Sequence record: MH791409.1
DNA: 64,000 nucleotides
Direction: 5' to 3' (one strand)
From: Escherichia phage EcWhh-1
Shown: piece after piece, positions 1-64,000 of the stretch
How positions within the stretch are numbered: the stretch's first letter is position 1
How the letters are laid out: each line of letters begins with the position of its first letter
Position numbers and translations under genes: made by a program
Notes under the pieces: model-generated
What the model was told of the DNA's origin: nothing
Seen by the model: the letters and a program-made list of their open reading frames with translations, nothing else
The model's database searches: none

Positions 1-4
1 AAAA

Positions 5-20
5 GGGACCTTACGGTCCC
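5..20 (-). terminator. hairpin GGGACC-TTAC-GGTCCC downstream of rnlB
   Basis: perfect 6-bp inverted repeat with 4-nt loop, flanked by A/T runs. Confidence 0.5.
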
Positions 21-28
21 TTTATCAT

Positions 29-1036
29 TTATTCGGATACTAGTTCAATCCATACGGCCCGTAGGGTATCTTTTACACACTCAACGAGCTGCTTTTTAAC
101 TTCAACAGGGTTTTCTGCATCGGTTAATTCTAATTCTTCACGGGCTGCCTCTTCCAAAATATCTTGGACTGTCAGTCCCATTACCTTTCCAAAATCCTTT
201 TTAGATACTTCACCAATCTTACTGATAACGTTGTTAATACGGTTAACAGTCACATAATCAGTGAATTGCCACATCAAATCCATATCATCTTGGGATAAAA
301 CCACTGCAACTTTAATAGGCTTATCAGATTTTTTCTTCTCACTGAATTTAGAGTTCTTACATTTAATCGCTACACGATTTCCATTAGGGAGCCAGAGTGG
401 ATAACAGGGTTTTAATACGTACCCTTCAGCGGTAAATACTTCGCCTTTTGCTTCGGCATTCCACACATGAGCGTTAGCTTCGATTAGCCCAACATTATCT
501 ACCATAAAATTATAATCTTGGACGACAGAATCTAAATCATTTGGCAATTTAATAAGGTCTTCAAATTTACCACGGCCTAAAAGTGGGGCAACTTTAAATC
601 GAAATGTCTTACAGAATGATTCCAACATATAATCATCGACATAAGTCACATCGCCACTTTCTGTGGTAACAATAATGTCAAATACATAAAAATCTTTATC
701 ACCATAATCAACATTCTTCTGAATGCCAGGCCCGGCTAGTTCACCAAAAACTTGATAAGATACAGCAGCTGAAGTTTCCATGATATCTTGTACTGCTTTA
801 ATGGAATCAGCATAATTCTTTAAAACAATTTCATAACCAAAGAAATCTTCGGCTGGGAGAATTGGGCCAGTGCGCTTGGCGCATGTGACTGCGTCACGTT
901 CTATGATTAAACTAAAGTTGGTTCCATGAATCTTCTCACGTGCTACCCATTCACCGCCAGTCAAACCATTAATACGGAGTTTTTCGATAAACTTATTGTT
1001 GTAGTGGTTTTCGAGACTGCTATATTTCTTGAACAT
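29..1036 (-). CDS. rnlB: RNA ligase 2 (Rnl2)
   Basis: 335 aa; near full-length match to T4 Rnl2 as recalled ([13 protein letters not shown]...[15 protein letters not shown]); adjacent to hoc as in T4. Confidence 0.9.
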
Positions 1037-1150
1037 AAATCACCATAATAAATATAATTAAATAGAAGAGCTAGTAATCTTCTGTCACCAAGCCAAATGG
1101 TTTAACGGAAGGACCTAGACCCATTATAACACACGTAAATTTAAAGCATA

Positions 1151-1360
1151 TTACTTTGAACTAGAACGCGCTTTGCGCCGAACCTTATTGATTAGACGTT
1201 TACGATATACCACTTTCTCTTTTGTTTTAAATTTCTCTTTGGCTTGTTCCACATCAACCCATGCTTTGGCCATGTCTTTAGCGGTCCCGCCCATTTTTTT
1301 AGCAATTTCTATAAAATTCAACCCGGATTCGTGTAAAAAATGTACTTTAATCTTATCCAT
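1151..1360 (-). CDS. hypothetical small basic protein (T4 24.2/24.3 position)
   Basis: 69-aa ORF between rnlB and hoc; lysine-rich C-terminus. Confidence 0.45.
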   Translation of the reverse strand: MDKIKVHFLHESGLNFIEIAKKMGGTAKDMAKAWVDVEQAKEKFKTKEKVVYRKRLINKVRRKARSSSK

Positions 1361-1445
1361 AACAATTCTCTAGTTGAGTTGGTAAATCCATCTTAACATA
1401 GAATTTTTAACTTGTAAACAGGAATTTTGTACTTTAATGCAAAAT

Positions 1446-1459
1446 GGGCCTTGCGGCCC
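1446..1459 (-). terminator. hairpin GGGCC-TTGC-GGCCC downstream of hoc
   Basis: GC stem; loop is GCAA (GNRA) on the - transcript. Confidence 0.5.
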
Positions 1460-1463
1460 TTAA

Positions 1464-2591
1464 TTAATAAACGTAATCGTATATAATACCAGCTTCTAAA
1501 GCGGTGCGATGGATAATTCTTCCATTACGTGATTCTTGTACATCAACCTCTGGATAATCGGCAACCATTTTTTGAAGAGTATAGCGATGGAGATAATAAT
1601 CGCTATCAGGGTCATCAGTTTTCCAGTCTTTACCTTCAAGGGTCATTTTCTGGATTTCATCCATAACCCACCAGCCGGCCCAAATATACGCTGAATTACG
1701 AACAGGAAGTGGGTGTACATAAGGTAGTTCACCTTCCGGTTCAGGAGCGACTTTAGCCGTAATTGTTACATTACCGGATTTTGTGACGGTCACAGGATTA
1801 TAGTTGGTAGCCGAAACAACAACAGAAACTTCAATAACCTGCGAACCTTCAGCACTAGTATCAACCACTAAAGTATCTGTGGCACCTGCGACTGATGAAC
1901 CGTCTTTCTTCCAAGAATAAGCAAAAGTAGCACCAGCAGGCGCACCGGCTACGGTAGCTTTAAAAGAAGCTGGAGTTCCTTCCGGAACATTAATAGAGGC
2001 GGGCGTTAAAGTAACAGAAACACCTGACATAGTTTTCTTAACAAAAGTTACCGCAACACCTTTGGTAGCGGTAGCCGGGTCATATTCAGGGGCGGTAACA
2101 GTAACTTCACAGTTCAAAGTGTAATTTGCTTCCGCCGCTTCGGTTATGGTAATAGTTTTACCGGTTTGACCTGATATTACGCTAGTGTTACGTTTCCAAA
2201 CATAAGCGATTGTTGCACCAGAAGGAGCACCTGTTACGTTAGCAGTAACGACCTGAGATTGGCCAATTTCTTTAGAAACGGAAGTAGGGTCCAAGGCTAA
2301 AGAAATGGTCATGGTCTTATTAGCTACGGTAACTTCAAAAGTATCTTCAGCTACCTCAGGTTCGCCTTCAGCCGGAGTAGAAGTTGCTACTACTTTTAAA
2401 ACTTTCTTACCTGCAGGTGAAGCACCTGTATATTTCAAAACATTGGTTGCTTCTGGATTAGAAGCACCATCAATAGACCATACATATGTAATGGTTCCTT
2501 CTACAGCTGCACCTGTTGCGGTAGCAGTGTAGTTAGCACTTTCGCCTATTTTAATAGACGCTGTGCTGGCTATACTTACAGTAAAAGCCAT
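1464..2591 (-). CDS. hoc: highly immunogenic outer capsid protein Hoc (Ig-like repeats)
   Basis: 375 aa; repeated Ig-like segments and C-terminal EGELPYVHPLP...WWVMDEIQKMT as in T4 Hoc. Confidence 0.9.
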   Translation of the reverse strand: MAFTVSIASTASIKIGESANYTATATGAAVEGTITYVWSIDGASNPEATNVLKYTGASPAGKKVLKVVATSTPAEGEPEVAEDTFEVTVANKTMTISLALDPTSVSKEIGQSQVVTANVTGAPSGATIAYVWKRNTSVISGQTGKTITITEAAEANYTLNCEVTVTAPEYDPATATKGVAVTFVKKTMSGVSVTLTPASINVPEGTPASFKATVAGAPAGATFAYSWKKDGSSVAGATDTLVVDTSAEGSQVIEVSVVVSATNYNPVTVTKSGNVTITAKVAPEPEGELPYVHPLPVRNSAYIWAGWWVMDEIQKMTLEGKDWKTDDPDSDYYLHRYTLQKMVADYPEVDVQESRNGRIIHRTALEAGIIYDYVY

Positions 2592-2600
2592 AGTTTACCC

Positions 2601-3272
2601 TTATTTTAAAGTTACAAAAGATGAATTACGTGTTTCACGTACTAATACTGAGCCATTACGATTGATGTAATAAATCAGACTGAATAATGTTTGGTGGGCA
2701 GAAGGGTGTTGGAAATCTTTAGGACGTTCTTTCCAATCAGGGGTTTCAGAAATCCATTGATAAATCCACCAAGGAACAGTACAGTAACCAGGGTTTTTAC
2801 CAATAAGCAAAAGATTAGGACTAAAGTTTTCAGGCAAAGAGAATACAGGTTTTTCAGATTCAATAACCTCGGCTACAGCCTCTTTTAATTTCTCTTCGAC
2901 AAAAGGAACATCTTCTTCAATAATCTCTACCTTAGGAAGTTCGGCTACCTCAATAACTTCAACTACCGCTTCAGGGGCATCAAATAATAGGGTAGCCTCT
3001 TCTTTGGCAGGTTCAGCACCATCAACAAATTCGTTAGCGCCTGTTAGTTCGTCGGCAGCATCAATCAAATCAGAAATAGACAAACCTTCGGTTTCTGGAA
3101 GTGGTTCATCAGCCAGGGCTTTAAGGCCTTCAGAGATATCGATAATCAAATTATCAAACGAACGGGTTTTCTTAAGTTTTAAACCGAATTGTTCGCCGTA
3201 TTCGATTAACTTAGCTTTAGCTTCTTTTTTATCTTCGAGTGCACGAAGCTCTTCAATATATTGAGTATCCAT
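2601..3272 (-). CDS. inh: inhibitor of prohead protease (Inh)-like acidic protein
   Basis: 223 aa, between hoc and uvsW as in T4 (Inh 226 aa); assigned by synteny and size. Confidence 0.6.
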   Translation of the reverse strand: MDTQYIEELRALEDKKEAKAKLIEYGEQFGLKLKKTRSFDNLIIDISEGLKALADEPLPETEGLSISDLIDAADELTGANEFVDGAEPAKEEATLLFDAPEAVVEVIEVAELPKVEIIEEDVPFVEEKLKEAVAEVIESEKPVFSLPENFSPNLLLIGKNPGYCTVPWWIYQWISETPDWKERPKDFQHPSAHQTLFSLIYYINRNGSVLVRETRNSSFVTLK

Positions 3273-3291
3273 AATTAGTCTCTTGTTGGTG

Positions 3292-3313
3292 TATAAATAT
3301 AATTATATTTATA
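3292..3313. promoter_or_regulatory. back-to-back late promoters: TATAAATA (+, uvsW) and TATTTATA (- sense TATAAATA, inh)
   Basis: exact T4 late promoter consensus on both strands in the inh-uvsW divergent intergenic region. Confidence 0.6.
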
Positions 3314-3327
3314 ACTGAGAATTAGAC

Positions 3328-4824
3328 ATGCAAATTCAAGTACATTTTGATAATTTTAGTCATGTTCGTGTTGAGTGTGATGAATCCACCTTCTACGAAC
3401 TCAGAGACTATTTCAGCTTTGAAGCTGATGGATATAAATTTAACCCTAAATACCGTTACGGGCAATGGGATGGGAGAATTCGTCTTCTAGATTATAACCG
3501 TAAACTCCCGTATGGTCTAGTCCCACAAATTAAAAAATTCGCTGACCAGTTTGAATACTCTCTTTGGATAGACCCACGAATTCTTGAACAAGAAGATATT
3601 TCACGTGAAGATTTTGACTCATGGGTGGCTTCACAAGAGATTTATTCAGGTTCTACCAAGATTGAGCCACATTGGTATCAGAATGAAGCCGTATACAACG
3701 GTCTGACAAAACGTCGTGCAATTCTGAATTTACCTACATCTGCAGGTAAATCATTGATTCAGGCACTCCTGAGTCGATATTACGTTGAGAACTATGAAGG
3801 TAAAATTCTTATCTTAGTTCCTACTACTGCACTTGTCGACCAGATGATTAATGACTTCATTGATTATCGTTTGTTCCCTAAAGCTGCTATGCTTGGTATT
3901 CGTTCAGGTACTGCTCGTGATTCCGATGCAATGATTTATGTTTCAACTTATCAAACGGCTATTAAACAGCCTAAAGAATGGTTTGCTCAGTTTGGTATGT
4001 TTATGAACGACGAATGCCATTTGGCGACAGGTAAATCAATTTCTACCATCATCGAAGGCCTAACCAATTGTATGTTTAAATTCGGTTTGTCTGGTTCTTT
4101 AAAAGATGGTAAAGCCAATTTAATGCAATATATGGGTTTGTTTGGTGATGTGTTTAAGCCGGTATCCACTTCACAGTTAATGGAAGAAGGACAGGTTACA
4201 GACCTTAAAATCAACAGTATTTTCCTTCGTTATCCGGATGAATTCACTGTTAAGATGAAAGGTAAAGATTACCAATCAGAAATAAAGGTCATTACTAAGG
4301 CTACTCGTCGTAATAAATGGGTTGCTAATTTAGCTGTTAAACTCGCTAAGAAAGAAGAGAACGTATTCCTGATGTTTAAAAACATCGAACACGGTAAAAC
4401 TCTTTTTGAAATGGTTAAAGAGCAACATAAAGAAGTTTATTACGTATCAGGTGAAGTTAATACCGAAACGCGTAATGCTCTGAAAGTAATGGCGGAAAAT
4501 GGTAAAGGTATTATTGTTGTGGCAAGTTATGGTGTGTTCTCTACTGGTATTTCCGTTAAGAACCTTCATCATGTTGTATTTGCTCATCCAGTAAAATCCA
4601 AAATCATTGTACTCCAGACAATTGGTCGTGTACTCCGTAAACATGCTTCTAAATCAACAGCACAAGTTTGGGACATTATAGACGACATGGGCGTTAAGCC
4701 TAAATCAGCAAATGCTAAAAAGAAATATGTTCATTTGAATTATGCATTAAAACATGCCTTAGAACGTATTCAACGTTATGCTGACGAGAAATTTAATTAC
4801 GTAATGAAACAGGTGGATTTATGA
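3328..4824 (+). CDS. uvsW: UvsW DNA/RNA helicase (SF2)
   Basis: 498 aa; matches T4 UvsW throughout as recalled (Walker A NLPTSAGKS, DECH box). Confidence 0.92.
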   Translation: MQIQVHFDNFSHVRVECDESTFYELRDYFSFEADGYKFNPKYRYGQWDGRIRLLDYNRKLPYGLVPQIKKFADQFEYSLWIDPRILEQEDISREDFDSWVASQEIYSGSTKIEPHWYQNEAVYNGLTKRRAILNLPTSAGKSLIQALLSRYYVENYEGKILILVPTTALVDQMINDFIDYRLFPKAAMLGIRSGTARDSDAMIYVSTYQTAIKQPKEWFAQFGMFMNDECHLATGKSISTIIEGLTNCMFKFGLSGSLKDGKANLMQYMGLFGDVFKPVSTSQLMEEGQVTDLKINSIFLRYPDEFTVKMKGKDYQSEIKVITKATRRNKWVANLAVKLAKKEENVFLMFKNIEHGKTLFEMVKEQHKEVYYVSGEVNTETRNALKVMAENGKGIIVVASYGVFSTGISVKNLHHVVFAHPVKSKIIVLQTIGRVLRKHASKSTAQVWDIIDDMGVKPKSANAKKKYVHLNYALKHALERIQRYADEKFNYVMKQVDL

Positions 4825-5048
4825 AGTCCTTTAAAGAAGTTATCTATGAAGCCTCTATCGAGAGCTTCATGTCTAAAATTAGTTCTTGTCAAACCATGGA
4901 CGGTTTGAAGGAATTGGAAAAGTATTACAAAACTCGTAGTAAGGAAGCCGAACTTCGTGATTCGGATGATATCAGCGTACGCGATGCATTGGCTGGTAAG
5001 AGAGCCGAATTGGAGTCGATGGACGACGAGGAAGAGGAAGATTTCTAA
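4821..5048 (+). CDS. uvsW.1: UvsW.1-like acidic protein
   Basis: 75 aa, overlaps uvsW stop (ATGA), acidic C-terminus; same position as T4 uvsW.1. Confidence 0.7.
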   Translation: MKSFKEVIYEASIESFMSKISSCQTMDGLKELEKYYKTRSKEAELRDSDDISVRDALAGKRAELESMDDEEEEDF

Positions 5049-5055
5049 ACAAAAA

Positions 5056-5078
5056 GGGCCCAACCTTTCGGAAGGGCC
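5056..5078 (+). terminator. hairpin GGCCC...GGGCC after uvsW.1
   Basis: inverted repeat directly after the uvsW.1 stop. Confidence 0.4.
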
Positions 5079-5108
5079 AATAACCATAAAATGGCTATAC
5101 ACACTAGA

Positions 5109-5276
5109 CTAAAGTAATAATTGTGTTTCGTTCAGCTGTTCTTCAGTGTTTTCCGTAACAGGCATGCTTTGAACGTAATTATAACATGAACCCGGATGAA
5201 CCGGACCTTTTTCTGTTTCAACAACCAATGCAGCATCGATTGGAGTTTTACAGACAACGCAAATCTTATCTGACAT
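5109..5276 (-). CDS. small Cys-rich protein (uvsY.-2 position)
   Basis: 55-aa ORF not in the supplied track (<60 aa); MSDKICVVCKTP...GSCYNY suggests a zinc ribbon; coordinates approximate. Confidence 0.45.
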   Translation of the reverse strand: MSDKICVVCKTPIDAALVVETEKGPVHPGSCYNYVQSMPVTENTEEQLNETQLLL

Positions 5277-5402
5277 GATTGTCTCCTTAGTTTATCTTAC
5301 ATATCTATTTATTACTTGCTAAAGCGGCATTAATGAATTCTTGGAGAAGTTTCATCTTATCAGCATCTGCTTTAATGGGTTTGGTATTTTTAGTACGTCT
5401 CA

Positions 5403-5837
5403 TTATTTGCCAGCCTCAAATTGTCTCATCTCATGCATGGTCTTAAGGTTAAAACCTCGCGCCTTAATAGCATCCAGTGCTGAACTACAAAAGTCCTGTA
5501 ATAAGGCCCAATACTGGATTGATGTATCTATTTTAATCACGCTAGAATCTGCGGCCATTACAGTCTTTAATTCTGACTTCTCGTATTGGTCCATACAAAC
5601 CTCATCACCAGGCTCTCCGCGTCCCGTGTAGAAATCTAATCGCTTCTTAAGAGAGGTCTTTTTCTGGATTTCTAATCGCATTATCTCTTTCTTACAATTC
5701 GTATACAGCCTTAGCCATTTGCTGTGCAGCAAAACGTTGTTCTGTACTTCATACTGTAAACGAGTCCCATCAATTTTTAAATCTTCATCCAATGCATCTT
5801 GGAATGATTCCAATTTATATTCAATCTCTTTACTCAT
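5403..5837 (-). CDS. uvsY: UvsY recombination mediator
   Basis: matches T4 UvsY (LQYEVQNNVLLHSKWL...MHEMRQFEAGK); track ORF extends upstream from a GTG, ATG at MSKEI preferred. Confidence 0.85.
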   Translation of the reverse strand: MSKEIEYKLESFQDALDEDLKIDGTRLQYEVQNNVLLHSKWLRLYTNCKKEIMRLEIQKKTSLKKRLDFYTGRGEPGDEVCMDQYEKSELKTVMAADSSVIKIDTSIQYWALLQDFCSSALDAIKARGFNLKTMHEMRQFEAGK

Positions 5838-5895
5838 CGCATGTTTCCTGTGTAATAACCATAGGACCATTATACACCATTCATTTGAACAGCAA
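5838..5895 (-). promoter_or_regulatory. candidate uvsY promoter region (possible ori(uvsY) equivalent)
   Basis: - strand reads TTGCTGTTCA then TATAAT about 15 nt downstream, just upstream of uvsY; T4 has a middle promoter/origin at this position. Confidence 0.3.
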
Positions 5896-6285
5896 TTAAC
5901 CACTCTGTGAGAGTTGGATTCTAATTTGCTCTAATGTATCCGGGTCATCAACAATACTAAACTGAACGGATACTATAATAGAGTTGTCATCATAAACAGG
6001 GGTAACGCCTACGGCAAGAGCAGAAATTCTGGGTTCGAAGTTCCGCACAGCAGAAACTATATTACGCTTAATGGTATCCGTGATTAATGGGGTAATATTC
6101 TCAAATAGTTGATTACTGATATCACAACCAAATTCAGGCATAAAAGGGCGAGAACCCTTACGAGTAGTAATAATGCCTAACAAACTGTTTTTTACTGCAC
6201 GGGCCCCTGTAGCTTTAGCGACGTCTCTATTCCAAGACGTCCTCATTTCAGGGTCCAAATCTGAATACATTTTATCGATATTCAT
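5896..6285 (-). CDS. 25: baseplate wedge protein gp25
   Basis: 129 aa; matches T4 gp25 (NSLLGIITTRKGSRPF...PEFGCD). Confidence 0.9.
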   Translation of the reverse strand: MNIDKMYSDLDPEMRTSWNRDVAKATGARAVKNSLLGIITTRKGSRPFMPEFGCDISNQLFENITPLITDTIKRNIVSAVRNFEPRISALAVGVTPVYDDNSIIVSVQFSIVDDPDTLEQIRIQLSQSG

Positions 6286-6908
6286 TACATCACCTTAAAG
6301 AACTCTTTAAGTCCCTCAATAACGTGGACGGTATGCTCACCACATTCACAAGAAATAGGTATGGCCAAAATAGGCTTAGGGGCAACTAGAGCATCATAAA
6401 CTTCTTTTACATCTTTTTCTGTTATAACAGAATAAAGGTCGTCTAGTTCCGCATCACTTAAATCAGAAAGAAGAAGCTTTTCGCCTGCAGAAGTTAAAAT
6501 ATAATCGATACATCCTGCAACCATCATAGCCCTATTTTTGTCTTCAAAGAGCTTAGGATATCTGAACACTATTTTAAAGTTGCCGAAGTCCTTAATAATA
6601 TCAGGCTCTTTACCTAATGAAGCGCGAGTTAACGTCATAGGGACAACCTGTGAGCGACCACAACTGCAAACCCACTCACGTTCTATATTCACTTCAGCCA
6701 GTGAATGGGCCCACAGGTTTATCACCAGGAGCTCAGATTCTTGCTTGTTTAAACCACGAGCATCTGTGCAATTCAAAATGAGTTCATTGATAAAGGGCTC
6801 TATTCTGTCTTCTAATTTAGCTTGGAGCAAGTCCTTATACTCTCTGAGGGTAAATGCTCTGCATTTTATGGTCTTGTTTTTAATTTTTACGTCAAAAGTA
6901 TAATTCAT
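6285..6908 (-). CDS. 26: baseplate hub subunit gp26
   Basis: 207 aa (T4 gp26 208 aa); synteny 25-26-51-27. Confidence 0.75.
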   Translation of the reverse strand: MNYTFDVKIKNKTIKCRAFTLREYKDLLQAKLEDRIEPFINELILNCTDARGLNKQESELLVINLWAHSLAEVNIEREWVCSCGRSQVVPMTLTRASLGKEPDIIKDFGNFKIVFRYPKLFEDKNRAMMVAGCIDYILTSAGEKLLLSDLSDAELDDLYSVITEKDVKEVYDALVAPKPILAIPISCECGEHTVHVIEGLKEFFKVM

Positions 6909-6926
6909 TGTCTTCTCCTTTAAGCT

Positions 6927-6938
6927 TATTTATAAATA
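6927..6938. promoter_or_regulatory. palindromic back-to-back late promoters TATTTATAAATA (26/25 on -, 51 on +)
   Basis: contains TATAAATA on both strands between divergent genes 26 and 51. Confidence 0.6.
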
Positions 6939-6958
6939 CATCAATAAGAGGATACCCT

Positions 6959-7711
6959 ATGGCTAATATAGTGCGTTGCGAAATGCCTGATGGAGTCCAC
7001 CGATTTAAACCTTTTACAGTAGCTGATTATCGTGATTTTATTTTGATTCGAAATGATATGAATAATAAATCACCCGAAGAGCAAAAACAAATTTTAGATG
7101 AGTTACTGGAAGAATACTTTGGTGAGTACCCTGTGTCATGGCGCCCATACATGTTTATTGAATTGTATACGTCATCTCTCGGCAAGACCAAAATTCCTAT
7201 CCGATACACTTGCAGTAAGTGTGAAAAGGATAGACAAGTTTTATTCAATTTGAAGCAGACCAAGTTAGATAACCCTACAATTGAAGTGGCTGGCTTGAAA
7301 CTGACATTCAAATTCCCAGAAATAGAATATCACGATAAATCTGAATTGATTTTGAACACCCTCCAAACCGTAGAAGATGAAAACGGAAAATATAATTGGT
7401 CAGACCTTTCTGAAGAGGACCAATTAGCCGTAATAGATGCTATAGACTTATCCACTTTAGAGGATATAGTTAAACAAACTAGCCCTATTCATTTCGAGCT
7501 CAAATATGGGTGCTGTAATCGTAGAACAATTACATACACTGACATTTTAGAAGTGTTTAAACTTATAGTCAATCCGGATGAGATATTTTTATTTTACCAA
7601 ATAAACCATTTACTGGTAAAGAACAATTATTCATTAGAAAGCATTATGCAGATGATTCCAATCGAACGCGGTATTGCTTTGTCTTTGGTTGAAAAGGACC
7701 TTAAGAAATGA
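6959..7711 (+). CDS. 51: baseplate hub assembly catalyst gp51
   Basis: track ORF starts at 6908 inside the promoter; ATG at about 6959 ([10 protein letters not shown]) gives 250 aa vs T4 gp51 249 aa. Confidence 0.7.
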
Positions 7712-8877
7712 GTTCAAAAACTATGCAGCGTGAAGGCTTTCCTAATATCAGCATACGCCTTTACGAAGATTATGACGCCTGGTTAGAGCATCGTTTTGTT
7801 GAACTAGGCGCGACATTTACTACCCTAACAATGCGAGATGGCCTTTACGGTAGTAATGAAGGATTGCTCCAGTTTTATGATGCAAAAAACCTTCATACTA
7901 AAATGGACGGTGAACAGATTATCCAAGTTTCTGTTAAGAATGCCAACTCCGAGCGTACCCAATCAAGAATTTACGGAAGTAAACACTTTGCAGTAGGGGT
8001 GGATTCTAAGGGCGACAATATCATAACAATACAACTCGCCCCAATCCACTTTTTAGAAAATCTTAAATTCGGCCGTATGTTCTTCCCTAGTGTTCAAGAA
8101 ACATTAACCGAAATGATTGGTGTTATTTACCAGGACCGACCACTCCTTGCACCTCCATTGAACGGGATAAACGTTTATGTTCCTAACGTTCCATGGTGTG
8201 ATTCTATGGACAGATATATGGAATTTGTACGAGAAGTTGGTATGGCCGTTGAATCCGATAAATTTGTATTTGTCTGGGAAGATATAGATGGTATTTCTAT
8301 CATGGACTACGAATTTATGGTTAATCAAGAGCCTATCAATTTTGTGGTTGGTGAGCCTCGTTTAATAGGCCAATACGTCCAAGATATGGATACTCCTATT
8401 GCATTTGATTTTGAGTGGTTAACTAAAGCTAACCAACATACCCGAAAACCGTACGAAAATGCTACAGTATACGCCCATTCGTTCCTAGATAAAAACGCCA
8501 CACGAATTACTTTTGGTGACGGGCAAAACAGTATATTGGTTTCTCGTTCAGGTGGATATTCTGATTATACCTACCGAAACGGGTTTGAAGAAGCTGATAG
8601 ATTGGTTACTATGGCCCAGTATGATGGGTACGCTCATTGCAAGGTATATGGGAACTTTGAATTAACTCCGGGTGATAAGATTAACTTCTATGACCCTAAA
8701 AACCAATTCCAATACGATTTTTATGTAGACGAAGTTATTCATGAAGTGAGTAACAATACATCAATTACAAACCTTTATATGTTTACTAATGGTAAGCCTA
8801 TTAAGATTGAAGAGCCACCGAAGGTTAAAAATGAACTTAAAACTGATACTCCCGATCAAGAAAATAACGCTGGGTGA
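7708..8877 (+). CDS. 27: baseplate hub protein gp27
   Basis: 389 aa (T4 391 aa); N-terminal similarity to T4 gp27; synteny. Confidence 0.85.
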
Positions 8878-9352
8878 TAAAGAGATTTCCATTCCTAAAT
8901 TGGGTCTTAAACACCAAAAATTGGTTAAAGATGAAAAAGACCCTTATAAAGCTCTTCATATATTAATGAGTTCCATTTATAAGGGTTTAACTGCAGCCGA
9001 AACAGATTTCGCTGCTCTTCATCTTTTAGAATTCAACGGACGGTTGAAAGAAAAGGTAACTAAGGATGGGTTTACGTATAACCTAAATGACCTTTATATC
9101 TGCCAACGTCTTGAATTCCAATTCCAAGGTAAAACATTTAAATTTAAATCACATGAACCGTTCCAAACATTTGGTCCTGTTGATAGTGTATTACAATCCC
9201 TTTACCTTGGTGATGATGTACCAGATTTTCTGGATATGCCTGCCTTTGTTGCTACATGGGCCGACGATATAACTTCTACTGTAGCTATCCCTGGTCCTAA
9301 TGGTCCTATTAAAGGATTGCTTAAAATCATGGATATCTTAAATGAAGAATGA
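8831..9352 (+). CDS. 28: baseplate hub distal subunit gp28
   Basis: internal ATG (MNLKLILP) gives about 173 aa vs T4 177 aa; synteny. Confidence 0.65.
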
Positions 9353-11078
9353 ATCTAATCAGAATAGTTTTCGTCGCAATAAACTGATTGAAGAAATGGC
9401 TCCTCAGCGTCGTGCTGAGGCGCTAGCCCAAACCCAGAACGACGAATTAGGAAATATAACAGAAGCTTTATCAGAAACCCAGGCGGCGTCTGAATTGCTC
9501 TCTGAAGTTGTTGAAACAAAGTCTAATCAGATTATTAATTCTATAGACCGAGTAGATAAAAGTGTTCAAGATGTTGTCGCAGGAACAGAATTAACAGCCG
9601 AAGCTATATCAGAACAAACCCAACAATCTAAAGCTCTTTCGGATGCATTAAACGAAAAGATTAATAAGCTTTCTAATATGTTGGAGGCTAAATTCTCTGG
9701 TATTTCTATTCCGCCGGAAGGGAGCTCATTAAAGGTTATTGAAGACTCTATTCCTGAAGAACCTAAGGCTGAAACTCCTAAAGTTCCTGCTGTTATTGAA
9801 GATATTCTTCCGCCTGAAGATAATAAACCTGATGCTGAATTTGTACCAGAGCCTCCTAAAAATTCGGATGAAGGTAAAGAAGGTGATAAGTCTTCTCTTT
9901 CCGATAAAATCGAAGCCCTTACAAAAATAACCGAAAAAGGATTTAAAGCTTCTATAGGCGTCGCTGATAGAATTTCAGGTATGCTTTTTAAGTATACTAT
10001 TACTGCTGCTGCAGAAGCCGCTAAACTGGCTGCAGGCCTAGCCCTTTTAATATTTGGTATAGATGCTATTCGTGTATACTTCCAATATTTCATGGACCAA
10101 TTTAATGAAGGATGGAAAAAATTTAACGATAAGTTTAAAGAGTGGGGACCCGTACTTGAAGGCTTAATGACCTGGGCCAAGAATGCTGAAGCTATGTTTA
10201 GCGAAAGAAATTGGCTAGGTCTGGCAGAAGCTATTATTCGCGGTATGGTTAATCTTACCAAAAATATGGCACAACTGCTAATGCTCGGTATTTCTAAATT
10301 GATTTCTGCTATTTTAAGTAAAATACCAGGTATGGGTGATTTGGCTGAAAACGTAGAGGCATCAGCTTTAATGTCGTATCAACAAAATACTGGAGCCACT
10401 TTAGATGACGAAGACCAAACTAAAGTAGCCAAGTACCATGATAGACGTTCAGCTGAGGCTTTAGAAACAGCCGAGAAAATGAATAAGAAGTATAAGGGTA
10501 AACCTGAGCTTATAAACCAGGCAGAGAAATACGGTAACCTTACTAAAGAACAAGCCGACCAATTACGCTCTGGTGGAATTGACACAAGCTTCCGTGACCT
10601 CCCTGAAGAAGAACGTTTAGAGTATTTTAAGAAACGTGATAAAGCCCAGGCTGATATTATTCGTTTAACTCAAACCGCCGATAATATAATGAAGCCTGAT
10701 TCTAAAGATATCGAAAATGCCAAGGCATTTAAAGCGGATATCGAGAAACAATTGGCTGACCCTATTATGGCTAAAGGTGGAGCACCTAAGGACCTTAATA
10801 TTCAGCAATTACTTGATAAGATGAATAAATCTTTAGAGAAATTTAATGAAGCTGAAAAGCCTAAACCTGCTTCTGTGGCGGAATCTCCTGAAAATACCCA
10901 GGTTAAAAAGGTTGACGAGCAAATGAGAGCAAAGGAAAATGCTAAATATAGTCAGCAAGCTCCAACTCAAATAAATCAGCAAACGAATATCAAGAAAACG
11001 AGTAAGACTAGTTATAATTTACCGCCACAGTCTTCCACTCCTGCTCCTGGTATGCGTCAAGCTACTAAAGTTAATTAG
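9342..11078 (+). CDS. 29: baseplate hub / tail length determinator gp29
   Basis: 578 aa (T4 590 aa), extended low-complexity middle region; synteny. Confidence 0.8.
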   Translation: MKNESNQNSFRRNKLIEEMAPQRRAEALAQTQNDELGNITEALSETQAASELLSEVVETKSNQIINSIDRVDKSVQDVVAGTELTAEAISEQTQQSKALSDALNEKINKLSNMLEAKFSGISIPPEGSSLKVIEDSIPEEPKAETPKVPAVIEDILPPEDNKPDAEFVPEPPKNSDEGKEGDKSSLSDKIEALTKITEKGFKASIGVADRISGMLFKYTITAAAEAAKLAAGLALLIFGIDAIRVYFQYFMDQFNEGWKKFNDKFKEWGPVLEGLMTWAKNAEAMFSERNWLGLAEAIIRGMVNLTKNMAQLLMLGISKLISAILSKIPGMGDLAENVEASALMSYQQNTGATLDDEDQTKVAKYHDRRSAEALETAEKMNKKYKGKPELINQAEKYGNLTKEQADQLRSGGIDTSFRDLPEEERLEYFKKRDKAQADIIRLTQTADNIMKPDSKDIENAKAFKADIEKQLADPIMAKGGAPKDLNIQQLLDKMNKSLEKFNEAEKPKPASVAESPENTQVKKVDEQMRAKENAKYSQQAPTQINQQTNIKKTSKTSYNLPPQSSTPAPGMRQATKVN

Positions 11079-11080
11079 GA

Positions 11081-12175
11081 TTGATAATGAAAGTAAAAGA
11101 AATTGACATTGACGTAGCCTCCTTATTTAAAGGAGGTTCAAAAACCTCCGCGGGCCAATCTAAAGCTAAACCGGCCCAAACCACGGTAACTGCCCAGTAT
11201 CCAGCCGAAAGGGCCTCTGGCAATGATACCTCTACAGATATGGTGTTAAACGATTTATATAAAAATGGATTACTTTTTACGGCATATAATTTTAGCTCTC
11301 GTGTATCACCTGATTTACGTAACGACCGCTCGAGCCAAATGACCAAAAAGTTTTCAAAAGCTGCAGGTAAACTTACCGGTAATACTGGCGGGTTCAGTGC
11401 TGTTAAAAACCTGTTTAGTAACAACTCTAAAGGAGTTAAATTTGATAGCCAGGCTTTAGCCAATATTTTGCTCCCTCGTTCTAAATCTGATGTTGATTCG
11501 GTTACCCATAAATTTAATGATGTAGGCGAATCATTAATTACTAAAGGTGGTGGTACTGCTACGGGTATTTTGAGTAACGTTGCCAGTACTGCTGTATTTG
11601 GTGCATTGGAATCTGTAACTAACGGTGTAATGGCCGATTCTGGTGAGCAAATATACACAACCGCACGTAGTATGTATGCAGGGCCAGATAACCGTACTAA
11701 GGTATTCACTTGGGAAATGACCCCTAGAAACGCCCAAGACCTTATTCAGATTATTAAAATATATGAAATCTTTAATTACTATTCTTATGGTGAAACAGGC
11801 AACTCTGCCTTCGCCGGCGAATTAAAAGAGAAGATTGATACATGGTACCGTTCCACGTTTAAAAAAGAAGCTATTGATAACTTTGATGGTAAGCTATTAG
11901 GAGAAGGTATCACAAGTTTCCTTTCTAATGTTATTGTGGTAAGTAACCCAACTATTTGGTATATTCGAAACTTTGGTAATACAAGTTCATATGACGGACG
12001 TGAAGATATTTTTGGACCGTGCCAAATCCAAAGTATACGATTTGATAAAACTCCTGATGGACATTTTAATGGTTTGGCTATTGCTCCTAACTTACCATCC
12101 ACGTTTAGTTTAGAAGTTACTTTCCGTGAAATCATTACTTTGAACCGTGGCTCACTTTATACGGAAGGATTCTAA
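11081..12175 (+). CDS. 48: baseplate tail tube cap gp48
   Basis: 364 aa, identical in length to T4 gp48; synteny. Confidence 0.8.
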   Translation: MIMKVKEIDIDVASLFKGGSKTSAGQSKAKPAQTTVTAQYPAERASGNDTSTDMVLNDLYKNGLLFTAYNFSSRVSPDLRNDRSSQMTKKFSKAAGKLTGNTGGFSAVKNLFSNNSKGVKFDSQALANILLPRSKSDVDSVTHKFNDVGESLITKGGGTATGILSNVASTAVFGALESVTNGVMADSGEQIYTTARSMYAGPDNRTKVFTWEMTPRNAQDLIQIIKIYEIFNYYSYGETGNSAFAGELKEKIDTWYRSTFKKEAIDNFDGKLLGEGITSFLSNVIVVSNPTIWYIRNFGNTSSYDGREDIFGPCQIQSIRFDKTPDGHFNGLAIAPNLPSTFSLEVTFREIITLNRGSLYTEGF

Positions 12176-13128
12176 TGTATACTTTACAAGAATTTCAAAA
12201 CCAGGCAATTAATATTGACCTACAAAGGAATAACCTGTTTAGTGTAGTATTTGCTACAGTTCCTTCTTCTAAATCCCAAGCGCTCCTCGACCAGTTCGGT
12301 GGAGCTTTATTTAACAATATCCCGTTGAATACCGATTTGTTTGGAATTACCCAAGGAGATTTAACCCAAGGTGTTACGACATTAGTGACAGCGGGCACTC
12401 AGAAGTTGATTCGTAAGTCAGGTATAAGTAAATATCTGATTGGAGCTATGTCATCCAGGGTTGTGCAGAGCTTACTAGGTGAGTTTGAAGTAGGTACATA
12501 TCTGATGGATTTTTTCAATATGGCTTATCCTACGGCGGGTCTTTTAGTCCATGCCGTTAAAATTCCGGATAATACTTTGAACTATGAAATGGATTTGAAC
12601 CACAACTCGCCTAATATCAAAATTACCGGAAGAGAATATTCTCCATTGGTATTAAGCTTCCGCATGGATTCTGAAGCTGCCAACTACCGTGCTTTTAATG
12701 ATTGGGTCAATAGTGTCCAAGACCCTATTACACAATTAAGAGCATTGCCTGAAGATGTTGAAGCTGACATCCAAGTCAACCTTCATTCTCGTAATGGATT
12801 GCCACATACAGTAGTAATGCTTAATGGATGTGTTCCTGTAGGTGTTTCATCGCCGGAATTATCTTATGATGGCGATAACCAGATTGCTTCGTTTGATGTT
12901 ACATTTGCTTATAGAAGTGTACAGACGGGTGCAGTTGGTAAACAAGCTGCTTATGAATGGCTGGAAGATAAAGTCCTTAAAGGCGTAGCAGGCATAAGTG
13001 AGAGTAACTCATTAAGTTCTTCTGTAGCTAAATTAAGTAGACTTTCAGGAGCTTCTAGTGGATTGACCGGATTGGTTAATACGTTTGGTGGGCGTGCTAT
13101 TAATAATGGAATATCCAGGTTGTTATAA
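12175..13128 (+). CDS. 54: baseplate tail tube initiator gp54
   Basis: 317 aa (T4 320 aa); synteny. Confidence 0.8.
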   Translation: MYTLQEFQNQAINIDLQRNNLFSVVFATVPSSKSQALLDQFGGALFNNIPLNTDLFGITQGDLTQGVTTLVTAGTQKLIRKSGISKYLIGAMSSRVVQSLLGEFEVGTYLMDFFNMAYPTAGLLVHAVKIPDNTLNYEMDLNHNSPNIKITGREYSPLVLSFRMDSEAANYRAFNDWVNSVQDPITQLRALPEDVEADIQVNLHSRNGLPHTVVMLNGCVPVGVSSPELSYDGDNQIASFDVTFAYRSVQTGAVGKQAAYEWLEDKVLKGVAGISESNSLSSSVAKLSRLSGASSGLTGLVNTFGGRAINNGISRLL

Positions 13129-13136
13129 CAAAAAAA

Positions 13137-13154
13137 GGAGAGCTTACGCTCTCC
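13137..13154. terminator. hairpin GGAGAGC-TTAC-GCTCTCC between convergent gp54 and the alt-proximal ORF
   Basis: 7-bp stem preceded by an A7 run, at a convergent gene boundary. Confidence 0.55.
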
Positions 13155-13163
13155 TTTAGGGGT

Positions 13164-13454
13164 TTATTTACGGAACGAGATAAAACCTGCTGCGGTCATT
13201 AGTGGTTGCTTTTTAACAAAGACTGTGATAGAAATAGGAGCTTCAGATTCAAGCTGACCGGTTACTACGCCATTAAAGATATTTTCGGTTTGCTCAGGTT
13301 GTGAAAAATTTTCAACCGGACGTAAGTCGAACTGTTTGTCTTCGCCGAAAACTCGACGTAATTCATTACCGACTGCACTGTCGAACTCTTCAGAAGCAGG
13401 GATAACGTTTTCAACTACCAGTTCCTGACCATTAAAACGGAATGCAGATTTCAT
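13164..13454 (-). CDS. hypothetical protein (alt.-x position)
   Basis: 96-aa ORF with its own early promoter/stem-loop upstream. Confidence 0.5.
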   Translation of the reverse strand: MKSAFRFNGQELVVENVIPASEEFDSAVGNELRRVFGEDKQFDLRPVENFSQPEQTENIFNGVVTGQLESEAPISITVFVKKQPLMTAAGFISFRK

Positions 13455-13475
13455 AATGTTCTCCTCATGTTTGTG

Positions 13476-13512
13476 TAAGGTAATAGTACCACATCCTTGT
13501 GGTGTTGTAAAC
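13476..13512 (-). promoter_or_regulatory. early promoter with stem-loop (PeSL-like)
   Basis: - strand GTTTAC (-35) then TGGTACTATTAC (extended -10). Confidence 0.5.
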
Positions 13513-15638
13513 TACATTTTGAATTTATTTGATAAAGAAGAGATGTCCAAAGATGCAGCAAGGATTTCCATAGCCTCATTACTTTCTGAAACAGATTCTG
13601 AAACTAGGAATTCTTTAAACCCATTCATCAATTTAACTTCGCCAGTTTCCATCAGATGGTCGCCATCGTAAACGGATTCACTGAGTTCTGAAGGAGACGT
13701 CACTGTAGCTTCCATAAGGTATTTGTGAGATACCCTATCATTCATAGCAAAAGCCGCTACTTTATCAACCTTCATCAATAATCCACGCGGAAGGATAATT
13801 TCTGCTTCTTCAGCATATTCTGTAAGGTCGCCAGGAGCGATAACTTTAACTGCTTCAGCACCTCGAATAACCATACCGATTTCAGCAATCCTGTCTGCAG
13901 GGCCTTCAGGTGCAATTGGATTACCAAACTCGTCTTCTTCCCATTCTACCTCTTCGTCATCGACTTCACCCACATCAGATGAACTACCACTAGCCAATTT
14001 AAACAACTCATCAGCGGAGGATAAAGAACCTTCACCACCAACAAAAACGGCTTGGTTGTCGAGGGCCATATAATTTTTACCGAATTCACCAAAGATGTTA
14101 GGCTTTAATGAGGCTGACACAAAGTTCTTAAAGTAAAATGTTTTGTTATCGATATTATGACGCAGAATTTTGTATGGCAAATCCTGACCACGATACAAAA
14201 TAGTACCCTTAGGGAGTTTAATACCCTTGGTAAATGCTGAGTCTAAATCCTTAATCAATTTAATAGCCGTTGTATTGTTTTCGGATTCAGGTTTACCTAA
14301 AAGGAATAAGTTCATAGGAGCATATTCAGCTGCGCAATATTCAATAATAGCATTGCTTTCGTCTTTGGTTAGGTCCTTAGGTTTAATGAGCTCACCTGAA
14401 TAAGCATATGCATCACTAATAGAATCGTTAATTAGTTTATAAACGGCTTCCATAGCGAAAGCAATTCGAGAGGCCTTTTCTGAAGGGGACCCCTGAAAAC
14501 GAGCGCTCAAGTTATTAACAATTTTCTTAATAATATCCAGGCTATTGGTAGTATTGATTTGCGAAAGGCCACTTAAAAGTCTATCGACTTCTGTATTAAA
14601 AAATGCCATATTATTAGAGTAAATTTCAAACCCTTGTTTATCTCTATTAGCATAATTTAGTTTAAATTTACTATCAGTCATTAAAGCGTGGGTGAGAGCA
14701 ATAGTGTATCTAAAGTTGGCAAGGTCCTCACTCTTAGATTTAAACTGAGAGGCCTGACGCATTTTAGTAATAGCACCTTTTTTAAAGTTCTGGCTAATCT
14801 GTTCAATACCTTCGTTCTCAGGACCTTCAGCCGAATGAACAGGTACAGAAGCTTCAAACTCATTATAAACCTGCAATTCTTTAGGGGATAAAGTTTCGGG
14901 TTCGGCAGTAGAATACTGCGCTGCTGCAGCCATACGACGGGAAATCTTAGTACGAGAAATAACCGCCTTATCGGTACGTTTCTCTTCAACCTGTGCAATA
15001 GATGCCGCTACGGCTTCGACCTTACTTACGGCCTGGCCTGTTTTCTTAGAAACATAAACTTCGCCAACTTTAGACTCAACCTTGGTATAAAGATCAGCAT
15101 CAATTTCAGGCATACCCTTGATATCTTCGATATTAGAACCACGACGTACTAAAAGAACGTATGTATGTTTACCACTAAACTGGAACATATCATCGACAAC
15201 TTTAAACTTACCACCGGTACGTGCCATCACCAAACGAGCTAATACACGCTGAACGGTAGGACCCTTACCTTTCATTTTCTTGGTAGGGAAACGGAACAAA
15301 ACTGCATCCGTTTTAAGTTTGTTTACTTGTTCGTATACAGTATCGAAAATAGTATTCAGTGTACCAAGTGGGTCAGAACCAAGCCCGCCTTTGAGTTCAG
15401 CCGGAGCACCCTTGCTAGACAAACTCATCAAAATAACATGAACGTATTTGTCGCCGGGCTTAACCATTTTAATAGCGTCTCCTTGAGACGCATAAGATAC
15501 CATACGAGCAACCAGATTATCATTACCTGGTGCTTGGATAGAGAAAATCTGTGGAATACCGGAACCTGGTTTAAGATTTGTTACTGGATAGTTTTTAGCG
15601 GAATCACTATCAAAAACCTCGTTTAAATTTTCCATCAT
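13512..15638 (-). CDS. alt: Alt-like ADP-ribosyltransferase, copy 1
   Basis: 708 aa; R-S-E ART motifs (YRGQ, SAS, EIILPRG); N-terminal half conserved with copy 2 and with T4 Alt. Confidence 0.85.
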   Translation of the reverse strand: MMENLNEVFDSDSAKNYPVTNLKPGSGIPQIFSIQAPGNDNLVARMVSYASQGDAIKMVKPGDKYVHVILMSLSSKGAPAELKGGLGSDPLGTLNTIFDTVYEQVNKLKTDAVLFRFPTKKMKGKGPTVQRVLARLVMARTGGKFKVVDDMFQFSGKHTYVLLVRRGSNIEDIKGMPEIDADLYTKVESKVGEVYVSKKTGQAVSKVEAVAASIAQVEEKRTDKAVISRTKISRRMAAAAQYSTAEPETLSPKELQVYNEFEASVPVHSAEGPENEGIEQISQNFKKGAITKMRQASQFKSKSEDLANFRYTIALTHALMTDSKFKLNYANRDKQGFEIYSNNMAFFNTEVDRLLSGLSQINTTNSLDIIKKIVNNLSARFQGSPSEKASRIAFAMEAVYKLINDSISDAYAYSGELIKPKDLTKDESNAIIEYCAAEYAPMNLFLLGKPESENNTTAIKLIKDLDSAFTKGIKLPKGTILYRGQDLPYKILRHNIDNKTFYFKNFVSASLKPNIFGEFGKNYMALDNQAVFVGGEGSLSSADELFKLASGSSSDVGEVDDEEVEWEEDEFGNPIAPEGPADRIAEIGMVIRGAEAVKVIAPGDLTEYAEEAEIILPRGLLMKVDKVAAFAMNDRVSHKYLMEATVTSPSELSESVYDGDHLMETGEVKLMNGFKEFLVSESVSESNEAMEILAASLDISSLSNKFKM

Positions 15639-17726
15639 TTACCCTTGGATGAATTTTTCTGGGATGCCATAGAGGTCTATGCATGAAGCCAAAAGAGGCA
15701 GTACATCAAACCGTGTAGATTTAACAAATGAATCAAAAGATACAGGGCTTTCGGAAGTATCGAAATCATCTTGATACACAACCAACTCGCCGGTTTCCAT
15801 TAGTACGTCACCATCATACACTACAGATTCTTGAAGCTCATCTGATGTCATAACTTCAGCTTGAATAAATTTATTGTTAGACACCGCCCCAGAACCAGTA
15901 TTGGCTGATGCATCCACGATTTTATCTATTTTTACAAGTAGCCCGCGTGGTAAAATTATTTCCTTTTCGTTGGCATGCATGCTTAATTGGCCAGGATAAA
16001 TCACGTTAACTTTATGAGCGCCACTAATAGCCCAGCCAACATCAACACGGATTTGATCCGGCGCATACATATGTGTACGCACTTGACTGGCAGAGATGGT
16101 AACGCCTTCGTCATTATTATCAATGTTTAATTCTTTTCGAACATCATCGGAAGCAAGACCAATAGCCGCATTCTCTTTAAAGCCACCAAAAATGATTGGA
16201 GCCAATGAGGTTGAAACATAGTTTCTAAAATAGAATACCTTATTTTTAACTAATGCCTCGTAGATAGGCGCGCGCAAAGATTGGGCCCTATAAACCGTTA
16301 TTCCTTCAGGTAAACGGTCGCCATTTTTAAAGGCCGAATCCATTCCATCAATAGCACGTTTAACTTCGCTTTCGTCCAAAACTTCATAAAAGCCTGGTTT
16401 ATAACGGCCAAGAAGGACATTGTTAATATCAATATAAGCTGAAGAGGCGTATTCTCTGATAGCTCGTTTTTCTGCAAGTGTATATTGTTTAGGGTCTCGA
16501 GATGTTGTTATATTAAGAATTTCTCTAGTTGATTCTATAGCGTATGTATACATTATCTTAGACAAGAATGAAGACTTACGTTGTTTCCATACTCTTTCAC
16601 TGTTTTCATTCAATATCTCTTTTTCCAAATGGAAGTTGTCTTTTCTATAATCTTCGAACCAATCACTTTTAATAGATTCTGCGATTTCATTAGCAGCTTC
16701 AACAAAGGCAGCTAAAGCTTTAACTGACGTGGTTTTTTCATTTTTAATTTTTTTGACAAATGATTCTAAAGAAGAGTTAATTTTATCACCGTAAGAAACT
16801 TCATCCGCAAATTTAAATGAATCATCCATAGTATTATAAATTTTAAAATCAATAGCCGTAGCCAGCTTATCCTTAGCTGTTTCGGATGATAATGATAATT
16901 CAACTTCGGCTGCTTGTGGAATTAATTCCGCCGTAGCGGGCGCACTGAACTCGCTAGCAGTTTGCTCGTATTTCTGAAATAATTCACCTTCATTACGGTC
17001 TGCTTCTAATGACTGGCTTGCCGCAATCGCCCGACGGGAAATCTTAGTCTTGGTTACAACCATTTTATCAGTGCGACGTTCTTCAACTTTAGCAATACTG
17101 CCGGCAATAGCGGTTTCTTTAGTAACCTGAGCGCCTTCTTTTTTAGAAATATAAACTTCACCGACATCAGAATCTACCTTAGTGTATAATTCGGAATTAA
17201 TTCCTGGCATACCTTTGATATCTTCGATATCAGCTTGTTTACGAACTACTAGGATATAAGTATGTTTACCGGTAAATTGGTACATAGCAGGAACTACTTT
17301 AAAACGTCCACCGGTTTTCTGTGCTACCAAACGTTGGATAATCCGTTGGACGATAGGTCCTTGCCCTTTCATTTTCTTGGTTGGAAAACGGAACATCACA
17401 GCATCCATACGAAGCTTTTTAACTTGTTCGAATACTACATCGAAAATGGTATTGATAGCATCAATAGGAGTAGGGCCTAAGCCGCCTTTAAGTTCGGCTG
17501 GAGAACCTTTAGCCGAAAGGCTCATAAGGATAACGTGGGCGTATTTATCACCTAATTTAACCTGTTTAATAGCATCGCCTTCAGAGGCATAAGATACCAT
17601 ACGAGCAACTAATTGGGATTCGGCATCGCCAATCTTCCAAATCTGGGGTACTTTAAGTTTTGGGTTTAAGTTTACAGTAGGCAGGGTGCCTTCGGACTCA
17701 AACACTTCATTTAATTGTTCGGTCAT
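15639..17726 (-). CDS. alt: Alt-like ADP-ribosyltransferase, copy 2
   Basis: 695 aa; motifs YRAQ, STS, EIILPRG; tandem paralog of 13512-15638. Confidence 0.85.
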   Translation of the reverse strand: MTEQLNEVFESEGTLPTVNLNPKLKVPQIWKIGDAESQLVARMVSYASEGDAIKQVKLGDKYAHVILMSLSAKGSPAELKGGLGPTPIDAINTIFDVVFEQVKKLRMDAVMFRFPTKKMKGQGPIVQRIIQRLVAQKTGGRFKVVPAMYQFTGKHTYILVVRKQADIEDIKGMPGINSELYTKVDSDVGEVYISKKEGAQVTKETAIAGSIAKVEERRTDKMVVTKTKISRRAIAASQSLEADRNEGELFQKYEQTASEFSAPATAELIPQAAEVELSLSSETAKDKLATAIDFKIYNTMDDSFKFADEVSYGDKINSSLESFVKKIKNEKTTSVKALAAFVEAANEIAESIKSDWFEDYRKDNFHLEKEILNENSERVWKQRKSSFLSKIMYTYAIESTREILNITTSRDPKQYTLAEKRAIREYASSAYIDINNVLLGRYKPGFYEVLDESEVKRAIDGMDSAFKNGDRLPEGITVYRAQSLRAPIYEALVKNKVFYFRNYVSTSLAPIIFGGFKENAAIGLASDDVRKELNIDNNDEGVTISASQVRTHMYAPDQIRVDVGWAISGAHKVNVIYPGQLSMHANEKEIILPRGLLVKIDKIVDASANTGSGAVSNNKFIQAEVMTSDELQESVVYDGDVLMETGELVVYQDDFDTSESPVSFDSFVKSTRFDVLPLLASCIDLYGIPEKFIQG

Positions 17727-17762
17727 AATAATTCCTCTTTAATAACCGTATTTATGCCATAA

Positions 17763-17778
17763 AAGGCCCGAAGGCCTT
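17763..17778 (-). terminator. hairpin AAGGCC-CGAA-GGCCTT (UUCG loop on transcript)
   Basis: inverted repeat between the ligase operon and alt copy 2. Confidence 0.5.
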
Positions 17779-17947
17779 AAAGTGGTAGCAACGTGCGGTA
17801 TACTTCGAATGTCGGGCCTTTTTCATAGCCATCAAATGTATCTTTAAAATCGGCAAAAGCTATTTCGTCCTCAAACTCAAGGATGATTTGAGAGACTGCC
17901 GTGGTATTTGTATTTGATACAACAACTGTTTCTAAATAAACTTTCAT
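17777..17947 (-). CDS. hypothetical small protein
   Basis: track ORF trimmed to the ATG overlapping the ligase stop (TAATATG). Confidence 0.4.
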   Translation of the reverse strand: MKVYLETVVVSNTNTTAVSQIILEFEDEIAFADFKDTFDGYEKGPTFEVYRTLLPL

Positions 17948-17948
17948 A

Positions 17949-19472
17949 TTATAACCCAGTTTGAGACCAATCACCGAATACATCTTCAAATGTATCAGCT
18001 TCTGTTTTATCGAAACGCCAACCTTTAATGATTGGAAGGAAAATACCTACAGTATCAGTACGTCCTTTAGAATGAACCCAACCATTACATTCACAGTCAG
18101 CAATACGTCCAATCAACTTACCTTCACGAGCTTGTTTCATAAGAAGTTCACGGTCTAAATCAGGACGGTCTTCCAATGGAATCAATACCTTTTTACCTGA
18201 TTTATCTTTCTTATGGGTGGTATCTTTAAAGCCTGAGCCACAGTCACTTGTAATTCGACGACACCGTGATACCAATTCAACACCACCAAGTTTGTTAGGG
18301 TCCTTCGAGTGTTCATAATAACCTACCACTTCTAAAGCGATATCGATTACTTCTTTGAACTTGATAAGATTCTTAGAACGGCGGTTTTCCCAGTAGGAGT
18401 CCATGTTCTTAAGGATAATACCTTCCAGGCCTTGGTCAACGTATTTTTTATAAACGACTTTAGCTTCTTCGAGATTATTAACCCACTGGTTTTCGATAGC
18501 TTCAACACGCGTTGTACCATGCAATACGACATTATGAGCCACCATAAGTTCTAAGGCTGTAAAGCGTACATCGTACTTATCGCCTTTAATTTTGCCTTCA
18601 GAATACACGACATCCAACGGGACATAATCCCATGCCTGTAATACCATACCGGCAGCTTCGGATGGAGTGATAGTTCCTTGAAGAGCCTTATTAGCCAATC
18701 CATTTGACGTAGAACGGTCGGCGACAGTTTGGAATTCCTTGGCTTTACTTAATTCCGGAAGTTCTTCATCAAACATACTAAACAAATCATTAGATGCTTT
18801 CGGTTCAACTTTAGGTGTGTGGTAAACTAATTCACCGTCAATCATGACACCGTTAGGATGGCGTTGTCGAGCTTCTTCGGTCATCGCCATTAATTCAGCA
18901 GCCAAAAGATTAAGCCCTTGATATTCATTACCACCACGAGTAAGGAATGTCACACCGTCATTACGAACTTCAGCAAAACAACGAGCACCGTCAGCTTTTA
19001 ATTGAGCAAACGCAGGCCATTTAATATTTTTCTTAATCAAATCTTCATCATAAGAACTAGCCAACATCTGGGGTTGTTCAGGGATTAAACCTTTCCAAAC
19101 CTTGTTAGCAATAGAAATCGATGCACCGCATTCAAGGTCGCGCATCATTACACGACGTAATACCTCGGCGTCCGGGGCCTTAGCATCGGCAATGATTTGT
19201 GCCAGTTCTTCAATAGCAGCATTACCTGTAATCTTACGGGTGGCTAATGTGAACTCAGCGAAATCAAGAAGGTCTTCAAGTGTAATCATACCAAAGGATT
19301 GAGACGTAAATCCAGGTTCTGGCCACTTTTTAATACCATAGTTCAGACGACGGGTATAAGCCATACGATAAACACGTTTCAGAAGCTCGTTATCCTTTTC
19401 ACGAGCAATAATAGCTTCTTTAGCTTTAGTAGAATCGATAGCCGCAATTTCGTTCAAAATATCTAAAATCAT
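17949..19472 (-). CDS. 30: ATP-dependent DNA ligase gp30
   Basis: 507 aa; matches T4 DNA ligase (KADGAR motif I; GASISIANKVW...IPEQPQMLASSYDE). Confidence 0.92.
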   Translation of the reverse strand: MILDILNEIAAIDSTKAKEAIIAREKDNELLKRVYRMAYTRRLNYGIKKWPEPGFTSQSFGMITLEDLLDFAEFTLATRKITGNAAIEELAQIIADAKAPDAEVLRRVMMRDLECGASISIANKVWKGLIPEQPQMLASSYDEDLIKKNIKWPAFAQLKADGARCFAEVRNDGVTFLTRGGNEYQGLNLLAAELMAMTEEARQRHPNGVMIDGELVYHTPKVEPKASNDLFSMFDEELPELSKAKEFQTVADRSTSNGLANKALQGTITPSEAAGMVLQAWDYVPLDVVYSEGKIKGDKYDVRFTALELMVAHNVVLHGTTRVEAIENQWVNNLEEAKVVYKKYVDQGLEGIILKNMDSYWENRRSKNLIKFKEVIDIALEVVGYYEHSKDPNKLGGVELVSRCRRITSDCGSGFKDTTHKKDKSGKKVLIPLEDRPDLDRELLMKQAREGKLIGRIADCECNGWVHSKGRTDTVGIFLPIIKGWRFDKTEADTFEDVFGDWSQTGL

Positions 19473-19765
19473 TTTACCGTCCTTACAGTTTGTGTACTTC
19501 TATTATAAGCTACTTCATCTAAAAGCTCATTTAAAGTTTTGTGATACGAAATAATACGCTTATCTTTAATATCATATTCAGTAACATACATAAATCCACG
19601 CCGAACACATTGAATAAAGATATTTTCATCTTTGGCTTGGAAATATACAGGGTTCAATCGAAGGAATTGTCTAACGTTTCCGTAATCATGGGATTTAGGG
19701 ATTCCGTCAGTAATAGTATGAACAACAAACATATTAACCTCGTGCAATCCATTCAACTGCGGCAT
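19469..19765 (-). CDS. hypothetical protein (30.1 position)
   Basis: 98-aa ORF overlapping the ligase start. Confidence 0.5.
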   Translation of the reverse strand: MPQLNGLHEVNMFVVHTITDGIPKSHDYGNVRQFLRLNPVYFQAKDENIFIQCVRRGFMYVTEYDIKDKRIISYHKTLNELLDEVAYNRSTQTVRTVK

Positions 19766-20372
19766 TATTACGAAGGGATTCGATTGCTGCGATGTCGTCC
19801 CATGAATTAACCTTTACGGCCAAATTAGGTTTAAAGTCACGTTCACCACGTGCTAACCAATAAACTTGGATATCCATGAGAACATTAGATGCTGCATCGC
19901 AGTGGTGAGCCAAATCATCAACATAAAACTTAATACGTTTACCGTACGTATTTTTAGCTCTTATGAAGAGGTCTTCTTTTGATTCTGAATGACCGCACAT
20001 CAGAATCTCCTTGAATGCGCCAGGGAACAATGCATTCAAATTGAATTGTCTATTCAGCAGAGCATCAATTGAGTCGCCTAGCGCAGTCACGGCTACAAAA
20101 TCGAAGTCTTTTTTGAGCTTGTTGATATGTTTTAATGCGTCCATGTAAGGAGACAGATAACGAATAAAATCTGACTGATTATATTTCTCGATTAAACGAG
20201 CGCCTAATTCATTATCACAATTAAACAGCTCGCCTGGAGATAAGAAACGTTCGTCCTGAATCATATTCAAAATATGTTCTAAAGGCAAATTATATTTCTG
20301 TGCGAAATAAGGCAAGCCGGACTGCCAACTTAAACATACTCCATCGATATCTGTTAAGATAACTGGTTTCAT
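19734..20372 (-). CDS. HAD-superfamily phosphatase-like protein (30.2 position)
   Basis: 212 aa; N-terminal LTDIDGV matches the HAD DxDG motif. Confidence 0.55.
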   Translation of the reverse strand: MKPVILTDIDGVCLSWQSGLPYFAQKYNLPLEHILNMIQDERFLSPGELFNCDNELGARLIEKYNQSDFIRYLSPYMDALKHINKLKKDFDFVAVTALGDSIDALLNRQFNLNALFPGAFKEILMCGHSESKEDLFIRAKNTYGKRIKFYVDDLAHHCDAASNVLMDIQVYWLARGERDFKPNLAVKVNSWDDIAAIESLRNNAAVEWIARG

Positions 20373-20836
20373 AATAAATCTCTCAATTTGTTTAGGATGT
20401 CGATAAACTCTTTTTCAGTTAGTATTGTATCACATTCTGTGAGGTGGCTTGCCATCGAATGCTTTAAAACTTTACCTTTTGTGGATTGTAACGCATCGCG
20501 AAATCCTTTGTTTTGGAGCGCCGCTTCAAAATACGCACTTTCGTAAAGCTCTTTCCATGCTTCGGAATATCTTGAAAACGGAGTTCCAAGCCAGAACAAC
20601 GTGCCACGGTCCTGAGCTCTAGCATAAGCTCGTCCAGCTTTTTGCGCGTCCAACCCGGACATCCTAAATATACGTCTTTGTTGTTCAACATTTTTCACCT
20701 TGCATCCTTGGAGGAATCCTTCGAGTCCACCAAATTGGATATCATCCATAACGAAAGGCCATTTGGCAAAGTTACTTAATGCGCATGACGGCCATGGAAA
20801 GTTACTTCTAATTTCTAACTCAGACATCTTTGACAC
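20369..20836 (-). CDS. hypothetical protein (30.3 position), weak YbiA/DUF1768-like N-terminal motif
   Basis: 155 aa; LSNFAKWPF resembles the YbiA SNFxxWP signature, C-terminal half does not match. Confidence 0.45.
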   Translation of the reverse strand: MSKMSELEIRSNFPWPSCALSNFAKWPFVMDDIQFGGLEGFLQGCKVKNVEQQRRIFRMSGLDAQKAGRAYARAQDRGTLFWLGTPFSRYSEAWKELYESAYFEAALQNKGFRDALQSTKGKVLKHSMASHLTECDTILTEKEFIDILNKLRDLL

Positions 20837-21032
20837 TTACTACATCAACGTTTGCCCAATGACCATAAGCCGGTAGACGGTCTTCAATGGATAATCCACC
20901 GTCATATTTCAGCATTTTAATTGTTTTAGTATATGGTTCAATATTTCGGGCCCATGGACTTACATCAGTTACGCGATAAGTAACTTCAACCATTTCCCTA
21001 CCCAACAATTTCTGAATTAATTTCTTTAACAT
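20820..21032 (-). CDS. hypothetical protein
   Basis: 70-aa ORF in the compact 30.x block. Confidence 0.45.
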   Translation of the reverse strand: MLKKLIQKLLGREMVEVTYRVTDVSPWARNIEPYTKTIKMLKYDGGLSIEDRLPAYGHWANVDVVSVKDV

Positions 21033-21033
21033 A

Positions 21034-21228
21034 TTAACCTCGACGAAGCATTTTAATCAATGAAAGCTCTTCAACCATACGTACATCTTCAGTACCATCC
21101 ACCCATAAAACAGCGTAGGCTTCTTTAATTACTTTACCGTTAATTTTAAAAGCAGGTAAAACCTTTGAAATCATACCAGGAATACCTACACCTTTTAGCT
21201 GAACAGTTTGTGATAAGAATAGTTGCAT
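21034..21228 (-). CDS. hypothetical protein
   Basis: 64-aa ORF in the 30.x block. Confidence 0.45.
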   Translation of the reverse strand: MQLFLSQTVQLKGVGIPGMISKVLPAFKINGKVIKEAYAVLWVDGTEDVRMVEELSLIKMLRRG

Positions 21229-21515
21229 TAGAACCTCATCTGAAATCCATGTGATTTAACATTACCGCCGTAGATGTCAGAAGTATTGACTTCACGGGCG
21301 ACACTTGGGTCGATGTTAATATCATGGTTGAGCTTAGTGATTGCTAGGGTGTCACGACCATTGACTGTACGGAATTCTACTGGACAAACCACATCAGCAT
21401 AAGCCTTAATGGATTCACGAGTAGGCTGTTTGTCGGCAGGAACATCTTTACCGGCCTTAGAGAAAACAACTTCACAGAAATTTTTACGAGTATCGAAATA
21501 AGTGGTCATAAACAT
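21228..21515 (-). CDS. hypothetical protein
   Basis: track ORF 21228-21548; internal start likely because the 5-prime end is occupied by a GC hairpin. Confidence 0.45.
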   Translation of the reverse strand: MFMTTYFDTRKNFCEVVFSKAGKDVPADKQPTRESIKAYADVVCPVEFRTVNGRDTLAITKLNHDINIDPSVAREVNTSDIYGGNVKSHGFQMRF

Positions 21516-21530
21516 AATATTTTCCTCAAA

Positions 21531-21546
21531 GGAGGCCGAAGCCTCC
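21531..21546 (-). terminator. hairpin GGAGGC-CGAA-GCCTCC
   Basis: 6-bp GC stem after the stop of 21557-21922; overlaps the first ATG of the next ORF. Confidence 0.5.
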
Positions 21547-21556
21547 ATTTTTAAGA

Positions 21557-21922
21557 TTAGATATCGAATTCGTTCAGAACTACATCAAAGATTGCTTCCA
21601 GGTGTTCAGGTTTAGCTCGGTTGCTCAGGATGTGACGAATCCAAGTTTTAACCAGAAGCTTACGATTAACACCGTTCCAGCAAGGGTGGGTGCCTAAATC
21701 ACGTTGACGGAAATCATCATCTAAAGCGATTTTAAAAGTAGAACCTTCCATAGTGATTGAAACCGTAATACCATTTTCAAAGCGCATATAAACGTAGTTA
21801 GGAGTCATGCACTGTTCGATTTCACACACTGTACCGTTTTCGTGTTTCCATAGGCAAATAACTTCAGAAGAACCTGGGATACCGTTAGAAACATATTTAC
21901 GTTCAAAGTTGATGTAGTTCAT
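21557..21922 (-). CDS. hypothetical protein (promoter-cassette gene)
   Basis: 121 aa with dedicated early promoter and RBS. Confidence 0.55.
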   Translation of the reverse strand: MNYINFERKYVSNGIPGSSEVICLWKHENGTVCEIEQCMTPNYVYMRFENGITVSITMEGSTFKIALDDDFRQRDLGTHPCWNGVNRKLLVKTWIRHILSNRAKPEHLEAIFDVVLNEFDI

Positions 21923-21950
21923 TTTATTCTCCAGTTTGTTTTCGTATTAT

Positions 21951-21993
21951 TTGGTACAGGTCTATAATAACACAACCTGTACCAAAGTAAAAC
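21951..21993 (-). promoter_or_regulatory. early promoter/stem-loop cassette (PeSL-like)
   Basis: TTGGTACAGG...CCTGTACCAA inverted repeat enclosing the -10; upstream region near-identical to that of the next gene. Confidence 0.55.
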
Positions 21994-21995
21994 AT

Positions 21996-22328
21996 TTATT
22001 TCACAACATTCCAATTTTTCATATCAAGTTTACCAACTTTTTTCATCTGAGCAATCAGACGTTCAGCGCGTGTACGGGCATTAACGTAATAGAATTCACC
22101 AATTTTGTTTTCTTCAATACGACCAGTAATTACAGTTTTCAGTTCATAAATCCAACCTGTAAAGAAGTTGTGAAGCTCGATGGTAAATGTGAAATCAGTA
22201 CCCATACCTTCTGTTGTTTCAACTTCGATGATATCACCTTCAACTGCAGTCAGGACCCACATGGTTTCTTGATATTCACCGTTGAAACATTTAGCTTTAA
22301 CAGATGCATTCAGGTTTACAGTTTTCAT
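21996..22328 (-). CDS. hypothetical protein (promoter-cassette gene)
   Basis: 110 aa; 5-prime leader and RBS near-identical to 21923-21960. Confidence 0.55.
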   Translation of the reverse strand: MKTVNLNASVKAKCFNGEYQETMWVLTAVEGDIIEVETTEGMGTDFTFTIELHNFFTGWIYELKTVITGRIEENKIGEFYYVNARTRAERLIAQMKKVGKLDMKNWNVVK

Positions 22329-22356
22329 TTTATTCTCCGGTTTGTTTTCGTATTAT

Positions 22357-22399
22357 TTGGTACATGTCTATAGTATCATGCCTACCGGAGATGTATACC
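22357..22399 (-). promoter_or_regulatory. early promoter/stem-loop cassette (PeSL-like)
   Basis: GGTACATGTCTATAGTATCATG core; CTCCGG/CCGGAG stem includes the RBS. Confidence 0.55.
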
Positions 22400-22426
22400 C
22401 TTTTTTAAAGATTTAGAAACAAAAAT

Positions 22427-22444
22427 GGGACTCCGAAGAGTCCC
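22427..22444 (-). terminator. hairpin GGGACTC-CGAA-GAGTCCC
   Basis: 7-bp stem, UUCG loop on the - transcript, after the small basic ORF. Confidence 0.55.
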
Positions 22445-22449
22445 ATAAC

Positions 22450-22611
22450 TTATGCAATAACTTTACCGAAGCAAGCAGCATCTGCACGCAATACTGCACG
22501 AGCACGAGCTTGAAGCTTATCAACTACCTGATTGATACGCTTGTTAGACGCACGCTTGTAACCAGCGCGTTTAGAGGTTCCGTCAACTACTTTAACTTCT
22601 TTCTTAGCCAT
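22450..22611 (-). CDS. small Lys/Arg-rich protein of unknown function
   Basis: 53-aa ORF (MAKKEVKVVDGTSKRAGYKRASNKRINQ...) not in the track; flanked by a terminator and a 350-nt ORF-free region. Confidence 0.4.
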   Translation of the reverse strand: MAKKEVKVVDGTSKRAGYKRASNKRINQVVDKLQARARAVLRADAACFGKVIA

Positions 22612-22964
22612 TTTTTAAATCTCTTAAATTAGGATGCAGGACTTATTGGCACTGCCTGCGCAAGCCCTCAAGGGGAACATAGGTTTTAGATATTTAACGA
22701 CAGGATAACCGTAAACCTCGTCATCATAGCTCTTATCTGTTGCACACCGTTAGCTTAAAGGTTCCGGGTTCGATTTCTCGAGGATAAGATATATACTGAT
22801 GGATATAGGCCTTGAGGCGTACTCCCGATTGGCCATCACCTCGGGGTAGCATGCACTTGCCGCTATAAAATACCATTCAAGAGGTACACCGTAAAACTGC
22901 CGGGGGTCTTAAAACTATAATGATTCGCAAATCATTAATCAGACAGTTCGACGGCTCCTCGATT

Positions 22965-23213
22965 TTACTTCAGGGTAATAATAAAATGACGTACTGCTTT
23001 ACGAGCTGCTGAAGCCAAAGGCTTAGCATATTTCAGTTCATCTTTTGCTTCCAATTCAGCAGCCAGAGTAGCCTGAGCAGGATTAAGATGTTTGAAATAA
23101 CGCAGGATTTCCAGTGCTTCGGCTTCAACATCAATAGATGCGCCGTAGTTTTCGTGACCGTTGTTCCAAGCGTTGCGTTGCAGTTCAAGAGCGTGATTCA
23201 GATGTTTGTTCAT
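22965..23213 (-). CDS. rIII: rIII lysis inhibition accessory protein
   Basis: from internal ATG (MNKHLNHALELQRNAWNNGHENYG...) about 82 aa, matches T4 rIII. Confidence 0.85.
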   Translation of the reverse strand: MNKHLNHALELQRNAWNNGHENYGASIDVEAEALEILRYFKHLNPAQATLAAELEAKDELKYAKPLASAARKAVRHFIITLK

Positions 23214-23373
23214 TTTAAATTCTCGATTCGAGATAAAGATTGGTGGACACGTTCTTCTGAATTTCACTTCCTTTCGGCAAGTCTCTCAGTTGTAGTCCAC
23301 CGCTTAGGATTAGCTAACCCCATACACCAGCAAAGCTCTGTATGACATTAGCCAATCCATATTATTATTTATA

Positions 23374-23697
23374 TCACTTATAAAGACACGGAATAGCTTT
23401 ATAGTGGCAGGTAACGAATTTCTGTTTAATTTCTTTAGGCTGCTTAATACCAAGTGCAACTAAAGGATGAGGCACGTTAGCAATCTTACCAACAGGAAGT
23501 GGAGTCAAATCGCCTACTTCACAAAAACCTTCAGGGACATCAGGTCCTACAGAATAAATTTCACAAAGTTCAGGGATTTCACCTTGATGAAGTTTGCCAA
23601 TAACGATACCAGATGCAGTAGTTTCTTCATCACCAGCTTGTTTTGGTTCGGAAACGAGAATAACATATTCTCCGACCGCTTTAATAGGAAGTTCCAT
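23374..23697 (-). CDS. 31: co-chaperonin gp31 (GroES-like)
   Basis: 107 aa; matches T4 gp31 ([12 protein letters not shown]...[15 protein letters not shown]). Confidence 0.92.
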
Positions 23698-23755
23698 ATT
23701 TAATCCATGTTGTTTTGTTGATAGATTAATAATAACACGCTATTCTTAAAGCATA

Positions 23756-24055
23756 TTACAGGACAAGCAGAGTTTCAGTCTGAAGCCCATTAATAGAAAT
23801 CAGTTTATCGAAACGGAATGAACGCCAGTCATTAACCTTGGTATCAAATACACGAATATAATTAACCGGTTCTTTATTAGCTTCTGGGCCCGGGGCTTGA
23901 ATTTCTTTATACGGGAGGAGGTCCAGGTCGCGAGTACAAGTCATACGACGAACGCTACCATCCGCCTTTTCAAACAGAACTTCGTGAGTACCCACGGACA
24001 GAATAGTCTTGGCTTTTTCACGGAGTCGAATAGTTTCTTGTTCAGTTAAAATCAT
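23756..24055 (-). CDS. hypothetical protein (31.1 position)
   Basis: 99-aa ORF. Confidence 0.5.
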   Translation of the reverse strand: MILTEQETIRLREKAKTILSVGTHEVLFEKADGSVRRMTCTRDLDLLPYKEIQAPGPEANKEPVNYIRVFDTKVNDWRSFRFDKLISINGLQTETLLVL

Positions 24056-24057
24056 AA

Positions 24058-24291
24058 TTATTCCAGAATAGTTTTAATAGTGGTTGCATTACGCTCTTTT
24101 AGAGCTCTTAGTAGGCTATGGCAATTATCAAGAATAGGCACCGTTTTGTATTTCATGTTGGCATAGACCCACTCAGATTTATAGTACGATTTCCATCGAG
24201 AGAAAAAGTACTTTTTGTATTCTACCGAATAGGCTACTAAGCTTTCACCTTTTGAATTCAGACCTGAAAACTTCACTAATCGAAATTTCAT
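24058..24291 (-). CDS. hypothetical protein (31.2 position)
   Basis: 77-aa ORF. Confidence 0.5.
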   Translation of the reverse strand: MKFRLVKFSGLNSKGESLVAYSVEYKKYFFSRWKSYYKSEWVYANMKYKTVPILDNCHSLLRALKERNATTIKTILE

Positions 24292-24836
24292 TATTCACCA
24301 CAATAGTTTTGAATTGATTCCCAGTTCAGAGAACGGAGGCCAGTACGGTTATACTGGATAACTTCGATGCCTGATTCACGGAGGATATCATCCCATCCTT
24401 CAGGATTTCGGTCATAGAGTTCAGCATAAACCAGCGTTTTAATTCCGGACTGCGCAATAGACTTAGCACAATCTGCACACGGGGACAGTGTCACATACAT
24501 CGTAGCGCCGTCAATAGAACTTCCTGTACGAGCTGCGAACAGGATAGCATTCAGTTCGGCATGGATTTCATTTTTGGATGACCATGCGGCATGAGCCATA
24601 CGATGTTCTTTAAGAAGAATCGATTTATGGGTCATTCGTGCTGGGTCATACACAACACGAGTCCAGTCCTGTTCCACTGCATGGTCACAACAGTTAACAC
24701 CACCGGACGGAGAACCATTATATCCTGTAGAGATAATGCGACCATTCTTTTCGATAACGGCACCCACTTTCCATGAACAACATTTTGATTCCTGAGAAAT
24801 CAGATAGGCAATCTGAAGATATGTACTTGCTTTCAT
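24291..24836 (-). CDS. cd: dCMP deaminase
   Basis: 181 aa; zinc deaminase motifs HAE and PCADC. Confidence 0.88.
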   Translation of the reverse strand: MKASTYLQIAYLISQESKCCSWKVGAVIEKNGRIISTGYNGSPSGGVNCCDHAVEQDWTRVVYDPARMTHKSILLKEHRMAHAAWSSKNEIHAELNAILFAARTGSSIDGATMYVTLSPCADCAKSIAQSGIKTLVYAELYDRNPEGWDDILRESGIEVIQYNRTGLRSLNWESIQNYCGE

Positions 24837-25066
24837 TCTACGAACACTCGCTGCGCTTCGACCAGACCATCGGAACCAAGTTTTAACTGGGTAATCTGGC
24901 CGCCATTTTTAGGATTAACGATAACCAATACCGCACGTGGTGATTCCTGAATTACTCGCAGAGTTGCATCAGGAAAACGTACAGAAACCTTATTAATCAG
25001 AGCCTGAGCAAATTCTTTAACTTTAACTTGGAACTGCTCTACAGTAATAGGTTGTTCGCTCAGCAT
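24833..25066 (-). CDS. hypothetical protein (cd.1 position)
   Basis: 77-aa ORF overlapping the cd start. Confidence 0.5.
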   Translation of the reverse strand: MLSEQPITVEQFQVKVKEFAQALINKVSVRFPDATLRVIQESPRAVLVIVNPKNGGQITQLKLGSDGLVEAQRVFVE

Positions 25067-25620
25067 TAGATGGTCTCCAACTTAAGTTGTTTGGTAGTGG
25101 TAGCTTGGGTAACGTCGCCCTTAACAATATAACACACTTGTTGGAACGAACTGGTCAAAAGCTCTTCGGCTTGACGGTCGGCTTGTTCCTTTGTGTTATG
25201 GTGAGAATGGACTTCAATCTTACCATTTTTAACAATAAGCACTTTCCAATCAGCAGTGGCTTTTACTGGTTTAGGTTCCGGCTTTACGGCAATACTCGTA
25301 GTAGCCAGTGGACGTACCACTTCAATAAAGTATTCGAATTCATGGCCAAAAAAGCCTGTTGAGTTAAAAAGAACACCATTTGCATCATCAGGATTACCTG
25401 TGATTTTGCTCGGGTCGACAAACATCATCTCGTCATATACACGAATTCGGCTTACACGCTCACGCCCATTATGGTAATCAATTTCAACTTCAAACGGGTT
25501 CATACCTACATACTTAGCGAAAGCCGTATTGAGGCCATAAGCGCCGTTATTAGTGAATTTGTTTTTAGCGTATTCACCAGTGAACTTATAAAGCTTACCC
25601 TCTTCAAAGAACTTACTCAT
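25066..25620 (-). CDS. hypothetical protein
   Basis: 184 aa with its own early promoter. Confidence 0.55.
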   Translation of the reverse strand: MSKFFEEGKLYKFTGEYAKNKFTNNGAYGLNTAFAKYVGMNPFEVEIDYHNGRERVSRIRVYDEMMFVDPSKITGNPDDANGVLFNSTGFFGHEFEYFIEVVRPLATTSIAVKPEPKPVKATADWKVLIVKNGKIEVHSHHNTKEQADRQAEELLTSSFQQVCYIVKGDVTQATTTKQLKLETI

Positions 25621-25636
25621 TTCGATTTCCTCATGT

Positions 25637-25678
25637 GTTGGTAGGACTACTATACTACAGTCCTACCATGATGTAAAC
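25637..25678 (-). promoter_or_regulatory. early promoter/stem-loop cassette (PeSL-like)
   Basis: GGTAGGACT...AGTCCTACC stem around TATAGT; GTTTAC -35 on the - strand. Confidence 0.55.
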
Positions 25679-25680
25679 AC

Positions 25681-25959
25681 TTAAATTGCTTCGACAACTA
25701 CCGTTTGTTTCTGGAAGTCCATTTTGCATGAAATGGCCAAAATGTGGTTATCAATTTTAAATGGAACAATTGCAAATGCTGCACCAGGCGTGAGTTGAAC
25801 AGTGATTGCATCAACTGCATCTGGGAACATGATTTCCAGAATAGCAGACAAACGTCCGTGAACTTTTAGTTCAATCGAGGTGTCGACGGGTTCGTATAGG
25901 TAATCAGATACAATCTGACTAAAAACTACTTTAACAATTTCGGAATAAGTAGGGAACAT
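25681..25959 (-). CDS. hypothetical protein
   Basis: 92-aa ORF. Confidence 0.5.
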   Translation of the reverse strand: MFPTYSEIVKVVFSQIVSDYLYEPVDTSIELKVHGRLSAILEIMFPDAVDAITVQLTPGAAFAIVPFKIDNHILAISCKMDFQKQTVVVEAI

Positions 25960-25966
25960 AATTACC

Positions 25967-26182
25967 TCAGTGTACTGTATGGACCTTCACGTTAACAATA
26001 AACCGGTCAACGACTTCAGTCAGAGGAACGAACTCAACATAGTACTCGCCTTTATAACGTTCATTCAAATCGTTACGGAGAGCCGCTAGTGAGTTAATGA
26101 GGGTAGGAGACATATTCTGACCTACTAGTTTCTGAAGCTCTTTATAAGCTTCTTCTTCAACTTCATGGTGTTTGTTATACAT
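25967..26182 (-). CDS. hypothetical protein
   Basis: track ORF 25967-26287 trimmed to an internal ATG to remove overlap with the next gene. Confidence 0.4.
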   Translation of the reverse strand: MYNKHHEVEEEAYKELQKLVGQNMSPTLINSLAALRNDLNERYKGEYYVEFVPLTEVVDRFIVNVKVHTVH

Positions 26183-26371
26183 AATTTTCTTCCAAGAAGG
26201 CAAGGAGTTCAGGGGCGGATTTAAAAATACCACCATCGACCTTGTCCTCATCTTTATAGTCCATAACATCCAGGCCAATACGTCCATCAGTTAAAGGCCA
26301 TACGCCGAAGAAAAAGCATTTACGTTTTTCAATTTCTTCGATTGTACGAAAAATCTTTTCGATATTATTCA

Positions 26372-26372
<1 letters not shown>
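26175..26372 (-). CDS. hypothetical protein
   Basis: 65-aa ORF abutting the pseT stop. Confidence 0.45.
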
Positions 26373-27590
<1,218 letters not shown>

Positions 27591-27594
<4 letters not shown>

Positions 27595-28073
27595 ACACCA
27601 AGCTCCTTATAAAGTTCTTCGCGACAGGTTTTCAGAAGTTTACCACTTTCATATGCTGATTTTTCATCAACATCACCTAAAGCCACAGCTTGCTGCATCT
27701 GGCCGTGGCGTTTAGCTGCGTATTCAAAACTTTTTACTAGCTCACGAATACGTTCTTTTTCATTGTACTCTTCAATGAATTCAGGGTATTCCCAAACAGG
27801 TCGCATCATACGATACCACTGTTGGATGGTAATATAATTACTTCCGTTCAAATTAATAATCTGTGAAGGCTCAATAGACCCTGGAGCATAAAAAGTTACC
27901 TGTCTTACTACATCAATACCGTCCACAATAGCCCAAGCAAAATCGAAAGTTGCCTTCTTTTCAATAGGAGTGCTTGCACAGGACCCTAGTTTAAGGAGCT
28001 TTTGTAATACAGGAGATTTAATACTTGAAATGTATTCAGGCTTAGCCACAAAACTGTTATCACGTAATGTCAT
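27591..28073 (-). CDS. hypothetical protein
   Basis: track ORF trimmed to the ATG with GAGG RBS just downstream of a promoter cassette. Confidence 0.5.
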
Positions 28074-28094
28074 AATAATTTCCTCAATTTTTAT

Positions 28095-28137
28095 AATCCG
28101 TAGGAGCATTATACTCTGCTCCCAAGAGTTTGTAAAC
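28095..28137 (-). promoter_or_regulatory. early promoter/stem-loop cassette (PeSL-like)
   Basis: GGAGCA...TGCTCC stem; GTTTAC -35. Confidence 0.5.
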
Positions 28138-28240
28138 TATTTCCCAAAAATACCATTCATACACAGGCTGAACACGATACCAAAGCAAAAACATGCAGCA
28201 CCGAATTTAAAAACGTCCCACCCATCGATACAGGCTTCAA

Positions 28241-28531
28241 TCATTTGCACTTCTCCTCTTTTAGTCCGGAACGATAATAACATAACATAGATTTCTGGTC
28301 TTGTACATATCTTTTTACGTCGTTCAACCAAATTCTGTGTTCTTGCGAGTCTTCAAATGGCATACCAACCCAAGCCTTACCGTCGATTACCTTAACCTGC
28401 CATTTAACATTATGTTCGGCAATAGGTTGTGGCCATGAAGGGTGGAGTTGTTGCTTAGGCGCTACAGGGATGTCCTGGGCACATCCAACTAACAAGCCAA
28501 TAGATAACATTACAGCAGCCAATTTAATCAT
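28241..28531 (-). CDS. o-spanin (outer-membrane lipoprotein)
   Basis: 96 aa; signal peptide with lipobox LLVGC; follows the i-spanin (T4 pseT.2 position). Confidence 0.7.
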   Translation of the reverse strand: MIKLAAVMLSIGLLVGCAQDIPVAPKQQLHPSWPQPIAEHNVKWQVKVIDGKAWVGMPFEDSQEHRIWLNDVKRYVQDQKSMLCYYRSGLKEEKCK

Positions 28532-28881
28532 TCTGTGATGCTCCTGAAGTCTTCTGTAAAGGAATCGAAGGACTTGTTGATTTGTTTTTCGACCAATCCT
28601 GGCTTACTTGCCACCACGTGCGCCTTCTTCGAATCTTTACGGAGCTTTTCATTTTCTGCCTTAATTTTATCCATTCGGGCATTCATTTCAGTAGTACGGA
28701 ATTCAATATCAGAGTATTGACCACGAAGGTCATCAACAGCTTCAGCGTTCTGTTTAGCTGTTTGCTGGGTTGTTTTCAGTTCTTCAGTAAGGGTATCAAT
28801 ACGGCTTGATTGATACGAAATAAGACTGTAAGCACCTACTACAATGGCTCCAGCTAAAAGGTAAATACTTAATTTAGACAT
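28528..28881 (-). CDS. i-spanin (type II inner-membrane protein with coiled coil)
   Basis: 117 aa; N-terminal TM helix then charged helical region (T4 pseT.3 position). Confidence 0.7.
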   Translation of the reverse strand: MSKLSIYLLAGAIVVGAYSLISYQSSRIDTLTEELKTTQQTAKQNAEAVDDLRGQYSDIEFRTTEMNARMDKIKAENEKLRKDSKKAHVVASKPGLVEKQINKSFDSFTEDFRSITE

Positions 28882-29369
28882 TTGGTAATAATCTCGATGA
28901 TGTCATCACGTGACAGGGAGTTGATAAGAACCGTTTTAGGATTTTCACACTGAATTTTGTATGTTTCAAACATCACACACAATTCTTCAGCGGTATGGTA
29001 AGGGCTGGAAATGCCAAGGCGATTAAACTTGTCACTTAATGGGTCGCAAATCAAATAGAATGTGATTCCTGCGATTTTAACATTAGGCTGACTGATATTA
29101 ATGAATACCTCAGCATCATACTTAGAAAGGTTGTTTTGGAGAAACTCTACCATAGAATTAACTGCTTCAGGCATGGCCTCACGCTTTTCTTCTGCATAAC
29201 GGGTAGAATATTCTTTTTGCTTGATTTTCTTTTTAGCATTTTTAGCTAAAGTAACCCGAAGATCGGTAAGGTAACCTACCGCACGAGAACCTTTGAAAAC
29301 TTGGATACCGTCAGTAGAATCACCAAAAGCTTTAACAACCATTTCGTTAGTAATCATTTGCATATTCAT
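28869..29369 (-). CDS. alc: Alc-like protein (synteny only)
   Basis: 166 aa (T4 Alc 167 aa), between rnlA and the spanins. Confidence 0.5.
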   Translation of the reverse strand: MNMQMITNEMVVKAFGDSTDGIQVFKGSRAVGYLTDLRVTLAKNAKKKIKQKEYSTRYAEEKREAMPEAVNSMVEFLQNNLSKYDAEVFINISQPNVKIAGITFYLICDPLSDKFNRLGISSPYHTAEELCVMFETYKIQCENPKTVLINSLSRDDIIEIITKCLN

Positions 29370-29384
29370 TTTGTTTTCTCCTCA

Positions 29385-29428
29385 TTAGTTGGTAAGTCTA
29401 TACTAACATGTCATGAGGAGATGTAAAC
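29385..29428 (-). promoter_or_regulatory. early promoter/stem-loop cassette (PeSL-like)
   Basis: CTCCTCAT...ATGAGGAG stem pairs the RBS/start codon; GTTTAC -35. Confidence 0.55.
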
Positions 29429-30576
29429 TACTCTACCACAATTTCTTTCAAATATTTTTCAGGGATTTGAGCCTTATGATTTTTCAAGAACACAGAGTTA
29501 ATCTGGTCTACAACCGTATCATAATTAATACCGCCTACGTACGCCTGCATAAGAATAGAGAACAGCCCTGGGAAGTCCTTAAGGATTAACTGACCGGTAA
29601 CAGCGTAGTCCTTACGGTCGCGACCCTTGAGCTGAGAATACGCTGCTTCTAACAAAGCCAAGGACTGTTCTAAGTAGTCTAAATGGATACGTTCAAATGC
29701 ATTGATTTTCTCGATAGCAAATGAATCAGTGCTGAACAAACCTCGGAGGTCATCGGTTCCGCCTGCCACTACAACTTCAAATAAACGTTCGTTATTATTA
29801 ATGGAATCTTTGGTATGATGCAGTGCGCTATACCAAGCGGTTTTGAGTTTAAAGAACGTACCATCTTTCAGTACAAAGATAAAGCCTTCAATACCCTCTT
29901 GTTTACGGATATTGTCAACAAAATCGCCTTCAGAGAGTTCGTAGCTTTTAACCAAATGCTTACGCAGGGCGCCATCTTTAAACAGTTCAGCGTAAGGGAT
30001 ATACTCACCCGTTTCGTTATTACGAACGTTCAATAAGATAAGGTTTGTTTCTTGGTAAGCCAGCACAATACGGTTGGTAGGCGAAACATACTCGAGGTTG
30101 CATGTATAACCTGCTTTAGTAATTTCTTCTAAACGAGCAGCGAAGGCTTCGTTTTCAGGGAGTCGAAGGAAACGTAAAGAATCATGTACCATCGAAGAAT
30201 GGATAGAGCCTTTAGATTTAACAGAAAGATATTGTCTGTCCATAAAGGTAGAAATCAAGGAACCATCTTCCTTAGCCATAACCAAGTCGATATTTTCTTG
30301 TGATAAATCCAAACCAATAGTCAATGGGTTTTCATCGAGATTAAAGAACTTTTGCATAGGACGAGCAGCGATACGTACAGGACCGTTCTCGTCCATTTCA
30401 AACATAATGCCTCGACACTCTAGCGCGCCGTCTTCCAACCAATCACTATACGATGCATAGTTATAACTAAAGATGCGATAGTTGACTCCTAGCGCACTCT
30501 GAAAGTCTTTAAAGAAGAACTTAGATTTAGTTGAGTTTTTAACCAGGCCCATTAAGTTATCATATAATTCAATCAT
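29428..30576 (-). CDS. rnlA: RNA ligase 1
   Basis: 382 aa; matches T4 Rnl1 (YRIFSYNYASYSDWL...ECRGIMFEMD). Confidence 0.92.
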   Translation of the reverse strand: MIELYDNLMGLVKNSTKSKFFFKDFQSALGVNYRIFSYNYASYSDWLEDGALECRGIMFEMDENGPVRIAARPMQKFFNLDENPLTIGLDLSQENIDLVMAKEDGSLISTFMDRQYLSVKSKGSIHSSMVHDSLRFLRLPENEAFAARLEEITKAGYTCNLEYVSPTNRIVLAYQETNLILLNVRNNETGEYIPYAELFKDGALRKHLVKSYELSEGDFVDNIRKQEGIEGFIFVLKDGTFFKLKTAWYSALHHTKDSINNNERLFEVVVAGGTDDLRGLFSTDSFAIEKINAFERIHLDYLEQSLALLEAAYSQLKGRDRKDYAVTGQLILKDFPGLFSILMQAYVGGINYDTVVDQINSVFLKNHKAQIPEKYLKEIVVE

Positions 30577-30986
30577 TGCTTTATCCTATGTTGGGTATTC
30601 CAAGGTGGATTAAATTTCTTTATGAACATTGGCTCTTCAAGAGACATGGTCTCAACTGACATAGTTCCAAGTTCGTTGGTCATCGACAGATTAAAGCACT
30701 GTCTAGCATAGAACTCTACCTTTTTACCTGCCATTAATGCTTCATGAATCAGAATGGACTTAGTCGAATCTGACGTTTGGTCCTTACGATTAATAGCGGT
30801 TCGGTAGTAGTTGATGCGCTTACGAAGATTTTTAGTCTTCCCGATGTAGACTAGTATATCATCAACTGCTATAGCATATATGACATTTTGTTTATTTGGA
30901 ACCGTGATAGGGGCTATAGTAGCATCTGTTTGGAGCTCCAGTGTAACGTACTTGATAAAGCTAAATTCGTCTGCGATTTCTTTCAT
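30573..30986 (-). CDS. denA: endonuclease II (GIY-YIG)
   Basis: GIY-YIG motif (ILVYIGKT...RINYY); internal ATG preferred because the track N-terminus overlaps a terminator hairpin. Confidence 0.8.
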   Translation of the reverse strand: MKEIADEFSFIKYVTLELQTDATIAPITVPNKQNVIYAIAVDDILVYIGKTKNLRKRINYYRTAINRKDQTSDSTKSILIHEALMAGKKVEFYARQCFNLSMTNELGTMSVETMSLEEPMFIKKFNPPWNTQHRIKQ

Positions 30987-30994
30987 AGCAATAA

Positions 30995-31008
30995 GGGGCC
31001 GAAGCCCC
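30995..31008 (-). terminator. hairpin GGGGC-CGAA-GCCCC after nrdB
   Basis: 5-bp GC stem, UUCG loop on transcript. Confidence 0.5.
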
Positions 31009-31013
31009 ATTCC

Positions 31014-32195
31014 TTAAAAATATTTCTTGTACGATGCCATTACTTTTTCATCGACATCGTTATCAATTTGTGCTACAAGGTAAGAACTGATTTCCACTTC
31101 CTGAGGAGCAGCCTGTACAGCATCAGAGTTCAGGTATTCGCGAATCCAAGGATAAGGATGGCGAGTAGGAGCATCAGTAATAGGACATGGTAAGCCACAT
31201 TGCTTCATACGAGAAACTGTCAGGTAATCGACAAAAGCACCCATGTTCTGAGTATTTAATCCAGGGCAAGTACCATCTTTGAACAGGTGGGTGGCCCACT
31301 CTTTTTCTTGTCGGTTAACTTCCATGAAAATATCAACTGCTTCTTGTTCACACTCTTGAGCAATTTTAACCCATTCATCGCCATCAGTACCAAGTTGAAG
31401 TTGGCGAATAATGTATTGAGTGCCCTTGAGGTGAAGCTGTTCATCGCGTGCAATAAACTTCATAATCTTAGCATTACCTTCCATGATTTCCATATTCTTA
31501 TGGAAGTTAAAGGTACATGCGAAAGATACGTAAAAACGAATAGCTTCCAATGCGTTGATTACGTGGAGGCAAAGGTAAAGAGAACGCATTAGTTCGCGTT
31601 TCTCTTTAGCAATACGCATATCCAGCCCAACAAGAGCAAAAGATTCTACTTTAGCTTCCTCTTCCAATTTTTCCATTTCTGCTACAGAAGTTTGCCAAAT
31701 ACGGGTTTTCTCAATAACGTCATCGTAATAACGACCGATTGACTCGGCACGTTTCATAATGGCATCATCTAACAGAATTTCATCAAATACCTTAGATGGG
31801 TCTGTATAGAGGTTACGCATGATATGGGTATAAGAACGAGAGTGAATGGTCTCACTAAAGGTCCATGTGGCAACCCATGTATCAAGGCTAGGGTCTGAAA
31901 TCAATGCTTGGAGTGCAGCAGAAGGAGCACGTCCCTGGATACTATCCAGAAGTGATTGATACTTCAGGTTATTGGTAAAAATATTTTGCTGGAATTGTGG
32001 AAGCTTATTAAACTGGGCTGCATCCATCATCAAGTTAACTTCCTCTGGACGCCAGAAGAAACTCAACTGCTTTTCACAAAGCTCTTCGAATACTTTATGG
32101 CGTTGGATATCGTAACGAGCAATACCCAAACCTGAACCAAAGAACATCGGTTCGGCTAAAACATCAACTGGGGTAGTATTAAAAACTGTAGACAT
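31014..32195 (-). CDS. nrdB: ribonucleotide reductase beta subunit (uninterrupted, no intron)
   Basis: matches T4 NrdB from MSTVFNT; continuous ORF. Confidence 0.9.
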   Translation of the reverse strand: MSTVFNTTPVDVLAEPMFFGSGLGIARYDIQRHKVFEELCEKQLSFFWRPEEVNLMMDAAQFNKLPQFQQNIFTNNLKYQSLLDSIQGRAPSAALQALISDPSLDTWVATWTFSETIHSRSYTHIMRNLYTDPSKVFDEILLDDAIMKRAESIGRYYDDVIEKTRIWQTSVAEMEKLEEEAKVESFALVGLDMRIAKEKRELMRSLYLCLHVINALEAIRFYVSFACTFNFHKNMEIMEGNAKIMKFIARDEQLHLKGTQYIIRQLQLGTDGDEWVKIAQECEQEAVDIFMEVNRQEKEWATHLFKDGTCPGLNTQNMGAFVDYLTVSRMKQCGLPCPITDAPTRHPYPWIREYLNSDAVQAAPQEVEISSYLVAQIDNDVDEKVMASYKKYF

Positions 32196-32248
32196 ATTAT
32201 TCTCATTTGTTAGTGACTCATCCATGAGTCAATTATAATCAGATTTTA

Positions 32249-34504
32249 TTAAAGCTTACAAGCTGCACAATCATCGGCTTTAGGAGTTTCGATTTCGTAA
32301 TCGTCGGTACCAGAGCCGTCACGGGTGTTATGGTAGTAAAGGTTCTTACCACCAAAGTACCAGAAATATAACAGGTCATCAAGCATTACTGACATAGGAA
32401 CTTTTCCTTTCTCATAGTTCTGAGGGTCGTAATACGTATTCGCTGATGCTGATTGGCAAACCCATTTCAACATAATTGCTACTTGGGTAAGATAAGGTTT
32501 ATTACCTTTCTTAGCGAGGCTCCAAGCGTAATCATAAAGGCCTTGGTTATGTTCTACATTAGGAACTACCTGTCGGAAGTTACCTTCTTTAGATTCTTTA
32601 ATACTTACCGGGCCGCGCGGAGGTTCGATACCGTTTGTAGAGTTGGAAACCTGGCTGCTTGATTCACACGGCATAAGTGCTGATAATGTGCTATTACGGA
32701 TGCCATGTTTAGCCAAGTCTTCCCGCAACGACGCCCAGTCACAAACATAGTTAGGGGCTGCGATTTGGTCAATCTTTTTATTGTACCAGTCGATAGGAAG
32801 CTCGCCTCGAGACCATTTAGTGTCTGAATAATACTCGCAAGGTCCTTTTTCTTCGGCCAACTTGATTGATGCTCTGATAAGTCCATACTGTAATCTCTCA
32901 AACAGTTCATGAGTTAAATCGTTTGCGTCTTCATAAGAAGCAAAGTTGCTTGCCAGCCATGCTGCGTAGTTAGTAACACCGACACCCAAGTTACGACGTT
33001 TCTTAGCCTTCAGAGCTTCAGGAACAGGATAATCTTGGTAGTCTAACAAGTTATCAAGTGCACGTACCTGTACTTCAGCAAGTTCGTTGATTTTGTCTTG
33101 GTCTTGCCAATCAAAGTTATCTAATACGAATGCAGACAGAGTACACAACCCGATTTCGGCGTCAGGACTATTCACATCGGTAGTCGGGATAGCAATTTCA
33201 CAACACAGGTTACTCTGGCGAATAGGAGCCTTTTCACGAATAAATGGTGTGAAGTTGTTAGTGTTATCAACGAACTGAGGATAAATTCGTGCAGTGCCTG
33301 AACGTTCGGTCATAAACAATTCGAAGAGGTCGCGTGCTTTAATACGTTTCTTACGAATACTAGGGTCTTTTTCAGCAGCTTCATACAATTCACGGAAACG
33401 TTCTTGGTCTTCGAAATAAGAATAATAAAGCTCGCCACCCATTTCATGAGGACTAAACAGGGTAATGTAATCATTTTTACCGAAACGTTCCATCATCAGG
33501 TCGTTTAACTGGATTCCGTAGTCCATATGACGAATACGGTTCTCATCGACACCTTTGTTGTTTTTCAGAACGAGCAGATTTTCAACTTCCAAATGCCAAA
33601 TAGGATAATAAGCAGTAGCAGCGCCGCCACGGATTCCACCTTGTGAACATGATTTAACAGCAGTCTGGAAATGTTTCCAGAATGGAATAACACCGGTATG
33701 TTTGACTTCACCCATGCCAATACGAGAACCTTCAGCACGAATCATACCAACGTTAATACCAATACCTGCACGTTTAGAAATGTATTCAATTATTGAGTTT
33801 GCAGTTTTGTTAATAGATTTCAGTGAGTCACCTGCTTCAATAACAACACAAGAACTAAATTGACGGGTTGGAGTACGTGCACCAGCCATAATAGGAGTAG
33901 GCAACGAAACCTGACGAGTACTTACAGCGTCATAAAAACGAATAATATGTGCTAAACGGTTACCCGGCTCATCTTGGTGTAAGGCCATACCAATACACAT
34001 GATAGCGAACTGAGGAGTTTCATAGATTTTACCGGTTGTTTTATCTTTAACCAGATATTTCTCTTTCAGCTGCATTGCGCCAGCATAAGTCAATTCGAAA
34101 TCGCGTTCATGCTTGATATGAGATTCTAAGAAAGTAATTTCTTCTGCAGAATATCGAGATAGCAATTCTGGGTCATATTTACCTTCGTTAACACAATAGG
34201 AAATATGGTCGATAAAACTACGTGGTTCAAACTGACCGTAAACTTCTTTACGCAGCGCAAACATCAATTCTTTTGCTGCTACATATTGGTAATCAGGTTC
34301 TTCAACTGAAATAAGGTTAGCCGCAACTTTAACAGTCAGATTCTGGATATCTTTGGTAGTCATACCATCACGAAGGTGGGGTTTAATTTCTTCGTATAAT
34401 TCATAAGGGTCGATTTGGGTTCCTTCACAGCCCCAAGTCAGAACTTTAATAATTTTTTGTGCGTCAAAATCTTGGGATACACCACTACTCTTTTGTACTT
34501 GCAT
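32249..34504 (-). CDS. nrdA: ribonucleotide reductase alpha subunit
   Basis: 751 aa (T4 754 aa), class I RNR large subunit. Confidence 0.92.
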   Translation of the reverse strand: MQVQKSSGVSQDFDAQKIIKVLTWGCEGTQIDPYELYEEIKPHLRDGMTTKDIQNLTVKVAANLISVEEPDYQYVAAKELMFALRKEVYGQFEPRSFIDHISYCVNEGKYDPELLSRYSAEEITFLESHIKHERDFELTYAGAMQLKEKYLVKDKTTGKIYETPQFAIMCIGMALHQDEPGNRLAHIIRFYDAVSTRQVSLPTPIMAGARTPTRQFSSCVVIEAGDSLKSINKTANSIIEYISKRAGIGINVGMIRAEGSRIGMGEVKHTGVIPFWKHFQTAVKSCSQGGIRGGAATAYYPIWHLEVENLLVLKNNKGVDENRIRHMDYGIQLNDLMMERFGKNDYITLFSPHEMGGELYYSYFEDQERFRELYEAAEKDPSIRKKRIKARDLFELFMTERSGTARIYPQFVDNTNNFTPFIREKAPIRQSNLCCEIAIPTTDVNSPDAEIGLCTLSAFVLDNFDWQDQDKINELAEVQVRALDNLLDYQDYPVPEALKAKKRRNLGVGVTNYAAWLASNFASYEDANDLTHELFERLQYGLIRASIKLAEEKGPCEYYSDTKWSRGELPIDWYNKKIDQIAAPNYVCDWASLREDLAKHGIRNSTLSALMPCESSSQVSNSTNGIEPPRGPVSIKESKEGNFRQVVPNVEHNQGLYDYAWSLAKKGNKPYLTQVAIMLKWVCQSASANTYYDPQNYEKGKVPMSVMLDDLLYFWYFGGKNLYYHNTRDGSGTDDYEIETPKADDCAACKL

Positions 34505-34520
34505 AATTTCCTCAATATGT

Positions 34521-34562
34521 TAGGTTCTACATCTATAATAACATAGAACCTGTTAAGCATGG
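34521..34562 (-). promoter_or_regulatory. candidate MotA-type middle promoter with stem-loop upstream of nrdA
   Basis: - strand ATGCTTAAC (MotA-box-like) then TATTAT inside GGTTCTA...TAGAACC. Confidence 0.4.
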
Positions 34563-34570
34563 ACTGATAT

Positions 34571-34990
34571 TTATAGGTCTTCTAATGAGAACGTATCTTT
34601 GAAAAGTTTGTTAACAACCAGGGCTATCACATCCCCATGACAGTCCTTAGGTTTACAGGTGCACGCTATTCGCATACCTCTAAGGGTTTCAAGGTGTTCT
34701 CTTTTAATTTCACCCGATTTTATTTTAGCAATAAAGTATTCTTTAAAGTTCTTGATGTTTTCCTCACGGGTCCCATCTTTAAATGGATTACCCCACATGG
34801 TCCCGCGTTGGATATTGACATCAAAATCTTCTTTATACTTGTTAACAACTCTGCAGACTCTCATTATAACACCAAATTCAGTCCGACCATAATAACCAAA
34901 AACAGAGTACAGATTATTTGAATTTTCATACAGCCATTTTAGCCTTAATGGTAGGGTGTGATTCGTAACCAATGAGTTTAAAATCTTCAT
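34571..34990 (-). CDS. DUF4326-like protein (GNPF, CTC...CHGD motifs)
   Basis: 139-aa track ORF overlapping td by about 65 nt; real start probably internal (about 34864); motifs recalled from DUF4326. Confidence 0.45.
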   Translation of the reverse strand: MKILNSLVTNHTLPLRLKWLYENSNNLYSVFGYYGRTEFGVIMRVCRVVNKYKEDFDVNIQRGTMWGNPFKDGTREENIKNFKEYFIAKIKSGEIKREHLETLRGMRIACTCKPKDCHGDVIALVVNKLFKDTFSLEDL

Positions 34991-35785
34991 GGACCATATG
35001 CTCTGTTACCCAATGAAGCTGTAATGTCGTGCTCCAATCAGAGAATCCTTCAGGCCAATTAATTTCCAGTTCACAAAGCTCTTTAGGCTCACGACGAAGA
35101 ACTTCTTGACATTGTTCAACGTGGTTAGAATAGATGTGCGTATTGCCGCCTGAGAACACTAAATCGCCAGGAATAAGATTACACATCTTAGCTACAATAT
35201 GCACAAGAGCGGCGTAAGAGGCGATATTAAATGGCAATCCTAAGAACACGTCAACAGAACGCTGATACCACTGGAGGTCAAGATGGCCGTTACGAACGTT
35301 GAACTGGTAAAAGCAATGGCAAGGCGGAAGAGCCATCCGGTTGATTTCAGCCGGGTTCCATGCAGATACGATTTGACGACGGTCGTTAGGCATCTTTTTA
35401 ATGCGGTCGATAATTTCTACAACCTGGTCGACACCACCAAAATCTCGCCATTGTTTACCGTATACAGGACCCAGTTCGCCGCTATGATAGCCAAGGTCTT
35501 TAGCTTGGTTTTCATAGTTTTCGTCCCAAATAGTTTTACCACCAATTAATGAACCGTGAGTACGTAAACGAAGGTCGTTAACGTTTGTTGAACCCGAAAG
35601 GAACCAAAGGAGCTCAGCAATGCAGGCTTTCCATGCTAATTTTTTAGTTGTTACTGCAGGAAAGCCTTTAGTTAAATCAAAACGTAATTTAGTACCGAAC
35701 AGTGCAATTGTACCGGTGCCGGTACGGTCGTCGGTTTCGTAGCCATTTTCCAGGATATCTTTAATTAAAAATTGGTATTGTTTCA

Positions 35786-35798
<13 letters not shown>
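34926..35798 (-). CDS. td: thymidylate synthase (uninterrupted, no intron)
   Basis: 290 aa; near-identical to T4 Td as recalled, continuous ORF. Confidence 0.92.
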
Positions 35799-36909
<1,111 letters not shown>

Positions 36910-36918
36910 ATATTTTCC

Positions 36919-37158
36919 TCACGCTTTCTTAGCAACTTTCCAGTCGGCTTTAAATTGGTCAATATCAGAATGGTGAATCCAGAAACCAGATGAGCTACCA
37001 TCTTCATAAAGAGGACAACCATCACACTCATCTTTCCAACCCATTTCACACAAAGCTTGTTCGGCTTTTTCCAGAGCTTCCGGATTGCTACCTTGGATTG
37101 TGAAGTACCATTTGCCTTTAACTTCAGAATCTTTAATTGATTCGCGTTGTAATTTCAT
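36919..37158 (-). CDS. hypothetical Cys-containing acidic protein
   Basis: 79-aa ORF with promoter cassette upstream. Confidence 0.5.
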   Translation of the reverse strand: MKLQRESIKDSEVKGKWYFTIQGSNPEALEKAEQALCEMGWKDECDGCPLYEDGSSSGFWIHHSDIDQFKADWKVAKKA

Positions 37159-37172
37159 TTTATTCTCCTCAA

Positions 37173-37214
37173 GTTGATAAGGCTATAGTATCACTACCAT
37201 AGCCTTAGGTAAAC
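37173..37214 (-). promoter_or_regulatory. early promoter/stem-loop cassette (PeSL-like)
   Basis: AAGGCTAT...ATAGCCTT stem around TATAGTATC; GTTTAC -35. Confidence 0.55.
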
Positions 37215-37216
37215 AC

Positions 37217-37444
37217 TTATTTTTGAATTAAGCCCATATAAAATTTATTGTCTTCTGGGTGCATACCATCGCAATATTCATCAGCCATAAAGCGGGTAAG
37301 GTCTTCAAGAGGACCTTGGACTTCAATTTGCATACTACAGAATTGTGTGTCTTTGATATAAGTCATAGTCAAAGAAGGATAACGATTACGGATAACTTCG
37401 TAAGTGTATTCAAAATCAACGATATCAATATTAACCTTAGCCAT
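37217..37444 (-). CDS. hypothetical protein
   Basis: 75-aa ORF between two promoter cassettes. Confidence 0.55.
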
Positions 37445-37457
37445 TTTATTTTCCTCA

Positions 37458-37501
37458 TTAGTTGATAGGTCTATAGTATCATGCCTATAGACCTTGTAAA
37501 C
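37458..37501 (-). promoter_or_regulatory. early promoter/stem-loop cassette (PeSL)
   Basis: TTGATAGGTCTATAGTATCATG core shared with six or more other copies. Confidence 0.6.
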
Positions 37502-37503
37502 AC

Positions 37504-37764
37504 TTATTTTTGAATTTTATCTAGCCATTTACCAAGTTTAATCATTTCCTTGGTGGCTTTTTCCATACTTCTGAATTTAACCAGTAAAGGTTGGGCATCA
37601 ACACCCATAACTAAGCTGGTTACAAGACTATGTTCACCTACAAGCCATAATGAATACGTTTGGATATCAAGACCGTAATTTCGGTCTTTATGAACTCGTA
37701 CACCCATCACTTCAAATTTCTCACTGGCTTTTTCTACTGCATCCAGGAAATCATCTTTAGTCAT
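37504..37764 (-). CDS. hypothetical protein
   Basis: track ORF trimmed to an internal ATG. Confidence 0.45.
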
Positions 37765-37765
37765 G

Positions 37766-38161
37766 TTAGGCCTTAAAAGTTTTTTGCAAAAGTTCAATAA
37801 TTTGGTCGACGTTCTGTTCAGTGACAATGCAATGGATTTGGGTCACACCGGTCTTAGTAACAGGTTTGTCAACTTCATCTTCGTCATATTCACGGAAGCA
37901 ATAGAACTCATCTTCATGCAATTCAAAATATTCCTCTAGTGTTCCGTCCGAACTAAAAATCTTGCCATTAGCACATTTGATTTTAGTTACAAATTTATCC
38001 CCATCTGTGGTCATTGTATCCTTTACTTCAAACCACCCACCGTTTTCTTGGATAATATCGACCATATCATTATTATTGATAGGGGTGATATTAATAAAAG
38101 CTTTGATACACTCAGGGCGAAGTTCGTATTTTTTACCAATTTTCATTTTTTTAAATTCCAA
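37766..38161 (-). CDS. hypothetical protein, paralog A
   Basis: 131 aa; shares KIGKKYEL...KDGTI...EYFEL...IH...TF pattern with 38151-38516. Confidence 0.55.
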   Translation of the reverse strand: MEFKKMKIGKKYELRPECIKAFINITPINNNDMVDIIQENGGWFEVKDTMTTDGDKFVTKIKCANGKIFSSDGTLEEYFELHEDEFYCFREYDEDEVDKPVTKTGVTQIHCIVTEQNVDQIIELLQKTFKA

Positions 38162-38516
38162 AGGTAGCTTTAATCAAGGCAACAACTTCTGCCGCATTTT
38201 TGTGGTTTACCTGTACATGGATAGTTTGGGTATCAACGGCAGGAGCATCGCCATCAACTTCCAGGAAGTGACAGAATTCCCATTCACCGAGTTCAAAGTA
38301 CTCATCAGAATCACCCATACTATTCAGGATGGTGCCATCTTTCATTTCAACTTTTTCAACAAAATAATCACCTTCAATATAACGCATATCCAAGACTTTG
38401 AAGGAATTGCCATGTTGTTCCATCAACCTGACCATGCACGAATTATCATCAGGACTAAAAGCGATGAATTGTTTTTTAGCAGCAGGGTCTAATACGTAAA
38501 ATTTACCAATTTCCAT
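38151..38516 (-). CDS. hypothetical protein, paralog B
   Basis: 121 aa; paralogous to 37766-38161. Confidence 0.6.
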   Translation of the reverse strand: MEIGKFYVLDPAAKKQFIAFSPDDNSCMVRLMEQHGNSFKVLDMRYIEGDYFVEKVEMKDGTILNSMGDSDEYFELGEWEFCHFLEVDGDAPAVDTQTIHVQVNHKNAAEVVALIKATFGI

Positions 38517-38530
38517 TTTTATTTCCTCAT

Positions 38531-38574
38531 GTAGTTGATAGGTCTATAGTATCATGTTTAAAGGCATTGTAAAC
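38531..38574 (-). promoter_or_regulatory. early promoter/stem-loop cassette (PeSL)
   Basis: GTAGTTGATAGGTCTATAGTATCATG...GTAAAC. Confidence 0.6.
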
Positions 38575-38590
38575 CATTAAATGCCAAAAA

Positions 38591-38610
38591 GGGAAGACCG
38601 AAGTCTTCCC
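38591..38610 (-). terminator. hairpin GGGAAGAC-CGAA-GTCTTCCC after gene 32
   Basis: 8-bp stem, UUCG loop on transcript, 17 nt after the gp32 stop. Confidence 0.65.
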
Positions 38611-38626
38611 ATTATAAATCAATAAC

Positions 38627-39532
38627 TTATAGACCAGCTAACAGGTCGTCCAGACCATCGTCATCAGAAGGACTTACTGATGGTTCAGGAGTAGTGGAAC
38701 GGGCCGGTGTAGACGGTTTGGAATCATATGCATCAAGGTCTGCACTGAATGCGTCCAGGTCATCACCAATCTTATCAGCAGCTGCAGAAGCTTTAGCGGC
38801 AGCACCACCAAGAGCAGCAGTACCAACAACTTTCTTAAACTTGGCTTCGTTAGTTTCAAAGGATTTGAACTCGAGCAGTTTAGAAAGGTCGTGCATTTCT
38901 TCCATCAATTTAGCTTGGTAAGCTTCATCATTGATGTTAGGAATTTCAGACTGACCCATGAATTTGGAATCGTCGTAGTTTTTGAAGTCGCCAACTTTCT
39001 TAGATTTCAGTACGAAGTTAGCACCATCAAACGGACATGTTACGTCAACCGGCACTTCACCGATATCAGTATCAACTTCAACCATCTGGTTGATTTTATC
39101 CATAATTTTCTGACCGAAACGGAATTTAAACACTTTACCTTCGTTAGCAGGCACTGCACTATCCTTAATAACAAGGATGTTAGCCCAGAAGGAAGTTTTA
39201 CGTTTCATCAGTTTGTATTCGGCGTTATTAGTATTATACGTATCGTTCTGGTTCATGTATTTACATACAGGACAAGAATCGAAATCGCCGTGAGTAGACG
39301 TACAGTTTTCAATGTACCATTGACCATTTTTCTTAAAGCCGTGGTTAACGAGCTTAACGAATGGAGATGGATTTTCTTCGTTTTTCGAAGGTAGGAAACG
39401 AATTACCGCAGTACCAACACCATTGTCATCTTTCAATTTCCATTCAGCTTTATCATCGGAAGAGAAAGAAGAACCACCTTTCATTGCAGACAGTTGAGCA
39501 GCCAGTTGGGAAGGGTCTTTACGTTTGAACAT
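38627..39532 (-). CDS. 32: single-stranded DNA-binding protein gp32
   Basis: 301 aa; matches T4 gp32 ([11 protein letters not shown]...[14 protein letters not shown]). Confidence 0.93.
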
Positions 39533-39622
39533 ATTATTTACCTTAGCAGATTTTAGCAGTTGTATTTTATTAACAGTTTTTAACAGATTGAGTTAGTATA
39601 TTAACACATTTGATATGAAGCA
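39533..39622 (-). promoter_or_regulatory. gene 32 leader (candidate autoregulatory translational operator)
   Basis: 90-nt A/U-rich leader between 59 and 32; T4 gp32 autoregulates at this site. Confidence 0.35.
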
Positions 39623-40276
39623 TTAAAACTTACAAGATTTGATAGTTTCAATGAACAATTTACGAGCTTCTAAATTATCGATTATAAGAATTTTCTTATA
39701 AGCATTTAATTTAGTCGAATACTTAGACCACACTAAATCGTTGGTCTGTTCATCATGTTTATTTATTATGTCCATAAATGAATCAAGCAAAATAAACGTT
39801 TCGAACGAAATAACATTCGATTGAAGGAGCTTAAAAATATAGCTCGAGTTAACTTTTTTATTATAATCAAAAATTTCAGAAAGCGCTTTAACTTCCACTT
39901 TCTTACTGAAATAATAGATGTTTTTGATATCGTCCTCAAAAACTTGTTTTATTCTTTTAAGTCTACCAATATATTCTCGGTAAAAGACTAAGGCGTCAGC
40001 ATCACTGATGTCGCCAATCCATGCGTCTTGGTTAGCCACCAAGTTACTCATGAAGATAAGAGCAAGCTCTTTCAAAGTGTATTTATCACTCAATTTCTCG
40101 AAGAAATATTTGTCACGACGTTTTTGGTAAGCCGTATCAGAGATTCGCATGACCCAGTTATATTTTATAACGTCGTATTTGGCGTTGAAGTGATGTTTGA
40201 GCATTAAGTATAGTGAATATACGCTCTTACCATTCACCATACGATTATTGTTTGGTGGCATGCGAATCTTAATCAT
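39623..40276 (-). CDS. 59: helicase loader gp59
   Basis: 217 aa, same length as T4 gp59 and near-identical over long stretches as recalled. Confidence 0.92.
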   Translation of the reverse strand: MIKIRMPPNNNRMVNGKSVYSLYLMLKHHFNAKYDVIKYNWVMRISDTAYQKRRDKYFFEKLSDKYTLKELALIFMSNLVANQDAWIGDISDADALVFYREYIGRLKRIKQVFEDDIKNIYYFSKKVEVKALSEIFDYNKKVNSSYIFKLLQSNVISFETFILLDSFMDIINKHDEQTNDLVWSKYSTKLNAYKKILIIDNLEARKLFIETIKSCKF

Positions 40277-40575
40277 AACAAGAAATCCAGGGTATTAGTT
40301 TTTTGCGTTCGTGCCATTGAAGGACGAAGCAAGTTATCATCAATGGCCTCGTTCATAATTTTATCAATAATTCCTGCAGGCAAATAACGAGCAAAGTTAC
40401 CTTCAGGGATGCTGTTCTCTTCCAACCATGTGGTGGCCGCTTCGAGATAGCTACATCCTTCAGCCTCAACAAAGGCCTCAATATCAAGGCCATTCTGTTG
40501 TTTATTTACCAATACATGGACAGGTTCAGAAGCGGTATTAACCGCTCCATCAAAATCATTCAAAGATTGTGTCAT
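40273..40575 (-). CDS. 33: late transcription accessory protein gp33
   Basis: 100 aa acidic protein between 59 and dsbA. Confidence 0.7.
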   Translation of the reverse strand: MTQSLNDFDGAVNTASEPVHVLVNKQQNGLDIEAFVEAEGCSYLEAATTWLEENSIPEGNFARYLPAGIIDKIMNEAIDDNLLRPSMARTQKTNTLDFLL

Positions 40576-40825
40576 ACAGTTCTACCACTTCAGTTTTTTC
40601 GTCTTCGAAACGTTCACGAGTGCCTTTATGATACAAGGAGAACAGCTGGTTAAACATTTTACCGTCTACACCAAGTTCAGTCTTAGCACGGTCTTTGATA
40701 TCTTTAATTTCGTCACCATATGCTTCCATTTTTAATTTGGTATCGGAAGCAGTTTTAATCAACTGGGCTAGGGTATTACCATGTTCTTCTTGGTTGAATT
40801 CAACTTTCACTTTTTCTTTAGCCAT
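40556..40825 (-). CDS. dsbA: dsDNA-binding protein DsbA
   Basis: MAKEKVKVEFNQEEHGNTLAQLIK... matches T4 DsbA; internal ATG used. Confidence 0.85.
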   Translation of the reverse strand: MAKEKVKVEFNQEEHGNTLAQLIKTASDTKLKMEAYGDEIKDIKDRAKTELGVDGKMFNQLFSLYHKGTRERFEDEKTEVVELYDTIFE

Positions 40826-40835
40826 TATATTCACC

Positions 40836-41783
40836 TTAATAAAAATCAGCTACTGTAGCAGTTAGTTTAGACAAACCCGATTTAACGAAATAAGGATAAA
40901 CTTTAGATTTCGAAGGTTTGTTATACGTATTATATCTTTCAGTAATTAAAGCAACAATATCATCTGGAATAAAGTCCATATCAATTAAGATTTGGTTTTC
41001 ACAGAAACGTTCATATTGTTCCTCAGTAAGAAGTGTTTTAATTATATCATGGTCATAATAATTCAGAGCAATTGCTTCAAGTTCCTTAGCACGAGTGCTA
41101 GGAGTACGTTCACCTTCAACCATTGTCAACCAATAATCACCACGAACTTTAATACTTGCAACGTTATCCTTGCGGTCACCTTTAATAACCTTAGTCACAC
41201 AATCAAGCAGAGCATCACCAGATTTTGTTTTGACGAATTTTTTCTGCATTGGAGACCATTGTTTTACACCAGGGAATTTATGAAGTTGGGTAAAGTCACC
41301 ATCAGAAGAACCAATCATAACCGGATGGCCTTTAGCCGTAAGGATACGAGTCAACACAGCAATATGGTCATCGGCCTCGATTGTATCGATATTCATAACA
41401 ATATAAGGCATATTTTGTTCCAGTTCATCCACAATAATATGCATTGCAGTGAATAAGCCTTCCCAATCAAATGGTGATTCGTCACGTGCCTTAGCACGGT
41501 TTTTCTTATAATAAGAAGAATAACGACGACGCCAATAACCTGATTTAGAGTTATCAACACAAATGATTAGTTGGTTGTAACCTTGTTTTTTAAAGTCTTT
41601 AATGTTTTTCTTGATTGAATTCAAGACGAGATGTCGAAGCATTGCTGTTGTTACTTTAGGAAATCCAGCGTTTTCACCAAATTCTTGGAAGGCTGCCGCC
41701 ATAATGATTTGGCTGAAATCCAGGAGTAAAAATCCATCTTTTTGTTGGTCTTCTTCAGGAAGTAAAAAATCTAAATCGTTCAT
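40836..41783 (-). CDS. rnh: RNase H (FEN-1-type 5-prime nuclease)
   Basis: 315 aa; matches T4 RNase H (SGYWRR...YKKNR, EADDHIAVL, SSDGDFTQLHK). Confidence 0.88.
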   Translation of the reverse strand: MNDLDFLLPEEDQQKDGFLLLDFSQIIMAAAFQEFGENAGFPKVTTAMLRHLVLNSIKKNIKDFKKQGYNQLIICVDNSKSGYWRRRYSSYYKKNRAKARDESPFDWEGLFTAMHIIVDELEQNMPYIVMNIDTIEADDHIAVLTRILTAKGHPVMIGSSDGDFTQLHKFPGVKQWSPMQKKFVKTKSGDALLDCVTKVIKGDRKDNVASIKVRGDYWLTMVEGERTPSTRAKELEAIALNYYDHDIIKTLLTEEQYERFCENQILIDMDFIPDDIVALITERYNTYNKPSKSKVYPYFVKSGLSKLTATVADFY

Positions 41784-41799
41784 ATGAACCTCTGTCCAA

Positions 41800-41843
41800 T
41801 TAGTGTAGAAGGTTATTATATCATGGCCCTGGAAGAAGTAAAC
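41800..41843 (-). promoter_or_regulatory. early promoter with stem-loop upstream of rnh
   Basis: GTTTAC -35 then extended -10 on the - strand. Confidence 0.45.
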
Positions 41844-41850
41844 ACTTTGC

Positions 41851-41858
41851 TATAAATA
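41851..41858 (+). promoter_or_regulatory. late promoter TATAAATA for gene 34
   Basis: exact late consensus 33 nt upstream of the gp34 ATG. Confidence 0.6.
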
Positions 41859-41890
41859 GTTCTATACCCTGAAAACGAAAAGGAAATAAA

Positions 41891-44800
41891 ATGGCTGATA
41901 TTTTAAAACCTGCATTCCGTGCTACATCCGGACTCGATGCTGCGGGCGAGAAAGTTATCAATGTTGCCAAAGCCGATTACAATGTACTAGATGATGGCGT
42001 CAACGTTGAATTCTTTATAGATGAGAACACCATCCAGGCGTACGACGAGACGCGCGGATATAAGAAAGGGTTTGCAGTAATCCATGACCAACGTATTTGG
42101 GTTGCTCAACGTGATATCGCTGCACCAGCTGGAACTTTTGTACCTGGTTATTGGACCGCTACCCGTACTGACCCTAAATGGATTACAGTAGCATCTCCTA
42201 CACGCCAGCTGGCTTCCGGTGAATATATCGCAGTGGATTCTGCTGCTAGCTTTACTACATTTACCCTGCCTCCTAACCCTACTGATGGCGATACCGTCGT
42301 AATCAAGGATATCGGTGGCCGTGTAGGTTATAATGAAATCAAGGTTCAATCTAGTTCTGCTCCAGGCGGTGGTAATCAGAAAATTGTTCGATTTGGTAAC
42401 CAGTTCTCTGAAACTCTGATAACCAAACCTTTTTCTTATAACATGCTTATCTTTGCTAACCGCCTTTGGCATTTCTGGGAAGCCGGTAACGAAGAACGTG
42501 GTATTCGTGTAGAGCCTAACACTGCACAGTTCCAATCACAAGCAGGTGATAACGTTTTACGTCGTTATACTTCAGGTGCAGTAATTAAATTTACTCTTCC
42601 CAAGTATGCGAACCAAGGTGACATGGTTAAAACCGTAGATATCGATGGTCTTGGAAGTAAGTTCCACTTAATCGTTGAAACCTTTGATGCATCGTCTTCA
42701 TTAGGTAAGCCTGGCCAGCATAGCATGGAATTCCGTACCTCTGGTGATGGGTTCTTTGTTTATAACTCTGTTGAAAAAATGTGGTATGTTTGGGACGGCG
42801 ACCGCCAAACTCGTCTGCGTGTTATTCGTGATGACGTAGAACTTTTGGCTAACGAAAGTATTATTGTTTTTGGTGAGAACAATTCCACACCTCAAACAAT
42901 TAATATCACGTTACCTACCGGTGTAGCTATTGGTGATACTGTTAAGATTGCTCTGAACTATCTTCGTAAAGGCCAGACTGTAAATATCAAGGCAGTTACT
43001 GGTGATAAAATTGCATCTTCTGTTCAGTTGCTTCAGTTCCCTAAACGTTCGGAATATCCACCAGACACTGAATGGGTATTGGTTGATTCATTAACCTTTA
43101 ATGGTAATATCAGTTATACTCCGGTTATTGAGTTGAGTTATATCGAAGACCATGTAGAAGATAAAAACTATTGGGTTGTTGCTCAGAACGTTCCTACGGT
43201 AGAACGTGTGGATTCTAAGGATGATTTAACTCGTGCTCGTCTCGGTGTTATTGCCCTTGCGTCTCAGACCCAGGCAAACGTTGACCATGAAAATAATCCT
43301 GAAAAAGAACTTGCAATTACTCCGCAGACTTTAGCCAATCGTGTTGCCACTGAAACTCGTCGTGGTATTGCTCGTATTGCTACTACTGCTCAGGTGAACC
43401 AGGACACAACCTTCGCATTCCAGGACGATTTGATTATTTCTCCTAAGAAATTAAACGAACGTACTGCAACCGAAACTCGTCGTGGTGTAGCCGAAATTGC
43501 TACGCAACAGGAAACTGATTCCGGTGTTGACGATACCACCATTATTACTCCTAAGAAGCTACAGACGCGCCAGGGCACTGAAAGTCTTTCAGGTATTGTA
43601 AAATATACCTCTACGGTAGACACCACTCCTGCGACTGCTAGGGACACTGTAGGTACTAACGTTTATAATAAGAACGTAGGCAATTTGGTTATTTCTCCTA
43701 AAGCTTTAGACCAATATAAAGCTACTCAAGCCCAACAAGGTACGGTATATCTTTCTACCCAGTCAGAAGTTAATACCGGACAATCTGCTAGCGGATTTGC
43801 TAACAGTGCAGTTTCTCCTGAAACGTTGCATGCCCGTGTGGCTCTTGATACTCGTACAGGGTTAATTGAAATTGCTACGCAAGTAGAGACCGATACTGGA
43901 ACAGATTATACTCGTGCGGTAACGCCTAAAACGTTAAATGATAGGAAAGCTACGGAAGGATTGACTGGTATTGCTAGAATTGCAACCCAAGCAGAATTTG
44001 ATGCAGGCACGTTAGATAATGTTATTTCAACTCCGTTGAAAATTAAAACAAGACTTAATGATACTGCTAGAACTTCTGTCTCAGCAGCCAGTGGTTTGAT
44101 TGAATCAGGAACCTTATGGAACCATTATACACTAGATATTAGAGAAGCAAATGAGACCCAACGTGGTACCGCTCGTCTGGCTACCCAGACCGAAGTCAAT
44201 GTTGGCACCGATGACAAAACCATCATCACTCCTTTGAAATTACACTCTAAAAAATCTACTGAAAGTTCTGAAGGTATTATTCGTGTTGCAACGAATACCG
44301 AAACCACTGCAGGAACTTCTAAAGTTCTGGCTGTAAGCCCTTCTGGTTTAAAATATGTAGTACAGACCGAAACCACTTGGGAAGCTACTGCACTTCGTCG
44401 TGGATTTGTTAAATTGACCGAAGGTGCTTTGACTTACTCAGGAAATAAAGTTACCGGTTCTGGTGTTAAATTTAACTCAGGTACAGGCCTTTATGAGAAC
44501 GACGATACTGTTCTGAATGCAGCCAACTATCCTAAAACAGGTTATGCGGTTTCATCTTACGAGATGAATAAAACTTTACAGAACTTTTTACCTATAAATG
44601 CTACGGCTGTGAACTCTGAGAAATTGGATGGTCTGGATTCACTTCAGTTCATTCGTAGAGACGTCGACCAAACGGTTAATGGTTCTTTAACCCTGACCAA
44701 ACAATTGAACCTGGCAGCCCCTCTGGTGTCTTCTAGTACTGCTACATTTACGGATGTTACAGCTACTAATTCTACCTTTGGTACAGTGAACGTTGTTAAC

Positions 44801-45862
44801 GGAACCAATAAATGGAAAATAACATCTCCATCTACCGGAACTACATTAACGATTGGCGATACTACTAACGTATTGACATTAAACACTGCTACAGGTAATG
44901 TTGCTGCACTTAACAACCTTAGCGCTGGTAATGATGTTCAAGCCAAAAATAACTTTGTGTTAAATGGAAGAACTATCGCAACCACCACTGGTGAAGCTTC
45001 TGGTGCTACATTGACTTTAGGCGATAACTCACAGAATTTAGTGCTCAAAACTCTTGATGCTGGTAATATCATAGCAAATGGCGGTGGTGCATTTAAAGTT
45101 CTTACCGAGAAAAACGCAGTAGAAATTGTAGACAGAAACTTTGTTAACCAAGCAGGTGATACAATGTCCGGTGTACTCCGTGTGAATGCTCCGGTTCGTG
45201 TATTTGGTACTAAGCCTACATTAGCTTCTCAGGTTCCTACGGCAGAGACAGTTGGCTTCTGGTCTGTTGATATCAATGACGAGGCCACTTATAGTAAGTT
45301 CCCTGGGTATCATAGAATGATATTACGTCGTCATATAACTATTGATACAATTCAGACCAAGCCACCTTCGGTGACGGATGAAGTTTGGAAAGCCTCAGGC
45401 TGGTTGACGTTAGATGGAACTTTTAGTTCGCCTGAAATACATTATCTGAATGAGGATGGTACTGAAGGAGCCCCAGTTTTAGGCTCTAATGATGAAAAGC
45501 TTAGAGGCCAATGGTTTGATTTCTTTGATAGAGATAAAAACGAAATTAAATACCCTGGTACGTTAACCCAGTTTGGTAATACATTGGATTCGTGTTATCA
45601 AGATTGGATTTGTTATCCTGTAGGTTTGAATGGTGGTACCATTCGTTATACCCGTACTTGGCAGAAAAATAAAAATGAGTGGACGGATTTTGCTATGGTT
45701 TATACAGCAGCTAACCCGCCTACAGCCAATGACGTTGGTGCTTTACCTGCAGATAATGCCACCATGAAAAACATTACAATCCTTGATTGGTTACGTATTG
45801 GTAATGTTCGTATTATCCCTGACCCAGTCACTAAATCCGTTAAGTTTGAGTGGATTGAATAA
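41891..45862 (+). CDS. 34: long tail fibre proximal subunit gp34
   Basis: 1323 aa (T4 1289 aa), repetitive beta-rich; synteny 34-35-36-37. Confidence 0.88.
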   Translation: MADILKPAFRATSGLDAAGEKVINVAKADYNVLDDGVNVEFFIDENTIQAYDETRGYKKGFAVIHDQRIWVAQRDIAAPAGTFVPGYWTATRTDPKWITVASPTRQLASGEYIAVDSAASFTTFTLPPNPTDGDTVVIKDIGGRVGYNEIKVQSSSAPGGGNQKIVRFGNQFSETLITKPFSYNMLIFANRLWHFWEAGNEERGIRVEPNTAQFQSQAGDNVLRRYTSGAVIKFTLPKYANQGDMVKTVDIDGLGSKFHLIVETFDASSSLGKPGQHSMEFRTSGDGFFVYNSVEKMWYVWDGDRQTRLRVIRDDVELLANESIIVFGENNSTPQTINITLPTGVAIGDTVKIALNYLRKGQTVNIKAVTGDKIASSVQLLQFPKRSEYPPDTEWVLVDSLTFNGNISYTPVIELSYIEDHVEDKNYWVVAQNVPTVERVDSKDDLTRARLGVIALASQTQANVDHENNPEKELAITPQTLANRVATETRRGIARIATTAQVNQDTTFAFQDDLIISPKKLNERTATETRRGVAEIATQQETDSGVDDTTIITPKKLQTRQGTESLSGIVKYTSTVDTTPATARDTVGTNVYNKNVGNLVISPKALDQYKATQAQQGTVYLSTQSEVNTGQSASGFANSAVSPETLHARVALDTRTGLIEIATQVETDTGTDYTRAVTPKTLNDRKATEGLTGIARIATQAEFDAGTLDNVISTPLKIKTRLNDTARTSVSAASGLIESGTLWNHYTLDIREANETQRGTARLATQTEVNVGTDDKTIITPLKLHSKKSTESSEGIIRVATNTETTAGTSKVLAVSPSGLKYVVQTETTWEATALRRGFVKLTEGALTYSGNKVTGSGVKFNSGTGLYENDDTVLNAANYPKTGYAVSSYEMNKTLQNFLPINATAVNSEKLDGLDSLQFIRRDVDQTVNGSLTLTKQLNLAAPLVSSSTATFTDVTATNSTFGTVNVVNGTNKWKITSPSTGTTLTIGDTTNVLTLNTATGNVAALNNLSAGNDVQAKNNFVLNGRTIATTTGEASGATLTLGDNSQNLVLKTLDAGNIIANGGGAFKVLTEKNAVEIVDRNFVNQAGDTMSGVLRVNAPVRVFGTKPTLASQVPTAETVGFWSVDINDEATYSKFPGYHRMILRRHITIDTIQTKPPSVTDEVWKASGWLTLDGTFSSPEIHYLNEDGTEGAPVLGSNDEKLRGQWFDFFDRDKNEIKYPGTLTQFGNTLDSCYQDWICYPVGLNGGTIRYTRTWQKNKNEWTDFAMVYTAANPPTANDVGALPADNATMKNITILDWLRIGNVRIIPDPVTKSVKFEWIE

Positions 45863-45870
45863 GAGGTATT

Positions 45871-46992
45871 ATGGAAAGATTTATGGCAGAATTTGGACAA
45901 GGATATGTCCAGGTTCCTACATTATCTGAAAACAATGCTGTAAGGTATAAACTTAGTATAGCAGGTAGTTGTACTAAGTCTACCACAAAAGCATATGTTA
46001 AATTTCAAGATGGGGACTTTGGTCCCCAGAATTTTCAAAATGGACTAAACCTTATAGAAATTGATGTTAGTGCCGAACCTAAAGTGGTGGCTAACAAAAC
46101 TTATAGCTTTACAAAAGATTTTGATGTTATCTCTGAAGCTTTTATTACTTACATAAGTTCAATACCGGCCAATAGAATAGTTTGTTTAGTATCTTCCGGT
46201 AGATTAAATGCTTCGCAAAATCTTATTGATTGGTTCCGTGCAGCAGGAAGTACCGCATTTCCATCTAAATGGCTAATAGACCGCTTCGAGCCGTCTTATT
46301 CGGCCTTTTACGTGTCTGGTAGAAATACTATAGTGATGGAACATGTCCTTTATAATGACGGGGTGTTTGTTGAAGATGTTTCTACCCCGTTAGAAGTTGT
46401 TTTTGACGATATCAGTGATGTTGGCGGCACCGGGTATCCTATAAGAATAGTGGAAGATGAAAACACTTATCTAAGTAATGATGGAGAGGAAATAAAACGT
46501 TTCCCTACTGAATCTCCTACTACTCCTTGCGCCGATTATAATATGAAGCCTGGAGAATTCTTTTATCTTAAATTCCAAATGATGTGTGACCAGGAATTAA
46601 AAGATTTAGGGACCTCTCAGATGTCTGTTAGATTTTTTAATGCCTCAGGTGCTTTAACAGGGTCGGTTAATATGGAAGTTCCACCTAATGTCCCTGCTGG
46701 GTCTTGGATGACTTTTGAGCGGGTAATTGAAGTTCCTGCTAATACTGAAACATTTACATTGTATGCAAGAAAAACAGTGGCCGATGGAGTCGGTGGTGTA
46801 CGTAATGTGATGTTCGGGGAAGTATCAGAGCCAGAATCTCAACCTAAATTGGCCGAATTTGGTGTAAATGGTATTCGTATGAATTTCGGTACCGAAACAA
46901 AGAATATGGGTACTACCATAGCCCAGTTATACGATAAAACAGGTACTAAACCAGGACAGGTTTGGGTGTCTGAATTTAGAGAAAAATATTAA
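45871..46992 (+). CDS. 35: long tail fibre hinge connector gp35
   Basis: 373 aa (T4 372 aa); synteny. Confidence 0.8.
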   Translation: MERFMAEFGQGYVQVPTLSENNAVRYKLSIAGSCTKSTTKAYVKFQDGDFGPQNFQNGLNLIEIDVSAEPKVVANKTYSFTKDFDVISEAFITYISSIPANRIVCLVSSGRLNASQNLIDWFRAAGSTAFPSKWLIDRFEPSYSAFYVSGRNTIVMEHVLYNDGVFVEDVSTPLEVVFDDISDVGGTGYPIRIVEDENTYLSNDGEEIKRFPTESPTTPCADYNMKPGEFFYLKFQMMCDQELKDLGTSQMSVRFFNASGALTGSVNMEVPPNVPAGSWMTFERVIEVPANTETFTLYARKTVADGVGGVRNVMFGEVSEPESQPKLAEFGVNGIRMNFGTETKNMGTTIAQLYDKTGTKPGQVWVSEFREKY

Positions 46993-47008
46993 GGAACCTT
47001 CGGGTTCC
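46993..47008 (+). terminator. hairpin GGAACC-TTCG-GGTTCC after gene 35
   Basis: UUCG tetraloop hairpin then T-run; the same hairpin occurs inverted at 55284-55299. Confidence 0.65.
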
Positions 47009-47068
47009 TTTTTCGTTTTCTACGGCCATAAATATATAAAAGGCTATAACTCCCAAAGGAAACTCAAA

Positions 47069-47716
47069 ATGGCAGATTTAAAATTAGGTTCTACAGCAGG
47101 AGGTTCGGTATTATGGCACCAAGGTAATTTCCCCTTAACGCCTGTATCAAATGACCTTCTTTACAAAACATATAAAGTTTACACCGAGTATAATAAACCT
47201 CAAGCAGTTGATAACGATTTCGTTTCAAAAGCTAACGGCGGTAATTATAAGAACAACGTGTATTTTGAAAAAGGTTTGACCTTTAATGATACTAATGGAT
47301 ATGGTATTAAATTAGGAGCAAGAACCGGCGGGGCTCCGTTCACAGCTTCTTTCCGTATTAAAGGTGCTTTTGGATATGAAACGGAAGATGGTACTCCGTT
47401 TGTGATATTTGACCCAAGTAAAGTAGTGGGTGCTAAACGTCTTACCGTAATGGGTGATTCATTATTCCGCCAAGTATATGATGAATCGGGCCGCGTATTC
47501 AGCCCTGGCAACACCCCTACTAAGGCCCAAGTTGGATTGTCATTAGTAGATAACGCAAAACAGGTCCAAATAAATAATACTGACATGCAAATAATGGATG
47601 GAGTGCTAGCGGCTCCTAACTTTATTTCACGGAATCCGGCCTCTGGTGCAGGACACGTTCCTCGCTTTGACCAGATTGTTCAAAAAGATTCTATTCAAGA
47701 TTTTGGTTATTATTAA
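47069..47716 (+). CDS. 36: long tail fibre distal subunit connector gp36
   Basis: 215 aa (T4 221 aa); synteny. Confidence 0.8.
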   Translation: MADLKLGSTAGGSVLWHQGNFPLTPVSNDLLYKTYKVYTEYNKPQAVDNDFVSKANGGNYKNNVYFEKGLTFNDTNGYGIKLGARTGGAPFTASFRIKGAFGYETEDGTPFVIFDPSKVVGAKRLTVMGDSLFRQVYDESGRVFSPGNTPTKAQVGLSLVDNAKQVQINNTDMQIMDGVLAAPNFISRNPASGAGHVPRFDQIVQKDSIQDFGYY

Positions 47717-47724
47717 GAGGCATT

Positions 47725-50700
47725 ATGGCTACTTTAAAACAGATACAATTTAAAAGAAGTAAAGTAGCTGGTGTACGTCCTACGCCAGCGCAGTTGGCTG
47801 AAGGCGAGCTGGCTATTAACTTAAAAGACCGTTTGTTATTTACCAAAGATGACACTGGAGCGATTATCGACCTTGGCTTTGCTAAAGGTGGTAATATCGA
47901 CGGAAACGTTATTCATAACGGTAACTACAACCAGACCGGCGATTATGCCCTGAAGGGTGCTTTTACCCAAACAGGTAGTTATACGACATCCGGAAGTATA
48001 ACAGCAAATGGCGATATCACAGCAAAATCTCGCCTAATGACAGATAACGGTGAAGTTCTTGTACGGGGTGCAGGAACTACCCACGTTCGATTCCAGGATT
48101 TGGCTGATGCGCGTGAAAGAGGCATAATTTATTCTCAAAACCGTGCTGGGGATACCAAGCAAATCTTAAATGTTCGTGTTCAGGATTACACTAATTCAAC
48201 ATCTAATATTTTTGCATTCAACGGTGACGGTTTATTTTATGCTCCATCTATTTCTGGTGGAACATCGGTAAAATCTCCAATAATTTATACTAATAAAGTT
48301 ATTACCGACGGTAAAGCCGCCGGCGATTACGATATATCTTCATTATCAAATAACACTCCATTGGCAGAAAGCGAAACGGCTATTAACCACCTCCGTGTTA
48401 TGCGAAATGCTGTAGGAGCAGGTATTTTCCACGAAGTTAATGTTAATGACGGAATAGCCTGGTATTCCGGAGATGGCTTAGACACTTATCTTTGGTCGTT
48501 TACCTGGTCCGGTGGATTGAAAGCCGGTCATTCTATTTCTGTAGGTCTTCCAGGTGGCCCTAAAGGATATTCTGAATTAGGGACGGCTTCAATTGCTCTT
48601 GGTGACAATAACACAGGTTTGAAATGGAAACAAGACGGCCAGTTCCATACAGTTAATAATGGAGCTTATACTTTACTTACAACTCCGACTGAAGTTACAA
48701 GCCTTAAACAGTTAGTTGCTGGTTATTCAACCAACGGTTCTGATTTAATTCTTCCTACAGCTCAAAACTATCCATTAGTTATTGTTAATACTACTAATGA
48801 TAAAAACGGCTTTGGTGATGGACAGACTCTTTTAGGTTATCATCAGAGTGGTAAATACCACCATTATTTCCGTGGTAAAGGTGTAACAAACGTTAACACT
48901 GATGGTGGGTTGTTGGTTACTCCTGGTAACGTTGAAGTCCGTGGTGGTTCGGTTAATATTGACGGTCGTGGTAACGCTTCCACTGTGATTTTTAAAGGAA
49001 GTACCACAGGATATAGTTCAGTTGATAATATAGAGCTCAAAGGTTGGGGTGACACTTTTAATACGGTAGGTGGTTCTCGTAAAAACGTATTGGAAACATC
49101 TGATGCTACCGGCTGGATGCACTATATTCAACGAACTACAGCAGGTAAAGTCGAATCTTATTTAAACGGCACGATGAACATCGTCGAAGGATTGTCTGTC
49201 AGTCAAGATACATCCTTAAAACGCAATCTGTATGTTTCCAATGAAATTAAAGTCCGCGCTGCTAGTGGTCTTCGTATTTGGAATGATAAGTATGGTGTTA
49301 TTTTTCGAAATTCAGAAGACCAGCTGCATATTATCCCAACCAATGCTAATGCTGGTGAAAGTGGCGGATTGGGTCCATTACGCCCATTAAGTATTATGTT
49401 AGACACTGGTCGGGTTAAAATCCCTAACTTAGAAGCTAAGCAGGTTTCAGGTGTATTGGAATTCATCACCACTCACGGCTCCTCTTATGCCAACCAGAAT
49501 ACGACTAAAGCCCCGTTGTATCAAACATTAGATTCTGCGTCTGCTCAAGCATTCTATCCTATTACTAAGCAGAAAAATACTGTTTCGAATGTAACTGTTA
49601 CTCAAGGTATGGACCGAACTACAAGTGAATACCGAATTGTTGCTCAAGGTGATTTGCTTGATGATGGTGATGATACAGGATTAAAATATTGGCGCTTTAC
49701 CAAAGAAGGTAACTTCATGGCTCAGAACCGCTTATATGCCGGTACAGCTTTCATGGATACCGAGGGTAATATTGTTGGTTCTATTTGGAACAAGTATAGC
49801 GGTGCTACTAACCTTGACGCAGCGGTGAATACTCGTGTTGGTAAAGGCGGGGACACAATGACAGGCCGCTTAACTCTTAAAACCAATTCAGACGCTATTG
49901 TTATTGATTATCCGGCAGATGAAGCGGGTTATGTTAAGGGTAAAAAAGGTGGTGTTGATAACTGGTATATAGGTAATGGTGGTGCTGATAACGGTTTAGC
50001 CTTCTGGAGCTTCCAATCCCAAGGTGGTATCAATATTAACCCGAATGGCGAGGTTATTTTATCTCCACAAGGTGCTTCAGTATTCAATGTAAACCGAGAC
50101 CGTATTTATATGAACGGTTCCAACTGGATTGCACATAAATCTGGTGCATGGGGTGACCAATGGGGTTTAGAAGCACCTTATTTCCTTGAGTTTGGTAGTG
50201 TGGGTGAAGACAGTTATTATCCTATTATTAAAGGTAAATCAGTAATTACTGGTCAAGGATATACTACTTCTGTTGAGCTTGGTATTAGACGTACACCTCA
50301 AGCATGGGGACAAGCGATAATTCGTGTAGGTAATGCCGAGCGCGGCGACGGTCCTGTAGGTATTTTCGAATTCCATTCTAGCGGACTATTCTACAGCCCT
50401 ACTATGGTTCAAACTCCTGCAATCGGTGTTGGTACTGTTAACGGATTAGGTGCTCCTAGTATTGCAATTGGTGATAATGATACAGGCTTATCACACGGTG
50501 GTGACGGCCGAATCAATATGGTTGCCAATGGGATTCATATTGCGTCATGGTCCAGCTCATACCATATCCATCAAGGTCTTTGGGATACCACTGGCGCTTT
50601 ATGGACTGAGCAAGGAAGAGCTATTATGTCTTATGGTCATCTTGTTCAGGCAAACGACAGCTATTCTACATATGTCCGTGACGTTTATGTCCGTTCTGAT

Positions 50701-51030
50701 ATTCGTGTTAAAAAGGACCTCGTTAAATTTGAAAATGCTTCTGATAAGCTTTCTAAAATTAACGGTTACACTTATATGCAGAAACGTGGAATGGACGAAG
50801 AAGGTAATCAGAAATGGGAACCTAACGCTGGTTTAATTGCTCAAGAAGTTCAAGCTATTTTACCAGAATTAGTTGAAGGTGACCCTGACGGTGAAGCTTT
50901 ACTTCGTTTGAACTACAACGGTGTAATTGGTTTAAATACAGCTGCAATCAACGAGCATACTGCAGAAATTGCAGAACTCAAATCAGAGATTGAAGAGCTT
51001 AAAAAATTGGTTAAATCATTGTTGAAATAA
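47725..51030 (+). CDS. 37: long tail fibre distal subunit gp37 with C-terminal intramolecular chaperone domain
   Basis: 1101 aa; C-terminus (SDIRVKKDL...[17 protein letters not shown]...[19 protein letters not shown] + coiled coil) resembles auto-cleaving tail-spike chaperone domains. Confidence 0.85.
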
Positions 51031-51035
51031 TAAGA

Positions 51036-51049
51036 GGGGCTTAGGCCCC
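51036..51049 (+). terminator. hairpin GGGGC-TTAG-GCCCC between 37 and 38
   Basis: GC stem-loop immediately after the gp37 stop. Confidence 0.45.
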
Positions 51050-51061
51050 TTGGAGGTTTAT

Positions 51062-51835
51062 ATGGCAGTTGAAGGACCGTGGGTAGGATGGTCTGCAAGG
51101 GTACAAACTGGAGACCCTTGGATGGCAGGAGCAGCCGTAAGATTAAGAATGGGTGTTCCGTTTTGGATGAGTAATATGATAGGTCGATCTGTTGAAGTAA
51201 TTCACACACTTGGGGCAGATCATAACTTTAACGGACAATGGTTTAGAGACCGTTGTTTTGAAGCCGGTGGTGCTCCTATCGTGTTTAACATAACTGGGGA
51301 CTTAGTATCTTATACTAAAGACGTTCCATTATTCTTTATGTATGGAGATACCCCTAACGAATATGTTACTTTGAATATTCATGGTGGTGTTCATATGTGG
51401 GGCCGAGGTGGCAACGGTACAGTAAATGGAAACCCAGGCACTAATGGTGGTGACGTAATCCAAAATGATATTGGTGGACGACTTCGCATTTGGAATTATG
51501 GTGTGATAGCCTCCGGTGGTGGCGGCGGCGGTGGCGTATCATTACAGAATAGTTGGCCTGCAAATTCTACAGCAGGTGGTGGAGGCGGCAGACCATTTGG
51601 TCTCGGCGGCGGTGGTGTTAATTGGCCAGGCGGCAATGCTAGTTATGTTGGTCCAGGTGGCGGTGGTAATGCAAGCCAATTTGGCGGTGGCAATGGTGGT
51701 GATGCTGGAGGTTGGGGCGGAGATGGATGGGGTAAAAACTTATCCAGGTCAGGTGGTGGTGCTCCTGGTAGAGCAGTATTCGGTTCCTCCCCATCATGGG
51801 GCGCTACAGGCACTATCTACGGCTCTTGGTTATAA
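51062..51835 (+). CDS. 38: T2-type tail fibre adhesin gp38 with polyglycine-rich motifs
   Basis: C-terminal half has GGGGGGG, GGGGG and GGGG runs separated by short variable segments; ATG (MAVEG) with GGAGG RBS. Confidence 0.85.
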
Positions 51836-51851
51836 TACGAAAGTATTAAAT

Positions 51852-51859
51852 TATAAATA
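51852..51859 (+). promoter_or_regulatory. late promoter TATAAATA for holin t
   Basis: exact late consensus 19 nt upstream of the t ATG. Confidence 0.6.
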
Positions 51860-51877
51860 TCTTTAAAGGAGAAAAGT

Positions 51878-52531
51878 ATGGAACCAAAAGTAGGATTTTC
51901 ATTATCAGACCTACTTTTTGGACTTCTTGATAGAATTTTTAAAGATACTTCTTCCGGGAAAGTAGTTTTTTCCCGGGTCCTAGTCGTAATATTATTGTTC
52001 TTTATGGCATTAGTTTGGTATAAAGGCGAGTATATTCTAAACTTTTATAAAGAGACAACTTATGCCTCTTATACTGAAATGATTAGACAAGACCAGGACA
52101 ATAGATTTAAAATTGCGGCTATCGAGCAGCTCCGAATAGTGCATTCTTCTTCAGGCGCAGACTTCACAGCAATATATTCTTTTAGACCAACCAACATGAA
52201 TTATTTTGTGGACATGGTTGCTTATGAGGGTAAATTACCGGAAACGGTAGACGCAAAAAATACGGGAGGGTTTCCAATTGACAAAACGTCAGTAGAATAT
52301 ATGGCGGGAGTTAACGGGAACTATTTTGAATCAAGTACCGAAACTGTATTCCTTCCTACAAAGAAGAAAACACAATTCACGTATATGTTTTCATGCCCGT
52401 TTTTTAATTTGGATAACATCTATGCCGGCTCGATATCATTATATTGGTATGATATCAAACCGGATTTAGGATTTCCTAGACTTTCGTCTATGTGTGGTCA
52501 GGCTGGGAGAACATTAGGTCGAACTCGTTAA
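51878..52531 (+). CDS. t: holin T
   Basis: 217 aa (T4 218 aa); matches T4 T as recalled (N-terminal TM, FNLDNIYAG). Confidence 0.9.
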   Translation: MEPKVGFSLSDLLFGLLDRIFKDTSSGKVVFSRVLVVILLFFMALVWYKGEYILNFYKETTYASYTEMIRQDQDNRFKIAAIEQLRIVHSSSGADFTAIYSFRPTNMNYFVDMVAYEGKLPETVDAKNTGGFPIDKTSVEYMAGVNGNYFESSTETVFLPTKKKTQFTYMFSCPFFNLDNIYAGSISLYWYDIKPDLGFPRLSSMCGQAGRTLGRTR

Positions 52532-52803
52532 AAATTGGAGGTATACATCATTAGATAACGATGTATATCTTCATACCCTTCATTAAATTGCTCAATAAGA
52601 GTATCACGTTCATCTTCAGTTAAAGACTTAAAGAGTTTATTAAAAGATAGGCCGTTAAGTTCCTTTCCATGTTCATTACGAATACCCAACTCATTCAAAA
52701 AGGCAATAAACTCATCACGGCGCTGCATGATGTCTTCACAATCCGTTTTAATCAAAATGGAAACAATAGTAGCAATTTCGGAAACGATTTCAATTTTAGT
52801 CAT
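52528..52803 (-). CDS. asiA: anti-sigma70 factor AsiA
   Basis: 91 aa; matches T4 AsiA (IAFLNE...EQFNEGYE.I.RYL.MYT). Confidence 0.9.
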   Translation of the reverse strand: MTKIEIVSEIATIVSILIKTDCEDIMQRRDEFIAFLNELGIRNEHGKELNGLSFNKLFKSLTEDERDTLIEQFNEGYEDIHRYLMMYTSNF

Positions 52804-52833
52804 AATATTCTCTTCAATTCAGTACGACATTAT

Positions 52834-52873
52834 CTGATAAGGCTATAATAACATATCCTTATGGATTGTAAAC
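52834..52873 (-). promoter_or_regulatory. early promoter/stem-loop cassette upstream of asiA
   Basis: AAGGCTATAATAAC...GTTTAC on the - strand. Confidence 0.55.
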
Positions 52874-53106
52874 ATGTTCTTCGTTCTTTTTAACATATTC
52901 CTGATACATTTCTTCAATAGGTTCCTGGAACTTAAAATCAGCTCCTAGGAATTCCTCAAAGCACTCCTGCTCACGAGTACGCATACCTGTTACGGTATTC
53001 TCTAAGTTATGACTCATACCCTTTACCCTTATGTTTCTGCTTACGCTTGGACTCTTTAAAATTTTTCTTCTTGTCCTTATGGACCGAAGCCTTATTGAAA
53101 TCGTGC

Positions 53107-53388
53107 TTAGCTACAAGATTGTTCACGTAATTTCCTTAATTGATATTCAAGAGAACTGATAATTTCTTTATTAGTTGCAATATACATATCACGTAGGAAC
53201 GGCTTCAACCCTTCCATATTCCCATGAATTGTCTTAGAACTAATATTCTTTATATATTCATGGTCTAATGCATCCCAAGCCGGCTGGTTGACATAAGTTC
53301 CCCAGTTGTCTTCAACCATAACATTCAGACGTTTAATGTGGTTGATATGGGCTTCGATTGCATCAATCTGGAGTTGTTTAAGATTCAT
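53107..53388 (-). CDS. arn: Arn-like anti-restriction protein (synteny)
   Basis: 93 aa next to asiA as in T4; identity by position and size only. Confidence 0.55.
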   Translation of the reverse strand: MNLKQLQIDAIEAHINHIKRLNVMVEDNWGTYVNQPAWDALDHEYIKNISSKTIHGNMEGLKPFLRDMYIATNKEIISSLEYQLRKLREQSCS

Positions 53389-53876
53389 TAGTAAAGGTCC
53401 TCAGAGTAAAGTTCTTTTTCACTACCACCACGTTCAATACGAACTTGATTAGCATATGTTGCAATAATCATTGCTTCTTCGCGAGTCCAATAGTTTGAGT
53501 ATTGGTCGATAAATCCTTGGTCATCACCGCAAACATGCTCTGACACAAGTTTATCACTTACTTGGTCAAGCACTTCTGCCATATCTTTTGAATAATGACG
53601 AGCTCCTGGAATAACCAGAGTCCCACCGTCTTTTAACTTAAAGCGATTGGCTGCGCATACAATTCGACGTTGGTATTTTTCATTGTTATTCCAATGAGCA
53701 ATCTGCCAACAGATTTCAGGAACCTCTTCCAAAACATCCTCTTCCGAATATTCAGCGTAATCACCGTAGGCCTGTAATTTAGCTGCTAGACTTTTAGGAG
53801 TCTCACGAGAAAGGGCTTTATCTAATAAAGCCAATTGGGCTTTAAAAGACAATTCTTTAGCTTTTAATGGGTTCAT
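53388..53876 (-). CDS. hypothetical protein
   Basis: track ORF 53388-53885 trimmed to the ATG overlapping the upstream stop. Confidence 0.5.
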
Positions 53877-54202
53877 TTGAACCATCCTTTAACACGTTGC
53901 CATAAAGTTTTCTGTTGAGCTTTATTAACACCAATTGAACGAATAACCGGTTGTGATTCCTGGTATTCTTTGTAGTCGGCTTTATAGACTTCATAAGCGG
54001 CAGGAACAAAGGTGCTGATTGCGGCCATGAAATTCTTGCGGATTCCCATAGAAGCTTCAGAACCGCCACGGATGATTAAGTATTTACCAGCTTTAATCTT
54101 AACAATAGTGCCGAGATAAGCACCATGGTACCAAATATCCCAACCTTCTTGAGTAGGTTCTGCACAACGACGAAGTTCATTAACAATATTCAGCTTGTTC
54201 AT
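53873..54202 (-). CDS. hypothetical protein (motA.1 position)
   Basis: 109-aa ORF between motA and the arn block. Confidence 0.5.
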
Positions 54203-54216
54203 AATAATTTCCTCAG

Positions 54217-54852
54217 TCAGTTAATTGCGTTGGTTACGGTTTTGATAACTTCAGATGATACGTTTTGGAAGTCGATATAAGTATTCTTACCACCAGTCTT
54301 AATCTTAACATCAAGATTCAAAGAAGTAAACACTTGTTTTTCTTTATCGGTCATATTATAACCGAAGATACGCATCATTCCGTCACGACGGACTTCAATT
54401 TGACGAATGCCATTGGTACGTTTAGCGAACCGAACTTCAAGGTTGCTACGGTTTTCAGCAATTTCACGAATCTCGATACGGTCTTCTAATAAAGCTTTAA
54501 CTTCATCAGCCAATACCACCATTTCAGGAGTAACACCACGTGAACTGCGTGTTTTACGTTTTTCCAACATCTCTGGAGCATTTTCAGAAGCGAACAGATC
54601 AGCAGCTTTTTGAACTAAGTCCATTGCTTCACCTGTAGCCACCAGTCCATCACCAGATTTTTCGATGAATCCTTTCTTAATCAATACACCAATGTTAGAG
54701 TTAACTACCGCTGCACTAAATTGTTCACTCAGGGCTTCACGGACTTCGCCTGAAGTGATGAAGTTGTTCTTGATGATATGTACTAAGATAGAAGCCGTTT
54801 TTTCATTCAGGACGTCTTCAGAAGCTTTGATGATATAAGTAATTTTAGACAT
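54217..54852 (-). CDS. motA: middle transcription activator MotA
   Basis: 211 aa, same length as T4 MotA, with N-terminal identity as recalled. Confidence 0.9.
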   Translation of the reverse strand: MSKITYIIKASEDVLNEKTASILVHIIKNNFITSGEVREALSEQFSAAVVNSNIGVLIKKGFIEKSGDGLVATGEAMDLVQKAADLFASENAPEMLEKRKTRSSRGVTPEMVVLADEVKALLEDRIEIREIAENRSNLEVRFAKRTNGIRQIEVRRDGMMRIFGYNMTDKEKQVFTSLNLDVKIKTGGKNTYIDFQNVSSEVIKTVTNAIN

Positions 54853-54875
54853 TTTAATCTCCGATAACCATTTAT

Positions 54876-54915
54876 TTGATAGGTCTATAGTATCATGTTT
54901 AAAGCAGAAGTAAAC
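54876..54915 (-). promoter_or_regulatory. early promoter/stem-loop cassette (PeSL), copy flanking the 75-aa ORF
   Basis: TTGATAGGTCTATAGTATCATGTTTAAAGCAGAAGTAAAC; near-identical direct repeat of 55219-55259. Confidence 0.6.
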
Positions 54916-54954
54916 TTTATTTTGAGCTCTTTTTCAAGAGCTCTAATAAAGTAC

Positions 54955-55182
54955 TTACTTAATGTTCAGATTACGAACTTCGATTTCGTCTTCAGGGGCA
55001 AAATCAAACTGTTTGAATTCTGTGTCACCTTTAAATTTAAAAATCATTGTGAAGAAAGTCAGAACACCGGGTTTTTCTTCACGAACTCCACATATATCAT
55101 ATTCAATACCATCTACAACCAGTTTGTTAGCAGTCAGAGCATTTTTAGCTTTAACGATTTCGTTTTCGATTTTAAATTTCAT
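54955..55182 (-). CDS. hypothetical protein in a promoter-flanked cassette
   Basis: 75-aa ORF bracketed by two near-identical promoter cassettes. Confidence 0.55.
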   Translation of the reverse strand: MKFKIENEIVKAKNALTANKLVVDGIEYDICGVREEKPGVLTFFTMIFKFKGDTEFKQFDFAPEDEIEVRNLNIK

Positions 55183-55218
55183 TTTTGTATCTCCGGGTTG
55201 TTTGTTTCAGTTCATTTA

Positions 55219-55259
55219 TTTGATAGGTCTATAGTATCATGTTTAAAGCAGATGTAAAC
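55219..55259 (-). promoter_or_regulatory. early promoter/stem-loop cassette (PeSL)
   Basis: TTGATAGGTCTATAGTATCATGTTTAAAGCAGATGTAAAC. Confidence 0.6.
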
Positions 55260-55283
55260 ACTTTTTTGCACTAAACCCAAAAA

Positions 55284-55299
55284 GGAACCCGAAGGTTCC
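55284..55299 (-). terminator. hairpin GGAACC-CGAA-GGTTCC after gene 52
   Basis: reverse complement of the hairpin at 46993-47008, so UUCG loop on the - transcript. Confidence 0.6.
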
Positions 55300-55400
55300 T
55301 TACTTTTTAAAGTGGGCCGCTATTAAACCTATAGCTAAGCCTGTTGCCAGGCCTAGGATAACAGCAAAGATACAGAGTAGCAAGAACTCGACTCCAAGGC

Positions 55401-56780
55401 TCATAGAGCCTCCAAATCTTTAACATACTCAGTTACAACATCAGTGGTTTTCCAGTATTGATGCTCTTCTTTCTTAGCCTTGGCTTCCAAAGCCAGTTTC
55501 TTAGCTTCATCGGACGTGATATGGAAAATATTCATTGCTACGAGTTTATCAGCGTATTCGCCGTAGACTTTATTACCGGCTAATTCTTCGGTTAAAACCT
55601 TACGGGTCTTACCTTGGATAACCACTACACCATCAATAACATCTTTGATAAATGTGGCTTTAGCCAATGCCAGTTTGAAAGCTTCTTCGGTTTCGATGAT
55701 TTTACCATCAATACGTTTTTGTACAAAGGTCTTACGGACCTCAACGAAATCACGAATCAATTCAACTACATCTTCGTAAACCTTAAGTTTACCTTTCTCA
55801 TTAATGACTGTCAGGTTTTGCGAACGACGTTCGATTAACCCGAAGTCCTTCATGATTTTCTCATGCTTCTTATTTTCTTCAGTAGGCAATTCGTATTCTT
55901 TACGAATTTTAACCTTGAAGCCGAAACCATTCTCGTCACAGTCATCATCATACGTGATGTACCCTTTGTCTTCTAAAGGGTCCAACACCTTAGCCACATA
56001 CGTTTCACGGTCGTATTTGTACGGGATTTCTATGATATGCATTTGGGTTCGAGATGTGAACTTATACGTGCCTCGTAGTTCATAACTACCCGGTTCAATC
56101 TCAACCACATCACCACGGAATTCCGGATAAGCCACCTTAGGCTTGGTTACGCGTTTTTCTTGAAGAACCTGCAATACAGCTTTCTTAACAGAATCAAAAC
56201 TATGAGGAAGAATATTAGTTGCATAACCAGTTGCAATACCGGAAATACCATTAAGAAGAACAGTAGGAATAATAGGCAGATAAAAAGCTGGTGGCTTATG
56301 TTCGACATCCGCATGAACCGGAGCATATTCTGTATCCTTATAAACTTTGGCAAAGTTACTTCCGATACGAGCAAAAATATAACGAGATGCCGCTGCTTTT
56401 TGAACCAAACGAGAACCAAAGTTACCTTGGCCATCCAACAGTGGGAAGTTGTTGTTCCAAGTGTTAGCCATCAGAGCACCTGCTTCTTGAGCAGAGCCTT
56501 CACCATGGTGATATCCAAGGTCGGCTACACCACCTGCAATAGAAGCCAGTTTGTGGAATTTTTCTTTATTACCACGAGCCATATCAAGACAACGAGCAAC
56601 TACAAAACGTTGCACTGGTTTAAAGCCGTCAATCATATTTGGAATGGCGCGGTTTTCGACAGTATACATTGCGTAAGCCAGCGCTTCATTGTCGATAATG
56701 CTTTTTAAGTCACGACGAGTAAAAGCATCATCGTAAACATCTAAGGATTGTTTAAAAAGGGTATCAATTACATCAGCCAT
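55401..56780 (-). CDS. 52: DNA topoisomerase II medium subunit gp52
   Basis: 459 aa; matches T4 gp52 (KSIIDNEALAYAMYTVENRAIPNMIDGFKPVQRF). Confidence 0.92.
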   Translation of the reverse strand: MADVIDTLFKQSLDVYDDAFTRRDLKSIIDNEALAYAMYTVENRAIPNMIDGFKPVQRFVVARCLDMARGNKEKFHKLASIAGGVADLGYHHGEGSAQEAGALMANTWNNNFPLLDGQGNFGSRLVQKAAASRYIFARIGSNFAKVYKDTEYAPVHADVEHKPPAFYLPIIPTVLLNGISGIATGYATNILPHSFDSVKKAVLQVLQEKRVTKPKVAYPEFRGDVVEIEPGSYELRGTYKFTSRTQMHIIEIPYKYDRETYVAKVLDPLEDKGYITYDDDCDENGFGFKVKIRKEYELPTEENKKHEKIMKDFGLIERRSQNLTVINEKGKLKVYEDVVELIRDFVEVRKTFVQKRIDGKIIETEEAFKLALAKATFIKDVIDGVVVIQGKTRKVLTEELAGNKVYGEYADKLVAMNIFHITSDEAKKLALEAKAKKEEHQYWKTTDVVTEYVKDLEAL

Positions 56781-56784
56781 AATT

Positions 56785-56925
56785 TTACCATACTAGTGAA
56801 TGAATAACCATAATAACATCGGAAATAAAAAGCACAACTTGGATAAGACCGAATATTACTCCATAATACAGTGCTACCAATAAAGCAGCAAGGGCCACCG
56901 AGTAGCCCAAGATTTTCTTAATCAT
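56785..56925 (-). CDS. small hydrophobic membrane peptide (52.1 position)
   Basis: 46-aa ORF ([27 protein letters not shown]...) not in the track; stop 4 nt before gene 52. Confidence 0.45.
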   Translation of the reverse strand: MIKKILGYSVALAALLVALYYGVIFGLIQVVLFISDVIMVIHSLVW

Positions 56926-57079
56926 TTTTAATCATCTTAAGTAAACCGACAAAAGTAGAAAGAACCCAGCCAATAAACAGAAAACTTAAGAATACCGGAC
57001 CAGGGGTCCACACACCTAAAAAGAAGCAAACCGAACAGACTATAGCCGTAATAAGTTCAATAAAAACTATGATAATCAT
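56918..57079 (-). CDS. small hydrophobic membrane peptide Y (ac-like position)
   Basis: 53-aa ORF (MIIIVFIELITAIVCSVCFFLGVW...); start/stop overlap neighbours. Confidence 0.45.
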   Translation of the reverse strand: MIIIVFIELITAIVCSVCFFLGVWTPGPVFLSFLFIGWVLSTFVGLLKMIKND

Positions 57080-57089
57080 ATTTTCCTCA

Positions 57090-57228
57090 TTAGCGTCCGA
57101 AGACGCCTTTAGTTTTAAGATTGTTACGATAGAACTGCATCACATGTTCGTTATGGGAATTACTCCGTAATACAGTGTTACTAATAAAGAAGAAAGGGCT
57201 ACCGAGTAACCCAAGATTTCTTAATCAT
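57090..57228 (-). pseudogene. chimeric remnant: 5-prime part of a 52.1-like gene fused out of frame to a 3-prime stp copy lacking a start codon
   Basis: 57161-57228 is about 88% identical to 56861-56926; 57090-57165 encodes ...[21 protein letters not shown] with CGG in place of ATG; junction at shared GAGTAAT. Confidence 0.55.
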
Positions 57229-57374
57229 TTTTTGGTAAAGGCCTGTAGAATCAGAACAAATGCCAATATGAATTGTGGAATGGCCTGAGAAATGACCGAA
57301 GTTTCACCCGTAGTAATAGTCCAAATACCTAGATAAGTCCAAATACCCGCAGCAAAACCTTGTAAAATATTCAT
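57225..57374 (-). CDS. small hydrophobic membrane peptide X (ac-like position)
   Basis: 49-aa ORF (MNILQGFAAGIWTYLGIWTITTGE...) with GAGG RBS overlapping the stp stop. Confidence 0.45.
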   Translation of the reverse strand: MNILQGFAAGIWTYLGIWTITTGETSVISQAIPQFILAFVLILQAFTKK

Positions 57375-57381
57375 ATTTTCC

Positions 57382-57462
57382 TCAAGGGCGTCCGAAGACA
57401 CCAGTTAATTTCAGATTATGACGGTGCCATTGCATCACATGTTCGTTATGGAAATTACTCAT
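57382..57462 (-). CDS. stp: Stp peptide (activator of host PrrC anticodon nuclease in T4)
   Basis: 26-aa [29 protein letters not shown] vs T4 Stp [26 protein letters not shown] (recalled); ATG overlaps ndd stop. Confidence 0.75.
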
Positions 57463-57911
57463 TAGTAAGCCTGCAGAACGAATTTGAAGTTATCGGCCAA
57501 CATACGGTTCATTTCTTCCAGTGTCTGAAGGTCTGAACTATGATTGCGAGTGAAAGCCATTGCAATTTGACCTTTACCAAAGCCTGTAGTCAGAGGTTTC
57601 ATTTTAGAAGCTGGCACATAAAGAACTTCATACACCACACCATTCACTGCCATAGTGCGAGCTGATTGAGAACGTTTCTTACGGATGTTAGCCACAATAC
57701 CATCAAGACCTTGAGCTGAACGTTGGTTACCGACATAAAAGCGAGCGGCTACGACACGAGAATCTGCTTCACCTTTAACAAAGAAGTAGAAGCCTGGCTG
57801 AGCTGAGATTTCTTTAGAAGGCTTACCATTTTGGTATTCGCCATTCTTAACATAAGCAACAGTAGTAGCACCAGCAGACAGAACGTTACCGCGAGTCATA
57901 TAAGTATTCAT
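57462..57911 (-). CDS. ndd: nucleoid disruption protein Ndd (synteny)
   Basis: 149 aa (T4 Ndd 151 aa), immediately upstream of stp. Confidence 0.65.
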
Positions 57912-57946
57912 ATCAATTTCCTCAGTAGATTAATGTTTTGTTATCC

Positions 57947-57989
57947 AGTCAACGAGAACCATTATAACATGATTCTCGAGGTTGTAAAC
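57947..57989 (-). promoter_or_regulatory. early promoter/stem-loop cassette upstream of ndd
   Basis: CGAGAACC...GATTCTCG stem around the -10; GTTTAC -35. Confidence 0.55.
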
Positions 57990-58333
57990 TATTTTTGTAG
58001 CTGTTCTAAAATAAATCCGCTCGTATAAAAGGACGCATTATATACCTTATTCAGTGGGTTCAAAGCGCGTCCATAGGTATCACGTAATTCTTTGATAACA
58101 TTTTCGTAACTCACATAGTAAGCACTACGATAGTCAGGGTCCATGCTCATACGGAATTTGATGAATCGATAAAACCCTGTATCCGGGTCTTGAACGAAAA
58201 CGAAATCCGCGCTTGCCATAGTTTTTGAATCTAACCCAGTAACCAGTTCTTGATTAAAGGCTGCCAATGCCTCTTTAAGACTGAGTTGCTCAAAGAACAT
58301 AACCTTAGCATTACCAAAAAATACTTTAGACAT
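57989..58333 (-). CDS. hypothetical protein (ndd.x position)
   Basis: 114-aa ORF. Confidence 0.5.
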   Translation of the reverse strand: MSKVFFGNAKVMFFEQLSLKEALAAFNQELVTGLDSKTMASADFVFVQDPDTGFYRFIKFRMSMDPDYRSAYYVSYENVIKELRDTYGRALNPLNKVYNASFYTSGFILEQLQK

Positions 58334-58347
58334 AATAATTTCCTCAA

Positions 58348-58614
58348 TTATTCAGAGTCGACTTCTTCTGATAATTCCATCAGTTCATCAACCGTGAAAC
58401 ACTCGGTATTATTTTCAATAGCAAAACGCTTTTGATAAAAAGGATAATCCAAACAGTTTTCAGTACGAATGGGACGCTCACTATTATCCATCAAAGGAGA
58501 AATGCGAATCAATTGTTGGCCGTTACCTAATACAAATTTTTCACCAACTGCGACATCTTTAAAAAGTTTCATAATATTTTCCTCAGAAGTTAAAGAATAC
58601 ACGTACATGGTCAA
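58348..58614 (-). CDS. hypothetical protein (ndd.x position)
   Basis: 88-aa ORF. Confidence 0.5.
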   Translation of the reverse strand: MTMYVYSLTSEENIMKLFKDVAVGEKFVLGNGQQLIRISPLMDNSERPIRTENCLDYPFYQKRFAIENNTECFTVDELMELSEEVDSE

Positions 58615-58694
58615 TCATAAAAACTATTGGGAAAATGCTCAATACCATTAACAACACAAACATGTTCCAAATTGCTTTAAGTAAGTTTTTCATA

Positions 58695-58738
58695 ATCATC
58701 TCCATTAGTTGATAGGTCTATAGTATCATGTCTAATGG
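58695..58738 (-). promoter_or_regulatory. early promoter/stem-loop cassette (PeSL)
   Basis: TTGATAGGTCTATAGTATCATG core; CTCCATTAG...CTAATGGAG stem includes the RBS of a roughly 38-aa hydrophobic ORF. Confidence 0.55.
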
Positions 58739-58838
58739 AGATGTATACTGATTTATGCCAATTTCCACAACAATAAACTAAAACATACGCAAATCACTGG
58801 GATACAGGCTATCCAAATAAGGCACCACATTTTGCTAC

Positions 58839-59099
58839 TCATAATACTATCTCTTTTATTTCCATAAACCCATCATTCAGTGCATGGCGGAGTTCATAAT
58901 GGATATCTATACCATCGACATTATCTAATTTACCGTCGATAAGTTTTTGTAAATCTTTTTTTGACGCTATCAAAGGACGAAGAAATCTACAATTAGAAAG
59001 GGATAATTCCGTAATAACATCTTCACCTGATGCATCGTACATTGCGGCAACAACTTTACCTGTAACTTTGTGTTTAGCGTAATATAATTTGATATCCAT
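58839..59099 (-). CDS. hypothetical protein
   Basis: 86-aa ORF with promoter cassette upstream. Confidence 0.5.
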   Translation of the reverse strand: MDIKLYYAKHKVTGKVVAAMYDASGEDVITELSLSNCRFLRPLIASKKDLQKLIDGKLDNVDGIDIHYELRHALNDGFMEIKEIVL

Positions 59100-59115
59100 T
59101 TTGTTTTCCTCTCAT

Positions 59116-59160
59116 GTAGTTGATAGGAAGATAGTAACACCATCCATGGTGTATGTAAAC
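59116..59160 (-). promoter_or_regulatory. early promoter/stem-loop cassette (diverged PeSL)
   Basis: GTAGTTGATAGGAAGATAGTAACACC...GTAAAC. Confidence 0.5.
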
Positions 59161-59174
59161 ACTTATTTTAAAAA

Positions 59175-59795
59175 TTATAAGGCGAGATACCAGCCGTTGT
59201 AATTACTCTTACGGACTAGCTTTTTGATGGATTCTCTGTCACCAGAGAACTTAGGAGTGAACAGGACGTCGCCTGCCTCATTTACTGAAGTGTCGAATAT
59301 AATTATACAGTCTGCAACTTTATGATTCAAGAGCGGTCCCAGGTTAATCCCTGTTCCATAAGGGAAGTCACCCGAGTATCCTGTAGTGCAGGAAATCCAC
59401 TTAGAATCAGATTGGTGGGTCTTGACCTCTACACGTAGTCCACAGTACATAGGATGGGCTAAAACATCCCAGGCGTAGGTATAAGGGTCGTCATGGTCTT
59501 CCAGACCACTGTTGACGTATCCTTTCAACCAATCAGCAACCATGTACTCTGCATACGTTGCAATAACACATCGAGTCAATACTTCTTTCTTATCTTGGGA
59601 TGGGTCTTGGCCTAAGGAATACAATACGGTATCCTTAATCTTGACCTTCATTTCACCTGTTAAATCAGATGTCTTCAGGGTAAATGTCGGCATCTTCGAC
59701 AGTCGAACTAGTCCCGGATTTGACGGATTCATAATCACCACCAATATACAATTCTTCGACGTGGACATTACCAAAATAGATACGAGAGTTTTCAC
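59175..59795 (-). CDS. hypothetical protein (denB region; start uncertain)
   Basis: 206-aa track ORF; N-terminus overlaps the upstream ORF so the real start is probably internal. Confidence 0.45.
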   Translation of the reverse strand: MKTLVSILVMSTSKNCILVVIMNPSNPGLVRLSKMPTFTLKTSDLTGEMKVKIKDTVLYSLGQDPSQDKKEVLTRCVIATYAEYMVADWLKGYVNSGLEDHDDPYTYAWDVLAHPMYCGLRVEVKTHQSDSKWISCTTGYSGDFPYGTGINLGPLLNHKVADCIIIFDTSVNEAGDVLFTPKFSGDRESIKKLVRKSNYNGWYLAL

Positions 59796-59991
59796 TCAAT
59801 TTACTATGGTCTAATTTTTTAAGGTTTTCAACTGAATCGAAAATCACATCTGTTGCAAAAAGATGGCCTGTAGCTTTATCAGATTTGATTACATCTACAC
59901 AATAAACCTTATCGGCCACATGATTACCTTGGAGATAACTATCTTTGATATCTTCGTCGCCGACGTTCATGTAATTAATCATTTTACTCAC
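59665..59991 (-). CDS. hypothetical protein
   Basis: 108-aa ORF. Confidence 0.45.
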   Translation of the reverse strand: MSKMINYMNVGDEDIKDSYLQGNHVADKVYCVDVIKSDKATGHLFATDVIFDSVENLKKLDHSKLSENSRIYFGNVHVEELYIGGDYESVKSGTSSTVEDADIYPEDI

Positions 59992-60181
59992 CGAAATAAG
60001 AAATACGAACCTCTAAACAATGAACATATGCACCCATCGCATCCAGTTGGGCAATCAGTAACCCTTGTTGACGGATATCAAGAGTTTCAAAAATAGCACC
60101 TTTAATAAACTCTTCAAGAGCGTTAATTTTCAAGACCAGTTGGGCGTATTCATCAATTACACGTGCTTGGAAACCTAACAT
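59984..60181 (-). CDS. hypothetical protein
   Basis: 65-aa ORF downstream of rIIB. Confidence 0.45.
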   Translation of the reverse strand: MLGFQARVIDEYAQLVLKINALEEFIKGAIFETLDIRQQGLLIAQLDAMGAYVHCLEVRISYFGE

Positions 60182-60193
60182 AATTCCTCATTA

Positions 60194-60209
60194 GGAGGCC
60201 GGAGCCTCC
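60194..60209 (-). terminator. hairpin GGAGGC-CGGA-GCCTCC after rIIB
   Basis: 6-bp GC stem 11 nt after the rIIB stop. Confidence 0.5.
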
Positions 60210-60219
60210 GTTTATTGAT

Positions 60220-61188
60220 TTAGTATTTGTATTCGTTTGCGAACTGTTCAGTGACGTCTTCCAGAACTTCATAATAACATACACGCATTTTAGCATCACC
60301 GTAATCGACCGGGATACTAACAACATCACGCGGGTTAACTTTGCATGAAACTACTTTACAGTTAGAGTTACCAAAATGACCAATATAGCTACGAGAGCAA
60401 ACATGCAGACCTGTTGAACAAGTTACTTCGTCGTCATCATTTACACGTGAACGTGGCATTTTAACTGGCTTACCTGGCGAGTTATCAAACGTGCCGGTAC
60501 GGCAGTCAGTATAATCAGAGTTAACAACTTTCCATGTGATAAAGTGGCCGTCTTCAGTGATTTTGATATCGTTCGCGACCAGGAAGTCGAACAGACGCTG
60601 TACAGCTTTTTCGCTTGGGTTTTCTAACAGATTCTCAAGGAACGGCAGGTAGAATTCGAAGTCTTCGCCATTTTCCATTGAGGTGATAATACGGTCAATC
60701 AACCCTGAACGCAATTCGATACCTTGATAAACCAGACGTCCACCTTCAATACGAACGTTACCTTTAACGAAAGCCTTAACAGCTTCTTTAATGGAAATCA
60801 GTTTAATCGCGTCATCAAAACGGGATTCTTTAAGGGCCTGTACGATGGCATCAAAATGTTTGTTCTTATTAGTGGTGTTCCATACTGTACGACCTTCAGT
60901 GATGGATACGAATTTAGAACTGGCGTTCCAGATAATTTCCGGACGAGAACCACCAATAGTAACTTCAACCGGAACTGCACGAGGCTCGTTAGGAACCGTT
61001 ACTTTAATATTTCCGGTAATAACCACTTGTGAACGTTTAGCTTCTTCAGCATTTTTCAGAACTTTACGGACCGTATCAACCGAGATACCAAAATCTTCAG
61101 CCAGATCAGATTGGGTATAATTACCTGAAGCATACATAGAAGTAATTAAGGTTTGTTCGTATTCAGAGACACATTTAATATTGTACAT
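60220..61188 (-). CDS. rIIB: rIIB protein
   Basis: 322 aa; matches T4 rIIB (MYNIKC...SGNYTQ...NAEEAKR; IEGG.L.YQ.IELRSGL). Confidence 0.9.
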   Translation of the reverse strand: MYNIKCVSEYEQTLITSMYASGNYTQSDLAEDFGISVDTVRKVLKNAEEAKRSQVVITGNIKVTVPNEPRAVPVEVTIGGSRPEIIWNASSKFVSITEGRTVWNTTNKNKHFDAIVQALKESRFDDAIKLISIKEAVKAFVKGNVRIEGGRLVYQGIELRSGLIDRIITSMENGEDFEFYLPFLENLLENPSEKAVQRLFDFLVANDIKITEDGHFITWKVVNSDYTDCRTGTFDNSPGKPVKMPRSRVNDDDEVTCSTGLHVCSRSYIGHFGNSNCKVVSCKVNPRDVVSIPVDYGDAKMRVCYYEVLEDVTEQFANEYKY

Positions 61189-61202
61189 AATATTTCCTTA
61201 GA

Positions 61203-63413
61203 TTAAGCCGCTTCCACGGCTTTCATGAATTTAACGATTTGAGCTACAGAAGCCTCGGTAATGGATGTTCCACGACGATACATGTAGTCCGAAACTAAAT
61301 GGTAATCAGATTCAAACTGTACAGTCATTTTATCATTGTTACTTGAAGCATTATTGGTTAACGTATTGAACGTGGTGTTACAGATTTTCTTGATAACAGA
61401 AAGTTTGTCATCAGTTATATACCCATGGAAATTCATATAACGGAATATATCATAGAAATTGCTCAGACGAGTATATGCTTCAGACACCGGCTTATCACTG
61501 AAATATTTAGTCATAAAACCAAGCTCAGGGAACTTAGCAATGATTTCAAGATAATACCTTGCACGGGTATTACTACCAATATAATCATCGATATCTACAG
61601 CATCTAATGCTTCGGCATAAGCTTCTAACGTGGTTTCCATCAAGCATTCACATTGGCCCAACTTTTTAATCTTTTTGGCAATCTGAGGGCGAATGATATG
61701 GAATTCGGTAGCACCAATCAAATTAGCCATACGACACATAGTAGTGGTATTGATGTCAAAGATACCATAAGCTTCATCCATTCCCATGATATCAGAACGA
61801 CTACCAAACAATACGTACCCTGTAATTTCTTCTGCTTCTGCAGCAGTTAAGTATAAGGTCTCTTGTTGCCAACGTCCATCTTTAATGAACCAACGATAAG
61901 CACTTGGTGTTTTAGGACGAGGTTCTGATGAACGGACAGTAACCGGAATCCATGGCTTAACAATTTTATTCAGTTCAGAGACTTTATAAAAATGAATAGT
62001 ATCACCTTTAAAAAGTTCTTTAACCTTTTCAAGTTGTTGCATTTGCAGCATTGAATTTGGGTCGACAAAAATAAGGTCAGTTCCATATTTAGGAATATTG
62101 TTCTCTTTAACAATTTTCTTAGCCGAAGCACTGTTGTCCATTGCCAGAGCCCAAAGTCCTCGAACTAATGGCACACGACCCTTTTCATCATCAAAAACAA
62201 TATGGATTTCTTTATTATTAATGCCTAATAAACTACTAAGTCCTGCTACCGAAGAAGTATTACTACTTGGCTTAATTCGTTTCAAACGTGGGTCTGAAAC
62301 GATTTCGTAAACCACACCTAAATTAATAAGGTCGTTTTGAAGTGTGTAACGTTGGTATAATTTCTCATATGTCAATTTTTCTGTAGTAAACAGGCTAGTC
62401 CCACCTTTTTTGGTAAGATAGTCACGAGCACTGTAACCAAGGTTAGAAAGGTCGCGATAAACATGGCGTGGATTATCAGATTCAACCCATTCTTGTGTAT
62501 CGTTTTTAAAGACCACTGCATCCAGTGCTTCGATACGGGTTGCAATATTTTCCATCGTACGTTTATCAAGAGACAACACTTCACGAGACGGAGCAATATC
62601 CAGCGAGCCCATAGGGAACTTAATATAAACTACATCATGGCGAGTACGCATCCATGTGCCTTTATTATAAGCAGAATCCAATGGATAAACAATACCACCA
62701 TAAACTGCATAAAGTCCTGAACGTTCGAAGCTGCCATAATTTGTAGTGGTTACAGGATAGTAGTCTTCAAATTCAGGGAAATAATCAACTTCAACACCGT
62801 CAACATCACCAAGTCCAATGAACGGACGCATGATATATCGAACTTCAGTTTCAAACTTACGGAAATCTTCTTCATCGACAGGAACCGTGATTTCGATACC
62901 TGTTTTATCACCTGGCTGCATAGGTTCTACGAAAGTAGGTTTAATCTGCGGCCCATCACCATCCATATATGCCACATAACCGCGAACTTCACCATTATGC
63001 CATGAGGTAATGTTGAAAGTTTCGGTATAACTGAACGGAGATTTTGAACCAAGGCCAAAGCCACCGATGAAATCGTTAGAAGCGGTTTTGGATGATGCGA
63101 AATAAGAGTTATACAAACCGGTTTCGTTTTCATCGCCACGAATCTGGAAATCACTCATGCCTGGTCCGAAGTCACGGCACACAAAGCGAGGGTCGAGCTT
63201 ACCAGGAACCTGTACTTTCCAACGTTCTTTATTACCATTCAGAATATGAGCATCAATCATGTTGGTAATTAGTTCACGAACTACGGCACGTACCTTATTA
63301 CTATAAAGGTCTGATGAAAGAATTTTAAAGACCTTAGGCGAGGCCTGGATAGTAAATCCTGTGGACTTAGAGCCGTTGCCAATGATTTGTTCTTTTTCGG
63401 TTTCAATAATCAT
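61203..63413 (-). CDS. rIIA: rIIA protein
   Basis: 736 aa; matches T4 rIIA N-terminus (SPKVFKILSSDLY.NK.RAVVRELITNMIDAH). Confidence 0.92.
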   Translation of the reverse strand: MIIETEKEQIIGNGSKSTGFTIQASPKVFKILSSDLYSNKVRAVVRELITNMIDAHILNGNKERWKVQVPGKLDPRFVCRDFGPGMSDFQIRGDENETGLYNSYFASSKTASNDFIGGFGLGSKSPFSYTETFNITSWHNGEVRGYVAYMDGDGPQIKPTFVEPMQPGDKTGIEITVPVDEEDFRKFETEVRYIMRPFIGLGDVDGVEVDYFPEFEDYYPVTTTNYGSFERSGLYAVYGGIVYPLDSAYNKGTWMRTRHDVVYIKFPMGSLDIAPSREVLSLDKRTMENIATRIEALDAVVFKNDTQEWVESDNPRHVYRDLSNLGYSARDYLTKKGGTSLFTTEKLTYEKLYQRYTLQNDLINLGVVYEIVSDPRLKRIKPSSNTSSVAGLSSLLGINNKEIHIVFDDEKGRVPLVRGLWALAMDNSASAKKIVKENNIPKYGTDLIFVDPNSMLQMQQLEKVKELFKGDTIHFYKVSELNKIVKPWIPVTVRSSEPRPKTPSAYRWFIKDGRWQQETLYLTAAEAEEITGYVLFGSRSDIMGMDEAYGIFDINTTTMCRMANLIGATEFHIIRPQIAKKIKKLGQCECLMETTLEAYAEALDAVDIDDYIGSNTRARYYLEIIAKFPELGFMTKYFSDKPVSEAYTRLSNFYDIFRYMNFHGYITDDKLSVIKKICNTTFNTLTNNASSNNDKMTVQFESDYHLVSDYMYRRGTSITEASVAQIVKFMKAVEAA

Positions 63414-63420
63414 ATTTTTC

Positions 63421-63624
63421 TCAATTCAGGTTACGTTTAAAAATATCTGCTACTTCAAGGAGCTCTTCCTTAGTAGCGATGTCGTTGAGTATTTTATATC
63501 TGATTTCTTTAAAGCGTTCTTTAAAATCTTCAGCTGCATTGATATCAAAAAATCTCTGGATTAGCCGGAATTCTTTGTGGACAGCTTTATCAAACAAATC
63601 AATGTTGACTTTAAAGTTTGTCAT
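63421..63624 (-). CDS. rIIA.1-like small protein
   Basis: 67-aa ORF immediately upstream of rIIA. Confidence 0.5.
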   Translation of the reverse strand: MTNFKVNIDLFDKAVHKEFRLIQRFFDINAAEDFKERFKEIRYKILNDIATKEELLEVADIFKRNLN

Positions 63625-63934
63625 TTTTAACTACCTCATGTTGAACATATTCTCTGGTAGAACCCAGTTCAGCCAGAATTCTTCTCATAGAACCCATTGT
63701 ACTTTTGTGCTCTCTGTGGCGATACAATATCTCTAGAACCTTTTCCTGGACAATAGGAGAGAGCGCCTGGTTATCTTTAATCTTTAAGGCAATAGATTTT
63801 ACAGCCTTGAGATATTCTAGTCCCTTGCCGCTTGTAATCACTACTCCTTCGTCTTTACAATTGCGAATTGCCGTCTCCATAAAAGACAAAGCCAAGTTGT
63901 CAGTGTTCACTATACTATTATCTTGCATAATCAT
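63611..63934 (-). CDS. hypothetical protein
   Basis: 107-aa ORF with its own promoter; not similar to T4 gp60 as recalled. Confidence 0.5.
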   Translation of the reverse strand: MIMQDNSIVNTDNLALSFMETAIRNCKDEGVVITSGKGLEYLKAVKSIALKIKDNQALSPIVQEKVLEILYRHREHKSTMGSMRRILAELGSTREYVQHEVVKNDKL

Positions 63935-63944
63935 ATTCTCACCT

Positions 63945-63981
63945 CTTAGAGAATCGTATCACACTTTTAATCTGTTGTAAA
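63945..63981 (-). promoter_or_regulatory. early promoter upstream of 63611-63934
   Basis: GTTTAC -35 on the - strand, followed at the window edge by a truncated GGGCCTTGCG hairpin. Confidence 0.4.
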
Positions 63982-64000
63982 CCCCGAAAAGGGCCTTGCG

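Follow-up and report, generated by a model that had tools for sequence, protein, structure and literature searches.

Gene order of the stp-52 interval

The window analyzed here is a stretch of 64,000 nt of DNA from Escherichia phage EcWhh-1 (MH791409.1), and the features described below all lie on its minus strand between and including ndd and gene 52. The left flank is ndd (57462..57911), a called open reading frame of 149 aa of the Dhakavirus type, the same gene of phage IME281 matching PF06591; the right flank is gene 52 (55401..56780), encoding the medium subunit of topoisomerase II, as given by the ORF call and annotation. Reading away from ndd, the interval contains an intact stp encoding a 26-aa Stp (stp1; 57382..57462), the ATG of which overlaps the ndd stop codon; a gene for a hydrophobic peptide of 49 aa, designated X (57225..57374); a frameshifted remnant of about the first 21 codons of a 52.1 gene (52.1'; 57166..57228), recognized by sequence reading, alignment, and a repeat finder; a junction microhomology, GAGTAAT (57159..57165), that is common to stp nt 3 to 9 and 52.1 nt 64 to 70; a start-less stp of the Dhakavirus/T4 type consisting of codons 2 to 25 and the stop codon ('stp2, here stp2'; 57090..57164); a gene for a hydrophobic peptide of 53 aa, designated Y (56918..57079); and an intact 52.1 gene of 46 aa (56785..56925). 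The order ndd, stp1, X, 52.1'::'stp2, Y, 52.1, gene 52 on the minus strand had been proposed in a first-pass annotation made from the sequence alone, and it proved to be near base-exact. The intact 52.1 product belongs to DUF7396, its 46-aa ORF matching the PF24129 profile from end to end at 78 bits (cutoff, 27). Hydropathy analysis showed that X, Y, and the 52.1 product are strongly hydrophobic and that Stp is hydrophilic. No promoter-like site was found within 57090-57230, the sole strong site lying upstream of ndd (57988-57961); a search of Rfam returned no match across 56000-58500 at an E value of ≤1, and no homing-endonuclease family occurred among the Pfam annotations of IME281 genes within about 1.5 kb.

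Public annotation of this interval is incomplete. The gene corresponding to stp1 (57462-57382) is missing from the IME281 record (NC_055740.1), Y (57079-56918) is missing from the JS98 record (NC_010105.1), and the scar itself is annotated in no record. The flanks of the interval also vary among relatives. Some carry an optional gene for a 57-aa hydrophobic protein, labeled p57 here (phrog_5941), between ndd and stp, including JS98 (L002 335-508), NC-G (L004 335-508), and dhaeg (L008 401-574); the window has no such gene between 57462 and ndd. The stop codon of p57 sits within codons 2 and 3 of stp (TATGAGTAA), and its presence is independent of the subgroups of scar carriers described below, which implies ongoing exchange at the left flank. 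On the other side, the 5' end of gene 52 in JS98 (L002 1183 onward) differs from that in the window (56780 region), the products being 442 aa and 459 aa, respectively, with the first ~20 residues unaligned; the scar segment thus has different flanks in different carriers.

The intact stp and its allele

The product of stp1 matched PF08133 at 55.3 bits (cutoff, 25) and phrog_6763 with an E value of 2e-19, both being families of Stp, the anticodon nuclease activator. The first-pass annotation had described this intact copy as diverged. Comparison with other phages does not bear that out, since the allele is the one carried by Gaprivervirus: it is 100% identical at the amino acid level and 96.3% identical at the nucleotide level to stp of VR20, VR25, and VR26 and 100% identical in amino acid sequence to that of UPEC01, with DNA identity to the Gapriverviruses of 95 to 96%. 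The T4-type allele is far more common, 482 of the 590 records matching stp lying at 80 to 90% identity to stp1. Relative to T4 Stp, the stp1 product has the substitutions F12W, Y13H, N15H, T19L, K20T, and Q26P; its residues 12, 13, and 15 differ from T4, yet the allele is conserved across the whole genus Gaprivervirus. Within the carrier clade, stp1 has accumulated two nonsynonymous and five synonymous changes. Judged by these comparisons, stp1 is an imported allele and did not diverge in situ.

The part of PMC3014915 that summarizes the work of Penner et al. places the function of Stp in its N-proximal 18 residues and reports that inactivating mutations cluster at residues 4 to 14; according to the same part of that source, the C-terminal 8 residues are reportedly dispensable. 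F12W and Y13H of stp1 both fall within the cluster at residues 4 to 14, as do F4S and V9A, two changes found in stp2'. The Dhakavirus clade described here has swapped its Stp for a Gaprivervirus allele with other amino acids at positions 12, 13, and 15, which belong to the functional region, and this allele replacement is a testable lead on specificity for type Ic restriction (EcoprrI and EcoR124I) and PrrC. A link between the locus and host defense through PrrC/EcoprrI is plausible.

The X and Y cassettes

X lies directly after stp1, between stp and 52.1, and at first appeared to be a peptide without known relatives. That view can be corrected: X matched phrog_2501 over residues 1 to 49 with an E value of 3.9e-20, and T4 Ac, the acridine resistance protein, matched the same family with an E value of 2.2e-25, so that X is a homolog of T4 Ac. 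Its amino acid sequence is 100% identical in all carriers of the scar, with no nonsynonymous and four synonymous nucleotide changes, from which we conclude that X is under purifying selection. Y belongs to a different family (phrog_9347; E value of 1.1e-25) and is the resident of the ac slot in Dhakavirus, being the sole gene in that slot in JS10, dhabil, and KIT01. The first-pass annotation had regarded X and Y as unrelated, which agrees with their assignment to separate families and with the finding that their cores do not align.

The Ac and Y families are not strict alternatives, as they are adjacent without any scar in other Tevenvirinae contigs. One contig has the order p57-Ac-Y-52.1 (L028), and in another Y is followed by a candidate Ac-like peptide of 43 aa and then by 52.1 (L029). 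Some genera have the two families as alternatives and others have both together, and the locus in the window shows one route by which they can be united in one genome. The same slot is rearranged in another way in phage vB_EcoM_005 (L024 1401-1613), where a deletion of ~93 nt joins Y to the 3' end of 52.1 and creates an ORF of 70 aa.

The 52.1 remnant and the junction

The 52.1' remnant begins with an ATG at 57228 that is coupled to the stop codon of X (ATGA) and reads AAGAAATC where 52.1 has AAGAAAATC, a run of four A residues having been reduced to three (57219-57217). As the first-pass annotation had noted, the missing A brings an early stop codon into frame (57201-57199), and the remnant encodes only nine codons, MIKKSWVTR (57228-57199). 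With only ~21 codons left and a frameshift, 52.1' does not qualify as a gp52.1/DUF7396 gene. Its best match is the 52.1 gene of JS10, with 66 of 72 positions identical, compared with 59 to 61 of 72 for Gaprivervirus 52.1. The remnant holds three private substitutions and reads TACGG, as do T4 and UPEC01, where Dhakavirus reads TATGG. A terminator-like hairpin is found within 52.1' (57212-57196), and the identical hairpin occurs in intact 52.1; a terminator or structured RNA at this position was considered and rejected, because 45% of simulated randomly mutated ancestors folded at least as well.

The stp2' copy that follows has CGG in place of the ATG and is therefore a remnant and not a gene. 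It was expected to be T4-like and is, being 96% identical to T4 Stp over residues 2 to 25, and it is one base off the standard Dhakavirus stp of JS10 and dhabil, the difference being F4S (TCC, 57158-57156). In the window, the TGA stop codon of X shares its reading frame with stp2' (57227-57090), and no other stop codon intervenes. This arrangement probably arose by chance, at odds of roughly 1 in 10, and read-through of the X stop into stp2' was set aside on that ground and since the frame is lost in the NC-G group of carriers.

The two halves of the fusion meet exactly on the heptamer GAGTAAT (57165-57159), which is where the crossover had been placed from inspection of the sequence. A 7-mer shared by chance between genes of 81 nt and 141 nt is expected ~0.6 times and would be unremarkable on its own; what matters is the position of the junction, which coincides exactly with the shared heptamer. 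GAGTAAT is missing from Gaprivervirus 52.1. The repeat finder recovered two pairs of direct repeats around the junction. The stp pair consists of 57367-57467 and 57072-57172 (101 nt, 78% identity, spacing of 295 nt), and the pair formed by the 5' parts of 52.1 consists of 57159-57219 and 56855-56915 (61 nt, 89% identity), with an adjoining exact match of 16 nt and a spacing of 303 to 304 nt. The value for the second pair agrees with the ~88% estimated at first, and pairwise alignments, which the first-pass annotation had proposed as one check, gave the same result; the identity of both repeat pairs is far beyond chance.

Distribution of the junction among related phages

A comparison with related T-even genomes, likewise proposed at the outset, showed that the junction recurs. 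The interval is 99.9% identical to that of Dhakavirus IME281, and the same junction is present in five independently sequenced Dhakaviruses (IME281, JS98, UP19, Esco_phi_B-01, and NC-G) and in three Logan assemblies of publicly deposited reads. About 30 other Dhakaviruses, including JS10, dhabil, KIT01, WG01, MX01, and Bp7, align to the interval with a gap of ~295 nt and carry the single unit ndd-stp-Y-52.1-52, which is the norm for the genus. A search of the literature for a prior description of the scar in JS98 found nothing specific.

The lesion that shortens the A run is common to all carriers, which fall into two groups. Members of group I (the window, IME281, JS98, Esco_phi_B-01, and ERR11523140) have the full 52.1' fragment and F4S. 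Those of group II (NC-G, ERR3179013, and ERR3179108) have a deletion of 31 nt flanked by ACT, which brings stp2' into the reading frame of the 52.1 ATG and yields a fusion ORF of 33 to 35 aa that begins MIKKSWATVLR-SNFHNEH... (L004 735-842 in NC-G, L020 1647-1748, and L021 1060-1161). The fusion looks like a re-activation, yet stp2' is still decaying in this group, with V9A and N15I in NC-G and T19I and a premature stop codon in the ERR contigs.

A scar of the same kind was found in two Gapriverviruses, TH40 (L073 1244-1353, MT446411.1) and EAWsc9 (L071 1244-1353, PQ341120.1), which have the order stp1-Y'-(52.1'::'stp1)-Ac-52.1. Like the window, these phages have the architecture stp-cassette-52.1'::'stp-cassette-52.1 with a Y-family and an Ac-family gene stacked, but the Y-family gene comes first, the A4 run is intact, both copies of stp are of the stp1 allele, and the junction lies elsewhere, joining 52.1 nt ~43 to 65 to stp nt ~27 to 29 near ATGG. 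Both parental types can be recognized. MN01 and pEC-M719-6WT.2, in which stp1 is followed by Ac, share 99.2% identity with the 'stp-Ac part, and VR7, VR20, VR25, VR26, and SP18 represent the other parent, with a single unit that has a Y-family gene in the ac slot. A third form was detected in a metagenomic contig (ENA ERZ27235398 k119_14484; L014 744-783) with the order stp-Y'-ATGATTAAGAAATCCTATATTTAATAATGAGGAAAATATG-X'-52.1, where the X-like gene is 73% identical to X in amino acid sequence; its scar consists of 14 nt of the 5' end of 52.1' and, beyond it, the stop codon and the ribosome-binding region of a T4-type stp. The 14-nt piece likewise has AAGAAATC, through either common descent with the scar of the window or convergence. 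Given the independent scar of TH40 and EAWsc9, with its different junction, and the third form in the metagenomic contig, the fusion of 52.1' to 'stp between two different cassettes has arisen at least twice. Among the 590 records matching stp, the matching places outnumbered the records by 13. In a separate Gaprivervirus record of 141 kb (DCP80; PQ671644.1), stp matches lie at three places, and the one examined in its context (L072) is a normal single unit.

The recurrence raises a wider reading, in which T-even phages would repeatedly use the stp-ac-52.1 slot as a hotspot for stacking alternative membrane-peptide cassettes through 52.1::stp joins of at least two independent origins and in which the 31-nt deletion would have re-activated the scar of the NC-G sublineage, so that a second Stp with an N-terminal extension would be translated. 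Taken as a whole we consider this reading unlikely; if it were true, one phage would have two anti-restriction/PrrC-triggering Stp alleles. As to why joins between 52.1 and stp are the ones that are seen, we infer that joints located at a greater distance, within ndd or gene 52, would give long repeats that T4-type recombination would quickly lose, so that the versions with short repeats alone would persist.

Origin of the interval

The interval is very probably the fossil of a recombination event that stacked two cassettes from different phage variants. The first-pass annotation had suggested illegitimate recombination between variants carrying alternative cassettes as opposed to a simple duplication, and this proposal is supported by the different families of X and Y, the different alleles of the two stp copies, the existence of the recipient type, and the recurrence of the junction. 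The recipient would have been a Dhakavirus with the order ndd-stp-Y-52.1-52, and a T-even variant infecting the same cell would have supplied stp1-X(Ac)-52.1'. On the right side, donor 52.1, past codon 21, would have been joined to recipient stp, past its ATG, inside GAGTAAT. On the left side, homologous recombination would have taken place either at the 3' end of ndd or within the initial 39 nt of stp, a stretch that does not vary among the alleles. The window has an ndd 3' end almost identical to that of dhabil and JS10; since it is of the Dhakavirus type, the left exchange can be placed beyond the final variable position of ndd and no further than codon 12 of stp. An unequal crossover of two genomes and the insertion of a small circular molecule joined at GAGTAAT are topologically equivalent, and either could have produced the arrangement. 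The outcome would have been a phage with one working Stp, the imported one, an Ac-family membrane peptide beside Y, and a dead 52.1'::'stp hybrid, the 52.1' part of which would later have been cut to nine codons by the loss of 1 nt in the A run. The structure presumably owes its stability to the short and diverged flanking repeats (about 75 to 100 nt, 78 to 89% identity).

The recipient type is abundant among sequenced phages, and for the analogous scar in Gaprivervirus both parents have been sampled. A donor configuration for the window, with stp1-X-52.1 as a single unit and an intact 52.1, was not found with the X peptide in IMG/VR, in a search of 5.8 billion proteins, or by tblastn against phage records, and two scans of metagenome DNA, one with the junction and one with the core of X that is conserved, were empty. 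At ≥99% identity, X occurs in carriers of the scar only; its next relatives are a 46-aa protein with 73% amino acid identity on a 931-bp ENA contig and the Ac of Klebsiella Jiaodavirus with 49%. The donor was either mosaic itself or a variant of Dhakavirus, so far unsampled, in which stp1-X was already present, because 52.1' is closest to Dhakavirus 52.1 while holding private substitutions and TACGG and because Gaprivervirus 52.1 is without the heptamer.

The same affinity of 52.1' to Dhakavirus 52.1 would fit a different sequence of events, in which a tandem stp-Y-52.1'::'stp-Y-52.1 formed first within one genome and its first unit was later swapped for stp1-X by homologous exchange in the conserved flanks. 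Homologous swapping of cassettes does occur here, and single units of the Ac type and the Y type coexist in Gaprivervirus. However, this route takes two events instead of the single one that would do, none of the 590 records matching stp held two like units, and the remnant has the TACGG of T4 and UPEC01 and not the TATGG of Dhakavirus. We regard this order of events as improbable.

It is a little less probable still that stp2' remains functional and provides the phage with a second Stp specificity, either through read-through of the X stop codon or through a fusion ORF of the type found in NC-G. In favor of this possibility, the in-frame fusion of 33 to 35 aa in NC-G, ERR3179013, and ERR3179108 is coupled to the X stop codon and matches PF08133, and the version in the ERR contigs retains Stp residues 2 to 18, the C-terminal 8 residues being those reported as dispensable in the part of PMC3014915 cited above. 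The copy in the window, however, is without a start codon and has F4S within the cluster at which, according to that source, mutations inactivate Stp; the fusions have the further changes listed above (V9A and N15I in NC-G, T19I and the premature stop in the ERR contigs); and across the carrier clade stp2' has accumulated five nonsynonymous changes, one of them nonsense, against two that are synonymous. The missing ATG, F4S, and this excess of nonsynonymous changes mark stp2' as a pseudogene.

A tandem duplication in situ followed by divergence of both copies would account for the overall architecture, a direct repetition at intervals of about 300 nt, but it is very improbable, as X and Y fall into different PHROG families with cores that cannot be aligned and each stp copy is 96 to 99% identical to an allele in other phages and 78% identical to its neighbor. 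An assembly artifact or chimeric contig, for which there is nothing to say beyond the general risk at short repeats, can practically be dismissed, since the identical junction occurs in five isolates from different laboratories (JS98 being an EF-series accession) and in three independent read-set assemblies and the carrier copies hold their own lineage-specific point differences.

Comparison with known systems

With stacking by recombination between variants as the preferred explanation, the interval can be set beside its counterpart in T4. The T4 order ndd-stp-ac-52.1-52 resembles the window in gene order, in its tight overlaps (ATGA and AATGATTAA), and in its protein families (PF08133, phrog_2501, and DUF7396). 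Unlike T4, the window has two stacked units, a functional stp of the Gaprivervirus allele, an additional gene of the Y family, and the dead 52.1'::'stp hybrid. Tandem duplications and deletions of the classical kind in T4 arise at short direct repeats, and a remnant seldom survives at the mosaic joints of phages.

The modular shuffling mediated by PeSL in the hyperplastic regions of T4-type phages (Arbiol et al. 2010, PMC2839356; Comeau et al. 2014, PMC4122927) is similar in that small nonessential genes are swapped or added between related T4-type phages at short conserved flanks, and the mini-circle intermediate proposed for it (PMC2839356) would yield exactly the topology of the window. In the window, however, the flanks are coding sequences (stp and 52.1) and the join was made at a microhomology of 7 nt. 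As no promoter/stem-loop cassette is present at the joint, this was not a PeSL event.

Illegitimate exchange by the phage's own recombination system is the generally accepted route by which DNA is added to T4-related genomes (Petrov et al. 2010, PMC2993671). The window resembles the outcome described for that route in that the join lies at a few shared bases, short direct repeats are left behind, and DNA has been added. Compared with illegitimate recombination in general, it is a natural, fixed example in which both junction partners can be identified. The locus shows how T4-like phages shuffle their small accessory genes and involves no new kind of biology. What makes it useful is that the joint can be read: the two genes that were joined, the 7 nt at which they cross over, and the decay that followed are directly legible, and there are independent repeats in another genus. 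Events of this type are already familiar from phage genomics; the novelty lies in an especially legible and recurrent instance, together with the replacement of the Stp allele.
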